Shown one piece after another: positions 1 to 64,000 of a stretch of 64,000 nt of DNA. The notes below the pieces were generated by a model, which worked only from the letters and a program-made list of their open reading frames with translations, did no database searches and was not told the origin of the DNA. The translations under genes and the position numbers were made by a program. Source of the DNA: Eledone cirrhosa. Taxonomy: Eukaryota. Every line of letters starts with the position of its first letter. Positions within the stretch are counted from its first letter, which is position 1. Location: positions 138,446,001-138,510,000 of the forward strand of contig OZ024742.1 in assembly GCA_964016885.1 (NCBI GenBank). Direction: 5' to 3'.

Positions 1-920
1 ACTCCCCTGGACAACACCACTTCCTGTGTAAATTCATAAAGTAAAGTTAAAACAACTCAACGGCTTATCAACAGCCTAATAACTATTAATGGAACTCGCA
101 CATAAAGCATACTCTAATATTCCTTAATAGAAAATTTAAAGATAGGAATGCATAGTATAATTTACTTACTATAACAACATGGCCTGTAATTCAGTGGCAT
201 TTATTTTTACCAAACACATACCTATAAACTATACACATCTAAAAAAATTACGTCTAAAACTTAGGAAATTCCCTGGTTAATAGATCTGAGTTACCCCAAC
301 ATATACGAACTCAAATATCAAAATGATTGAATGAAAATTACCTATCTAATTCAATCACGCACTTTTGCATTACATCTCACATAGCATATACCTATTTTAT
401 CACCACATATCTCCCTACCGTATAGCACACCATTTTAAAAAATGCAAACATTTCTAACACTTATATGCTTATATGCTTATTTCAGCTATAATATAACTCT
501 TATCTCATACATGCCTTATTGATTGTATTGACTCTTGCATTATATGGCCTTAACGTTACCTGATTTCCAATGCTATGATATCTTATGTCTATCCTATCTT
601 ACATTTTTTCTTCCTTGTACCTTTTGCGCATGTATTACCTTAAACAATACCTTTATACATAACATGCTTATTTTTCACTTTTCACCATTGCTCCTTGTAA
701 TTGTGTTCTTTGAAGCATAACATTATTTTACCTCCCGATTTTCTATATGATGTCTAGGACACTGACAACAGTTATGTATCTACCTAAATGTTCTGAAGAC
801 TAGGATTTTAATCACCTGTTTAGACATTCTCTATGCTCTGATGATGTCAGACATCTCTCTGGAAGAAACAATTGTCAGCAAATAAATGTATTAAATAAGA
901 TTTGATTGTTTTAACATTTT
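1..920 (+). mobile_element. Decayed Penelope-like element 3' region/pLTR ending in hammerhead + AATAAA + (TA)n
   Basis: Hammerhead motif at 834-880, AATAAA at 881-886 and (TA)n from ~923 match the layout of the other PLE termini here; coding remnant too decayed to read. Confidence 0.45.
834..880 (+). ncRNA. Type-I minimal hammerhead ribozyme
   Basis: TGCT-CTGATGA-tgtcag..ctggaa-GAAAC-AATT-GTC-AGCA: intact core, stem I TGCT/AGCA, palindromic stem III ACAATTGT, GUC cleavage triplet. Confidence 0.8.
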
Positions 921-1078
921 GTATATATATATATATTTGTTCGGAAAAGATTGTTTTGGTAAAAACAGGAGTAAGCAGGAGAAAGCTCTCAACAATCGTT
1001 GTTTTTAGTTACGATGGAGAATTTTATAAAAATAACAAAATAAAATAATTATATATATATATACAATATATATATATA

Positions 1079-1082
<4 letters not shown>

Positions 1083-1154
<72 letters not shown>
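1083..1154. repeat. (GA)n microsatellite
   Basis: Directly visible. Confidence 0.97.
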
Positions 1155-1157
<3 letters not shown>

Positions 1158-1677
1158 GTTGTGATTGAGGTAGATGGTGATGAGTAAGAGTACGCAAGTA
1201 TTAATGGAGAACTGTGGGAAAAATATAGTATGGGAAGGTGAGTACGGAAGGAATGTGAAATGAGAAAGATAAGACTAAGGGTATGGTGAAGGTATATAAG
1301 GTACTGGGCTTATTTCTGTGTGCAGTTTTGGAAGTTCAGTTTCACCCCCTTCTTTTACTACTTTTCTCGAATTACTCCCATTTTCTTCCTTCTCATACAC
1401 TTAGCCTTGTATTCAAAAGCTTATTCCCTGCTATCGTCTAAAAAAAACCTTAACTCCGTTAGCTTTTTATTGGCCTTTTATATCTCTTGCTCTCGGTCAC
1501 TTTACTTCTCTTTAATACATAACTCTATCTATTTCCTCTCTATCTTATGTCACTTTTCTATCTCTCCCTTTAGCCCCCAGTTAGAGCAAGCTCCATGTCT
1601 TCTACTTTCCAAGAATATGATGACGTATCTATTCATTTATTTATTTAACTACCTATCTATCTACACACGCGCGCGCG

Positions 1678-1830
<153 letters not shown>

Positions 1831-2311
1831 TGTAAATGTGTATGTGTTAACTTTTTATTTCTTTATTTGTGTGAGGATTCTGAAAGTTGTACGTGGATCT
1901 AACACTTCACAAATTATTATACGTAGAGTTTTGTTTCTTTTTCCACGTAATCTCCAACCCAAAACCTGATATGAAACAAAGTTTTAAATATTTTACTATG
2001 CAATTTGATGAAGAACACCAGTATATTCATGCTTAACATTTTCGTAGTCTGCTTCATGCAATGTTTTGAGTCAGAGTCATTGAAAGATTAACAAATCTTT
2101 AAACAGTGCTGTCTGACATTCTCAAAACATACTAGCAACTCTGGGAGAAAAATAGGGGAATATACGGTATATATATTTTTTCGTTTTGTTTCGTTTACGA
2201 TAAAATATGTTTCTCTGGCAGAGAGGCTACCCATATGTTTATTGTACATAAATATATTATATATAATTTCATATACACCTCCATTATGCTTATATTAGTG
2301 CTACTGCCAAT

Positions 2312-2364
<53 letters not shown>

Positions 2365-3099
2365 TTATTTTTGTAGCTAAACAAAAACACAAGTAATAGG
2401 TAATTTGGAATTTTAAAATCGAAGAGGAGCCATTTTAGTAACAAAACTAGCAATAATTATTCATTACTTCTGCAGTGGTTTAATAACTTAATTAATAATA
2501 CATAATGCCATAATCCTAACTTTATTGAATTAATTTTAGAAATTAACAATAAGCATTATCCAATAATATGCACTTATTACATTTAGTCTTCAACAAATAA
2601 AATAAATAAATATATATGGTATCACGAATGTAAATCTATTATTTAAATATATCCTTTTCAGAAAGATAGGTACGTTAATTGAAAAAGAAAATAATAAAAA
2701 ATGAACAATGAATATTACATTTCTAAGCAGGTAAACTCTTTCAATAATAAATGGATTAGTGTATTAACTTAACTAGAATTCTTCCATAATATATGGAACA
2801 ACCGAAATGAATAAAGACGGTGAAAAACAAACATTTATCTCGTAACGTTTATTGTTTATTAGAATCAAACTAATCGAATTATAAAGAAGCTTTTACCGAA
2901 CGAAGTGTAAATATGTAAGTGTGTGCAGTTTAAATGGAACTAATTTATATTCTTTTGAGTTGCCAACGGGAAGGCTAAAGACGATAATTGATTGAAAAAG
3001 GATGTTTGTTTAGAATATACATTCTAAATATACACTACATTTAAATTTATTAACTATATTGAAGATTTTTGTGATATATATATATTTACATATATCATT

Positions 3100-3904
3100 A
3101 TTAAAATCGAGTGTTGAAAATCATCTGCATCAGTAGGTTCGATGTTTGAGTCCTACATCAATTGAATGAAGCTAAACTTGCTCAACAGATTTCGAACTGC
3201 AATCTATTGCAGAAACATAAAAAAAAACGATCCTTTTTTTAAATGAATAGTAACATGGGACGAAAAAAGGGTCCTCTATAACGATGTGAAGCGCAAATAT
3301 TCATGGAGGAGATGCGGCGAACCATCACAAACAACCTGCAAACAGGACTTCACACGAAGAAGATTATGCTTTCAATTTAGTGCGAATGGAAGGGTGTTAT
3401 TTTTTTTCGAGCTTCTTCCCACGGACAGGACTATCGGTTCGGATGAGAACTATATCCAGCTGGACAAATTAAACGCAATGATCCACCAGAAGCGTCCAAC
3501 ACTTGCTAATCAAAAGGCATTGTATTTCATCATGACAATGCCAGATCACATACTTGTTTGCATACTCAGAAGAAATTACTGGGGCTTGGCTGGAAAGTTT
3601 TACCGCATACTCCATATAAGTGCGATCTTGCACATTCAGATTCCCATCTGTTTCGGTCTCTTCAAAATTAATTGAATGTAAAAACCTTCTAATCTGAAGA
3701 GGATGCAAAAATTCTCCCAGAATAGGTTTTCACTCGTAAAGGCAGGACATTCTTAAGCAGGGAATAATAGATCTGTTAGCAAGATGGCAGAAGATACAGG
3801 AACGAAACGATAAATAGATCTTTAATTGAATAAATTGCTTTGTGTTTAAAACTTGTGGATTATTTTCACTTAAAAACCCGATCGAACATTTTGGCCAACC
3901 TAAT
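3100..3904 (+). pseudogene. Degenerate mariner (Tc1/mariner) transposase with 3' TIR remnant
   Basis: Broken frames give *VLHQL (WVPHEL-like), VTWDEKRVLYND, HDNARSH, PHTPY..DLA..DSHLFRSL; ..ttggccaacctaat resembles a mariner TIR. Confidence 0.85.
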
Positions 3905-5186
3905 GGAACGAATCCTGGCCTACATAAAGAAATTAGAGAATTCCCTTCTTCCTCTTCTTTTTCTTCATCAGAATTATCCTCTTCTTCTTCTTCTTCTTCT
4001 TCTTCTAGAAGTAGACTATCCCCACAATTGTATTTAAGAAACATTGAATTTTTTTTTATCCTGTTTTCTTCCATAAAAGGTTTATACTGTATTTACGATA
4101 AAAAAGATTTCATTTTTATCGCTGGATATTATGCGAGTGTTACTTCGATTTTCCGACTTTTTTTCATCCATTCTTTAAACACGTCCGCCAAATAATGTCT
4201 GGGATGTGGCATGGCATTCTTTTCAAACGTTAGTGAAGGAGTATCTTCCACACGGATGCCAAGATTTCTAGATTCTAAAATCACTAATTGTTTTGTTTTT
4301 ATTGTTCCATAGAAGGCGGATCTATACACCTATGTTCTTCGCTTTTCTTTCGTGATCTTTCAATATACAAAAGAACTGCAAACGACTCTGTGATCTTAAT
4401 TAGAACGCAACAAAACGAGGAATGTGGACTGTTTGTGTCTTGATCGATTAAAGTGTTTTCCTTTTTTTCTTCTTCTTCTAGAGCAGTAATCTACTTTATA
4501 CACCCTCTCACACACAAACAGTGATATATGTGTTTTTACACTATCCAGTTAACGAAGCGTATGGTAGTTTACCCGTATTGACCTCATGCAAAGCTGACTT
4601 CGAATTACAGTTATACTAACGAATAGCCATGCCTTCAATAGCTGTGTTAATTTTACTTCTCCCCACCTGTTAATCCAAATGTTTGAACCAAACCTTTAGT
4701 TTTTTTATATCTCACTCTTCTAACTTCAGATTGGAAAATGACAGTAATTTGGACATTCATTTGTAATATATATTTACTAAAATCTTCTAAAATTGATGCT
4801 TTAATTTTTAACATTTTTCTCTCACTTTTGTAATGTAATATTGCTCTTTCTTTCGATTTATAATTCAAAGTTGTATAAATTACCTTTTTTTTTTTTTCTT
4901 ATATCTTACTCCAGATTAAATGTGATAAGTACATTGAAACAGACTTTCTTACCTATATGTATAGTGAGAGAGAGAGAGGGAGAGAAAGAGATAGAGGGAT
5001 ATAGTATACATTACATGGACCGGGTAAGCCAGAAATCAGAGTGGTACGCGATACATTGTATGATACAGAGTAGGTGTACTAAGGGAGCAGAGGAACTACC
5101 GTGAGGTCAGCCCGTTTCGGCCAAATACCTCTACTGAAGAGGTAACTATTCGAAACCGCCCGACCTCGTGGTCGATTTTCCGCACG

Positions 5187-5247
<61 letters not shown>

Positions 5248-5613
5248 GAGGGTGCGTGTGAGTGTGAGTGAGTGTGCGTGTGTACTTCTCTTGTGTGGTT
5301 GTGTGTGTACATCTGTGTGTGTTTAGATTTGTATCTCAAACGATTTAATCCAAGTTATTTTTGGTCTTTATAACCATTAAATGATTATATGCAGATTTAT
5401 TTCAATAATATCTTGTAATAATAATATATTACTTGCTGATACCGTGGAAATTTCTTGGTTTACTTAGAACCAACAAGCAAGTATTAAAAGATCAATGGCG
5501 ATTTAAGTGTGTTTTTTATAGGATAAATATATACACAAATATAAACCGAAAAAATCAGCAAGTGACCGAAACATAAAGGATTATTTTATTCGTTTATTGC
5601 TTGAGGATAAAAA

Positions 5614-5810
5614 GGGCGGTTGATTGCCAGTATCTGTGGAGCGTCGGAGAATATTCTTTGTGGAATAGAAATACGTACGTTTGCGCGCTGAGTTCAAATC
5701 CTACCAAAGTTAGCTTCCGGGGTCGATACAATAAAGTATCAGTCACGAACTGGGGTCTATATTTAATCGACTAACTCCCCAAAAAATTGTTAGCCTTGAA
5801 ACAATTATTT
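5614..5810 (+). mobile_element. tRNA-derived SINE (family A, Octopus OK-like), diverged
   Basis: B box GAGTTCAAATCC, GGGGTCGAT..AATAAAGTA core, AAACAATTATT tail shared with other copies. Confidence 0.75.
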
Positions 5811-7079
5811 GAGGATAAAGAATACTTTATGTACAGCGTAGATTAAAATATTTCGGCTGCACCACCACTGCCCCCCCCCCCCCCCATCTATCTTTGTCTG
5901 TCGGCTTCTCTCTCTCTCTCACTCTCCTTCACTCGTGCATACACATGTATGGCAAATCCAAATATAGTTTCATTCGTACAGTTTTTGTTTTTACTATTCG
6001 ATTGTACTGTTTGAGATGCCACCGGATTCACTAATATTAAATTATTAAGGATTATTATAGTGAAACCAGGTCGCCTAATCTGGTGTATATCATTTTAAGC
6101 AATGAAATAACTAAACACATTAAAGGCGGAAGTAACATAAAAATTGTAACACATGTAAATGCAAGATTTTGATTTGGAGAACTGTAAAAAGACATAGCCC
6201 ACCTAAATTTTCCAATTACGTTGTTCATCAAAACAAACATTTATATAGCGAGAGGATCAGAATAATATATTTCACACGAAAATTGAACCAGAATCTCATA
6301 TTCAATTTGTCACTATTGTGTGGTGCTCGTATAAAAAAATATAACTCTGTTAAAGTGATTCATTTAAAAACAACGGTTGTTAAAGAAAGTATGAGAAAAT
6401 ACACAGCATATATGTTGTCAAATATCTTATGAGAAATGTGTGGATGTATACGTTTGACAGGCATATAGTGGTGTGCTTTGTTATAAGATTGGCAGTTGGT
6501 AGCAAGGGGCGTCTCGTGATGTGACAGAATGTAATAGGAATATGGTACATTTTGGGTTCGCATATGTCGAATGAGAATTTCAAATTGTTAGACACTTAAA
6601 TCAGATAAGATCTTCAGATTTATGTTTTAGAAGGTGTAGTGGGATGGGAATATTTTCCCTCTATTATACTTTTTATTCTCATGTCCTAACTGTCTGATTT
6701 GCTCTCACTTACATTTCCCTTGCATTTACTTTATTTTATGCCAACTCATAATGTACAATAATACTATTATTTACTGCCATTCCTGGATAAGCTTAGAAAT
6801 AAAAATGTTTCTTGGAAAGTTTATATTTTTCTTCCGAAAATGATATACATTCATTTGTAAATTCAGACTGTAACACAGTTGTAAATGTTTGTGAAAATAT
6901 CTAAGTGCAGACTTACATTAATACTCTTGGGTACGACATATATCTCTTATTTTTCTATTTCAGCTACTTTAAAAATATAAATTCTTCTGCTTAAATAAAA
7001 CAATTTTTCTTCTATTGTTTGACAAGTTAGATTTCTCTGAACTCATAAATACCATCTTTTTTTAAAATAAAATTACAAT

Positions 7080-7185
<106 letters not shown>

Positions 7186-7382
7186 AGTCAAAAGCAAGGA
7201 AAAAAGATTGTAAAATATTAAAAGTAGTAGAGTGATGGAATAAATATGTTTGTTCTTATATTATTATAATTTACGGGATAGTTAATTCTGACACTTTAGG
7301 TTGTATGTACACAAGGTTCGAATTGGATTATAAATCATGCTGTGGTCTGCATTGTCTTTCCTTCTACTGGAGTAGATAGGTA

Positions 7383-7413
<31 letters not shown>

Positions 7414-7554
7414 GACTAATGTCTTAGACCCACAAATTTATCGATACTTTTTTTTCTAATCGATCGACAACCTCCCTAATATCTTTCACTTACAGGGTGG
7501 GGTGGAGCTCGTCAAATAGGACCAAGGAACTAATATTTCCATGGGTCTGTCTAT

Positions 7555-7672
7555 TGCTTAAGGAGCAACGTGAAATAAATTGTCTTGCTCAGGGACATAA
7601 TTCATCCGTTATTCCGGGAATCGAATTCGCAAACTCAAGATTACGAATCCGATTCTCTACTCACTAAGCCAC
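7555..7672 (-). mobile_element. tRNA-derived SINE (family B) 5' part
   Basis: Minus strand GTGGCTTAGTGAGTAG (A box), ATTCGATTCCC (B box), TTTATTTCACGTTGCT shared with the 35373 copy. Confidence 0.7.
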
Positions 7673-7788
7673 TTTAATTGTTATTAAGAATTTATATAAT
7701 GACTGTTTCTGGACAAGTATTAAAATTCAATATCAGAAATATGTATTTAGTTGTATGTAATTTTTAATAGCTATACCTGGTAGGTGAA

Positions 7789-7935
7789 GGCGACGAATCG
7801 GCAGAATCGTGAGAATGCAAAATGAAATGCTTTGGTGTATTTGTTTCGACTATCTACTCTGAGTTCAAATCCAGCCGTGGTCAACTTTGTCTTTCATCCT
7901 GATAAAAAGAAAGTACCACTCAAATACTGGGATAA
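7789..7935 (+). mobile_element. SINE family A, diverged/partial
   Basis: GGCGACGAATCGGCAGAATCG head, GAGTTCAAATCC, CTTTCATCC core. Confidence 0.75.
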
Positions 7936-8279
7936 ATTCTTCCTCTATATTTCTTTCTCATCTTCATTCTCTCACTCTTTATCCTTCTCTGGAAGAAATC
8001 TGCTGTATTCGGACCTGGAGAGGAGATGGGCTGCGCCAAGCTTAAAAGTTGCCCTAGAAACTCCGAATGTTAATATGTTGCCCCTACGATTCCCTCAGGA
8101 AGATATGGAACAACGCATTCATGCAAGGCGTTTCAAACTAATCTCAAATACCGATAATACGCAAAGTCCCCACTATTATATAATGTTCATTTAATCGGAT
8201 ATATACTTTTCAATAAGTATGCGATGTCATGCGAATGTTAAATACTTAATATTAAGAAACCAATACGTGTTTTAATGAG

Positions 8280-8350
8280 ACTGCTACTGCTGTTGCTGCT
8301 ACTACTACTACTACTGCTGTTGCTGCTACTACTACTACTGCTGCAGCTGT

Positions 8351-8407
<57 letters not shown>

Positions 8408-8408
8408 A
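8280..8408. repeat. (CTA/CTG)n trinucleotide tract
   Basis: Directly visible. Confidence 0.95.
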
Positions 8409-8889
8409 ATATCGTTTTTTCACGAATTACAAATAGATAACCCATAATACATTTACAGCATATTGTAATATACATAGGAATTTTATCTTAACAGGGCTAA
8501 ACCAAACTATTCAGAAATAAGCGAAAACATTGGTGGTATATTTATAAGTGCTTTATTGGTAAAAACACTCATGTCGTAACTGTTTCTGTTGCAAAACAGA
8601 GTCGCAGGACAAAAGACTTGTCAAGCAAGTAGTGCCAACGTAATATATTACATTCTCAAATCGTGTAGTAACAAGCTTTTTCAATACGGAATATTGTTGA
8701 TTAACTCAACATCTATATAGCTTTAGCGTATAACATAGGTTCCCAAAGTTAAATATATAACACGTGACCTCGAATTTAATATTTAAATATTCTGAGTAAT
8801 TGTATGCAATTTTTATGTTTTGTATCATGCTATAAGATGCCAGATCCCTATGGGATATTAAAATACCAAATTAGAATTAAAGATATATA

Positions 8890-8938
<49 letters not shown>

Positions 8939-9519
8939 TGTTGATAAGATTTGATTACATTTACATTATTGCTTTATTGCTTTATATATATTTCATTGAC
9001 ATGGTTATATCATTAACAGTTTCCACACGACATCATCAGCTGCTCATAGAAATATGGAATGTTGTTATGCAAGTATGCAGATATGTTGCCGGTAACGTAT
9101 TATCATCTAGGTACCGGTTTATCTACATTGTGTTACAGCGAAACCTCGACGGATAAACGACACAATTGACTGCACTATATACATTTATCTTGTTTTTCTT
9201 CTTGCTCTTGCTCAACGAGGCCGGGGTCATCCTAAGCCAGCGATCCCAAAGCATCGTCGTGCGTAGAGCGGACCAGGTCCACCGCGCCCTCCATGGAATT
9301 AATGGAGGAATTATAACCTTGTGTGATTATTGTGCGATCAATTAATGACCAGCTCATTTACATCTATTTTCAATATTTTTGCAAACTAAATAATACAGAA
9401 TATATGTGTTATAGAATAGCGGAGGGACACTGCTAGCATAACCCAGAGTTTTTGTCAAATGTAGTTAGGATCTTTACAAATGTGCTACATCAACTCGGAT
9501 CATACCAAGACAGCCACAA

Positions 9520-10370
9520 GATAAAGTTAGAAAGAGGATGAAGGCAAGGGGACAAAGTTTCCCCGAGAATGTTTACGTCTTGTTCACAAGACGCCATCAT
9601 CAACAAGTCAACTAGGAAAACAAAGGTATCAATAGATATGGTGAACTCTTATGCCACCTATATTTCGCAGATGACATCATCCTAACACCACAAGAAGTAG
9701 AGATGCTCAATGCTATCCACACTGTCAGCCAACCAGTAGGCCTTAATATTTAGGAAACCTAAGATCATGTTTAACAGCCACACTAAACCATCACCAGTTA
9801 TTGTAAATGGAAAGACTATCCAGGAAGTAGACAGTTATGTATATCTCGGAAAGAGGATTCCAAGGGATGGTATTCTACTTCTGGTGTTTAGAAAAGTGTA
9901 TAATATCATTAGATATCTCAAGTCAACAATCGAAACCAAAAGAAAGCAGTTTAACGAATATCTTCAGCCGGTGACGATTTATGGAAATGAGATATGGCCA
10001 TTGAACACCACCACTACATAAGCTCTTGCAGTGGCCCAACGTAAAATGGAGCGAATCATGCTCGACATCACCTTATGTATCAGAAAGTGTATCACCTGGA
10101 TTCGAGAGTAGACTGAAGGACATAATCGAGACCATCACGAAGGGCAAACACAGATGAGCTGGTCACGTCTCTCGTTTCAGAGATAACAGGTGGACGGCTA
10201 GAGTGACAGTGTAGACACCATTGTTTTGGAGAAGAACTAGAGGGCAACTAAAGGCCAGAAGCTGCTATTTTCTGACTCTATACCTAAACTACACATGGCT
10301 CAATGTGGCGAGAGACATGAAGGGAGTGAGGTCGACTAGGAAGGAGCTCCTTTAACAGGAGTGAGAAGGC
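9520..10370 (+). pseudogene. 5'-truncated RTE-clade LINE RT/C-terminal relic
   Basis: LYFADDIIL, YVYLGK, IYGNEIW, AQRKMERIMLDITL, AGHVSRFRDNRWT motifs with stops/frameshifts. Confidence 0.85.
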
Positions 10371-10384
10371 ACTGGAGTTTAGAT

Positions 10385-11222
10385 TTTGGTAGTTAGATTC
10401 AAAACCTTCATCGGTTTTCCGGCCCCAGCTTGAATACTATTGTCCACTGCGGTCTACTCAAATCAAACAAATTATTATGCAAATTGAAGCACCCCTATTA
10501 TTCAATTACAAACAAAATAGTTGACATGTTGGAGTATAGGGGAAAACCTGATACTCTGCTCTCTTCAACATCACCGTGTACTCTACATCAACTGTATGAT
10601 GTCGAAAATATTCCAACAACGTTGCCCAAACCATGTTGGCATACACTTTAACATTCACGCACAGCTTGTTCCCCGTGCTATCCTCGTACTACAAAAATCA
10701 AACTTGCACCTCATAACAACATTATGACACAACTATTTCACTTCAACTCAGATCTACCAAACTCTAAAAACCCAAACGGAGAGTACCATGAAAAAAAGTG
10801 CCACAAAACGGAGAGAAATGAGGCAAAATGGGGAGATTTTACATAATGAAAGCTATACCCATTTTCAGAAGAGAAGGTATCTCTCACCCACCCCAATCGG
10901 ATGGGAGATCTTCCCGTCGGGCGAAAGAGTTGACAGGTCTGTCAACTGGACCTGCTCTCTTTAACAGCATATCAAAATGCAAGATAAAAGAAACAGAACC
11001 CATAAAATTCAAATTGTCGTTCGACAAATCTCTACAAGAAATTCCTGATAAACCCCTTAAATCCGGATATGTCTGCGAAAACAATAACCCTTTACTACTG
11101 TAGGCCACGGTGCTCAAAACATGACTGAGGTGTGAATCATGACTTGGAAGTCTTCGCCAAGAGGTGCTATTAAGTTAGACATGTATTGGGCCAATACTGA
11201 CCAAAACCTATCAAAGTTATTT
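10385..11222 (+). pseudogene. CR1/L2-group LINE 3' relic
   Basis: PQLEYYCP (PHLEY-like), LFNSI, FK..FDKSLQEIPDKP C-terminal motif followed by 3' tail. Confidence 0.65.
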
Positions 11223-13654
11223 ATTAAAAATATATTTACAATACAGACATGTATGCTTCATTTAACAGGATGTTATTGGATTTCCATGTTTTCAAAATCT
11301 GCTTTATGTAAGGTTATTTCCGTTTTAAAAAACAAGTCTTGTATGTTTGAGAGAGAGTATGAACATTTTCGCATTACTGTTTTCCATAGTTTTCATCTTG
11401 GTAATTTCCTTACTGGAGTTGAATTCTTTATTTCAATAAGTATGTGTTTATTTTTTTACTCCTCCCACCCCTCCTTACCTTTTCCATTTAAGATATTTTG
11501 CCTTCTCATTGGCAGTGAATTATTCAGCGCACCAACAATCTTTATTTTCTAATACAGTATAGTCTTCTCTCTCCACATGGAGCCAATTATAGTAACGTGT
11601 GTATTTCTTGAGTTTATGCTACTCTCTTTTAAAGTAGGTATATTTTCCATTATCACTCCTTTATAAAATATATACAGTCTTTCAATCTAATTGAACTCAG
11701 CCCACACATACAGGCTGTTTGATTAATGTTAGTACTACAAATCTCTTATTTTTCTCTTTGTTTGTCATCAGTACCTTTTGCCATAATGTCTACTCTTTCG
11801 TTCTTACCTATTTATTTTACTCCCTTCCCATTTATTTTGCATCTTAACATACATATTATCTATACTTTTCGATAAACTGTAATACAATGTATGATGCAAA
11901 TCTTCGAAATTCATTGTAAAGAAGGGTGTAAAATCTCAGTTCTTATGCTGATATTATGAATATATATATATCATCATCATAATCATCATCATCATTATCT
12001 CACTTGCTCACTTTCAGTATGTTTACAACTCCACCTGTATTTATTCGTTGTTTCTATATAACAGTATATCTATTTATCTATCTATTTATAACGCTGTCTG
12101 GCTGTGAATTAGTTTGCTGTTAAAATATTTTAAGCATTTAATTATCTTCCTATTCAGGTTCCGTTTATCGCATTTCTTTTTTCTTTCGTTCCTGAGTTTT
12201 TTATTTTGTTGTGTTTTTTTATGATTGTCTTGGTCTTCATATGAATCTTTTCATTCGTTATACTTAAGTTCTTTCTTTTTTATTATCCGTATTTTTTCGC
12301 ATCTGCACGACATTTTTGCAGTTGTTTTTTTTTTCTTCATATATACTTTCCCTGCTCATTCAGTATACTATAACACCGAAGATCTTTCAGAAATCTTTTA
12401 TTTTGCGATATATGAAGAGTGCTTTATTCAAGGGTAAACATTTTACAGACATTTACACACGTTCTTAATCATGCAATCACATTTGTGTCTGCTTTACTTT
12501 CATTGTATATTTTGTGTTTCTTTGCATATTCTGCTTCCAATTATCATGGTATCTCCCCTGTTTTTCTGAAACCTAATTTGCGAGTTTTTGCCCCACTTGT
12601 CTATTCATTTGACCATGAGATCATAACCACGGCTATAGCAGAGAATTGAGATTTCCGATCAAAAGCTGTCGCTGCAAGAATGAGTCGCTTCTCTTAAGTC
12701 GCTTAACGCTAAAGGGCGAATAAAGTATATAATGAAAACTGGACATAATTGCAATATAGAAGAAACCTGCTCAAGCAGTATATATCCCGATTGTATCTTA
12801 AACAAAACAAAACAAAAAAGGAAGATTAAGACGAGACCGAATCTATCCTCGTAAATAACACCTGCGAAGTTTTTAGTTGGTTCATAATTGTCTATCTGCA
12901 AGCTCAAATAAGAAAATGATCGGAAAATAAAAGGAGATAAACAAAAAATATCACTTATGGTCTATGGGCCTCTACGCACGGGTGATCAAGCTAATTCATA
13001 ACAAACCAATAAAAAAACAGAATTGCCTGAGTTCGAAATTGATGTCCGATGTACTTTAATGCTAACACTTTTTTTGTTAGGCCTTTTTATTTAGCTAGTT
13101 AACATTCTATCCTTGTATAAAGAAATGTAAAAACGTCAGATATTTGAAAATAGCAAATCTAGCCATAAAAATCCAGTCTGTATTGAAAATAAACATTTCC
13201 TATAGATAGGATTCGTTTAGAATACTTAGCTGATGGACAATAAAACTTGTGGCAAATATGAATCGGCGACGACTGGAATTGAAACAAATCTACATTTAGA
13301 AGGCCAAATTCAATATCAAGTAATTTGAACAAAATATTGAAGTAGAATTCATTAATCATGAGTAAAATCACTTATACACGGACAGGAAAATTAAAAGTAT
13401 GGATAGAGTTCCTTGGCTGTAATGTTGGGAGTGATAATGTAGCGGTTAATTCTTATTTTCTGGCGGAATAATGATGCTAAAATACAATTTAACCTTTTGG
13501 CATGTGTTTGTCCAGTTAAGAAATTAATATCAGCATACTATTGTAATTAAACAGATTTCAATATGTGAAATGTATTTCAGGGCGATGGTTACATTCGATG
13601 TGTCAACAAATTTGAATTGATCATTGACTGTGAAAGGAAGCGTGTTGTGCTCCA

Positions 13655-13922
13655 TTGTAGAGGGTTGGACGCTATGCTTTCTAGCATAGTTACGTTTCTT
13701 TACGGTCTGAGTTCAAATCCCGTCGAGGTTAACTTTGCCTTTCATCCTTACGGGGTCGATAAAATAAAGTACCAGTAATGTACTGAGTTATTGCTGGCCT
13801 TGCGCCAAAATTAGAAACAATTATTTATTTCTACTTTTGGCACAAGGCCAACAATTATCATTATTTCAACTTTTGGCACAAGGCCAGCAATTATCCCAGT
13901 GTATTACTGGTACTTTATTTTA
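13655..13922 (+). mobile_element. SINE family A copy followed by two short inverted tail fragments
   Basis: High similarity to 19307-19492; tail-to-tail fragments at ~13826-13922. Confidence 0.9.
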
Positions 13923-15494
13923 CTTTTTGCTCCATTATAATGTAGTATTATTTACAATAAAACTGTTATAGCAAGCCACTCGCAACAAGAATGATGATGA
14001 TGGTGATCACAAGAGTGTTGATAATACTGACGGTAATTTGGATCGTGATGGTGAATAACAAATAGGTTGTCCCTTTTGATACCTAACCCCAGGTTAGACT
14101 AGATGAAACATATCAACGAGACAAAGAATTCAACGGGTAAACGTTCCACTTTATATTTCTGAGACTGTATTATCTAATATATTTTCATTTATTTTAAAGA
14201 TAGTGCGATTCTGTTTTAAGAAATGTTGCTTGCACTTGAATAATGCAGAACAACTAAGTAAGACTCACTAAATATATTGAATATTCATGTAAATTTTGCA
14301 CTACTAGTTGCTGATATTGGTGATATTCGTGACAAGCTGAGGATTAAGTTGTTATTTAGGAATAAAAGATGATAATGTGGAAATGTAGGCTAAGCGGATG
14401 AATGTCTTTCTGGATGCGTATGCTAAGCAGAATGAAAATAATGTTGCTGGTTGTATAAAAGAAGCATGAGGTAGAATCTAACGGTGAAATGATATTGATG
14501 AAAGAAAATTAAATAATAGAACCATGCCAGATACGATAAAGGAACGTGAGACAGCAATGAAAAACATACAATTTACGGACAAAGAATTTGAGAACATTAA
14601 TAAAAACCAAAAATTATTGCGAAAGCCAGTACAAAACAAATAAGAAATATAAAGATGTAACTAGAGTAAGGTAAAATAATAATAGCAATAGGAAATTGCT
14701 TTTTCACCTTATATACTTTCTTGACATTTTAAGGTTATATCTTTTTTCAAATGATGAACGAAAAGAAATCGGCCCGGCTTCTTCCTAAAATCGTTTTTTT
14801 TTTTTTTTTGTGTAATTGATCGTCGATAGAAATGTTAAATGCGCAGGCCTGTCACAATGTTCTGCTCCTTGTAGTTCAGATTTGTTGAAATTTTTAGCTG
14901 ATGGCTTTTTATACGAATAACCTTTTTGATCCGTAACTCTCGGTAGATTCTATGGTAACCTCAATATCTCGTGTGTGGAATTTCTCTGTGTGTTTTTATG
15001 GTGAGGCACACGTGGTTCTGTGGTGTATGTGTAACTTCCGCATACTTCTTGCATATTTCTGTAAGGTTTATGGAAAATTTAGGGAGTTTGGATATACCAT
15101 TGGTGTATGCGGGTTGGGGTTTCGAAAGTAATCGCCTCATGTGAACTTTCTGCGTGCTGCAGTTGTATGTTCAGACCGTACTGCGTATATCTTGACAGAA
15201 CGCAGTGATGGTTCTCTCGTGAAAATGCAACGGATTTACATTACATATGCTATCAATAGAGATGCGCGCCCTCCTTAGCAATGGATACTGGTGTTTGGTG
15301 AGAGCAGCTAGCTAGCCGTTTTCAGTTATAACTCTTTGGAACACACGGAGTGGTGATCCAAAGAGTTCTCACTGAAACCGGTTATCCAGCTTTTCTGTCC
15401 GAAAGTTGCCTGATATTCCATTTCAATCAGTGGTTGTAAAATTGATAAAAATGGCTCCCTGCGCAGGTTCCGGGAGCATCGGATTTACGCACGA

Positions 15495-15942
15495 GGGCAA
15501 CAATTTTGGACGGAGGAAAATGTCGAATAAATCGACTCCAGTGCGTTACAGGTACTTTATTTTATCAATAATGTAATGATGAAATGCAAAGCTAACCTTT
15601 GGGGGAGTTGAACTCAGAACGTAAAAAGTCGTAACTCTATGCTGCAAAACATGTTGTTCGACGCTTTACTGACACTGCCAAACCACCGTTCTTAATATAC
15701 TGTAAAATAGATTTTTATATATAGGCACAAGGCCAGCAATTTTGGGGGAGGGGAAAGTCTATTTTATCGACCCCAGTGCGTGACTGGTATTTTATTTTCT
15801 CGACCCCGTAAGTGTAAAATGCAAAGCTAACCTCTGGGAAATTTGAAATCAGAACGTAAAGAGTCGTAACTCTATGCTGCAAAACATGTTGTTCGGCGCT
15901 TTTCTAATACTGCCAATCCACCACTCTTAATATACTGTAATA
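15495..15942 (-). mobile_element. Two tandem SINE family A (long variant) copies
   Basis: Both heads are followed by CTTAATATACTGTAA; shared body with extra GGGGAGGGGAAAGTC segment. Confidence 0.85.
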
Positions 15943-16074
15943 ATGAAGTATAAATTTTCATTCAGCTGTGTATATATTTTTCTTTATTTATAGTGTTCGT
16001 CTATGAAACAAAAAAGTGTGTTGTTTTGATGAGAAAAGAATATTGTTATAATTACTACAATACTACAATTCAGT

Positions 16075-16149
<75 letters not shown>

Positions 16150-16154
<5 letters not shown>

Positions 16155-16460
16155 CAATATAATAAAGAGAGATAAACACAGATATATCATATATATGTTC
16201 AAATCGTAAAGTACCAGATTCGCTAGGGTGAATAGGATACAAACTATGAACAATACGGGTTGCCAGACTCAATTTAAAAGAATAAATTAAGAAAAGGTAC
16301 AAACCGTTTGTACCTTTTCTTAATTTATTCTTTTAAATTGAGTCTGGCAACCCGTATTGTTCATAGTTTGTATCCTATTCACCCTGGCGAATCTGGTCCT
16401 TTACGATTTGAACACATATATGCATATATCTGTGTTTATCTCTCTTTATTATATTGAATT
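16150..16460. repeat. ~155-bp-arm near-perfect palindrome (1-nt spacer) between (TA)n tracts
   Basis: Centre GAAAAGGTACAAAC-C-GTTTGTACCTTTTC; arms are reverse complements with few mismatches. Confidence 0.95.
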
Positions 16461-16530
16461 TTATTACACAGCCCGGAAAAAGATTTTTCCTGGAGCTATT
16501 TAATTGTAAGAGACTATTTTGAGTTTCTAA

Positions 16531-16580
<50 letters not shown>

Positions 16581-16589
16581 AATGAATCA

Positions 16590-18125
16590 AAACTAAAAAC
16601 TCTACCATACATCTCCACACACAACCCCCTTAACAATGCGGCATTCGACACCATCCTCCAGAACATACCTTTACTGAAAAGAGACCTAATAATGAACCAA
16701 ATCCTCCAAACACACAGTATCATAAAGAGCAAAAGACAACCGGAATCAATAAAAAACATCCTTACACAGGCCAAAGTCCAGCCGACCCCCACAATGATCC
16801 CTACAGTAAAAAGAAATGCGGAAGACCCAACTGTTGTCTGTGTATCAATCTAATAGAGGGGTCGGAGTTCCACTTCAAACAAGGACAACACTTTACATTA
16901 AAGTGCAATTTCGCATGTGCATCAGAAAATCTCCTCTATGTGTTGACCTGCTCAGGTTGTCCAGAACACTACATAGGACAGACCAAAAACAGCCTCCGAT
17001 AACATATGACCGTCATAGATCCTAAATCAAAATAATGGAATACAGAAAGATAGCACTAAGTGAACACATCGTGACCTGCGCATCTAATGAACAACCCAAT
17101 TTTAGAATTGTTCCCATCTACAAATTCAAAGACAACGCTTCCTACATCCAACGCATTAGCAAGGAATCGCAGTCGCCAAATAGGAAACCCTTCTAAATGC
17201 TTCCACTTCGGACTAAACCAGAGCTGGCACACTTTAAAATCAACACCCTAGACATATCAAACCTTTAGCAATGTATCCTTCTCCAAGATTCCAGCAACCT
17301 CTGACAGCAATATAATGTAGACCAAGCAACGACGTAGTAACAACCACATCAGCAAGTCCTGGAGGACCTCCATGAAGATAATCGGATAAATGGAAACATT
17401 CAGGTGCCAAACTAAATGCTCTATTTTCCCCTGAATCTGGAAGCTTTTGCTGAAGATAGAATAGGTATTTCAGTGGCTCTGAACCCCTCTTTGTAGTAAA
17501 CTTTTCCCCATCCCTTAAATCTAAAATTCCTGCTAGGGATGGAATTAATATTTCAATAACTCTAAATTTTCTTTGTGGCAAAAAAACAAGGTCAGTGTTG
17601 ATTTCGTCTAAGAAAAAATACCAAGATAGATATTTTTAGAAGCACCTCCGCCCCGATCAACTCTAAGGTCACCCAGCCTTTCAAACCAATCCCAACCAAA
17701 CCTTGTATCCCCTATTCAAAGGGTCCCACATAGCAGTCTACAGCCACAACGACCATCTCCTACCACCTCCCCTCCTTCTCCTCTCCCCTCCTGCTTCTTC
17801 CCTCCCCAGTCACAACAAAGCCATTAGCAGAGAAGGATGGACTGACAAAATGACTTTCTTCTCTGAAGGACAACGTATGTGAAAATTAACTTTTCTTCCC
17901 CTCTCTATATATTTTTTTCCCCGTTTTTTTCTCTTTTTTCTTATTATCATTATTTTTCACTATTTGTACAAATATGCAACCTAACAATATTCTGTATCCG
18001 CAATTGAAAATGCATTTAATGCTGAAACCGGTATTTTAAATAAATTAATGTTTTGAAATTTCACCAAAAATATCTCTTCAACATTTTCTACAGGAAAAGT
18101 TCTTTTTCCTTTCTACTATTTGTTT

Positions 18126-18128
<3 letters not shown>
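16590..18128 (+). mobile_element. 5'-truncated Penelope-like element (GIY-YIG end + pLTR) flanked by (TA)n
   Basis: CGRPNCCLC then CASENLLYVLTCSGCPEHYIGQTKN across frameshifts; hammerhead variant at 18001. Confidence 0.85.
18001..18036 (+). ncRNA. Minimal hammerhead-like motif, U3-A8 variant
   Basis: CAA-TTGAAAA-tGCATttaATGCt-GAAAC-CG-GTA-TTT then AATAAA; palindromic ACCGGT; stem I weak. Confidence 0.5.
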
Positions 18129-18202
<74 letters not shown>

Positions 18203-18549
18203 TTGTGCCGAGTCGAATTAAGCTTGTACTTATTGATAAGTTATTTGAAATTCTAGTGTGAATTTCAGCCCCTCAAACGTAGTACCCTTGTAATAGTGGA
18301 AGCCACAAATTTATAAATAGATAAATAGTCTAAACAATTATTTTATATAGGTATATAACAAGGTTTCGATATTTGCATATGTATGTCTACATATGCTTTT
18401 CCCAATCAGACGACACTATCTTCTTTCCACGTTTCTTAAATCTCTCCGTGTTTGTATGATTGTATGTTTGTATGTTTGTATGTATGTAAGTATTCCGAAC
18501 ATTGGTTTCTTTCTAGAACCTGTAATAATGCCTATATATATATATAAAA

Positions 18550-19159
18550 GTGAGTCCTTCATCAGTGACCCTCCAACCGTCCTAGGCATTTCATCGCTTT
18601 AAGGGCCATATACCTCAGGTTGGTGCGAACAACGGCTAAAAAAAGTCGTTGGGACACGTAAATAAAGAGAACGTTAGGGTGAACAAACAAAATGGTTTAA
18701 GCAACAGAAAGTGAGAAGAAAGAGACAAGTCCCAGATTTCTATGAATATAAACTCGATAAAATCGTGAACTAGAGAATAAAGACCATCAGACCTGGTTGA
18801 AATGTGAGCAAGGAAGGAATTTCGCACAGGTCTAACGGGAGGAAGAAGAAGGGGTCTGGTCTGCGAATTCGGTAAACATAAGTTCTGTGAAGACGCAAAC
18901 GAGAGAGAAGAGAGAGAGAAAAAAAATTTCATACCGGCTTGGCCAAGAGTGCGCGAGAAAAGAAATCGGACAGGTCAAGCGGGAAGAAAGAGGAGAGGAG
19001 GAGAGGTAGTGACAGGGTATGAGTGAGTGAAAGTTGAGGAAGAGGCTAACAGAGAGAGAGACTGCTAGAAAGGGTAAAGATACAAAGAACGAAACAGACG
19101 GGTGGCAGCAGAGGAAAAAATATATGTGTAAATATGATAATAATGGAGCTGCGGCGTTA

Positions 19160-19165
<6 letters not shown>
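18550..19165 (-). repeat. Purine-rich interspersed repeat related to 29560-30120 and 34050-34590 (probable PLE pLTR family)
   Basis: Shared left-end motif TCxTCAGT...ATTTCxxCGCxTTAA and GA-rich body, beside (TA)n. Confidence 0.5.
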
Positions 19166-19225
<60 letters not shown>

Positions 19226-19306
19226 TTAAAACAATGAAATAAAAAATCAAGTCATTAGAGATATACTTCACTGCTTTACGATCGTTTCTAGATGATGATA
19301 TATAAT

Positions 19307-19492
19307 TGTTTCTACTTTAGGCACAAGGCCAGCAATTACCCAGTGCATTACTGGTACTTTATTTTATCGACCCCGTAAGGATGAAAGGCAAAGTCAACCT
19401 CGGCGGAATTTGAACTCAGATCGTAAAGGGGCGTAACTATGCTAGAAAGCATGGCGTCCGACCCTCTACCGATACTGCCAATCCACCGCCCT
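19307..19492 (-). mobile_element. Full-length SINE family A with 16-bp TSD
   Basis: A box TGGCAGTATCGG, B box GAGTTCAAATTC; TSD GATGATGATATATAAT at 19291-19306 and 19493-19508. Confidence 0.95.
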
Positions 19493-19859
19493 GATGATGA
19501 TATATAATGAAGTTAAAAAGAATGTCAAAATAAATGGTGATTAGCGTTGTATTGAGTTTTTAGGTGAATATATATACACACACACATAAATATATTTCCA
19601 TATCATACATAGATATATATTTACTCATGCAATTACGGGTGGTTGTGTACCTTATTGCCTTTAGTCATTAACGCATAAACCTAAGGAAGCTAAAACATTA
19701 AAAGGTAAAAAAATAAGCATGAATGCATATAAGGGAAAGGGGTACTAATAAATGTTACTCTATATATAATTATAGTGAGTTGCTATTTATAATATTTAAT
19801 TAGGTTTATAGTATTTAATTAGGTTTATAGTATTTAAATGTTCTTCTATATTACAAACT

Positions 19860-20281
19860 ATGAAGAGTTGCTGTCTTTTATTTAATAAATCGTCCTTAGA
19901 TTTAGTAATTTCCAAGATCTCCCCTGAACATAATCTGCATTCCCTCCTGTTCCCAAGTTATGGAGTTCTTTGTAGAATGGTGTTCCACGATAACTTAAAA
20001 TATATTTATTTCTTTTTATAATTATTTACCGCTTCAGCTAAAGATGTGGTGTTAGCTAGTTTAGTATTGTTGAAACTACTAGAGGGTGTGTAAAATATTT
20101 TCTTAAATGTGTTTGATGTAGATCCTATATATGTTTTGTTGGAGTCTGTAGTAGACACAGTGCATTTATATATTACATTATTAATGAAACAGTTGCCATT
20201 TAAGGGGCAAATGCTTCTATTTCTGCAATTACAGTCATACGTAAGATGGTTGTTAGGGGTGCCTATACTATTCTCAGCCAT
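19860..20281 (-). pseudogene. Penelope-like GIY-YIG endonuclease remnant
   Basis: CNCRNRSICPLNGNC..NVIYKCTV...TYIGST. Confidence 0.85.
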
Positions 20282-20338
20282 TCCTATTGTAATTAATGAT
20301 AGCAGGAGAATGGAGGTTGCTTTGTGGGTGGTTTGGTG

Positions 20339-20856
20339 CTAGGGTTGTATTGTGATTTTGTGTTCTGTTGTTTCTGTATTGGTGATTTGGATGGTTGTGT
20401 TTTCCAGGTTGAAGGATTGTATTATTTGCCTTTTTAAAAGGTGCTGTCCTATTTAAATTATGTTGTGGTGGTGTAGTCGTATTATTTTTAAGTTTATAAA
20501 TGTTGTAGTTGCTTATTTTTTGCTGGAGATTGCTTGATGTAGAGTATGAGAATTTAACAGTATATTTGTTAAATATTTGGTGGTATCACATTTTCCACCA
20601 AATCAGAGATACCACCAAATATTTAACAAATATACTGTTAAATTCTCATACTCTACATCAAGCAATCTCCAGCAAACATAAGCAACTACAACATTTATAA
20701 ACTTAAAAATAATACGACTACACCACCACAACATAATTTAAATAGGACAGCACCTTTTAAAAAGGCAAATAATACAATCCTTCAACCTAGAAAACACAAC
20801 CAGCCAAAATCACCAACACAAAAACAACAGAACACAAAATCACAATACAACCCTAG
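20339..20856. repeat. Fold-back inverted duplication, ~250-bp arms, 20-nt spacer
   Basis: 20339-20587 is the reverse complement of 20608-20856 with few mismatches. Confidence 0.95.
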
Positions 20857-21229
20857 TTGTATATTTTCGCATTACTGTATTTCATTATCTTATTATAATT
20901 TTCATCTTTTAATTTACTATCTTTCCTAGCCATAACCTTAATTTATATTCACCTAAAAACTCAATACAACACTAATCACCATTTATGTTGATATTCTTTT
21001 TAACTTCACTATACCAGATACTTTCAACTATCAGTTTGACAATCCCTTTCCTCCTAATAGATGTTTATGCCAATTTTACTATTAACACCATTGAACCATT
21101 CCTTTCCAAGGGACATGACCTCAACTAAAGTGTATTACTTTTCATCTTAACACCATATGAAAAAAACAATTTGATTCGTTAGTTCTTCAACTACCTCCAA
21201 ATAAGGACATGATACTAACATACTACTAA

Positions 21230-22791
21230 TCTATATATATAAAACTGTGGTTGTCTGTCTGTCTATCGATTTTTGGCACACATCTCCTCTTAGAATCTCT
21301 CACGGAATTGCACCGAAATTGCTATACTTGTACATTGAGCCCTAGCGAAGACATCGGAAAAAAAAAAATTTCAAATTGACCCACCCTATGTGACGAAATC
21401 GAATATAATGTATCGATTTTTTAGCGTAAGTGATCAGTTATTTCCCTTTGTTCTGTTTACATTGAGCGTCTGCGTGCAAAAATTAAAAAAATTACGCTGG
21501 CTTTCTCAGCGTTTAAAATGACATTAACACAATCATTTTTACTTGAAAACAAGTCTATTTAAAGACTACGTAAAACAAGCAAATATTTCGTAAAAAAAAG
21601 CAAAAATTATATAAGTTTATTTAAAATATATGTATCTGTAAATTTCGTTACGCGTGCAGTCAGTTTTATATATATAGATGATAAACAATAATATCCTCTA
21701 TGAGGTCACTAAACCTGCTAGAAACAGCAGCTAACTCTCCCTCATATCACACCACTCCCTACTGTCTTAAATTTAGAAAACACATATCCTCTATGAGGCT
21801 ACTAAACCTGCTAGAAACAGCAGCTAACTCTCCCTCATATCACACCACTCCCTACTGTCTTAAATTTAGAAAACACATATCCTCTATGAGGTTACTAAAC
21901 CTGCTAGAAACAGCAGCTAACTCTCCCTCATATCACACCACTCCCTACTGTCTTAAATTTAGAAAACACATATCCTCTATGAGGTTACTAAACCTGCTAG
22001 AAACAGCAGCTAACTCTCCCCCATATCATACCCCTCCCTACTGTCTTAAATTTAGAAAACATATCTTCTATGAGGTCACTAAACCTGCTAGAAACAGCAG
22101 CTAACTCTCCCTCATATCACACCCCTCCCTACTGTCTTAAATTTAGAAAACATATCCTCTATGAGGTCACTAAACCTGCTAGAAACAGCAGCTAACTCTC
22201 CCCCATATCACACCCCTCTCTACTGTCTTAAATTTAGAAAACATATCTTCTATGAGGTCACTAAACCTGCTAGAAACAGCAGCTAACTCTCCCTCATATC
22301 ACACCACTCCCTACTGTCTTAAATTTAGAAAACACATATCCTCTATGAGGTCACTAAACCTGCTAGAAACAGCAGCTAACTCTCCCTCATATCACACCAC
22401 TCCCTACTGTCTTAAATTTAGAAAACACATATCCTCTATGAGATCACTAAACCTGCTAGAAACAACAGCTAACTCTCCCTCATATCACAACCCTCCCTAC
22501 TGTCTTAAATTTAGAAAACACACAGACAACCATGCAGAACAACTCCATCGCAGCTCTGTTGTTCGGCTGGCATCGTCTACTCGCGTGTTGCGCAAGTACT
22601 GTGAAACAATAAATTTCAACACTTTTTTGCACAGAGATAATATCCATAGGCGAAACTACAATTGTCACTGCTGGCGCAGCTCATGCTTCCACGTCTGCAA
22701 TTCATTCACCCAGTGCCTGGCAGACAAAAAAGTGCTGCAACCTAACTTTGGTAACTTAATGACCCCGAGCAACGCCGGGCTTTAATGCTAG
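21230..22791 (+). mobile_element. Non-autonomous Helitron
   Basis: 5' TCTATATATATAAAA, subterminal hairpin CCCGAGCAACGCCGGG, 3' CTAG, inserted between A and T with no TSD. Confidence 0.88.
21691..22521 (+). repeat. Tandem array, 9 x 91-93 bp, inside the Helitron
   Basis: Unit starts 21691, 21784, 21877, 21970, 22061, 22152, 22243, 22336, 22429. Confidence 0.97.
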
Positions 22792-22826
22792 TTCTGAATA
22801 AAATTATTATTGAATAAAATTAATAT

Positions 22827-22962
22827 TGCTTTTGAAAACAGCTGGTGATATGCATGTAAGTAAATATTCTCTTTATCTGATATTTTGTAACTAACCTTAC
22901 ATAGATCAATAACGGAGTATAGCTACAATGTATTATCATCATCTAGAAACGATCGTAAATCA
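22827..22962 (+). ncRNA. Hammerhead-like motif, U3-A8 variant with long stem II insert
   Basis: TGCTT-TTGAAAA-cagctggtgata...tatcatcatcta-GAAAC-GATC-GTA-AATCA; the inverted partner at ~19272-19300 reads GTA-AAGCA, restoring stem I. Confidence 0.55.
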
Positions 22963-23144
22963 AGGAAGTATATCTCTAATGACTTGATTTTTTATTTCAT
23001 TGTTCTAACTTATATCATGACTCTGTTTTCCTTTCAATGTTTTATTGTTTTCCGAGATTTATCTTAACCTACAACATTTTCAACATATGGATTACATCGA
23101 GTTCTTCATGCAGAATAGACACCACAACTTACTGAGGATACCTC

Positions 23145-23305
<161 letters not shown>

Positions 23306-24260
23306 ATAGGCAATTTTACAGTCGTATTCAGCTGGTTCTAGAGAGAAACCAACACTCAGAAAACATATACATATATATGCATATATACATACATACAACA
23401 GTTAAATATTTACGATGTATACTTTGATTATAGCTATGCTATTTTATTTTGGCATTTATTACCGTGTTCAATTTTCAAATTTATGTATGAAAATATTTAC
23501 ATGTATCAGGTTAGACACACATATATACACATGTATACACATATAAACACATATATACACATATACACCAATATATACCGGTGTTTGAGAGATAGAAAAG
23601 GATTGAAAGAGAAAAATAGAGAGACGGTGTGTACCGATTCATCTCTACTTACGTTTCAAAGAAATACTGCTACGTTCTAAGCTATATAATAAAATATATG
23701 CGAATACATTGTTGTTGCTGTTTTTTTTGTTTGTTTTTTGTTTTTGTTTTTTTGTTGTTTTTTTTTTGTTTTTTGTTTTTGTCTTTTTTCATTTAAGAAG
23801 AGATTAATATAGAGCGAAAACATTTTATAAAGATATATTTTTCGAAATTCTTTTTGTAATATTCCATTTCAATATCAGTACTTAATCAAAACTTAATAGA
23901 AAAATATACTCATTCTCTCTCTATATATATATATTTATATATAAATATCTGTGTGTGTGTGTGTGTGTGTGCATTTATGTATGTATATAGTTGTATGTGT
24001 GTTTGTGTGTATGCATGTATGTAGATATTTATACATGAGTCGGGAAGGGTGCTTATTTTAATATACCTAGAAATATTTAGAAGCAAAAACGAATTTAAAA
24101 ATATTGAAGTTGTATGAAAATGAAATCTGTTTAATTCAGTGAGCAATCGTTCTACATGGGTGACTGAGTTAATAAGACCTTACTTGGTGGAATCGGAGAA
24201 ACCTAGTCTCTTACAACATACATTTTGTGTCTATACATACATACATATATATACATACGT

Positions 24261-24322
<62 letters not shown>

Positions 24323-25429
24323 AGTAAATGAAAAAGAAGAGTTTCAGCTACAAATCTAAATATTTATAGAATTCAATAACTAGTAAAGCGTGGGGCATTA
24401 ATCACATTAAAAAAAACAAAAGATATAGTTCAGAAATAACAAACTGCAAACGTGTTATACCACCAAAATAGAGGTAGGCCTAATTGAACCGGGATGTGTA
24501 TTGTGTATATTTTCGTCTCAGTATCCTGAACCTTGTAAACCAATGCTATTTATTTCACCTGACAAGGCGTGGAAATTGAAAAATATGTTTTTGTAATAAT
24601 CTCGTATGCTCCAAAATTCCTTACGCTGCAGAAAAAATCAAATCTGCTTAAATTTGACTAAAATATATATCTGGTTCCACAATTCCAGAATTCCGCAGGT
24701 TTCTTTATATGAGAGCACAATATGCAAACACTTGAACCTGTATGTACTGGACAAGTGATCAAGAAGGTTTTCAGATTATGAAAGTGGTTTATATCAAGAT
24801 GTATAGATTTGCTACATAAACTAGATATCGTCAGAAAATAACCTGTCGTTTCATTTAGAGAATGAATGGTAGGCGTTTAAGAGGAGCCGGGTGTAGCACT
24901 ATAAACGTCTTTAATGTCACACTAAATTAATAATCTATGTACTCATAAGATGTCCATAAACGTAATAAAAAGCCAAACAAATATAGACAGGGACAAGTGT
25001 CACACATCTATCGCCTTCAAATCGTAAGCCGGACGATTCCCAAACTAATCTCCTGTAAAGTGATAATTGATACAGAAGCCACATATTCACATATTAAGAT
25101 AGTGCTTTAAAAGTTAGATTTTCTAAACGCTCGACAGTCAACATTCATCCCCTAAGGACGGACCGATTATGTAGTTGATTTCTCTAAACATAATTATTAT
25201 TTCTCCTTGCCTCACGCAGCTTTTGTTGATGTGCTTTAGACTCTCTGTTAGTCAACAATTGCCTCTGATAACTTTCATTCCTCATACACAGAAGCGTCGT
25301 TGTACTGTGACCTATGAATACTTTCATGTTGTGAGGGTAGGATTGTCTTTGTGACCATATTAGGTTAAGTCAACTGGCAAATGCAGTTATCGGCGTATAG
25401 CTGAGAAAAAATCTCGGGGCAAAATGTGA

Positions 25430-27170
25430 AAATCAGATGAGATCCAATGACCTCGTCCATCTTTAGAGATTCTAATACTGAACTAAAAGGTTGTTTCGCT
25501 AAAGGAACTTTTCACTCTTACACAAATATACAAACTAACTTTTAGAAACTCTAACCTTCATAATCAAACACTGTCTCACTAATCATATGTAAAGATACAT
25601 TTTTTCAATAGATGATGTGTGAGTCACGACTAAGCTTGTGCTAAACGATCAATCTAATCAAATATAGTGATGCATATTTCCTGCAAAAAGCATAAAACTT
25701 ACAATACATATTGTATAAATCAAACTTTACTTTTATAAGATCATACGAAAGTAAAGGACTGAAAAAAAGCTATATTGGTACGACAGTTAGTAACTAAAGC
25801 ACATATTTGTTCAATCATGAAATATTCTTTTGATATTTGGACAAACCAAATGCTAGAAAAGTACCCAGTCATATATAGAGACAGAAACAAGTAAAGGGAC
25901 ACATGCTAACCATAGTAAAACCTGAAAGGTGACGATTTAATATGTGAGGATTCCTTTACGCAAAACAAAATCATTTTAAAACATTTGAAGAACAACCAAA
26001 TTAGATTAATAGATACAAGCACCCCCGTGCAATCGGGACAAACAGTGAACATACACACACACACCGAGATTAGAGCCAAAGTATTAACCCAAGCATATGG
26101 CAAGCCTCAGCACAGCTGCCACCCAATATTGTTCTTTTTAACCTTACCAACTTTTACTTATGAAACATACAACCAGAATCAGCTCCAACACAACTGCAAC
26201 GTCCTTTCTTACAAATATACATTAACATTCCAATAACCACTATTTATGCAGATGCATGAATTCGGTTTTAGCCTAGATATCCAAAGAAACACCAACACAC
26301 AAAACTGAAATACTTAAATACATACATAACTGAAAATTGTATTGGCTTCTTTTCACTAATCTTTTGTAGACGATAAATAAATAAATCCACAAATGAAGCA
26401 GTTTCATACATACAATGATTTTGTCTTATTTAGGCAGTACCTCTTACACAGATACATGCTAGTTCGTACGTTATCCCATATATCTAACAAGGGACCTTCA
26501 TATAACGCTAAAATTAACTTTCATAAATATTCAATTAGACGTCTCTTTACAATCCCTCGAGATAAGATTTCACCACCAAATCTTGTACTTCGTTCTATAG
26601 AATGGAAATAAGTGTGACTGTTAAATTCACTCTAATACAGACATTTACTTTTATTTGGTGAGAAGCATTTGAATATATATTAACTTGTGCATTAAGAAGC
26701 CGCCGACTTCAACTCTAAATGTGTATTTATCCAGGAACTATGCCATATGCGAATAATTTGTGTGCGGATACATCTCTTGTTTATGTATGTCACCAAAGTA
26801 TCCAATAGTGGAAGAATTGGACCCGAGTTTCAGTTCTAGTTAAACCCACCATCACGATCTGTGCATACCTCTCACAACCCATAGCCAAATACGTAACTAA
26901 TATATTGAAAGCTGTTAAAGGGAACTGGAACTACCAATTTCCTATTATCAATGTTCAAGGTAGTTTCTTCATCGATTATATAGTAACGTCTGTGTAAAAC
27001 AGCTGAATAGTACCCACAAAGAAACCATACATGATTTAACCAAAGCTGCAGGTAACGTATCTTTAAACATACACACATATGTATGTATAAACATGGCAAC
27101 GTCTTATTTACGCACTTCACCATAGATAGAAAAAAAGCTAATATACAGTTCAATATCTAATTGAATTAGC
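25430..27170 (+). pseudogene. Possible very old Penelope-type RT relic
   Basis: Only faint motif echoes (GTFH..KI.K-like, FNHEIF, KGT) upstream of hammerhead-bearing repeats. Confidence 0.25.
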
Positions 27171-27471
27171 TAACACCGTAAGCAATAGATTACAGTACAT
27201 TATGCTATAGATTTCAGTAGTGTCATTAAAAAACAATAGACTAAGCGAAATATTCAACAAGACAATCGCGATGACAAAAGACGCAGGTGTGTCTTTGTAG
27301 CTAACAAATTTGCTGCATGGGCACGCATCTTGTCCAGTGTCTTTTACTCAGATTGCACAATACCCTGTGAATAAATCTCTGTAAATGCTAACTATGCGGA
27401 AACTCATCGTATATATGCATATATATATATATATATCGTCCTACGGACGTGTTTTGAAACTCTGAATGAGG

Positions 27472-27567
27472 TATCCTCTTGATAAGTCGCAAACCTCACG
27501 AAAATACAGCATCTCTGTGATGTAATGTTTTTGCATAATAAGCCACGAAACTACGTAGTCGAGGATA
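27472..27567 (+). ncRNA. Type-I hammerhead, U3-A8 variant
   Basis: TATCCTC-TTGATAA-gtcgc..gccac-GAAAC-TACGTA-GTC-GAGGATA; 7-bp stem I, palindromic ACTACGTAGT. Confidence 0.8.
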
Positions 27568-28061
27568 GTGAGGAAATTTAGGTATATTATATCTTATTAA
27601 TTATATCTAATGTTTCTTCTTTCTTTATAATGTATTATATAGCTCTGATATTGAATCAATCTAATCCATTCTGATTATTTTGTCCCGATTATTCATAGAG
27701 CAACAACGGTTAAGGTTGGCACCACACAAATTCAGGGATATATGTGGGTATATTCATGTATATGTATGTATCCGCATGTGTCTGTGTATTTCTTTATATT
27801 GTTTATAACTCCCTACGGTAGAGTAACCACTGAAGTGTAGTGACTGCTGTGTAACTTACATTACTCAAACTTCTCACCCTCCTAGCCATCTCTTCTACGG
27901 CCTTGACATAAATACCTCCTCCGCCTTTTGTGGTATTTTTCTCTTGGTTGTAAGAGGCTTAGTGCTATTTCTTGACCGCTGTATCACGTGATGGACTCCC
28001 CCTCCGCTTTTCAGGATTCTATCTCGCGTCCTACGGACGTCTTTTGAAACTCTAAATGAGG

Positions 28062-28158
28062 TATCCTCCTGATAAGTCGGCAAACCTCACAAAAATATTG
28101 CATCTCTGTGATGTAGTGTTTTTGCATAATAAGCCATGAAACTACGTAGTCGAGGATA
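28062..28158 (+). ncRNA. Type-I hammerhead, C3/A8 mismatch copy
   Basis: TATCCTC-CTGATAA-gtcggc..gccat-GAAAC-TACGTA-GTC-GAGGATA; 15-bp internal hairpin. Confidence 0.75.
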
Positions 28159-29187
28159 ATCAGGAAATTTAGGTATGGTATATCTTATTAATTATATCTA
28201 ATGTTTCTTCTTTCTTTATAATGCGATCTTGAATTACTGTATATACTTAGGAATGAAAAGGGGCTACTCAACAACAAGATAGAGATAGAAAGATCAATTT
28301 TCTGCAGACACAGGATCGCCACTAAATTCACAAGATTGAAGCCACCGTGATTCGAACCAACATAACTTATCATTCAACATATTAAATCCACACTATTACA
28401 CAGACCACCACAGAACTATAATATTCATTAAGCAGATTCTAGCCTCCTTAATACCACAGTAATGTCTGCAAATATCTTATCAACCCATAAATATATCTCT
28501 TCTCAGCTGCTGTCAACACAACTTCCTCACCCTTGATTCTCAACAGATGAACCTATATCCAAGTACATTTTCAGAATACAATCACAGTAAAACATCACCT
28601 TCCCCCTGTTGTTATAATTGTAGTCAGCACGTTTTCTCTCTCTCTCTATATATATATATTGCCTCCTTAACCTCTGTATTAACTTACCTATTATATAGCT
28701 ACTTTGTTAATGTTATCTTATACATGTATGTTATTGATGATGTGAAAGCTAAATAACCCCATGATTCGAACTAACAATCCCTTCATCTAATATAGACCAC
28801 TTAAATATTGAATCCACTTCACAACTCAAAAATTACTATCCTCACTACAATGAAAAATATTGTGTCTGTCAGATAATATTTAATTCTTACGGTCACCAAA
28901 CCTACGGTAAAGGAAATGGTACATTGTTTAAAGCCCCGGCTTATCTCTACACTATATATAATACACCCCCATGACAGCTTTTACATGTCAATTTCATACA
29001 TCTGCCTCATATCAGCTTGTTTTACATGCTAAAGTCATAAGTATACTCTATGTCTTACTTAGATTGATGTTGTGATTATTTCAACTAATTTATTGCTAGC
29101 ATTGTAAGTATTGTTGTTATTGTTCTGATTGAATGCCACTACTATATATATAGAAGCCATGCCTCTGTGTTCCCTTCATTCTCGCTA

Positions 29188-29293
29188 GCTCTGATGAATT
29201 GACTGGTTATAACTATGTATTGGTGATCGATTGACGCAGAAACAGGCGGGTAGCGATCTCTAGACCTACAAGTTCAGAGAAACAATTGTCAGC
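29188..29293 (+). ncRNA. Type-I hammerhead with ~80-nt stem II region
   Basis: GCT-CTGATGA-...-GAAAC-AATT-GTC-AGC; same stem I/III as the 834 motif. Confidence 0.7.
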
Positions 29294-29518
29294 AATGTGA
29301 TTAAAGCCCTTATTGTATAGCAAACCGTGTCACTCTTCTTTCCTCATTTATCATTACTCCAGGTGTAAACAACATAGAATTCACCGCGTACTCGCAACAT
29401 CACTATGGAAACGCCTTGTTGAGTCAAACTTAGCCAAGCGTTGATACCATCCACTACTTGGAGTACCATAACTGGACTACACCTAAGTGGACTCCCTATA
29501 ACAATAATTTGTTATCCC

Positions 29519-29520
<2 letters not shown>
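29290..29520 (+). repeat. PLE-like terminal tail; related inverted copy at ~33582-33785
   Basis: Both follow GAAACAATTG, share ATTACTCCA..ACTCGC..TAACTGGA and end TTGTTATCCC + (TA)n. Confidence 0.6.
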
Positions 29521-29556
<36 letters not shown>

Positions 29557-29796
29557 GAAATAAAAGGAAAGCACAAACAAGGGACAGGTCCCCTCTTCAG
29601 TTGTTTGTTGGAGGTCTCGGATATTTCAACGCATTAAAGACAATATGTCTCTCCCCAGTTGGTCAATAAATTTCGTAAGTTATTGGGGAAGGAAAAAAGG
29701 AGAGAGAAAAAATTAAACAGACGGGAAAAAAAGAGATTAAAACGCAGACCGTTAAAAGGAGGGAACTCAAGTAGAAGCACGTGTGTGTAGGTAACC

Positions 29797-29837
<41 letters not shown>

Positions 29838-30951
29838 CAAACCGGCAGCTAAACAAAAGCCCTATGCCTTATTGACAGCAAGATAGGGAGAGCGAAGAAG
29901 GACAGGTCTAACTTCAGCGGGAATAGACGAAAAGAGGCAGATACGAGAGAAAACGGAAGTAGTAAGGAAGCAGAGAGAAAGAGAGTATAAGTAAGTGGGA
30001 GAGGGGTAGAGAAGGAGAGAGAGAGTGAGAGAGAGAGAAAGGTAGAGAAAGAAAAGGAGTCAGATGGAGAGAAAGAACAGGTCACACCCAAAAAATTATA
30101 AAAATTTAGAAGGAACAAGAGACTATGTGGTTATTTGATAAAGTGTATATCAAACACATATCTTAAAAGCCCAAGGGCCTATATGACGGGAAAACGTACA
30201 TACTGACACCTTAACTCAAATACCCAACCCTACACAGAGCCCCTTGGTGGCCTACATGGTGGTTGCTTGCACGTACAGATTTGGGGACTCAGATTCTCAA
30301 TGGGACAACGGCACATACAGCTAACTACTTGCTCTTCACATGGATGTGTATATACCAAAACATACACTTTTTTAGACGATACGGATGTGTATATACCAAA
30401 ACATACACTATTTACAATTCAATCGATACACGTATAGCAGAACATTGAACTGAATTTACTTGCGTGTGTATAGGGTTGCGGTTGACCCAATTTCTCCAAT
30501 TTACATCGTCAAATTGAGATTTGACCAATATAACATTTGTTGTTTTGTAAACTAACTTTCGGTGAATACTATGTTGGTATATATATATTTTTTTTCTTCG
30601 ACCTCTCGTCGGTGTGTGTGAGTGTGTGTGTACTCACTCACACTAACTGTGACCGACTGTAATTCTAAAGATTTGATGTTGAGATTAAAGCCGTCCAGCG
30701 TCTTTTACAGCTATTGAGAGATAGAGACTTGATAGTTTTATGACCCTAAGGACAAAACTCTAGTGAGTGAACATCGTTAAATTTTCTCCCTCATAAAAAC
30801 GATTTGAAGACAATTCATTTTCACCTGAAGCTGGTCCCATATATGGAATTGGAGATATACAAAAGCGTGGAGAACTTAATTTTGCTAACAAAGGTTTATT
30901 GGACCGTATGACACAACCAATAATACACCTTACTATATAACAACTATATAT

Positions 30952-31128
30952 AGGAGCTGATTATACAGAACAATTGCTGGTCCAGCAAAAATGAGGTATT
31001 AGGATTGGTGCTTTGAGATAGCGATGTATACATGAAGCTGACAGTCTGTTTCACGTATGGTCTTCCAAATGTTTTTAATTAAACATACTTATATTGCCAA
31101 ATATACTATACACACACACACATATATG

Positions 31129-31162
<34 letters not shown>

Positions 31163-31343
31163 TATTTGTGTGTGTGTGTGAGTGTATAGTATATTTGGCA
31201 ATATAAGTATGTTTAATTAAAAACATTTGGAAGACCATACGTGAAACAGACTGTCAGCTTCATGTATACATCGCTATCTCAAAGCACCAATCCTAATACC
31301 TCATTTTTGCTGGACCAGCAATTGTTCTGTATAATCAGCTCCT
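30952..31343. repeat. ~160-bp inverted repeat arms around a (CA)/(TA)/(TG) microsatellite
   Basis: AGGAGCTGATT...TATACTATAC mirrored by GTATAGTATA...AATCAGCTCCT. Confidence 0.95.
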
Positions 31344-31409
31344 GATTATTACTGGAATTCTATAAGAATCCAGCTTCTATAATTTTCGGCGGAAGCTGGG
31401 GGTGTGCGT

Positions 31410-31451
31410 GGCTCTGATGAACGCCAACCAGCGTGAAACAGACTGTCAACT
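31410..31451 (+). ncRNA. Type-I minimal hammerhead
   Basis: GGCT-CTGATGA-ACGC caacca GCGT-GAAAC-AGACT-GTC-AACT; the half-copy at ~31240 reads GTC-AGCT, which would restore stem I. Confidence 0.78.
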
Positions 31452-31586
31452 TATCTCCCTTCGTTCGCCGAAAAGAAGTAAGTGACATAGTCACTTCCTT
31501 AAAACTGATAGCGTATGGTCTTTTAAATTTTTTAAATTAAGCATATTTCAGAGCACCAATCCTAATACCTATACATATATATATAT

Positions 31587-31674
<88 letters not shown>

Positions 31675-32469
31675 CTATATGGGTGCATCTCTGTGTGCGT
31701 GTCTGTGTGTGTGAGTGAATATGTGTTAGTACAAAGCCCGATGAAAGAGAAATAAATACGAAAATTAAGAGAAGAAATGAAGAAACGGAAAACTTGAGTA
31801 CATCCTTGTATTCACTTAGATAGTGTAAGCCAATTTTAGAAGTAAGATTTGAGATATTAGCGGATATCTTAATTCGTGCCATTTATCACTGTCGGATGGC
31901 GACACTTTGAAACCTTTAGCATTTAGATGAAAAGAAAATCTCATCCATCCTCTCTTTATACGTAGATCTAGTTAGCATCTTCCTTCAACAAAAATCTGGC
32001 AATTTTCCACAGCACAATGCCAAAACTCTGTCTATTTAAATGAAGATGCTACCAGAAACGCATTCTTTTTCGCGTGTTGTCTATATAATCCTGCTCCAAA
32101 ATATCGGCTGCAAATATTCAAAATGATTCCCCAATATGCGTATGAATGTTTAATTGCAAGCAAAAAAAAATGATAGCGTGTGAGTTCGTCTGCATGTTTG
32201 TGTATGAAACTGGTTGTTAGTTATTAATTTTAGTTGGGTAAAGTTGAACATACAGTGAACATTCGAAGAATAATATCATTTCGATAAACAATGAAGTTAC
32301 CAAAAGTGTAGAACTGATTATAAAACCGTAGACACTGATGGATGTAAGGAATTTTCTGAAGAATACCGCTGACTTTCTTAAGAAATAGCCAAGAATAATC
32401 CCAACAGAAATGAAACGTAGTACATACATACATATATACATACATACTTGTACACATACACGCACACAC

Positions 32470-32539
<70 letters not shown>

Positions 32540-32748
32540 TTCTATATATATAAAATTGGCTGTAGCATAAAGATAGCGTTTATGCATAATAGATGTGCAT
32601 ATGAAAACATATATAAATATGTATTATGCAAAAAATATATGAGTAGCCTCACTATCGATGAAAAATGATTTTTCCTAACGAAGAAATTTTATTTTTCCCT
32701 ATTTTCTTCTGTGAATATTTTACAGAGTCGCCAATACATTTTGAGAAG

Positions 32749-32793
32749 GCAAGACAGCGTTGTTTCAGGATTTGTTAATCTGTCATCAGTGAC
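32749..32793 (-). ncRNA. Type-I minimal hammerhead (diverged stems)
   Basis: GTCA-CTGATGA-caGATTaacaAATCct-GAAAC-AACGCT-GTC-TTGC. Confidence 0.62.
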
Positions 32794-33458
32794 ACACACT
32801 CAACCCGTCTTTCGAAGTAATATCGTCTTTCGAAGTAATATCGTCTTTTGCTAGACGATATTACTCGGAACGGCTGGCACGTGGCCAAGGAGGGCTGGCC
32901 GAGGGTCTGCAGTCGTCGCTGGTTATTGACCGCTAAGCAAGGGCTTAATCTTTACTATATATCCTACCCTGAACATTTATCGTGACTATCTATAATACAC
33001 TTAAACTTTTTCATAAAAACCTCCTTCTGTAAATTCTTTAACTAAATCTCACAACCCAAACCTTAAACCTTATTTTTCTAATTTCATCTTCTAACTCTAA
33101 ACATAAGTTTAACGTTTCTAATTGTTAATCGAATTTTCTGTCCACACATTATACCATACAGACGCCCACTTTATATGTCTTTGTTGAAGATATATGTTCT
33201 TTGGAAAAAACATTTTTCGTGGCAATTTCTAGCACGCATGATCAGCCTGATTGAGGCATGACCTCAACGCAGACATTTCTCTTTGACGGGAAGGTAGTAG
33301 CACATTATAAGCTTGCGCCCCCTCACCAGATGGTCATAAGTAGACTTAATAATCAACACTTGAGGGCGGCCGACAGAGGTAGAAGCTGCTAAATAGTCGG
33401 GCGTCCTCTTGTCTCTGACTTTCAGCCCCATGGATCTTATTCCTTTGTTGTATTTTGA

Positions 33459-33516
33459 ATATCAGATGATGTCACCGGATTCATACTGAACCCGGTCATT
33501 GAAATGATCATAGTAT
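33459..33516 (+). ncRNA. Hammerhead-like motif with U4A change
   Basis: ATAT-CAGATGA-..ACCGG.TTCAtacTGAA.CCGGT..-GAAAT-GATC-ATA-GTAT then AATAAA; palindromic ATGATCAT. Confidence 0.6.
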
Positions 33517-33888
33517 AATAAACCTTTCAAGGATTTACACCAGTCCAGCCTCCTGCTATGTTATAATATATATATATATATGGGATAACAAGTTATCGTT
33601 TAAGGTAATCCAGTTAGAGGTTGTGAGGAGTACTCTATACTATGGATAGTTTTAACGTAGGTAGCGAGTTTGCGAGAATTCCCATGTAGGTTATTCTTGG
33701 AGTAATAATAGTGAAAAAGTGAAGAATAACATGGTCGGCTGTACAAAAAGGATTTTATTTACAGCATTACCAATTGTTTCATTGATCAGGTGAGTCTAAA
33801 GGCCGCTGATAACTCGGAATTGCGTCACTCAACCTTAATACATTGTGTCTGTTCAAATAATCGGAATATTCACTCTTTCTCTCTCTCA

Positions 33889-34002
<114 letters not shown>

Positions 34003-34618
34003 TGTGTGTGAGAGAATAGAAATGGCTGTGTAGTAACTTAAAATGCAGTGCGAATACGAAGAAAGCAAGAAAGTGGGGGGGTCCTCATCAGTTGTCTACT
34101 GGGGGTCTCGGATATTTCTACGCTTTAAAGACAAGATATCTACCGCCCATGGCGTTCAATAACTGGGTAAGTTATTGGGAAAACGGAAGAAGGAGGGAAG
34201 GAAAGCAATAGGGAAGAAAAGAGAAAACAGTAACAAAACAGCGAAAAAAACAAACAAACCGAGCAATGTGCGAGCAAATATAGGTAGGAAATCCAAGACC
34301 ACACGATAAGAGAACTTAAGTTCAAGACTGACTGGTCGAGAGGAAAGAGACACACGTCTGATCGTCGCAGTTGTAAGTGAGAAGAGAACTACTAAACGGT
34401 CAAGCGAGGGGGTGAAAGAGAGAGGAAAAAAGTGGGGTATGTGTAGATAGGGAGAAAGGGAGGGTACGAAAGAGGGGTGAGAGTAGAAAGTGGCGAAATA
34501 GGTAGGTAGAAGGGGAGAGAAGAATGGTAACAGTGAAAAACTTGATGAAATATATGGAGAACAGAAATGGATGTGTAGTTGCTATTTAAGGTAACTTAAA
34601 ATGCAGTGTGAGTGTGTC

Positions 34619-34653
<35 letters not shown>

Positions 34654-35372
34654 GGGGGGGGGGGGTAATTGTGTGCGCGTGTGCAGGTCCTAATACTTGC
34701 ATATGTTTTAATTTCTTGCTTTAGTGACCCTTCGGAAAAATAAAAGTCACAGAAGAGAATATAAGCCACGTCATGCTTTATGAGTTCAACAAAGATAGCA
34801 GTGCTACGAATACTGTAAACAAAGGTGCAGAAATATGTGGTGAAGGTGTTGTGAATATTCGTAAGGGCCAATGCTGCGTTGATATGTAGTCTTCCTTATA
34901 GACTCAACTTCAAAATATAGTATTCCTAATCATCAACTAGTTGTAATATATGAGATTAAGCAATGTTTGCATACAGATTGAACTGAATGGCGAAAACCTT
35001 ATTACACTTTGCTTATACATACATCATATCGGCATGTACATATTTACTGTGAATGATTTATAAAGATTTTGAATATTACGTTGCCTTGGTAAATGAATAC
35101 TGGTTTATAATAGATGTGTTTTCTGTCACGATTTGAAAATAATGCATGTAACATCTAACGTATCTAAAGTAACTAACAGGGAATGATATACTGCAATTGG
35201 TTCGAGTGTAGTTTATACATAAATCTATTATGAATTTATCAGTTTATCTGATTTTCCTCTCGTCTTGCCTCAATTCATTCGTTCAATTTTTATTTATTTC
35301 TGTTCTCATTTTTACGGACAGATGCTCTTTCTCCAGTGCAGAGATATATTAGTTAGTTTATATATTTGGGAA

Positions 35373-35670
35373 GGTGCATGGTTTAGTGGTTAGAGCGTTG
35401 TGCTTACAATCGCGAGGTTGTCAGTTCGAGTCACAGACAAGATACTTTATTTCACGTTGCTCTAGTTTAGGCAGCTGTAAAAATAAATTGCGACGTCACT
35501 GGGGCCAAGCTGCATCGGCCTTTGATTTTACCTTGGACAATAAATTTGGTTGAAGAGGAGCGACTAGTATGCATGGGTAACTGCTGGTCTTCCACAAAAA
35601 AAACATTGCTGAAATGTTGTGCTCCTGAGAGGAACTTTCTAGGTGCAAAGCCCATACGAACTACCTTCGG
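35373..35670 (+). mobile_element. tRNA-derived SINE family B (Octopus OR-like)
   Basis: TGGTTTAGTGGTTAGAGC A box, GTTCGAGTC B box, TTTATTTCACGTTGCT core. Confidence 0.75.
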
Positions 35671-36529
35671 GTATTTATAATATGTGCAAATCTTATTTTC
35701 CCTCCAAATATTCAAACACAAAACCCTCCTAAATGTAAATGTGATGAACTTTATATAAGCTGAAAACATTCTAGATGAATCCAAACTAAATTAATAATAT
35801 TTATCTATACTATGCTATCAAAAATAATTATACGATCGTTGGTTTTTTCGTTAAAAATGATTCATAATTCATTTCCGTTTACGGTTTATAGAGATTTTGA
35901 TCAAGTTAATATTATTTTTAATAGTGGCATATTGTTTTCCTAGTATACTATAGTTTGATTAATTATTCCTGACACTGAATCAGGTTAATCTTTAGAGATA
36001 TGTAAGCTATCTATATGTCTAATTACTTTTTGACTGTAATATGCTTTACAACAACTGCAATAGAGATTATATTCAGTGATTCATAAACATTTACAAAACT
36101 TAGATTTGGAAGGAGGTAGAGTAAGCATATGTTTAATCATTTAGTTATGAACATGCACAACTCTAACACAAAAGTAACACTAAATCTTTCGACATGTGTC
36201 ATGTATTAATTTATCAACAGATTTTCTGTTTATTTATTTATTTATTTATTTATTTATTTGTCTACGTTTTGCCTTCTTGCAATCATTTTTTTGTTTTTCC
36301 ACATGTGAGCAATAACTGTACATTTACAGTTGCCTATTAACCTAGCTATATATTTTAGGTCATTTGATAAGCTAACGTTATTCTGACGTATACCAGATTC
36401 CACCAATATATAGGGTATGTTCAGATATACCATGTACATGAAGTAGTTAAGAACTACTCATATAAGTGATGTTCTGGAAAGAGCTCAATGGAAGTAAGAT
36501 TTGAAAGACACTCATTGTATATATATATA

Positions 36530-36586
<57 letters not shown>

Positions 36587-36605
36587 TGTGGGGGTGCGCG
36601 CGCGT

Positions 36606-36663
<58 letters not shown>

Positions 36664-36719
36664 ATATATGTATATTGTTATATTTGGGGATGGTCATGTT
36701 GCCAATATCGCCAATAGAA

Positions 36720-37720
36720 AGAAACACAAGCACCATATCATTTTCTCTTTATCTTTATTGTTCGTTATTAATTTGTTTATCAAAGTTCTTTTGTGACCTC
36801 CTCAATGAGTATCTGTTTTGTGCCTCCTCTTTTTCATGGTTTTAAACTTCTACTCCATCATGTCTTTGTTAATTTTGTGATGTGTTTTTTTTATGTTTCG
36901 AGTCTGTGGATGCGTTTTCGCCTGCGTCTGTGTCTGTGTGTGTGTGTGTGTATGTTTTTGTTTTTGTCATGTCTATGTGTGTATGGGTTTGTAAAGTTTG
37001 CTGTTTTGCTGTTACTATTCCACTCGTATTTTCTGTTCAGGCTAGGACTATCTTCGTGGCCTCCGTAATTTGTCTAAGGATATTTATTTGTATGTAAATA
37101 ATCAAGCCCTCGTGTTTTAGATTTGCATAATGGTTTAGCACTGATGAGCTTTTCTCCTTAAGTTCTCGCCAGTGTTCCGTTAATCTATCTCCTATATTAC
37201 GAGCTGTCTCTCCTATGTATGTCCTAGTCTTGTTTCTGCATTGTGCCTTTGTTCTATAGACTACACTTCTAGTTTTATTGTTTATCTGTAGGCTTCCCTT
37301 AAACACTATATAGTTTCTATCTGTACAGGCGTTTTTCCTAAAGAGGTATGTCCTTCTAATCCAGAATGTTATGGTAGCTCCTGGTTTTTCTACTACTTTA
37401 ATCCCAATGTTCATTTTTTCATCTAAGCTTTTCTAAAACGGTATGCTAGTTCGCCTCTAGGGGTAGCATCGACGAACATGACACTAGTATTTTTGGCTGT
37501 CATACTATGAGTTGGCCTTCCCTATCTTTTTCTTAGTCCTTTCTATAGCACTCCATGATTTGGTATCGTGTACTGGGCAAATTCCATTCATATCATTGTC
37601 CATAATCATTTTGAATTAACGATTGCTCATTTGTACATCATGATCCTTCTCTTTGAAGGTAACCAGATAACTGCATTCGGTGGATAAAGTGTTTTATGTG
37701 TCTCTTTAACTCTGTCGGAT
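36720..37720 (-). pseudogene. Penelope-like GIY-YIG/linker relic
   Basis: SVVYR...TYIGETARNIGDRLTEH. Confidence 0.8.
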
Positions 37721-37749
37721 CGTACATGCGGGACACATTTCCAGAATTC

Positions 37750-38390
37750 TCCACTGCTACAGGCTCTATCACAAACCTATCAGGGAGCGGTAGATACTTG
37801 CACAGTTTGCCCTCATTGGTCTGGCAGGCAGCAGAGCCTTAGATGTTAGCTGAACCTACCAAGTTGCCACTAGAGAAAAATATCACAGGATGTAGGATCC
37901 CAGATGAGAAACCTACCTCTGCGGAATGGGAAGATTGTTATGCCGTCTGGCCCAACAGCCCGTCGGATGCAGACGTCGAGAGGCTTGGTTGTAGACGAGG
38001 GTACTGCGGACGTTATATTAAAGCTTCGGCATGGCGAAACAGTTCCCAGGTAGAAAGAGTGTCGGATGGGCGTCGATCAGGCTTAGTCTACTCATCAGAG
38101 TTTCTTGCAGGCGTAGTCTGAATCTGAGAGTAGAGTGACTGGCAGGATCGCTGAACCAACAATAAGATTGTCTTCATTAGGGGTCACTTGCACCTGATGG
38201 CATGATGATTGCACGTCTGAGACGGTGGATGCGAAGTCCTCTACGTCGTAATTGACGTTCACGACTTCCGATTTGTAAGAGTTGATCTCGAGACCATTCC
38301 TCGCTAGAGCGGGAACCAATGATCGGATGGAGATTCTGACAGACGCTCTCTGCCGGCCTACCTATCGTCGCATCGTCCAAGTTACACTGT
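37750..38390 (-). pseudogene. CRE-clade LINE RT fragment
   Basis: LDDATIGRP..., GLEIN..KSEVVN; homologous to the 60340-61450 fragment. Confidence 0.75.
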
Positions 38391-38988
38391 GTCCAACTCG
38401 CTACTCGTTCGTTTCACCAGCTTCTAATAATGCTGATCCATTATTTTCGACAATAAAAGGACTGGTCACTTTTGTTTTTTTAATTCAGAGGAAGAAGGTA
38501 AATAAACCCCTCTTTGCCGCAGGCGTTTTAGCCCGTTCCACAGTGATTACAGCAAAGATACTTCTTCAGGGGATAGAACACAACCATATGTAATCGATTG
38601 ATACAAATCCTTCTGATAGTTATCGACAAAAATATAACAAAATTTAAAACCTCGCCAACGGCGAAAAAAGCATGATGTGGTATATATATTAAGGTTAAAA
38701 GGGTAACTATGGTTAATGGTATTTATTGATGTTTTCGAAGTTTTTGAAATGTAAAACACATTTAAAGTACAAAGATAACATTTTTAATTATCTAAACCAA
38801 CCCAGGTATTTCATATCTAATTAGATTACTAACCTGTAAATGACGAAACGCAACGATCATATCTGTGGCGTTTAAATTAGTTCGTAAATGAATGTAACTC
38901 AAAATATTTTCCACAATGTTTCAATTCATTTCTCATCTTCCAAATGATGCAATAATTTCATACGGACTGTCAAAAGCAAAGGTTCTGA

Positions 38989-39410
38989 AAACTACGGTAA
39001 TATAATTGTTTCTACTTTTGGCACAAGGCCAGCAATTACCCACTGCATTACTGGTACTTTATTTTATCGACGCCGTAAGGATGAAAGGCAAAGTCAACCT
39101 CGGCGAGATTTGAACTCAGATCGTAAAGGGACGTAACTATGCTGGAAAGCATGGCGTCCGAGCCTCTACCGATACTGCCAATCCATCGCCAAACTACGGT
39201 AATATAATTATTTCTACTTTAGGCACAAGGCCAGCAATTACCCAGTACATTACTGGTACTTTATTTTATCGACGCCGTAAGGATGAAAGGCAAAGTCAAC
39301 CTCGGCCTGATTTGAAGTCAGATCGTAAAGGGACGTAACTCTGCTGGAAAGCATGGCGTCCGAGCCTCTACCGATACTGCCAATCCATCGCCAAACTACG
39401 GTAATATAAT
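38989..39410 (-). mobile_element. SINE A dimer bounded by three copies of an 18-bp TSD
   Basis: AAACTACGGTAATATAAT at 38989, 39191, 39393 (period 202). Confidence 0.93.
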
Positions 39411-39540
39411 GGACACATAGCAGTTAGAATTTGTATGAACGTTGCGGCTTACAAACTCCCCTTCAAATCATTATGGTTTATAAGCATGTAAATGTGCAAG
39501 TTTTGTATGCATTTCATTATCAGAGAATTGACGATTATGG

Positions 39541-41003
39541 TTGTGTAATAATTGTTTCTACTTTTGGCACAAGGCCAGCAATTACCCAGTACATTACTGG
39601 TGCTTTATTTTATCGACCCCATAAGGATGAAAAGCAAAGTTAAGCTCAGTGGGATTTGAACTCAGAACTTAAAGGGCCATAACTTTATGCTACAAAACAT
39701 GGTGTCTGACACTCTACCGATACTGCCAATCCAATGCTCTTGTGTAATAATTGTTTCTACTGTTGGTACAACGCCAGTAATTACCCAGTGCATTACTGGT
39801 ACTTTATTTTATCGACCCGTTAAGGATGAGATGGCAAAGTTAACCACGACGAGATTTGAACTCAGACCCTAAAGGGATGTAACTATGCTGGAAAGCATGG
39901 CGTCCGACTCTCTACCGATATTGCCAATTCACATGCTCTTGTGTAATAATTGTTTCTACTTTAGGCACAAGGCCAGAAATTATCCATTACATTACTAGTA
40001 CTTTTTTTATCGACCCCGTAAGGATGAAAGCAAAGTTAACCACGACGGGATTTGAACTCAGATCGTAAAGGGACGTAACTATGCTGGAAAGCATGTCCGA
40101 CCCTCTACCGATACTGCCAATTCACATGCTCTTGTGTAATAATTGTTTCTACTTTCGGCACAAGGCCAGCAATTATCCATTACATTACTAGTAATTTTTT
40201 TATCGACCCCGTAAGGATGAAAGCAAAGTTAACCTCGGCGGGATTTGAACTCAGAATGGCAAGGTTCAAATCCCGCCGAGGTTAACTCTTGTGTTTCTAC
40301 TTTAGGCACAAGGCCAGCAAAAACCCAGTACATTACTGGTACTTTATTATTACTCTTGAGTAATAATTGTTTCTACTTTAGGCACAAGACCAGCAAATAC
40401 CCAGTGCATTACTGGTACTTTAGTTTATCGACCCCGTAAGGATGAAAGGCAAAGTCAACCTCGGCGGGATTTGAACTCAGATCATAAAGGGACGTAACTA
40501 TGCTGGAAAGCATAGCGTCCGACCCTCTACCGATACTGCCAATCCACCACCCCTGTTGTGTAATAATTGTTTCTACTTTAGGCACAAGGCCAGCAAATAC
40601 CCAGTGCATTACTGGTACTTTAGTTTATCGACCCCGTAAGGATGAAAGGCAAAGTCAACCTCGGCGGGATTTGAAATCAGATCGTAAAGGGACGTAACTA
40701 TGCTGGAAAGCATGGCGTCCGACCCTCTACCGATACTGCTAATCCACCGCCCTTGTGTAATAATTGTTTCTACTTTTGGCACAAGGCCAGCAATTACCCA
40801 GTGCATTACTGGTACTTTATTTCATCGACCCCATGAGGATGAAAGGCAAAGTTAACCTTGGCGGGCTTTGAACTCAGAATGGCAAGGGACGTAATAATGT
40901 AATAATTGTTTCTACTTTAGGCACAAGGCCAGCAATTACCCAGTGCATTACTGGTACTTTATTTTATCGACCCTGTAAGGATGAAAGTAATAATGTAATA
41001 ATG
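39541..41003 (-). mobile_element. Head-to-tail array of ~9 SINE A units (some partial)
   Basis: ~195-bp units, mostly separated by TTGTGTAATAAT. Confidence 0.95.
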
Positions 41004-41715
41004 CTTACATGTTTGCCTCCAAAAATATAATTTGTAATATACAAACAGGAACCTGGATATGATTGGAATTCCTAAGAATATATGTTATAAATATATCCGA
41101 AAATTTGTTTAGCTTTCGTAGATTGACTTGATTGTCATATATTGGTGTACATATGTATTAAATATCATTTCGGAACTATGCTGAATAGTAAATGACGAAA
41201 ATCGATAAAACGCGTTAAATGTTTCTACATTACTGAAACATATGTTGCGACATTCTAGAAGATGTTGCAGTGAGTTTCAGCACCCATGGCATTCAATTCA
41301 CTTTTAATTGGAAAAAAAAATATTATGATTTCAGTAAGTAGCAATATGCCCCCCCCCCTCCCCCCCAAATAAACGAACGATGACATATATTCATTCTGAT
41401 CGTTCGTAAGATATTTGCTATTGACAAACCATGGTTAGACGGTTCGATACAGTGAATTACGGGGATTGTTCTAGGATTAGGCTCTTTGAATTGAAATCTT
41501 GTCCTGGTCAACTGCAATGTTCCGATAAACGAATTACCAGTAAAGGATTTAGAACAATACCCTCACTCTCTCTCTCTTTCTTTCTTCCCCACTCTCCCTC
41601 TAACTATATTTAGTATCATCAACTCTGTTAAGAAGGTTTGTACATAATTGCTTACAAGCTTAAAGAATTAGTGATAAAACTGTTAGTAACCTGTTTTCAC
41701 ACACATAATAATATA

Positions 41716-41890
41716 GACACAAGGCCAGTAATTTGTGGGGAGGGGAAAGTCAATTAAATCAACCCTCAGTACGTTACTGGTGCTTTATTTTATCAACCCC
41801 GTAAAGATAAAAGGCAAAGTTAACCTCGACGTGATTTGAACTCAGACCGTAAAGGGCCGTAACTCTATTATGTAAATCATGGTGCCCGAC
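41716..41890 (-). mobile_element. SINE A (long variant), partial
   Basis: Shared tail/core/B box. Confidence 0.85.
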
Positions 41891-42079
41891 TTTTTTATTA
41901 ACCACGAGGGTTGACATAAAGTATAACATTAGGAACAGCACATGATGGTACAGGACGGTACAAATGGTCATTTATGCGTGTAAAGAAACCCGTAAGTCAG
42001 CAATACTAGGAAACTAAGCGAACGCATGCCAGACGGATTCGTCGCCCAGCGTACATCTCGGATAGACCCGGTTGACAGC

Positions 42080-43060
42080 ACTTCCATGCTTGTAGAATTT
42101 ATCTCAAACTGACAATCTTCCCCCGTAGCACATGCACGCGAGGAATTCTAGAAGTTATTGATGGGCACTGGATCAAAAGACTTCCAGAAAAGTGTGGGTA
42201 CTTGCATTTCGTCGACGGCTAGATCTTCCCAAGAGCGTTATCGGTTTTACCCGCCACTAACAATCTATAGACCACCAAGGTGAAGTTCCTACAGATCGTA
42301 CTGACTGATTGGCTGTGGACTGTGTGTGCATGAAGATTATTCCATTTTCCAAGTGATCCCTCTCTGTCTTCACTTGACAGCAGCTCTGTCAGGTTGACGA
42401 GCGGTGAACGCACGTGCCTAGCAAACGGCGACTACAAATGTTTCCCGTTGAAGTAAAGTCGGAAATGGAGAAGCCTCAGACCATCATCAGCCATAGTATT
42501 CCTAGTTCTCCACACAGCATGTGTCGGCAGCAAATGAACTGCTTGTTCATTGTCACGCATCCCTTCCCAAAAATGTGAAAGAGCAAATTCTCCAATGCAG
42601 ACAGATATGGACCAGAATAAAGCACGACGACAGTGGGTAGTAGATGATGGGCGTGATGTACTCGTTCCCCACCTCTCTCCCACCTTTCTGGGATGCCTTC
42701 CTCTCGGCCCATTTCTGCGTGAGAGTCACCACCCTCGTATTTACCTCCCTACCCCCACAGTTTTTATCGCTTTGGAGATCTTGACCAAACCAGACTCCGA
42801 GCAGTTTAATCACTCCGCCCATCCATCACCCGGCTACGCTGATGGAAGGCCTGGAATTGCCTTTCCAGATGCCGGTCGACCAATGTTTCCTAGTTATGTT
42901 TTGCTCATGTATTCGCCGAGATATGTTCGCTGCTCAAGACAACTTCATTGGCATATGCTGACACGGATCGCCCACATCTTAATCCACCTGGGATGCCTCA
43001 CAGTGTCTCCAATTTGTGTATTAATGGCTTGTTGGTCAAAACATACAACAGAGCTGCAAA
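42080..43060 (-). pseudogene. L1/Tx1-type LINE RT relic
   Basis: VSAYANEV (YADDV-derived), IKLLGVWFG, W..RK.S.KG..EV.N.YI.P.IYY. Confidence 0.75.
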
Positions 43061-43611
43061 AGTAATCTTCTTTGTGTACGTTGTTGTTGCTGTTGGTAGT
43101 GTCGTCCTTGTTCATATTCTTGTTGTAGTTGCTGTCATTGTGTTGGTAGTGTTGTAATTGTTGTTGCTGTTGTTGCTTGCACTGTTCTTGTTGCCGTTGC
43201 GGCTGCTGTTGTCACCGCTACAGCTGTTGCCGCTACTGATAATTTTGCTGACGACGATGAAGTTGTCAGTGATGTCTGTAGTGGTGGTGGTGGTGACATT
43301 GTTCTTGTTTCACTAGAGTACACTGTCCAAATCACCTTCATGGTGCAGGCTTTTTTCCACAATTTTCCCGCCTCGGCAGGAGTTGGGGGGGGGGGTGTAA
43401 CCTGCATTTTTTTACAAAAAGAATTATTAGTACAATTTCAAATTTCAAATTTATATATTTGGGCCCAAGGCCCAAATATTTGGGGAAGTTCTTTTATCAG
43501 GGCTGACATTAATGCCCCCTTTCAACAAAATTTGTAAACAAAAAACCGAAATAAATGGATGTACTCAATCAAAACTTACGGAGCGTTCAGAGACAAACAA
43601 TAATAACAATA

Positions 43612-43970
43612 ATGGTTTCTACTTTTGGCACAAGGCCAGCAATTATCCCAGTGCATTACTGGTACTTTATTTTATCAACTCTGTAAAGATGAAAGGCAAA
43701 GTTAACCTCAGCGGGATTTGAACGCAGAACGTAAAGGGCCACAACTCTATGCTGCAAAGCATGGCGTGCGACCCTCTACCGATACTGCCAATTCATAATG
43801 GTTTTTCATTTAGACACAAGGTCAACAATTTTTGGGGAAAGGAAAAGTCGATTAAATCGACTCCAGTACTTACTGGTACTTTATTTTATCCGCCCGGTTC
43901 GGATGAATAGCAAAGCCAAACACAGTGGGATTTGAACTAGGACCGTAAAGGGCAATTACTCTATGCTGCT
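43612..43970 (-). mobile_element. Two tandem SINE A copies
   Basis: Shared tail/core/B box. Confidence 0.88.
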
Positions 43971-45135
43971 GGAACCTTTCAACATCATTTGTTGCACAGG
44001 GCTTCTTTAAGGTGCTATAGCTTTTATTAGCATACCATTAAATAGAATGATTTTTGCATTCTTGTCGTTTTTGTATCATCTTCTGCTTATCTTCATTGAT
44101 ATTTCTGGTGTATTATAATTGAATTTTATTACTTTAAATTCTCCACAACCACCTCAAAGGGCCTGTGTCTTCTCAGCAATACAGCATTCTTATTCATCTC
44201 ATACATTGGTATTTTTGTTCAACTAGAATTTTTTCTCTTAGCTTCAATGTATTTGTTTGTTATGTTTCTCTTTCGTTTATATCTTTCTTGTACTATCTTT
44301 AATATTTTACTAAGAATATTTGCAATGAAACTGCCGATATGTCGGAACAAATGATGATACTTGACCTGTTGACTCAACGAAAAAAATAAAGAGAAAATAA
44401 AAAGAAAAATGTCTAACTTCCTCCATACATAATCTTGAATTATTGGAAATATCTTCGATCATATTCAATTTCAAGATGATAGGAAACATATAAACTCAGA
44501 CTAATTTCAAAAGAAAAACAATATCATTAAAATGAACGGAAAAGAAATCAATCTTTCTTTTTCTTCGGCGTATATCTAAATTTAGAATTGATGTGAATTA
44601 TTAATTACAAAGTCTGTATCTAAAAACCAAGATATTTGATTAAATATTGTAATTATAAATGCATTGTCTAGAAATAGAAGCATTGTGATAGATTGATTTA
44701 AAATTAAAAACATGTCAGAGAAAAATGTGTATGAAACTGAAATTCCATTAAATTGAAAATTTAGGACACGTTTCAAAGAAATTCAGACTCATTTTTCTTT
44801 AGATATAACAATCTATTTATTTCCAGGAAACATAAATTTACATTTACTTTTAATGCTTTCTGTTAGTCTAGTCTTATTTCTTGTTCTTTTTTCTCTAATA
44901 ATTTAAATTGTTGATGGATGAATTGATTGAATACTGTGGTATAGGATAGGGGGTTATTAAATCGCATCGTAGCAGTAGATTATATATAGTGTCGATAAAA
45001 ACAAATTACTGCCAACAACAAAAACCTTCTATATTGTAATATATTCCTAACAATTTAATACATAAGCAGCATCTGCTCTCTCTCTCTCTCTATAAAAATA
45101 TATATATATCCCTCTCTCTCTCTCTCGCTCTTTCT

Positions 45136-45169
<34 letters not shown>

Positions 45170-45314
45170 CAGAATGCTAAAGTAAAAAAGCCAAATGTCC
45201 TCTGCCAATGTTTATTTTAAGCAATATATTTATTCTATTAAAAATTATGTAAGACAAAGGCGCACAAACCCACCCGCTATGCATGCATATAATATATGTA
45301 TGTTTATATATATA

Positions 45315-46104
45315 TTAGTTTCCTACCTGTTTGTATTTATCTTTGGTGTGGTTATAAACTATGGTGACATAAATTTTGCACCCTTTCTTAACTTTGTGTA
45401 TAATCTGGACAGAATGTATTAACGTTTCGCACCATTGAGTGCTTTCTGACCGACTCGATTGGTATCTCTTCTACTGCGGCTACAACTTCGATATATACCT
45501 AATATTATTCTCCTACTTTTATGTTACTAAGTAATAACGTATTTGTGATTTTTTTGTTTATAAACGCTAGTTGAGTACTTTTTTGACGGTGTGAAAATCT
45601 CTTTGTTCACACCTTCAATTTACCATTCTAAAGTTCGGCCAAATGACCTTTTTCTTTTGGGAGAGATCCCGAAATGACACAGGAAAATTTACTACAACAG
45701 TATAATGCTTCCTTGTTTAATCCAGGCAGAACTACGTCGGATACTTTGAATGAATACCTGCTTAGGAACGGATTCCCATTCCACCGCTAAACAATAGCTA
45801 GGTGCACTTACGACTTGTGCAACCCATGATGCACTTACTAGAAGTCCGAGAAACATATCGAATATGTTTATCGATTTCGATATATTCCAGATGGCCCATG
45901 CTAGTTTCGTACTTGTTTGTATTTATCGTTGTTGTGATTATAACCTATGGCCACATACACTTGGACGTAATATTCTTGGTGTCACACTTTCTTAACTTTG
46001 TGTGTTCTCTGGACGAAAATGTATTAAATTTTTGCACCATTGAGTGCTTTGTGATCGCCTCAAACAATACAATCGGTATCTGCTCTGCTGTGGCTACAAC
46101 TTCG

Positions 46105-46108
<4 letters not shown>
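45315..46108. repeat. Diverged direct repeat pair (~45315-45495 and ~45901-46108)
   Basis: Shared TTGTATTTATC, CTTTCTTAACTTTGTGT, GCACCATTGAGTGCTTT, GGCTACAACTTCGAT. Confidence 0.8.
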
Positions 46109-46161
<53 letters not shown>

Positions 46162-46339
46162 AAGTATATACAAGAGCTTTGAGGTACTTTTCTTTCAGGC
46201 ACTTTTAATTGATATATGTATCTGTCACTCTGATACATCCTTGATATGGTTATGATAACATGTTGAAGATTCGGGGCGCTACATCACTTTAAACATTACC
46301 CTTCATAACGTCTTGGCACAGCTGACTGACGGGCATTTC

Positions 46340-46620
46340 TTCTAACAATTACTAAACAATTTGAAGTGACTGGCGGCACTGTGCACAGAATCATTCATGA
46401 AGATCTGCACATGCGCAAGTTTGTGCAAAGTTTGTTCCCAGGCTGCTCCATGAAGATCAAAGTCAAATGCGCGTTAATGACAGCATGGAGATGGTCGAGT
46501 GGATCACTTCGAATCCATGTATCCTTGAGTCTCTGGAAACCTGTGACGACAGCTGTGTCTACTATTATGATTAAGAGACCAAGAGATAGAGTACCCAGTG
46601 GAAATATTCTGACTCCCCTA
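46340..46620 (+). pseudogene. Mariner transposase fragment
   Basis: TVHRIIHEDLHMRKF..., TCDDSCVYYYD*ETKR*STQWK. Confidence 0.8.
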
Positions 46621-47885
46621 TTGATGCTCGGCTTACGTATGTTAAGCTCGTCTTGGTGTGACTTTTGACCCAAATATTTAGCATTGGACAGTGCTTCCAA
46701 CCTATGAGTTATCATAGTTTCTGCAGCTCACCCTGTAAGCCACATAAGATCGCATCCAGGCCATTTTTGACGGAACAGTTAAGAAGTGAGCATTTAATGC
46801 TTGTCTATGTGTATCGGGATTTATAAGCAGTCTCCAGAGAGATAGTCCTGAGTGCACCAGTTGTATATACAAACCTTCCCTACGGTTAATTTGTCGTGCA
46901 GCAGCGGTGGTTCAATCGTTGTGTTAGGGTAGCTTTAGATACTTTTCATAAATAGATGGACTCCGACTTAGGGATTTATTTCCAAAATGATTTAAGACAG
47001 TGGTCGCCAACATGGGTTCCGCGGAACCTTGGGGTTCCGTAAAACAAACTCCGGGTTCCTTAAAAAGATAAATATTTACATTACCATTAATATTTTGGGT
47101 TTTCTGAAAAAGGTGCAAAGAAAATGCCAAAGGTGCAATGTATAAATGAACGAGTACTATTGTAGTGTACACAGGTTCTCCACTCCAATTCGTGGAAAAC
47201 ACTACTTTCAGTTTCTCACTTGAATTAGCAGAAAAACACTGTTCTGAGATTCGTGAAAATTGAATACTTTCAATTTCACATCAATTCTTGGAAAGACATA
47301 GTTTTCTGAATTCCGAGACTACTACTGATAATACACTAATTGAACTTAGAAATTGACCAATCACGAACAAGTAAATGTTGGTCGATAGCAGCATAACTTT
47401 AAACTGAAAACTTCAGTTCAGCGAGGTCTTTCAGCCGAAAGACAGGGTCAGTTCGCTGTTCTCACAACGTAAGTTCAGTAGAATGTTTTCAATAGAGAAC
47501 TCGTTTTAATCTGCTGTCCTCACAAAAGCTTTAAAGTCGCCTAAAGTTTCCTCACAGAGTGAACTCGCTTACTAGTCGTTTTCAACATGCATTTAGTTCT
47601 ACAGACAATTCTAAATAAGAACACGTTACATTCTGTTGTACTTTGCACAAAAAATATAACGCCTGTAAAGTTTCGACTACTAACAAAGGTAATTTTGTAT
47701 TCCATGCATACACTATAAACTTTGCCACACAATTATGTATTAATTTGATGACATTTGCATTCACAATTGAGAAATTACTTTATACAATAAATATATATGT
47801 CCACAAACATTTGACTAAACTTTATTTGTTCCAATCTAATATATGTTTAACGCAGCCTAAAGCCTTCTTATATTATATCTAACTT

Positions 47886-47982
47886 CGAAGGTTGACTTTG
47901 CCTTTCATCCTTACGGGGTCGATAAAATAAAGTACCAGTAATGCACTGGGTAATTGCTGGCCTTGTGCCTAAAGTAGAAACA
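47886..47982 (+). mobile_element. 5'-truncated SINE A inserted in the hAT
   Basis: TSD ATTATATCTAACTT at 47872 and 47983. Confidence 0.92.
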
Positions 47983-48452
47983 ATTATATCTAACTTTGAG
48001 TCAAAATAGATAGAAGATATCTGAATTAATTTCCAATACCATCGTCACATCTTCTACACTATCAGCTGATTTGCATTTTTTTTGCACCTTTTAGTATGGC
48101 GGATATTTAAATATATTTACATTACCAATAATATTTAATACGACCCTAAAGTAGTATATGCAGGAAGTGCTGGACTCTGAAAAAGATTTCTTCTAGTTGT
48201 TTATAAATTTGCACCTTTTTCAGTAACCCCTAATATTTTAATATTATTATAAGACTTTAAATAATATGTTTGTCATCCTAAAATGGAGAAATTTCAATTT
48301 TTAAAAATTAAAATTTTTTTTTAACTAGTTAAGTTTTTCCAAATATCTAAAATTAAAGTTAATTTAAGTACTTTTTGTAATAAAAAAAACTTAATTTCTC
48401 TTGTTTATTAATGTCATATTAAAAATGTTAACTGTAGATAAATAACCTTGAT

Positions 48453-50200
48453 ATGATGTCTACTGCAAAGAAGCTGAAGTTAGATACCAGCAGTAAGGTT
48501 AGACAGTGGTGTGATGATTATGTTAGATAAGGATTTCAAAAAGCTGACACTAAAAAAGATACACCAGATCAGCCCATGTGTTTGCTATGTTGAAAAGTTC
48601 TATCAAATAGCTGTTTAAATCCTGCAAAACTTAAAAGACACCTTGATACTAATCACACCAATGATAAAAGCAAGTCACTGGAATACTTTACTTCGCTGAA
48701 AAACAACATAAAAAAATCACAAGCTTATATGTATGACTTGTTTTGTAAAAAGTCAGATAGAAATAAAGCTTTAACAAGAACATCTTTTGAAATTTCACAT
48801 TTGATTGGTAAAAACAAGAAACCATTTACATTAGGAGAACAGTTAATTCTGCCAAGTATAAAAATTGCTACAGAGAATCTTTTTGAAAGCTGCAGTATTA
48901 AGGACAAAGAAAAATTAAGCCAGTTACCATTGTCAGCAAATACCGTAAAAAGAAGGATAATTGATATTTCTTCTGATATAGAAAATCAGATACTAACTGC
49001 GCACTAAAGAAAAGCACATGTTTTGGTCTGCAAGTGGACGAAACTACGGATTTTAATAACAAGGCTCAATTAATTTGCTATGTACGGTTTGTAGACCTTG
49101 ATAAAAAAGAATTAGTAGATGAGTATTTGTTTTTTCTGGTATTAGACATCACAACTAAAGGTCAAGATATATTCAATAAAATTGAAGAGTATTTTTAAAA
49201 AAATGGTGTATCTTGGAGCAAGTTGACTTCAATAACAACAGATGGAGCAGCTGCAATGACTGGTAAAAATTCTGGTTTGATTGCAAAAATGAAAGAACAG
49301 ACCCCAAATTGTATTTCAAATCATTGTATGATTCATTGAGAGGTTTTGTGTTCAAAAAAATTCAAAGACAGAGATGCTCAAATATTAAATGACCAGCTGA
49401 AAGACATTGTCAAAATTATCAAGAGCAAAAAATTCTAGAATGTTTGAATCTATTTGTGAATCTTCTGGAAGTAATTATAATAGATTGTTATTGAATAATT
49501 ATGTGCGTTGGCTGTCTTTGGGGGATGCTATGAAGAGAGTTTTTGAACTGAGAGAAGAAATAATAGTTTTTCTAAAAAAACAGAATGATGAAAGAGCAAG
49601 TGTATTAGAAACCAATGAATGGAATGTGCAACTCGCTTATTTAGTAGACATTTTTGGTGAACTGAACAAACTAAATAAGTGTCTTCAGGGTAACAATGCA
49701 GATATTTTTACTTCAATCAATTTTATTACATATTTTCAATCAAAATTAAACATCTTTATAAAAAGAATTGAATCGGACAATTACTCATTACTTTCAAACC
49801 TTGAAATAGAGCTTAAAAAGAGAGAAGATTTTGACTCCAGCAATCTAAAGAAGATTATTCTTTCTCATTTAAATGTGCTTTCCACAAGTTTTTCAGATTA
49901 TTTTGACTTGATGGAAAAAGATATTGTTAGCGGAAATTTATGGATAAAAAACCCGTTCACCGAGATCGAGCAGTTAGTGTCAGAAAATGACGCTGGAAAT
50001 GGTAAAAATTTACTACCTGCACAATGCTTACATCAGTTGATGGATTTGAATTCAAACGAAGACCTGAAAGTGATATTCGAAAGCAGAAAGAAAGAACTAT
50101 GGATCGACTTATTCTAGTGTTGAACATCGATTTTCTAAACTCACTAATGAGGCGCAGCAGCAGAAAAGCCACTAGTTAATTGTGTTCGATTACATACTCA
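48453..50200 (+). pseudogene. hAT transposase (ZBED5/8-like) pseudogene
   Basis: BED finger C-LL-C..LKRHL..NH, LPLSANTVKRRI, VDETTD, TTDGAAAMTG, HCMIH, VRWLS, LAYLVDIF; several stops/frameshifts. Confidence 0.93.
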
Positions 50201-51245
50201 CGCATGAAACACTAAAATAAATAAATACTTTATTTTTTTTTTTGGAAAAGTTTTGTATTGTATAGGTTCCGTGAAGAACTCAAAATATTTAGAGGGTTCC
50301 TCGGTTTTAGAAAGGTTGGCGACCACTGATTTAAGAGATCAGAATATTTATTTTATTATTTAATTACCCGTACCACGAGATCCCACATCGAAACTGCTAA
50401 AACAACATCCCTTTTTATATAGTGAAAGAGAGAAAGAATGAGATAGTGGGAGAGAGAGTGAAACTTGGAGCGATAGTTAGATAGATGGATAGATAAATAG
50501 GTGTCAGTGTGTTCATGTATGTGTTTAGAGAAAAACATTGTTAGAAAAAGAAATAGAAATTCCTTTAAATATAATATATAAAAATATATATAAGATTATA
50601 ATTATGCATCTGACTGAATATGATAATCTATTGTAAAGACAAAATATATTGCTTAATTTCACCAATGGACGTGCTTCATTTAATTTGATATTATTCTTGA
50701 GTTTTCGTTGTTATTTAGGAATACTGACAGTTGGCGAAATTATTATTCCCTACATAAAATATAAGCGAAAATATTTATTGTTTTCATAGATTTTACGATG
50801 GCCAGTTGTCTATTTTTAACTCTATTACATTTATGAATGATTTTGTTCGAAGAAAAACAAAAGTGGTAAAATTAGTGCTGTTGGATTTATGTAACTTTTT
50901 GTCAAATAATGTTTCCATAAATTACTATAAAGATCCTTTATTTAAAAGATTTGTTTTTCGTATCGTTCAATCATTAAAACATTTATGTTTCATCATTAAT
51001 ATTTATTGCCCATTATATTTAGTGAATGGCAATTTATGACAGTGAAAATTTTGTATAAATAAGGAATGTCTTTTATTTGTTTATTTGTTTATACCTATTG
51101 ATTCTCGCTTGCTTGGCATAATGCCGAGTCTATTACACAAAGAAGCACACGGACGCGTGAAACATATGTATAAATATATATATGTGTGTGTCTGTAGGTA
51201 TATATATATATGTATATATACATACATATATACATTTATATGTAT

Positions 51246-51277
<32 letters not shown>

Positions 51278-51288
51278 GTATATATGTT

Positions 51289-51342
<54 letters not shown>

Positions 51343-51490
51343 AACCAGTAAGACCCCGACGGCTGAGCTCAACCCGTTTCAATGGCTAATTCTGGACTAA
51401 ATTTCCCACTCTATTACCCACTCTACTACCCTAAGTATTGAGTACTTTGGTGCGTTATGGTCCACCTGGTTCCTTACCACATTTCCTTCG

Positions 51491-51543
<53 letters not shown>

Positions 51544-51562
51544 TTTATATATATATATATAA

Positions 51563-51620
<58 letters not shown>

Positions 51621-51860
51621 CATTTATCAAATAATTGTTTCTTACAAGTCTAGTTCTGTTTCCTTCTCTCTGTAATTATTGAATTTGTTAATATAGAGTA
51701 TATTCTTAGCTTTATATTGTTTGGGTTCAGTTGGGTTTCGGGTAGGGACAGATGGAGTTTAGTTGTGAGAGTGGTGTACTTGCCACTTGAATGCTAAATT
51801 ATAGATTCCAAAGATAAGGTACAGAAGCGTGTGTCGATACAACGAGGCGGTGAGATAAAT

Positions 51861-52390
51861 ACAGATAAATAATTTATTCTACTTTTGGCAGAAGGCCAGC
51901 AAATATCCAGTACATTACTGGTACTTTATTTTATCGAACCTGTAAGGACGAAAGGCAAAGTTAACCTTGGCGGGATTTGAACTCTTTGATGCAAAGCATG
52001 GCGTCAGACCCTCTACCGATACTGCCAATCCACCGCCATTACAGATAAATAATTGTTTCTACTTTTGGCACAAGGCGAGCTATTATACCAGTGCATTACT
52101 GGTATAATAGCTGCATTTTATCGACCCCCGCAAGGATAAAAGGCAAAGTTAACCTTGACGGGATTTGAACTCATAACGTCCGACCCTCTACCGATACTGC
52201 CAATCCACCGCCATTACAGATAAATAATTGTTTCTAATTTTGGCACAAGGCCAGCAATTACCCAGTGTATTACTGGTACTTTATTTTATCGACCCGATAA
52301 GGATGAAAGGCAAAGTTAACCTCGGCGGGATTTGAACTCAGAATGGCATCCGAACCTCTACCGATACTGCCAATCCACCGATAAATAATG
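51861..52390 (-). mobile_element. SINE A trimer separated by repeated (ACA)GATAAATAAT
   Basis: Three units, each with a different internal deletion in the tRNA-like head. Confidence 0.92.
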
Positions 52391-53112
52391 AAAGAAAGGA
52401 AGGACGTAATAAATTATAAATAAAAAAAATTGTTTTCCTCGGGTTAAAATTTGATGGAGGTGATAAATAAACTAAGGTTTAATTTATCGAACAATAAACT
52501 TCTATATATGTCTATAAAATGTATATGATTATAGGAAAATGTACATAAAAAATAAATGAATAAATAGATAAAACCATTCAAAGATGAATAAATATATAAA
52601 TTGATTGCATGATGGTTACAATTTCATATGTGTCCAGTTGATAATTATGTATATGTGTATATGATGGCGTGAATAAATATGCGAACAAAAGTCAAGTGAT
52701 GTTGAGGCATTCCCTTAAGACTCGTATGAATAGTGGCTGGTTTCTTTGTTCTTTTTTTATCTTTTGCAATCATGATACAAAAAAAGGGTTAAATGTTTTA
52801 ATTGACGTTATAGAAAATAGAGTAAATGCTGAGGGAATGAGGGATATTTATTATGGTTTATATGTTTATGAAAAAAGTATTATTCTTGGAAGCGTGCATA
52901 CAATTCCTTCAAACTCAGATATTACTCGAACCCATAGCTTTAGACTCCTCAAAAAAGTAAATAAACAGCATCACCGTCATCCATCTGTGTCCTAAAACAA
53001 GGCATGGCCCCATTCTACGTAGATGAGAAATCAGGAAGAAAAAAAAGAAGAATCATGAAATAAGCATTACTTAACGTTTGAATCCAACCTGTGCGTAAAG
53101 TATAGACATCGT

Positions 53113-53184
53113 GTTGTTGTTGTTGTCGTTGTTGTTGTTTTGTTGTTCTTTTTGTTGTTGCTCTTCTTCTTCTTCTTCTTCTTC

Positions 53185-53231
<47 letters not shown>

Positions 53232-53242
53232 GTTATTGTTAT
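53113..53242. repeat. Compound (TTG)/(TTC)/(TTA)n microsatellite abutting the LINE 3' end
   Basis: Directly visible. Confidence 0.95.
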
Positions 53243-53317
53243 TCCTTGAATCTCAGTCATTGATGTTGGTTAACTGGAAAGTCCGTTGGATTGAATATCA
53301 AGCCACTACCTGCAGCC

Positions 53318-53860
53318 TCAGATATTCAGGACGTATCGGAGGGTTCTTGCTGTTCCAAGCAAGCATGCCTTTTGAAGCGTTCCAAAAAGCGTGAAGGGGC
53401 CGATTTTCTTTAACCATCCCTGGAAACCTTTGGAGATAGTCCCCAGTGCGCCTATGACAATCGGGATCACTTTGACTTCATGGCAGTTCCAGATCCTTTT
53501 CACCTCCCACTTTAGGTCCTGGTATCGGTTAATTTTCTCCCTCTCCTTCTCTTGCACTCTCGTGTCGAACGGGCAGGCCACATCCACAATCAGGCACGAT
53601 CTTTTTTCTTTGTCCACAACCACCAGGTCAGGTCTATTGTGCTCCAGTTTTTTGTCCGTCTGTATCCTAAAATCCGACAGCACCTTCACCTGACTGTTCT
53701 CCATCACCGCCTCTGGCCTATGCTCATACCATTTCTCAGAATGTGGTAGATTGTTTACTTTGCACAGGTGCCAGTGGATCACCCTGCCCATCACATCGTG
53801 TCTCCAGCCCTTATAGTGGGTCTGGGCTAGGTGTTTACACTCGGACACAATGTGAGCCAG
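53318..53860 (-). CDS. LINE ORF C-terminus: zinc-knuckle end + restriction-like endonuclease
   Basis: HIVSEC, RHD, NRPDLVVVD..IVDVACP, EK..RY.DL, IVIGALG. Confidence 0.93.
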   Translation of the reverse strand: MAHIVSECKHLAQTHYKGWRHDVMGRVIHWHLCKVNNLPHSEKWYEHRPEAVMENSQVKVLSDFRIQTDKKLEHNRPDLVVVDKEKRSCLIVDVACPFDTRVQEKEREKINRYQDLKWEVKRIWNCHEVKVIPIVIGALGTISKGFQGWLKKIGPFTLFGTLQKACLLGTARTLRYVLNI

Positions 53861-56564
53861 TCTCCTCTCTCTCTCCACAGATCCTGCACAGTGGGCTAGC
53901 CTCCTCCTTGTAGATATGGTGCTTCAACCACTTCGTTTTGAGGGCCTGCTCCTGCGCAGCCATTAGCATTCCTTCTGTAGCCTTTTTGAGGTCTCCTCTT
54001 CTCAACCAGTTCCATGTCTGTGGATCTCTAAATTCAGTTTTCTCAAAGAAGGTACTATGAAGGGATTTTCCCTTAAGGCTGCTCTTCCTCCTTGATGTTA
54101 TTTCCTCCTTGGACATCCCCTGGCCTACTGTCCCCTCCTTCAGTACAGTTCTGAGCATTGGCTCCTTACTATAGGTCACGTATTTGTATAGGTTGTTTTT
54201 CTCCATCTGAACACAGTCCTCTATGCTGATAAGACCTCTTCCACCCTCAGATCTCCTTAGGTAGAGTCTATCGACATCACTCCTCTTGTGGAACATGTTG
54301 TAGATAGTCAATAGCTTCCTAGTCTTCCTATCCATTTCTTTTTGTTCAGCAACATTCCATCTCAGAATTCCCGCACTGTACCTAATAATAGACACAGCTC
54401 GGGAATTTACTGCGCTTATGGCATTTCTGCTGTTCAGATGTGACTTCAATACGCTCCTTACTCTTCGAATGTATTCAGTTCTTAACAATTCCTTCATTTT
54501 TTTGTTCTTTATGCCATCAGCCTCCAGAACGCCCAAATACTTGTATCCTTCCTCAGAGTCAATTTCCTTTATCATCTCACCTGTTGGTATCTGGATCCCG
54601 TTACTTCTGCTCAACCTACCCCTCTTCATCACAATGACTCCACATTTACCAATACCAAACTGCATACATATATCACTGCTGAAAATACGGACAGTGTCAA
54701 CAAGCACATCCAACTCTTTCTCACTTTTCCCGAAGAGCTTAAGATCGTCCATGAAGAGGAGGTGATTGATGGTAAGCTCTCCCCTTCCCAACTTGTATCC
54801 TGCTCTCACTTTTCGCAGCATAATGGTCAAGGGCATCAGGGCAAGGACAAACAACAGAGGGGACAGGATATCTCCCTGGAAGATACCTCTCTTGATCTTC
54901 ACGCTTCCCAAGGATACTCCAGTTGATGTCAACTCTGTCTCCCAGGACCCCATACTCCTGCCCAGCAACTGTCTGATGTTATCTGCCACCCTGAAGACCT
55001 CCAGGCTTTTGGTGATCCAGGAATGAGGCACCATGTCAAATGCCTTTCTGTAGTCTATCCATCCCATGGCAAGATCAGTGTGTCTCCTCCTGCAATTCCC
55101 CATTACCATCTTATCAATAAGCAATTGGTCCTTTGTACCACGTGACTTCTTTCGGCATCCTTTCTGTTCGTCCGGTAACAAGTTGTTTGTGTGGAGGTGA
55201 TGGTAGATTTCCTCAGACACAATGCTCGTCAACAGTTTCCACATTACGGGCAGACATGTGATAGGTCTATAGTTGGTAACATCATTACCCTTGATTCGGT
55301 CTTTCATTATCAGAACTGTGGTACCTTTTGTCAACCACTCTGGCACCTCACCCGACACCAAGCAGTCATTGAACATGGCCGTCAGCTTCGGGTGGAGGGA
55401 TGTTAAATGTTTAATCCAATACCCCTGCACACCATCTGGGCCTGGTGATTTCCAGTTGGTTAGTTTTTTGGCTTGCCCCTTAAGAGTTTCAACTGTGATA
55501 CTCAAATCAGTCTGTTGTTGTGCCTTCTCACCGATCTCCCTCTGTACTGTCTCAATCCACCCTGCCTGGGCATTGTGTCTAACATCCTGCTCCCATATTC
55601 CTCTCCAGAATGTTTTAGCTTGTTCCGCCCCAGGGATCAAGTCGTTGCCTCTTTCTTTCCCCTCAAGCTGTCCAAACAGCATCTTCTGGTTGTTGTCGAA
55701 CATGCGGTTCTGTTTATACTGACTGACTCTGTTCTCGTATCGCCTGATTTTGGCACTATTTGCTACAATGCGTTGCTTCAATTCCTCTATGATAATATTT
55801 AGCTTTTTACTCCTAGTTTTGTATTTTATTTCCAGTCTATTTTTAGTGCCTATGTTTTTTAGTGTCCCATTCAGTAGTGACTCAAGCTTTCCTATGTCAT
55901 TTCTCATTTCCCCGATTTGCCCACTCAGTCGCTTCTTCCACCACGGCTCTGCTCTTTCTTGTCTGTTGTTTCCTCTCGCTTTTATACCAAGTAGTTTCCT
56001 CACCGTATTTGCTGTTGCTTTGAGGATATTGTTGCACTGGTGGAGACTCCTCGCCTCAAGGTATGGGATGACTTTGTTTACCTTAGCTGTTGTTTCTTTT
56101 AACTTTTTCCTGTCTACAAATCTTAGGTTCATAGGTCTCCCACTATCATTGTTCAATTCATCTACCACTAGATTTAGGATGTCAACCAAATCTTGTCCTA
56201 GCCCGTCAGCATTCATCTCCTCAGTGGCCGTATCTCTGTTCCAGGTATTATTTATCTCAGTATTCAGATCATTGTCTGCTTCGGGTGGTTCCTCCATTCT
56301 CAGGACCTCCTCACCTTCATTTCCCACCGGCTCGCCTGTCTGGCATACTACACCCGCCATCTCCAAGCCATTCTCTCTGCTCAGTTCCTCCAGTTCCAGC
56401 TCGCTTATCCACCCATTAGTTCTTATTACCCGAGCCTGCCCGGCCAATTTTTGTTCATCTAATTTAAATAAACCAATCTCGTTCCAGATGTTATGCATCC
56501 GTCTCCTGTAGCCCCTCTCCTTCGGGTTACTTTTCAGGTAGCATTGCATAACAGTTCTATTCAA
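53835..56564 (-). CDS. LINE ORF: N-terminal domain + reverse transcriptase (frameshifted in zinc knuckle)
   Basis: NWKSPGPDG, NYRPITCL, IDYRKAFD, GIFQGDILSPLLF, HLLFMDDLKL, YKYLG, GGRGL, CRIC. Confidence 0.95.
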   Translation of the reverse strand: MNRTVMQCYLKSNPKERGYRRRMHNIWNEIGLFKLDEQKLAGQARVIRTNGWISELELEELSRENGLEMAGVVCQTGEPVGNEGEEVLRMEEPPEADNDLNTEINNTWNRDTATEEMNADGLGQDLVDILNLVVDELNNDSGRPMNLRFVDRKKLKETTAKVNKVIPYLEARSLHQCNNILKATANTVRKLLGIKARGNNRQERAEPWWKKRLSGQIGEMRNDIGKLESLLNGTLKNIGTKNRLEIKYKTRSKKLNIIIEELKQRIVANSAKIRRYENRVSQYKQNRMFDNNQKMLFGQLEGKERGNDLIPGAEQAKTFWRGIWEQDVRHNAQAGWIETVQREIGEKAQQQTDLSITVETLKGQAKKLTNWKSPGPDGVQGYWIKHLTSLHPKLTAMFNDCLVSGEVPEWLTKGTTVLIMKDRIKGNDVTNYRPITCLPVMWKLLTSIVSEEIYHHLHTNNLLPDEQKGCRKKSRGTKDQLLIDKMVMGNCRRRHTDLAMGWIDYRKAFDMVPHSWITKSLEVFRVADNIRQLLGRSMGSWETELTSTGVSLGSVKIKRGIFQGDILSPLLFVLALMPLTIMLRKVRAGYKLGRGELTINHLLFMDDLKLFGKSEKELDVLVDTVRIFSSDICMQFGIGKCGVIVMKRGRLSRSNGIQIPTGEMIKEIDSEEGYKYLGVLEADGIKNKKMKELLRTEYIRRVRSVLKSHLNSRNAISAVNSRAVSIIRYSAGILRWNVAEQKEMDRKTRKLLTIYNMFHKRSDVDRLYLRRSEGGRGLISIEDCVQMEKNNLYKYVTYSKEPMLRTVLKEGTVGQGMSKEEITSRRKSSLKGKSLHSTFFEKTEFRDPQTWNWLRRGDLKKATEGMLMAAQEQALKTKWLKHHIYKEEASPLCRICGEREETGSHCVRV

Positions 56565-57787
56565 TTCTTTCGTCCAGTTGGTTCTGGCCCCTTTCCTTCT
56601 TCTTCTTCCTCCAACATCAGCAGTATTTGGTTGACAGTCAGGTTCCTGTTGGGTGAGAGTCTGTCACATGACGTTCTAGTCTCCATTTCACCGTTATTCG
56701 AACTGTTTATGTTCGATATTTAAACACTCTTATCGAGGATTGGCGAATGTATGTTTACATAGCCATCTGTGGATCCGCCATCCCACTTGGCCCTTGTGTG
56801 GCATTATCACCACGCTGTATACGAACACACATAAACAAACAAACACACGGGCAGAAAGAGCCCCAAAAATGAATAAGCATAAGTTTCATTGTAATGTAGT
56901 ATTCGAATGTCTGACTTAGTTTTTGTTTTTTAAGTTTTACTTTTTCCCCCCTCTTCTCTGTCCGTCCGCCTGCTTCTCTCTTCATTCTTATTTTCTTTAC
57001 GTTTTTGGGGTTTCTTTTTTTGTTTTTGTTTTTGTTTTTCTCTGTTTGTTTTTCTCGTTTTTTGCTGTTGTTGCTGTGCTGCTTTGGTTTTGTTGTTTGT
57101 TTTTTCTTTTTTCTTTTGAGTCTATCTATATATTTTGATGCCTTCCTCTTTGTTAGTAGTAGGGATTCTATAATGTGGGAGTAGTAGCAGCCAGCAGGGA
57201 GAAGTGGGAGAGGGCGGCGTTGGCGATACTGAGACAGTGGTGGTGGTGATGTCGATACCGAGGCAGTGGTGGCGGTGATGCGACCGTATTACTGTAGTGA
57301 TGGTGCTGTAGCGGTGGCAGCAGCAGTGAAGGAGTCAAGGGGTGGTGGCGGCGGTGATGGGATAGTGGTGGTAATGATGGCCGTAGTGAGCGGTGGCGGT
57401 GAAGGTGAAAATGCTGTTGTGTTTAGTGTACACAGATGATGGGGTGGGTGGTGTATCTAGTTTCTGGTGTTGGTGAGTTTAGCTGTCCTATATAGTGTAG
57501 CCAGAGGAGAGGAGGGGGGGGGGGGTTCTTCTTCTTCCATTTATAGCCATTTTTTTTTTGGATATACAGTGTACAATACAAAGTTGAATATTTGAATATT
57601 TGAGCCTTATAACAATATATTTTGGGTCCGAATTTTTTGGGGCTCAAGCCGGGTGCTTTACGTAGCATTTGTACTAAGAGTTGTTATTTCACAAATGATT
57701 TAAATATGTTAAAAATTCAAAACTTACGGGAGCGATTTCATGACCTCCGTCACCTCGTGCGTCTTCTTCCCTATTCCATCTTCTTCC

Positions 57788-57789
<2 letters not shown>

Positions 57790-57849
<60 letters not shown>
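57790..57849. repeat. (ATT)n microsatellite
   Basis: Directly visible. Confidence 0.97.
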
Positions 57850-58272
57850 GGGGGTTTTGCGGCATAATATAAAGACTGCAATATATGTTTCAACCTAAGG
57901 CCTGAACGCGGCTCTTGTTAACCCGGGCGAAGGACGATGCGGTATGGTTGTCTTTCTTTCTTCACACCATATTCCGGTTTCGGCAGTTTTATTCGCGCCA
58001 ATTCACCAATTTAGTAATTTCTCAAAACCGCGAAGCCTAGCCTTTTTAGAGGCGGCCTTTACCCGCCTCGTCTTTGCTATATCACTGGGTTGTATGAGTT
58101 TTATTGGGAGCTACAGCTGTCACCCGTTGCTCCGTCTTCCCAAGTAATTTACCGTTGTTTGTCCGGGATTGTTTATTCGTCCGGCAGCTGCCCGCTTACA
58201 TCGCAGCTAACCATCATATCTGATGGCTGTATAGATATCCGCCACCTACGACCCGTTCTCTAGCAGAACAAC
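57850..58272 (-). mobile_element. GC-rich short retroposon-like element with (TAA)n tail
   Basis: GC-rich island ending in (TAA)n; GGTGGCGGAT..CAGCCATCAGATATGATGGTTAGCTGCG recalls RTE 5' UTRs (from memory, unverified). Confidence 0.4.
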
Positions 58273-58706
58273 TTTTCCAAGAAGCTAAACTAACATTCCT
58301 TAATAATAAAATATTCTAAACGCTTGTCTTCATACATACACACAATTGTTATAACATTAAAACATATTAAGCCCATCAACTACTAAACCTTGACTACATA
58401 TTTATTCTTTCTATGTTTATTAACTGCTTACTAGTTTATTATTTAGAATTATCTACATAGCAACCACCTGTAGATTAGTTTGCCATCCACTACGTTATAT
58501 TATTTTTCTATTCTTTATATGCATCGAAAACTTAAAATTCTTATTCAATTATATCTTTAGATTAATGTTTCATTTCCTTCCTGACTGCATGCAATCTTGC
58601 CCGTAGTTGTCTAGGCTCTTTTCTCTGTAAATTCTTTATCACTTTCAAATTTCTACTCTACGTTTCATCATGGACGATTATTGCATGCATGCGTACCATT
58701 ATATAT

Positions 58707-59140
58707 CTCGTAACTATACTTTTCTGTTACTCACGACGTATATAACATTATAGGTCTCGTAACAATACTATCATGTTACTCACGACGTATATAACATTAT
58801 AGGTCTCGTAACTATACTATCATGTTACTCACGACATATATAACATTATATGTCTCGTAACTATACTATCATGTTACTCACGACATATATAACATTATAG
58901 GTCTCGTAACTATACTATCATGTTACTCACGACGTATATAACATTATAGGTCTCGTAACTATACTATCATGTTACTCACGACGTATATAACATTATAGGT
59001 CTCGTAACTATACTATCATGTTACTCACGACGTATATAACATTATAGGTCTCGTAACTATACTACATGTTACTCACGACGTATATAACATTATAGGTCTC
59101 GTAACTATACCATTCTCTTACTCACGACGTATATAACATT
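58707..59140. repeat. Minisatellite, ~9 x 49 bp
   Basis: Unit CTCGTAACTATACTATCATGTTACTCACGACGTATATAACATTATAGGT at 58707, 58756, 58805 ... 59098. Confidence 0.97.
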
Positions 59141-59738
59141 TTCTTCATTTGAAACTAATGAAAATATATAACTGTAGAAACAAACAAACATTTCAGTTGA
59201 TTTTGTTATATATTTACAAATAAGTAAGTTAATTGATTACTAGTTATTGGTTTCACTACTAATGTTAGAGTTGACGATACTGCTAATAGGAAGCTAAAAT
59301 TTATAGTTTCCCTCTGCAACTGTGAAGCAAATTAACTGATAGTGTTAACAACAGAAGTAATTAAATATAGAATAATCCACTCCACCACTTCATATAATCA
59401 TTTTTCTCAAGCATTTTATATATTTGTTCTAATTCTTGAAGACAGCAACAATATGAAGCACAAACCCCCAAATTGAAGTCATCCTCATATTTTAATTATC
59501 ATTCATCAGCTTTTACGGTATCACAATCACTTAACATAATTTTTAACCAAGCTTCTAGATTCATTATCAATACAACTGCAATAATTCACATTCAGTCATT
59601 TGTAACATAAACGACAGATCTAAGCCTATCCAAGTCGATGCTACCGATCAGCTACTTATTTTATCGTTCCCTTTATAATCAAAACACTATGTTACGGGCT
59701 ATACAAACTCAGACATGGATACAAACATAAACAGAGAC

Positions 59739-59782
<44 letters not shown>

Positions 59783-60009
59783 TGATGAGCAGAACAAACA
59801 AACATTAAACAATCCTTTAAATAAATTAAAAAATGATTTAAATATCTACCTGTTCATAATGCTATTACCGGCGGTTTCCATCCACAAAAGATTGGAAATT
59901 CGGAGAATTTCCAACGGAAATATATATATACATATACGTGTGTGTGTGTTCGTGTGTGTGTGTGTTTGTGTGTGTAGGTTATTTAGTTATATTTATTAAT
60001 TAGTTTAGG

Positions 60010-60217
60010 TAGATCGGTAGTATCTATAGAGTGTCGGACAACATGTTTGCGGCATATATTTTGCAGCTCTACATTCTGAGTTAAAATCCCGTCGAGTTTA
60101 GCTTTGCCTTTCATCTTTACAAAATCGAGAAAATATAACAGCAACGCAATGGGGTTGATTTAATTAACATTTCCCGACCCTTTAAATTGCTGTTTTATGT
60201 CGAAGTAGAAACAATTA
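60010..60217 (+). mobile_element. SINE A, diverged
   Basis: CTGAGTTAAAATCCC, CTTTGCCTTTCATC, AGTAGAAACAATT. Confidence 0.8.
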
Positions 60218-60339
60218 ATCAGTTAATGTGACACCAATATGAGCTTGCAATGCTAAAGATTAAGGGGAATGATTTCATTATTCGTGTGTTTGTAGGTATT
60301 TCCGTTTCTGTGACTGCCTGTTTACGTAGTGTATGTGTA

Positions 60340-61452
60340 TAATTGGCTCGAGCTGGGAAGGGAAGCCTGCAGCGTCCAAGCCATGCTTAATGACCTCGTT
60401 GAGGGCAGCATGGCGTGGAATGCGGCCGGCACTGTGGCGACAGGAAAGCGAGTGAAGGCCGAAAGAGTCCACGGTGGAACCGCAGCGATAATGGTGTGGC
60501 TGGCAGATCGGGAGGCCGAGCCTCAAGGAAACGCCGATTCGCAGGCTATGGTTGTCTAGCTGCGTGCCAGTGGAAAAGGAGGGAAGGGCATGGAGCCAGG
60601 CACCACTGTGGGGTTTGGAGGCCGCACGAAAATAAGCAAGGCGGTGCTGGTCAAGCTGTCGCGTGAGCCTGTCTGAGGCCAGGCTGCACTGGATTTCATC
60701 CCAAGTGCGTTGAGGGGACTTGACGTCAACAGGGGGAGAAGGCGGAGGGACGTCTACTGGGCTAAGTCCCATCCAGTCCCACGCCTCACAGGCGGCCTCA
60801 CGTTCTCTGAACACAGAGGGTTCTGTTGTGTTTTGAAGAACTCTGCTGACGAGGACGCGGCACGAGGTTACCGACGAAAGATACGCCGGCAAAGCTAGTG
60901 AGATCGGGGACCGAAGGCCAAGACCGCTATACCTGACAGGTAAAGTGGCCTGTTGCCACCCTATGTCGTCAAACTTGGCGTTGCATATCCCCTCGGCTGT
61001 TGCTCGGATACAAGTATCGAGGTCAGCGAGGAGAGATGTCTGGGTGTAGCACAGAGCGCTGCGGAGTGTATAGAGGAGCTTCAGCATGGTGAAGCAGTTC
61101 CTCAGCAGAAAGAGAGCTGCGAGGCCGTCAATCAAGCCCAGTCGGCTCGTGAGAGTCTGGAGCTGTTGAAGCCTGGAACTGATGGTGAAGCGGATGGCCG
61201 GCGGTTGGATCGGTGACTCGAGGATGAGGACTTCCTCTTTGGGGGTCAACTGAACCTGGCGGAGAATGGACCGCACGTCCAAGACGGAGGCTGCAAAGCT
61301 CGCAGCATCGAGGCTGACATTCACCACCTCCAACTTGGCCAAGTTGACCTGGAGGCCGATTCCCGCCAGGACAGGAATCACCGATTGAAGGTCATGGCAG
61401 ACCGTCCGTACGGGCCCACCCAACGTAGCATCATCCAGATACCAAACGTCTA
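60340..61452 (-). pseudogene. CRE-clade LINE fragment (RT end to zinc knuckle), open frame, truncated at both ends
   Basis: VWYLDDATLGGP, LPVRYSGLGLRS, GAWLHALP, C.HYRCG..VDSFGLHSLSC, RHAALN. Confidence 0.88.
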
Positions 61453-61764
61453 TTGTGTATTACATTCGGAATTACCGTTCGACGTTGACAACAACTATTA
61501 TAATAAATACGAAATGTGCATTTTGAATATCGCTCCTACCATGGATTTAACTTTATTTTTTTACATATACATTCATTCAATTGTCTCTTCTACTGATGTG
61601 ATTAGAGTGCTTTCCTTTCTTTAATCACAAACATATAGGATCGGCTGCCCTAAATAATATAATAGCAGGGATAATCATTAACATACAAACTCACATCTTA
61701 ACACACATAGTATATATATATGTGTATGTGTATTTATGTATGTATGTAAACATATATATATATA

Positions 61765-61799
61765 TCATCAACCAACCAAATTACTTTTAAAAAATCCAC

Positions 61800-61855
<56 letters not shown>

Positions 61856-61890
61856 GTGGATTTTTTAAAAGTAATTTGGTTGGTTGATGA
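61765..61890. repeat. Perfect ~40-bp inverted repeat around (TA)n
   Basis: TCATCAACCAACC..CCACTATGTA-(TA)n-TACATAGTGG..GGTTGGTTGATGA. Confidence 0.95.
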
Positions 61891-62323
61891 CTGTCATGTG
61901 AATAAGTACAATAAATTTCGCGCCAGTTCGTATTCGAAAGTTCTTATTATATATACCTAAGCATATATAATAAGAACTTTCAAATAATAAAAACAATTAG
62001 CACCATGCTATTTTGTTAAATATGTCCTCATTCGCAGAGAGCCTAGAAATTCTATGGAAAATAGATTTTACAATACATTTAAGAATAGAGGGGGTAGTTA
62101 GAAAGTCTATTAATATTAGTTAGAATCTCCCCGAGTTTATGATTAGGACGGTAGAAATCTGTATCAAGGTCTAAAGTAGCATCTAGGAAATTAACGAATT
62201 TGTGGTTCGATTCGATAGTGATATCCTCGTTTTGTTTCTCATCTATCTAGACTAAATTTTAACCTGTAATCCATGTTTCATTTCTGTCACACCTAATTTC
62301 TCCCCCACCCTTCTCTCTCTCTA

Positions 62324-62453
<130 letters not shown>

Positions 62454-62573
62454 GTGATATTTGAATCTACTCTGATTTGGGCTTACCTTACTCATATATA
62501 TATATATGTTTTTGCATGTCAGTTAGATTCAAATTTACAAAGATTGGCATTGTATATATATATATGTGGATTT

Positions 62574-62633
62574 TTTCATTCTGATGACTGAAAGCAAATT
62601 TGTTTGCTTTCAAGAAACCACTGGTAAATGAAA
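62574..62633 (+). ncRNA. Type-I hammerhead ribozyme, best-preserved copy
   Basis: TTTCATT-CTGATGA-cTGAAAGCAAA tttg TTTGCTTTCAa-GAAAC-CACTG-GTA-AATGAAA: 7-bp stem I, 10-bp stem II, ACCA/TGGT stem III. Confidence 0.88.
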
Positions 62634-62658
62634 TAATTATCTTATGTTGTTTATTACA

Positions 62659-62710
<52 letters not shown>

Positions 62711-62879
62711 TGTAATAAACAATATAAGATAAGGAATTCATTTACCAGTGGATATATTATTTGTTTGTTAAAATAATTAACTTAAATTAATTCAACAGTT
62801 AAACACACATAGGAATAATAAGGTTGTTACCAAAGAGCCAGAAGATTGACAATTCGACCCTAAATGTCACTAATAGCCC

Positions 62880-63276
62880 AAGGAAAGCCATGAACGACAC
62901 CACATCTTTTTAACTTTGATTTTGAAAGTAGGTTTATAATTATTAATTTTCCTTATGTCTTTGTAGCTGTCTCGGCAGCCTAGTTGGATAAATCATAGAG
63001 GATGGTGATCCTGGCCTGAAGTTCGAGCCTCGTCGGGAGTAGGGTTCCCTGCAAACCTTTTCATTTTTTTTTACAATGGGATGTAAAATAAAATCTGAAA
63101 AAGATTACATGTACCGCTTGACCAGGATTGAACCGAAGACCAGGATCTCCTCCGTCTCTAGTACCTACCGCTAAGCCACTGAAACAACAACGAAATTCTA
63201 CTGAAAATTCACACTTATAAACCTACTTTCAAAATTTCAATACAAAATGATGTGGTGTCGTTCATGTCTTTCTTAA
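62880..63276. mobile_element. MITE-like fold-back element containing two convergent tRNA-like heads
   Basis: ~60-bp imperfect TIR (CATGAACGACACCACATC..TTTTGAAAGTAGGTTTATAA and its reverse complement); internal A/B boxes on both strands. Confidence 0.75.
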
Positions 63277-63368
63277 TGTTATTGCTCCTACTTAAGGTCG
63301 ACTTCTAAACTACATTCTCGTTTTGTTCCATAAACTACATTCTCGTTTTGTTTCTCATCTATCTTGAC

Positions 63369-64000
63369 CAGGCATGTCAAACATACGGCCCTCACAAAGG
63401 TTTCTACAACAGGAACATGTTTTATCTTCGTAATATAACATTTTAAAAGATTTCGGTAGATTGTTTGTTTCTTTTGTTTTTTGTTTTTTGTGCGATTTTT
63501 ATTAACTACTTTTAACTTCCGGCGAATCACGCGCAGCTAATTAAGAGTTGTAAATAGAAAATTTTCTTTCAAAATTTCAAAAGTTTTTTTTTCTTTTTAA
63601 AATGGTTAGTGCTCCTCCAGCTAAGAGGAAAAAGGAATTACAGTATTTTTGCAGTGGGAATTACAGTACTTTTGCGCAACGGTGAACGGAAAGATGCACT
63701 GTTTAATTTGCAACATCTGAATCACCACGCCAAAAGTGTTTAATTTGAAAAGGCATGATGAAACGAACCATCGATTTTACGATAAATATGAAGGCCCAAT
63801 CAATACGTGTTGCAAGACTCAAGGAATTGAAGGCTAACTTGACACAGTAACATACCTATTTTATGTAAAATCAGGAAGAGAATGTCGTTTCCCTTACTGC
63901 AAGCTATGAGTTCAGCCAAATGATCGCCTTGAGTGGGAAATCTTACAGTGAAGGAGATTGTGTAAAGCAATGCCTTGTAAAAACAGCTGGAATTGTATGT
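63369..64000 (+). mobile_element. 5' part of a second hAT (SPIN/GTF2IRD2-like) with decayed transposase from 63602
   Basis: Terminus CAGGCATGTCAAACATACGGCCC; PAKRK..WELQYFC..KMHCLICN..FNLKRHDETNH..GKSYSEGDCVKQCL. Confidence 0.85.

Follow-up and report, generated by a model that had tools for sequence, protein, structure and literature searches.

The Hydra clade of EN+ Penelope-like elements (PLEs) is defined, in the accessible parts of its description, by RWK and DKT motifs, a CxCX5C linker, and CxxC and CxH flanking the conserved E and N of the EN domain; nearly all of its families insert in (TA)n, and its elements are said to be "generally" under 3 kb, a size given in that text as a tendency and not as a diagnostic trait (Craig et al. 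2021, PMC8557442). Do the hammerheads carried by such elements cut at all? According to the sections at hand of the respective reports, a metazoan PLE hammerhead showed no cutting as a monomer and weak cutting as a dimer (PMC4209133), and that of the Anolis element PAc cut solely with the protein present; the PAc protein, predicted to form a dimer, cuts and extends both DNA strands (PMC11167929). Self-priming on the sense template has been named as a route to tail-to-tail copies in the consulted portion of the work on Adineta vaga (PMC3846280).

Here we analyse a hammerhead and its mirrored flank within a 64,000-nucleotide stretch of the Eledone cirrhosa genome, hereafter the window (Table 1). 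Our preferred reading, to which we assign a probability of roughly 0.87, is that the hammerhead is the standard motif of the 3' end of a young Hydra-clade PLE, and that the mirror is a second, shorter 3' end of this element, facing the first across the TA target; it most likely arose as a retrotransposition by-product and has no part in regulation.

Table 1. Features of the hammerhead locus and its surroundings, in window coordinates unless a locus is named
Feature	Position	Strand	Remark
942-aa frame with RVT_1 domain (E 1e-23)	53835-56663	-	non-LTR retrotransposon, unrelated to hammerhead
Retroelement-like frame, 393 aa	60278-61459	-	DNA 90% identical to a retroelement piece in L081
Unrelated repeat, left flank, interrupted by (CT)n	62221-62552	.	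other part of the repeat at 62752-63368; 84-86% matches to L081 230-443
Short TA run, 5' junction of left copy	62553-62565	.	
5'-truncated 3' end (pLTR) of Hydra-clade PLE	62568-62662	+	sequence matches; ends at the common family 3' end ACATAAC
Type I hammerhead motif, PLE type	62574-62633	+	ordering, folding, covariation; Hydra layout as in the consulted part of PMC8557442 File S2
Stem I, 7 bp	62574-62580/62627-62633	+	
Core CUGAUGA	62581-62587	+	
Stem II, 10 bp, 4-nt loop	62589-62598/62603-62612	+	behind a C·A mismatch
Core GAA	62614-62616	+	
Stem III, 3 bp, 3-nt loop	62617-62619/62623-62625	+	
Stem III near-palindrome	62617-62625	+	possible pairing with a second copy
Predicted cut, UA site	after A62626	+	
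(TA)22 tract between two facing 3' ends	62663-62706	.	44 nt; insertion target of the family
Second 5'-truncated copy of the same end, inverted, 45 nt	62707-62751	-	hammerhead core absent
Unrelated repeat bounding the mirror	62752-63368	.	joined to the arm via a few TA bases; 79% match to L081 4379-5046
Broken transposase-like frames	63369-64000 (one starting near 63600); also L082 1-1300		
Family loci with ORF and hammerhead on the same strand	L187, L188, L189, L191, L193, L194, L195, L196		

The motif is a genuine PLE-type hammerhead, but not a canonical one. Its CUGANGA ... GAA core, U-H cut site and three stems are all present. In contrast, the G10.1-C11.1 pair that closes stem II at the core of canonical hammerheads is replaced by C62588 and A62613, which stay unpaired. 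The first-pass annotation had described a textbook hammerhead with perfect core and stems. The core motifs are indeed there and the cut it placed after A62626 agrees with a type I layout, but the stems fall short of perfection, stem III having just three pairs, and "textbook" does not apply to a motif in which stem II meets the core through a C·A mismatch and for which an Rfam scan of the window at the gathering threshold returned no match to any family. What the motif does possess are the marks of PLE hammerheads: type I topology, a position in a pLTR near the 3' end, an extra base after A9, and a short, near-palindromic stem III. The minimal 60-mer is predicted to fold as a hammerhead (MFE -12.8, z -2.1), and the stem III palindrome could pair with that of a second copy at 8 of 9 positions (predicted -8.2 kcal/mol). 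Mismatches at 10.1-11.1 slow hammerhead cleavage. We found nothing on such mismatches in the part of PMC544870 that was accessible, and hammerheads go unmentioned in the main text of PMC13282606, as far as it was available. Elsewhere in the window, at 838-900, a second CUGAUGA is followed by GAAA, with no convincing stems seen.

Two lines of evidence make the motif more than a chance resemblance: it is one among thousands of family copies, and its stem II covaries between subfamilies. From the fetched loci we took 70 distinct hammerheads with a near-intact core and hand-picked 22 to represent the subfamilies. Across these 22 rows, both partners have changed in six stem II pairs, with a score that none of 500 shuffles reached. 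N7 and the stem III loop are variable, and the core-adjacent 10.1-11.1 position is unpaired in 14 of the 22. As judged from the alignment, this covariation indicates that selection acted on the parent lineage rather than on the copy in the window.

To which family does the unit belong? The family is a young and abundant PLE with thousands of copies, and the locus is ordinary transposon debris. A 23-mer from the unit has 3,472 exact matches in the 3.0-Gb genome, compared with none for the reversed control. A search with the unit yielded 985 first-look candidates, the best ones 94-100% identical, and several other loci match it perfectly over query positions 29-131. The left unit itself comprises 95 bases and is cut short at its 5' side. 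Copies of the family end in one of two ways, with ACATAAC followed directly by (TA)n, or with a tail of about 65 nt before (TA)n; among the first 30 matches by position, 14 run straight into TA, 15 do so after the tail, and one ends otherwise. At the 24 places behind these 30 matches, head-to-head inverted copies occur at 12 and tail-to-tail copies at none. Such 3' ends in (TA)n, the optional tail, 5' truncation and inverted 5' copies are marks of EN+ PLEs, as the accessible parts of PMC8557442 and PMC11167929 describe them. In a literature search mostly outside subscription journals and Repbase/Dfam, no paper describing the family came up, and it appears to be a Hydra-clade PLE absent from the supplement of PMC8557442 in so far as that supplement was accessible.

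We identified the parent element by walking upstream of the hammerhead, through a long region of simple sequence, to the end of an ORF. Fourteen of the 30 loci were extended, chosen for long ORF remnants and with at least two of them already known to bear a hammerhead; in 8 of these 14, ORF, 3' UTR, hammerhead and TA follow in order on one strand (Table 1). The ORF is about 2.1 kb long and broken in each copy examined. It encodes RWK, DKT, an RT with YRDD, a CxCX5C linker and a GIY-YIG-type domain in which CxxC and CxH flank the conserved E and N of EN; RWK together with DKT (replacing DKG) was found in translations from L188, L190 and L191. A single ORF with RT and C-terminal GIY-YIG thus stands upstream of the pLTR at these other loci; the window copy itself lacks it. 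Pieces of the ORF gave no match in a Pfam search. ORF and hammerhead are separated by 1.1-4.2 kb, made up of simple sequence together with nested insertions, so that the element, with its ORF of about 2.1 kb, is not short in the manner of Hydra elements, the distance being inflated by the nested insertions. Judged on its motifs and its insertion in (TA)n, the parent element probably belongs to the Hydra clade. A Neptune label was considered and rejected: the CX2-5CxxC linker of Neptune/Nematis is absent, the linker here being CxCX5C. Likewise rejected as parent was the ORF beside L078 and L079, which belongs to a different PLE family that has a 3' end of its own.

This other family (L079 6310-6500, minus strand; L083-L107) is also young and Hydra-like, sharing 36-40% protein identity with the first. 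Its 3' end has a hammerhead-like fold in which CAGAAGA replaces CUGANGA. In L078 and L079 its ORF joins the UTR of the first family with no TA in between, possibly by a template switch between the two families. Window positions 19835-20672 contain old remains of a further Hydra-like ORF, whose identity to the RT-EN part of the family is about 30%.

The statement that no coding element is adjacent to the hammerhead can be upheld for the element's own ORF. It does not extend to the frames at 60278-61459 and from about 63600, both of which are unrelated to the hammerhead element. The former, which had no Pfam match, we take to be CRE-like; the frames at 63369-64000 and in L082 1-1300 are presumably hAT/GTF2IRD2-like, and two pieces of these tried against Pfam gave no match.

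We then consider the mirror. The inverted repeat of the hammerhead's 3' flank was correctly spotted at first pass: 62618-62662 and 62707-62751 are identical at 41 of 45 bases, with four mismatches and the 44-nt TA tract between them, and in the assembly the mirror does stop at CCACTGG, as had been claimed. All four differences fall in the right arm, the left copy being equal to the consensus, and none of them marks a subfamily. The exact variant of the right arm is unique in the genome, and the idea that it represents a subfamily was accordingly rejected, since it was found solely at 62707-62751; its single G>A change was counted 76 times, compared with 3,472, which is background level. Left and right of the pair lie parts of one unrelated repeat, which implies that a single TA tract probably received both copies. 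This repeat is bounded by TA runs, has internal inverted arms (62846-62911/63244-63309) and tRNA-like stretches recognised by eye, and adjoins a family copy in L081 too. Among the 44 TA tracts of the window, clearly mirrored non-repetitive flanks were seen at two, the hammerhead tract and one within 61765-61890. The latter carries a perfect 39-nt mirror around (TA)24; its right arm runs on into another repeat family and its left arm copies bases that other members lack, which suggests a local fold-back.

Is such an arrangement peculiar to this locus? We searched the genome for facing family 3' ends with at most 38 nt between them, a limit that the window pair exceeds. The pattern gave 37 matches against 4 for the control. 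We fetched 35 of the 37: 13 have both arms of at least 29 nt, 9 combine a family arm with a short arm, and 13 are noise (simple sequence, or very short on both sides). Arm lengths vary widely among the pairs, and the stop at stem III is therefore no rule of the family. Some head-to-head inversions (L177/L178, L288) do have their centre at stem III. In six loci (L032, L036, L038, L040, L280, L282), very short second 3' ends of 10-14 nt face a long copy across TA, possibly because priming on the opposite strand was aborted. Within the final 29 nt, the arms of the 13 pairs differ at 9 positions, compared with 21.2 after shuffling of partners (p 0.0007). This likeness argues that many pairs derive from one template or one burst; private changes are common to both arms in L276, L288 and L285. 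In contrast, L039, L284 and L287 join different subfamilies, which indicates separate insertions there. Many tail-to-tail pairs likely arise in one coupled event, but the likeness of their arms could also come from a single subfamily inserting in bursts into a fresh TA tract. In our literature search, mostly outside subscription journals, we found no counted tail-to-tail PLE pairs.

How might two facing ends come about? The element's endonuclease would nick the TA tract, reverse transcription primed at the nick would begin at the internal site usual for the family, and synthesis would halt after 95 nt on the left and 45 nt on the right. In a coupled event, one RNP would nick both strands with the TA between them staying paired, or fold-back would occur at a TA hairpin. 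For the two arms in the window, we give such a coupled event about an even chance, and two separate insertions a chance somewhat below even; the choice between them at this locus is close to balanced. If a TA tract is nicked on opposite strands and each nick is extended from the RT start that is normally used, geometry would set the product: a head-to-head inversion if the DNA between the nicks melts, a tail-to-tail pair if it stays paired. That tail-to-tail (TA)n pairs represent a second outcome of one PLE insertion reaction, carried out by a dimeric RNP, is a tentative proposal that we consider the less probable case.

An origin at the DNA level is the strongest rival to this retrotransposition reading, although we regard it as improbable. 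After one insertion, a polymerase engaged in replication or repair would fold back at a (TA)n hairpin, copy 45 nt of the left copy and return to the flank. The TA-centred mirror at 61765-61890, perfect and including bases private to its locus, speaks for such events, as does the greater likeness of tail-to-tail arms relative to shuffled pairs. However, the arms at the hammerhead differ at 4 of 45 positions even though the left copy equals the consensus, and at least three pairs, the ones named above, unite different subfamilies. Moreover, the mirror starts exactly at the family 3' end on both sides in 13 of 13 other pairs, a regularity that the search pattern itself required. Head-to-head partners, too, differ by 4 in 45 in three cases.

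A chimeric fold-back read at the TA tract, in assembly or library, is a very unlikely source of the mirror. In four sequencing runs, no read or contig crosses the tract or includes 62710-62739, reads compatible with both arms having been assigned to the left one, so that the right arm is known from the assembly only; contigs of run X1 begin at 62752. Yet a chimeric read should yield an exact mirror, not one with four differences, the arm meets a known repeat right at that repeat's boundary, and pairs of mixed subfamily exist elsewhere.

Could the hammerhead instead be an active ribozyme put to use by the host, with the downstream antisense arm shutting it off in read-through RNA? The core is intact, stem II covaries across subfamilies, and the arm could pair with stem I much as the first-pass annotation had imagined: folding predicts that the 3' strand of stem I and the stem III sequence become sequestered. 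With a partial arm, the predicted pairing is 0.65 for stem I and 0.57 for stem III; with the full arm both fall to 0.00, and stems I and III would be abolished once about position 62742 has been transcribed. Transcription would finish the ribozyme some 110 nt ahead of the part of the arm that blocks it. However, the 97-nt copy without the arm already favours another fold (stem I probability 0.05), the covariation would reflect selection on the parent element and not on the window copy, the unit equals many other copies, and the locus sits in a pile of repeats. If cut RNA were copied frequently, copies should begin at 62627. We counted 94 breaks just 5' of the 23-mer and 78 one base further 3' (p 0.19), no excess at the cut site, in a test for which about half of 30 loci per set were true ends, a rough script miscalled a few sister-subfamily copies, and arms joined to a TA run ending in A are missed. 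Arms that start exactly at the predicted cut site were seen in L273 and L286 (2 of the 13 tail-to-tail pairs), L172/L173 and L175; those in L273 and L286 count for little, as they were spotted post hoc. If the hammerhead is active at all, we infer that it would cleave the RNA of the parent element, and would do so weakly, in dimeric form or with the help of the protein encoded there. A stand-alone, designed or specially active ribozyme finds no support: the unit is a truncated transposon end identical to many copies, the copies show no cut-site excess, and the antisense arm is a piece of the same PLE. A host-used switch therefore seems to us scarcely credible.

Equally far-fetched is a non-autonomous retrozyme, a tandem hammerhead repeat making circles, for although the motif is of type I with a short near-palindromic stem III and retrozymes reportedly derive from PLE pLTRs (bioRxiv 10.64898/2026.07.22.740005), the locus has no tandem array, the ORF-less tandem repeats of non-LTR retrozymes are not what we find, and upstream the copies run into a 3' UTR and ORF.

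By itself, the locus is of minor importance: it is a remnant from a transposon family that numbers thousands of copies. How tail-to-tail pairs originate is the point of more general interest. If one event of two-strand priming makes them, they offer a simple test of the still incomplete model of PLE integration; should they and head-to-head inversions be two outcomes of one reaction, the genome would keep a countable record of two-strand priming by PLEs. The subfamily series, with its hammerhead covariation, is good material for asking whether PLE hammerheads cut, and the genome counts, which lack a footprint of cutting, agree with the PAc result as given in the accessible part of PMC11167929.

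How does the family compare with described systems, as far as the consulted sections of the respective papers go? With the Hydra clade of C-terminal EN+ PLEs (Craig et al. 2021, PMC8557442), it shares the single ORF with RWK, DKT, CxCX5C and CxxC/CxH, insertion in (TA)n, a type I hammerhead near the 3' end, inverted 5' copies and a tail. In most Hydra hammerheads stem II is flanked on either side by one unpaired base and stem III is short, as is the case here. Unlike in the published elements, the 3' UTR is longer and rich in microsatellites, and the tail measures about 65 nt instead of 30-40. Hydra-1_Obim is nearest by eye; its hammerhead sequence differs and its protein is visibly diverged in the same by-eye comparison, and the family here looks like a distinct one.

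The minimal hammerheads of PLEs (Cervera and de la Pena 2014, PMC4209133), as the available text presents them, have in common with ours a long stem II, the extra base after A9, a palindromic 15.2-16.2 region, and an occurrence mostly as dispersed single motifs from truncated PLEs. In contrast to them, the motif here has a real stem III of 3 bp and a stem I of 7 bp, and its stem II opens with a U-A pair, for which a sister subfamily has C-G, followed outward by G-C as the next pair.

PAc, a Poseidon element of Anolis (Frangieh et al. 2024, PMC11167929), resembles the family, in the portion of that study at hand, in having two 3' ends, with and without a tail, and an AT-rich target; the two ends here, differing by the tail of about 65 nt, parallel the pair of RT start sites known for PAc. 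Neither gives any indication of ends at the cut site, as judged from RNA reads in PAc and from genomic copies here. PAc differs in belonging to the Penelope/Poseidon clade, without a linker zinc finger, and in an ORF that starts inside the hammerhead, whereas the ORF start lies outside hammerhead and tail in our family. Finally, head-to-head inversions on palindromes are the common form in Adineta vaga Penelope (Arkhipova et al. 2013, PMC3846280), as they are here; tail-to-tail copies figure in the accessible part of that work as an argument and an uncounted class, while in the present genome 13 further (TA)n pairs were examined.
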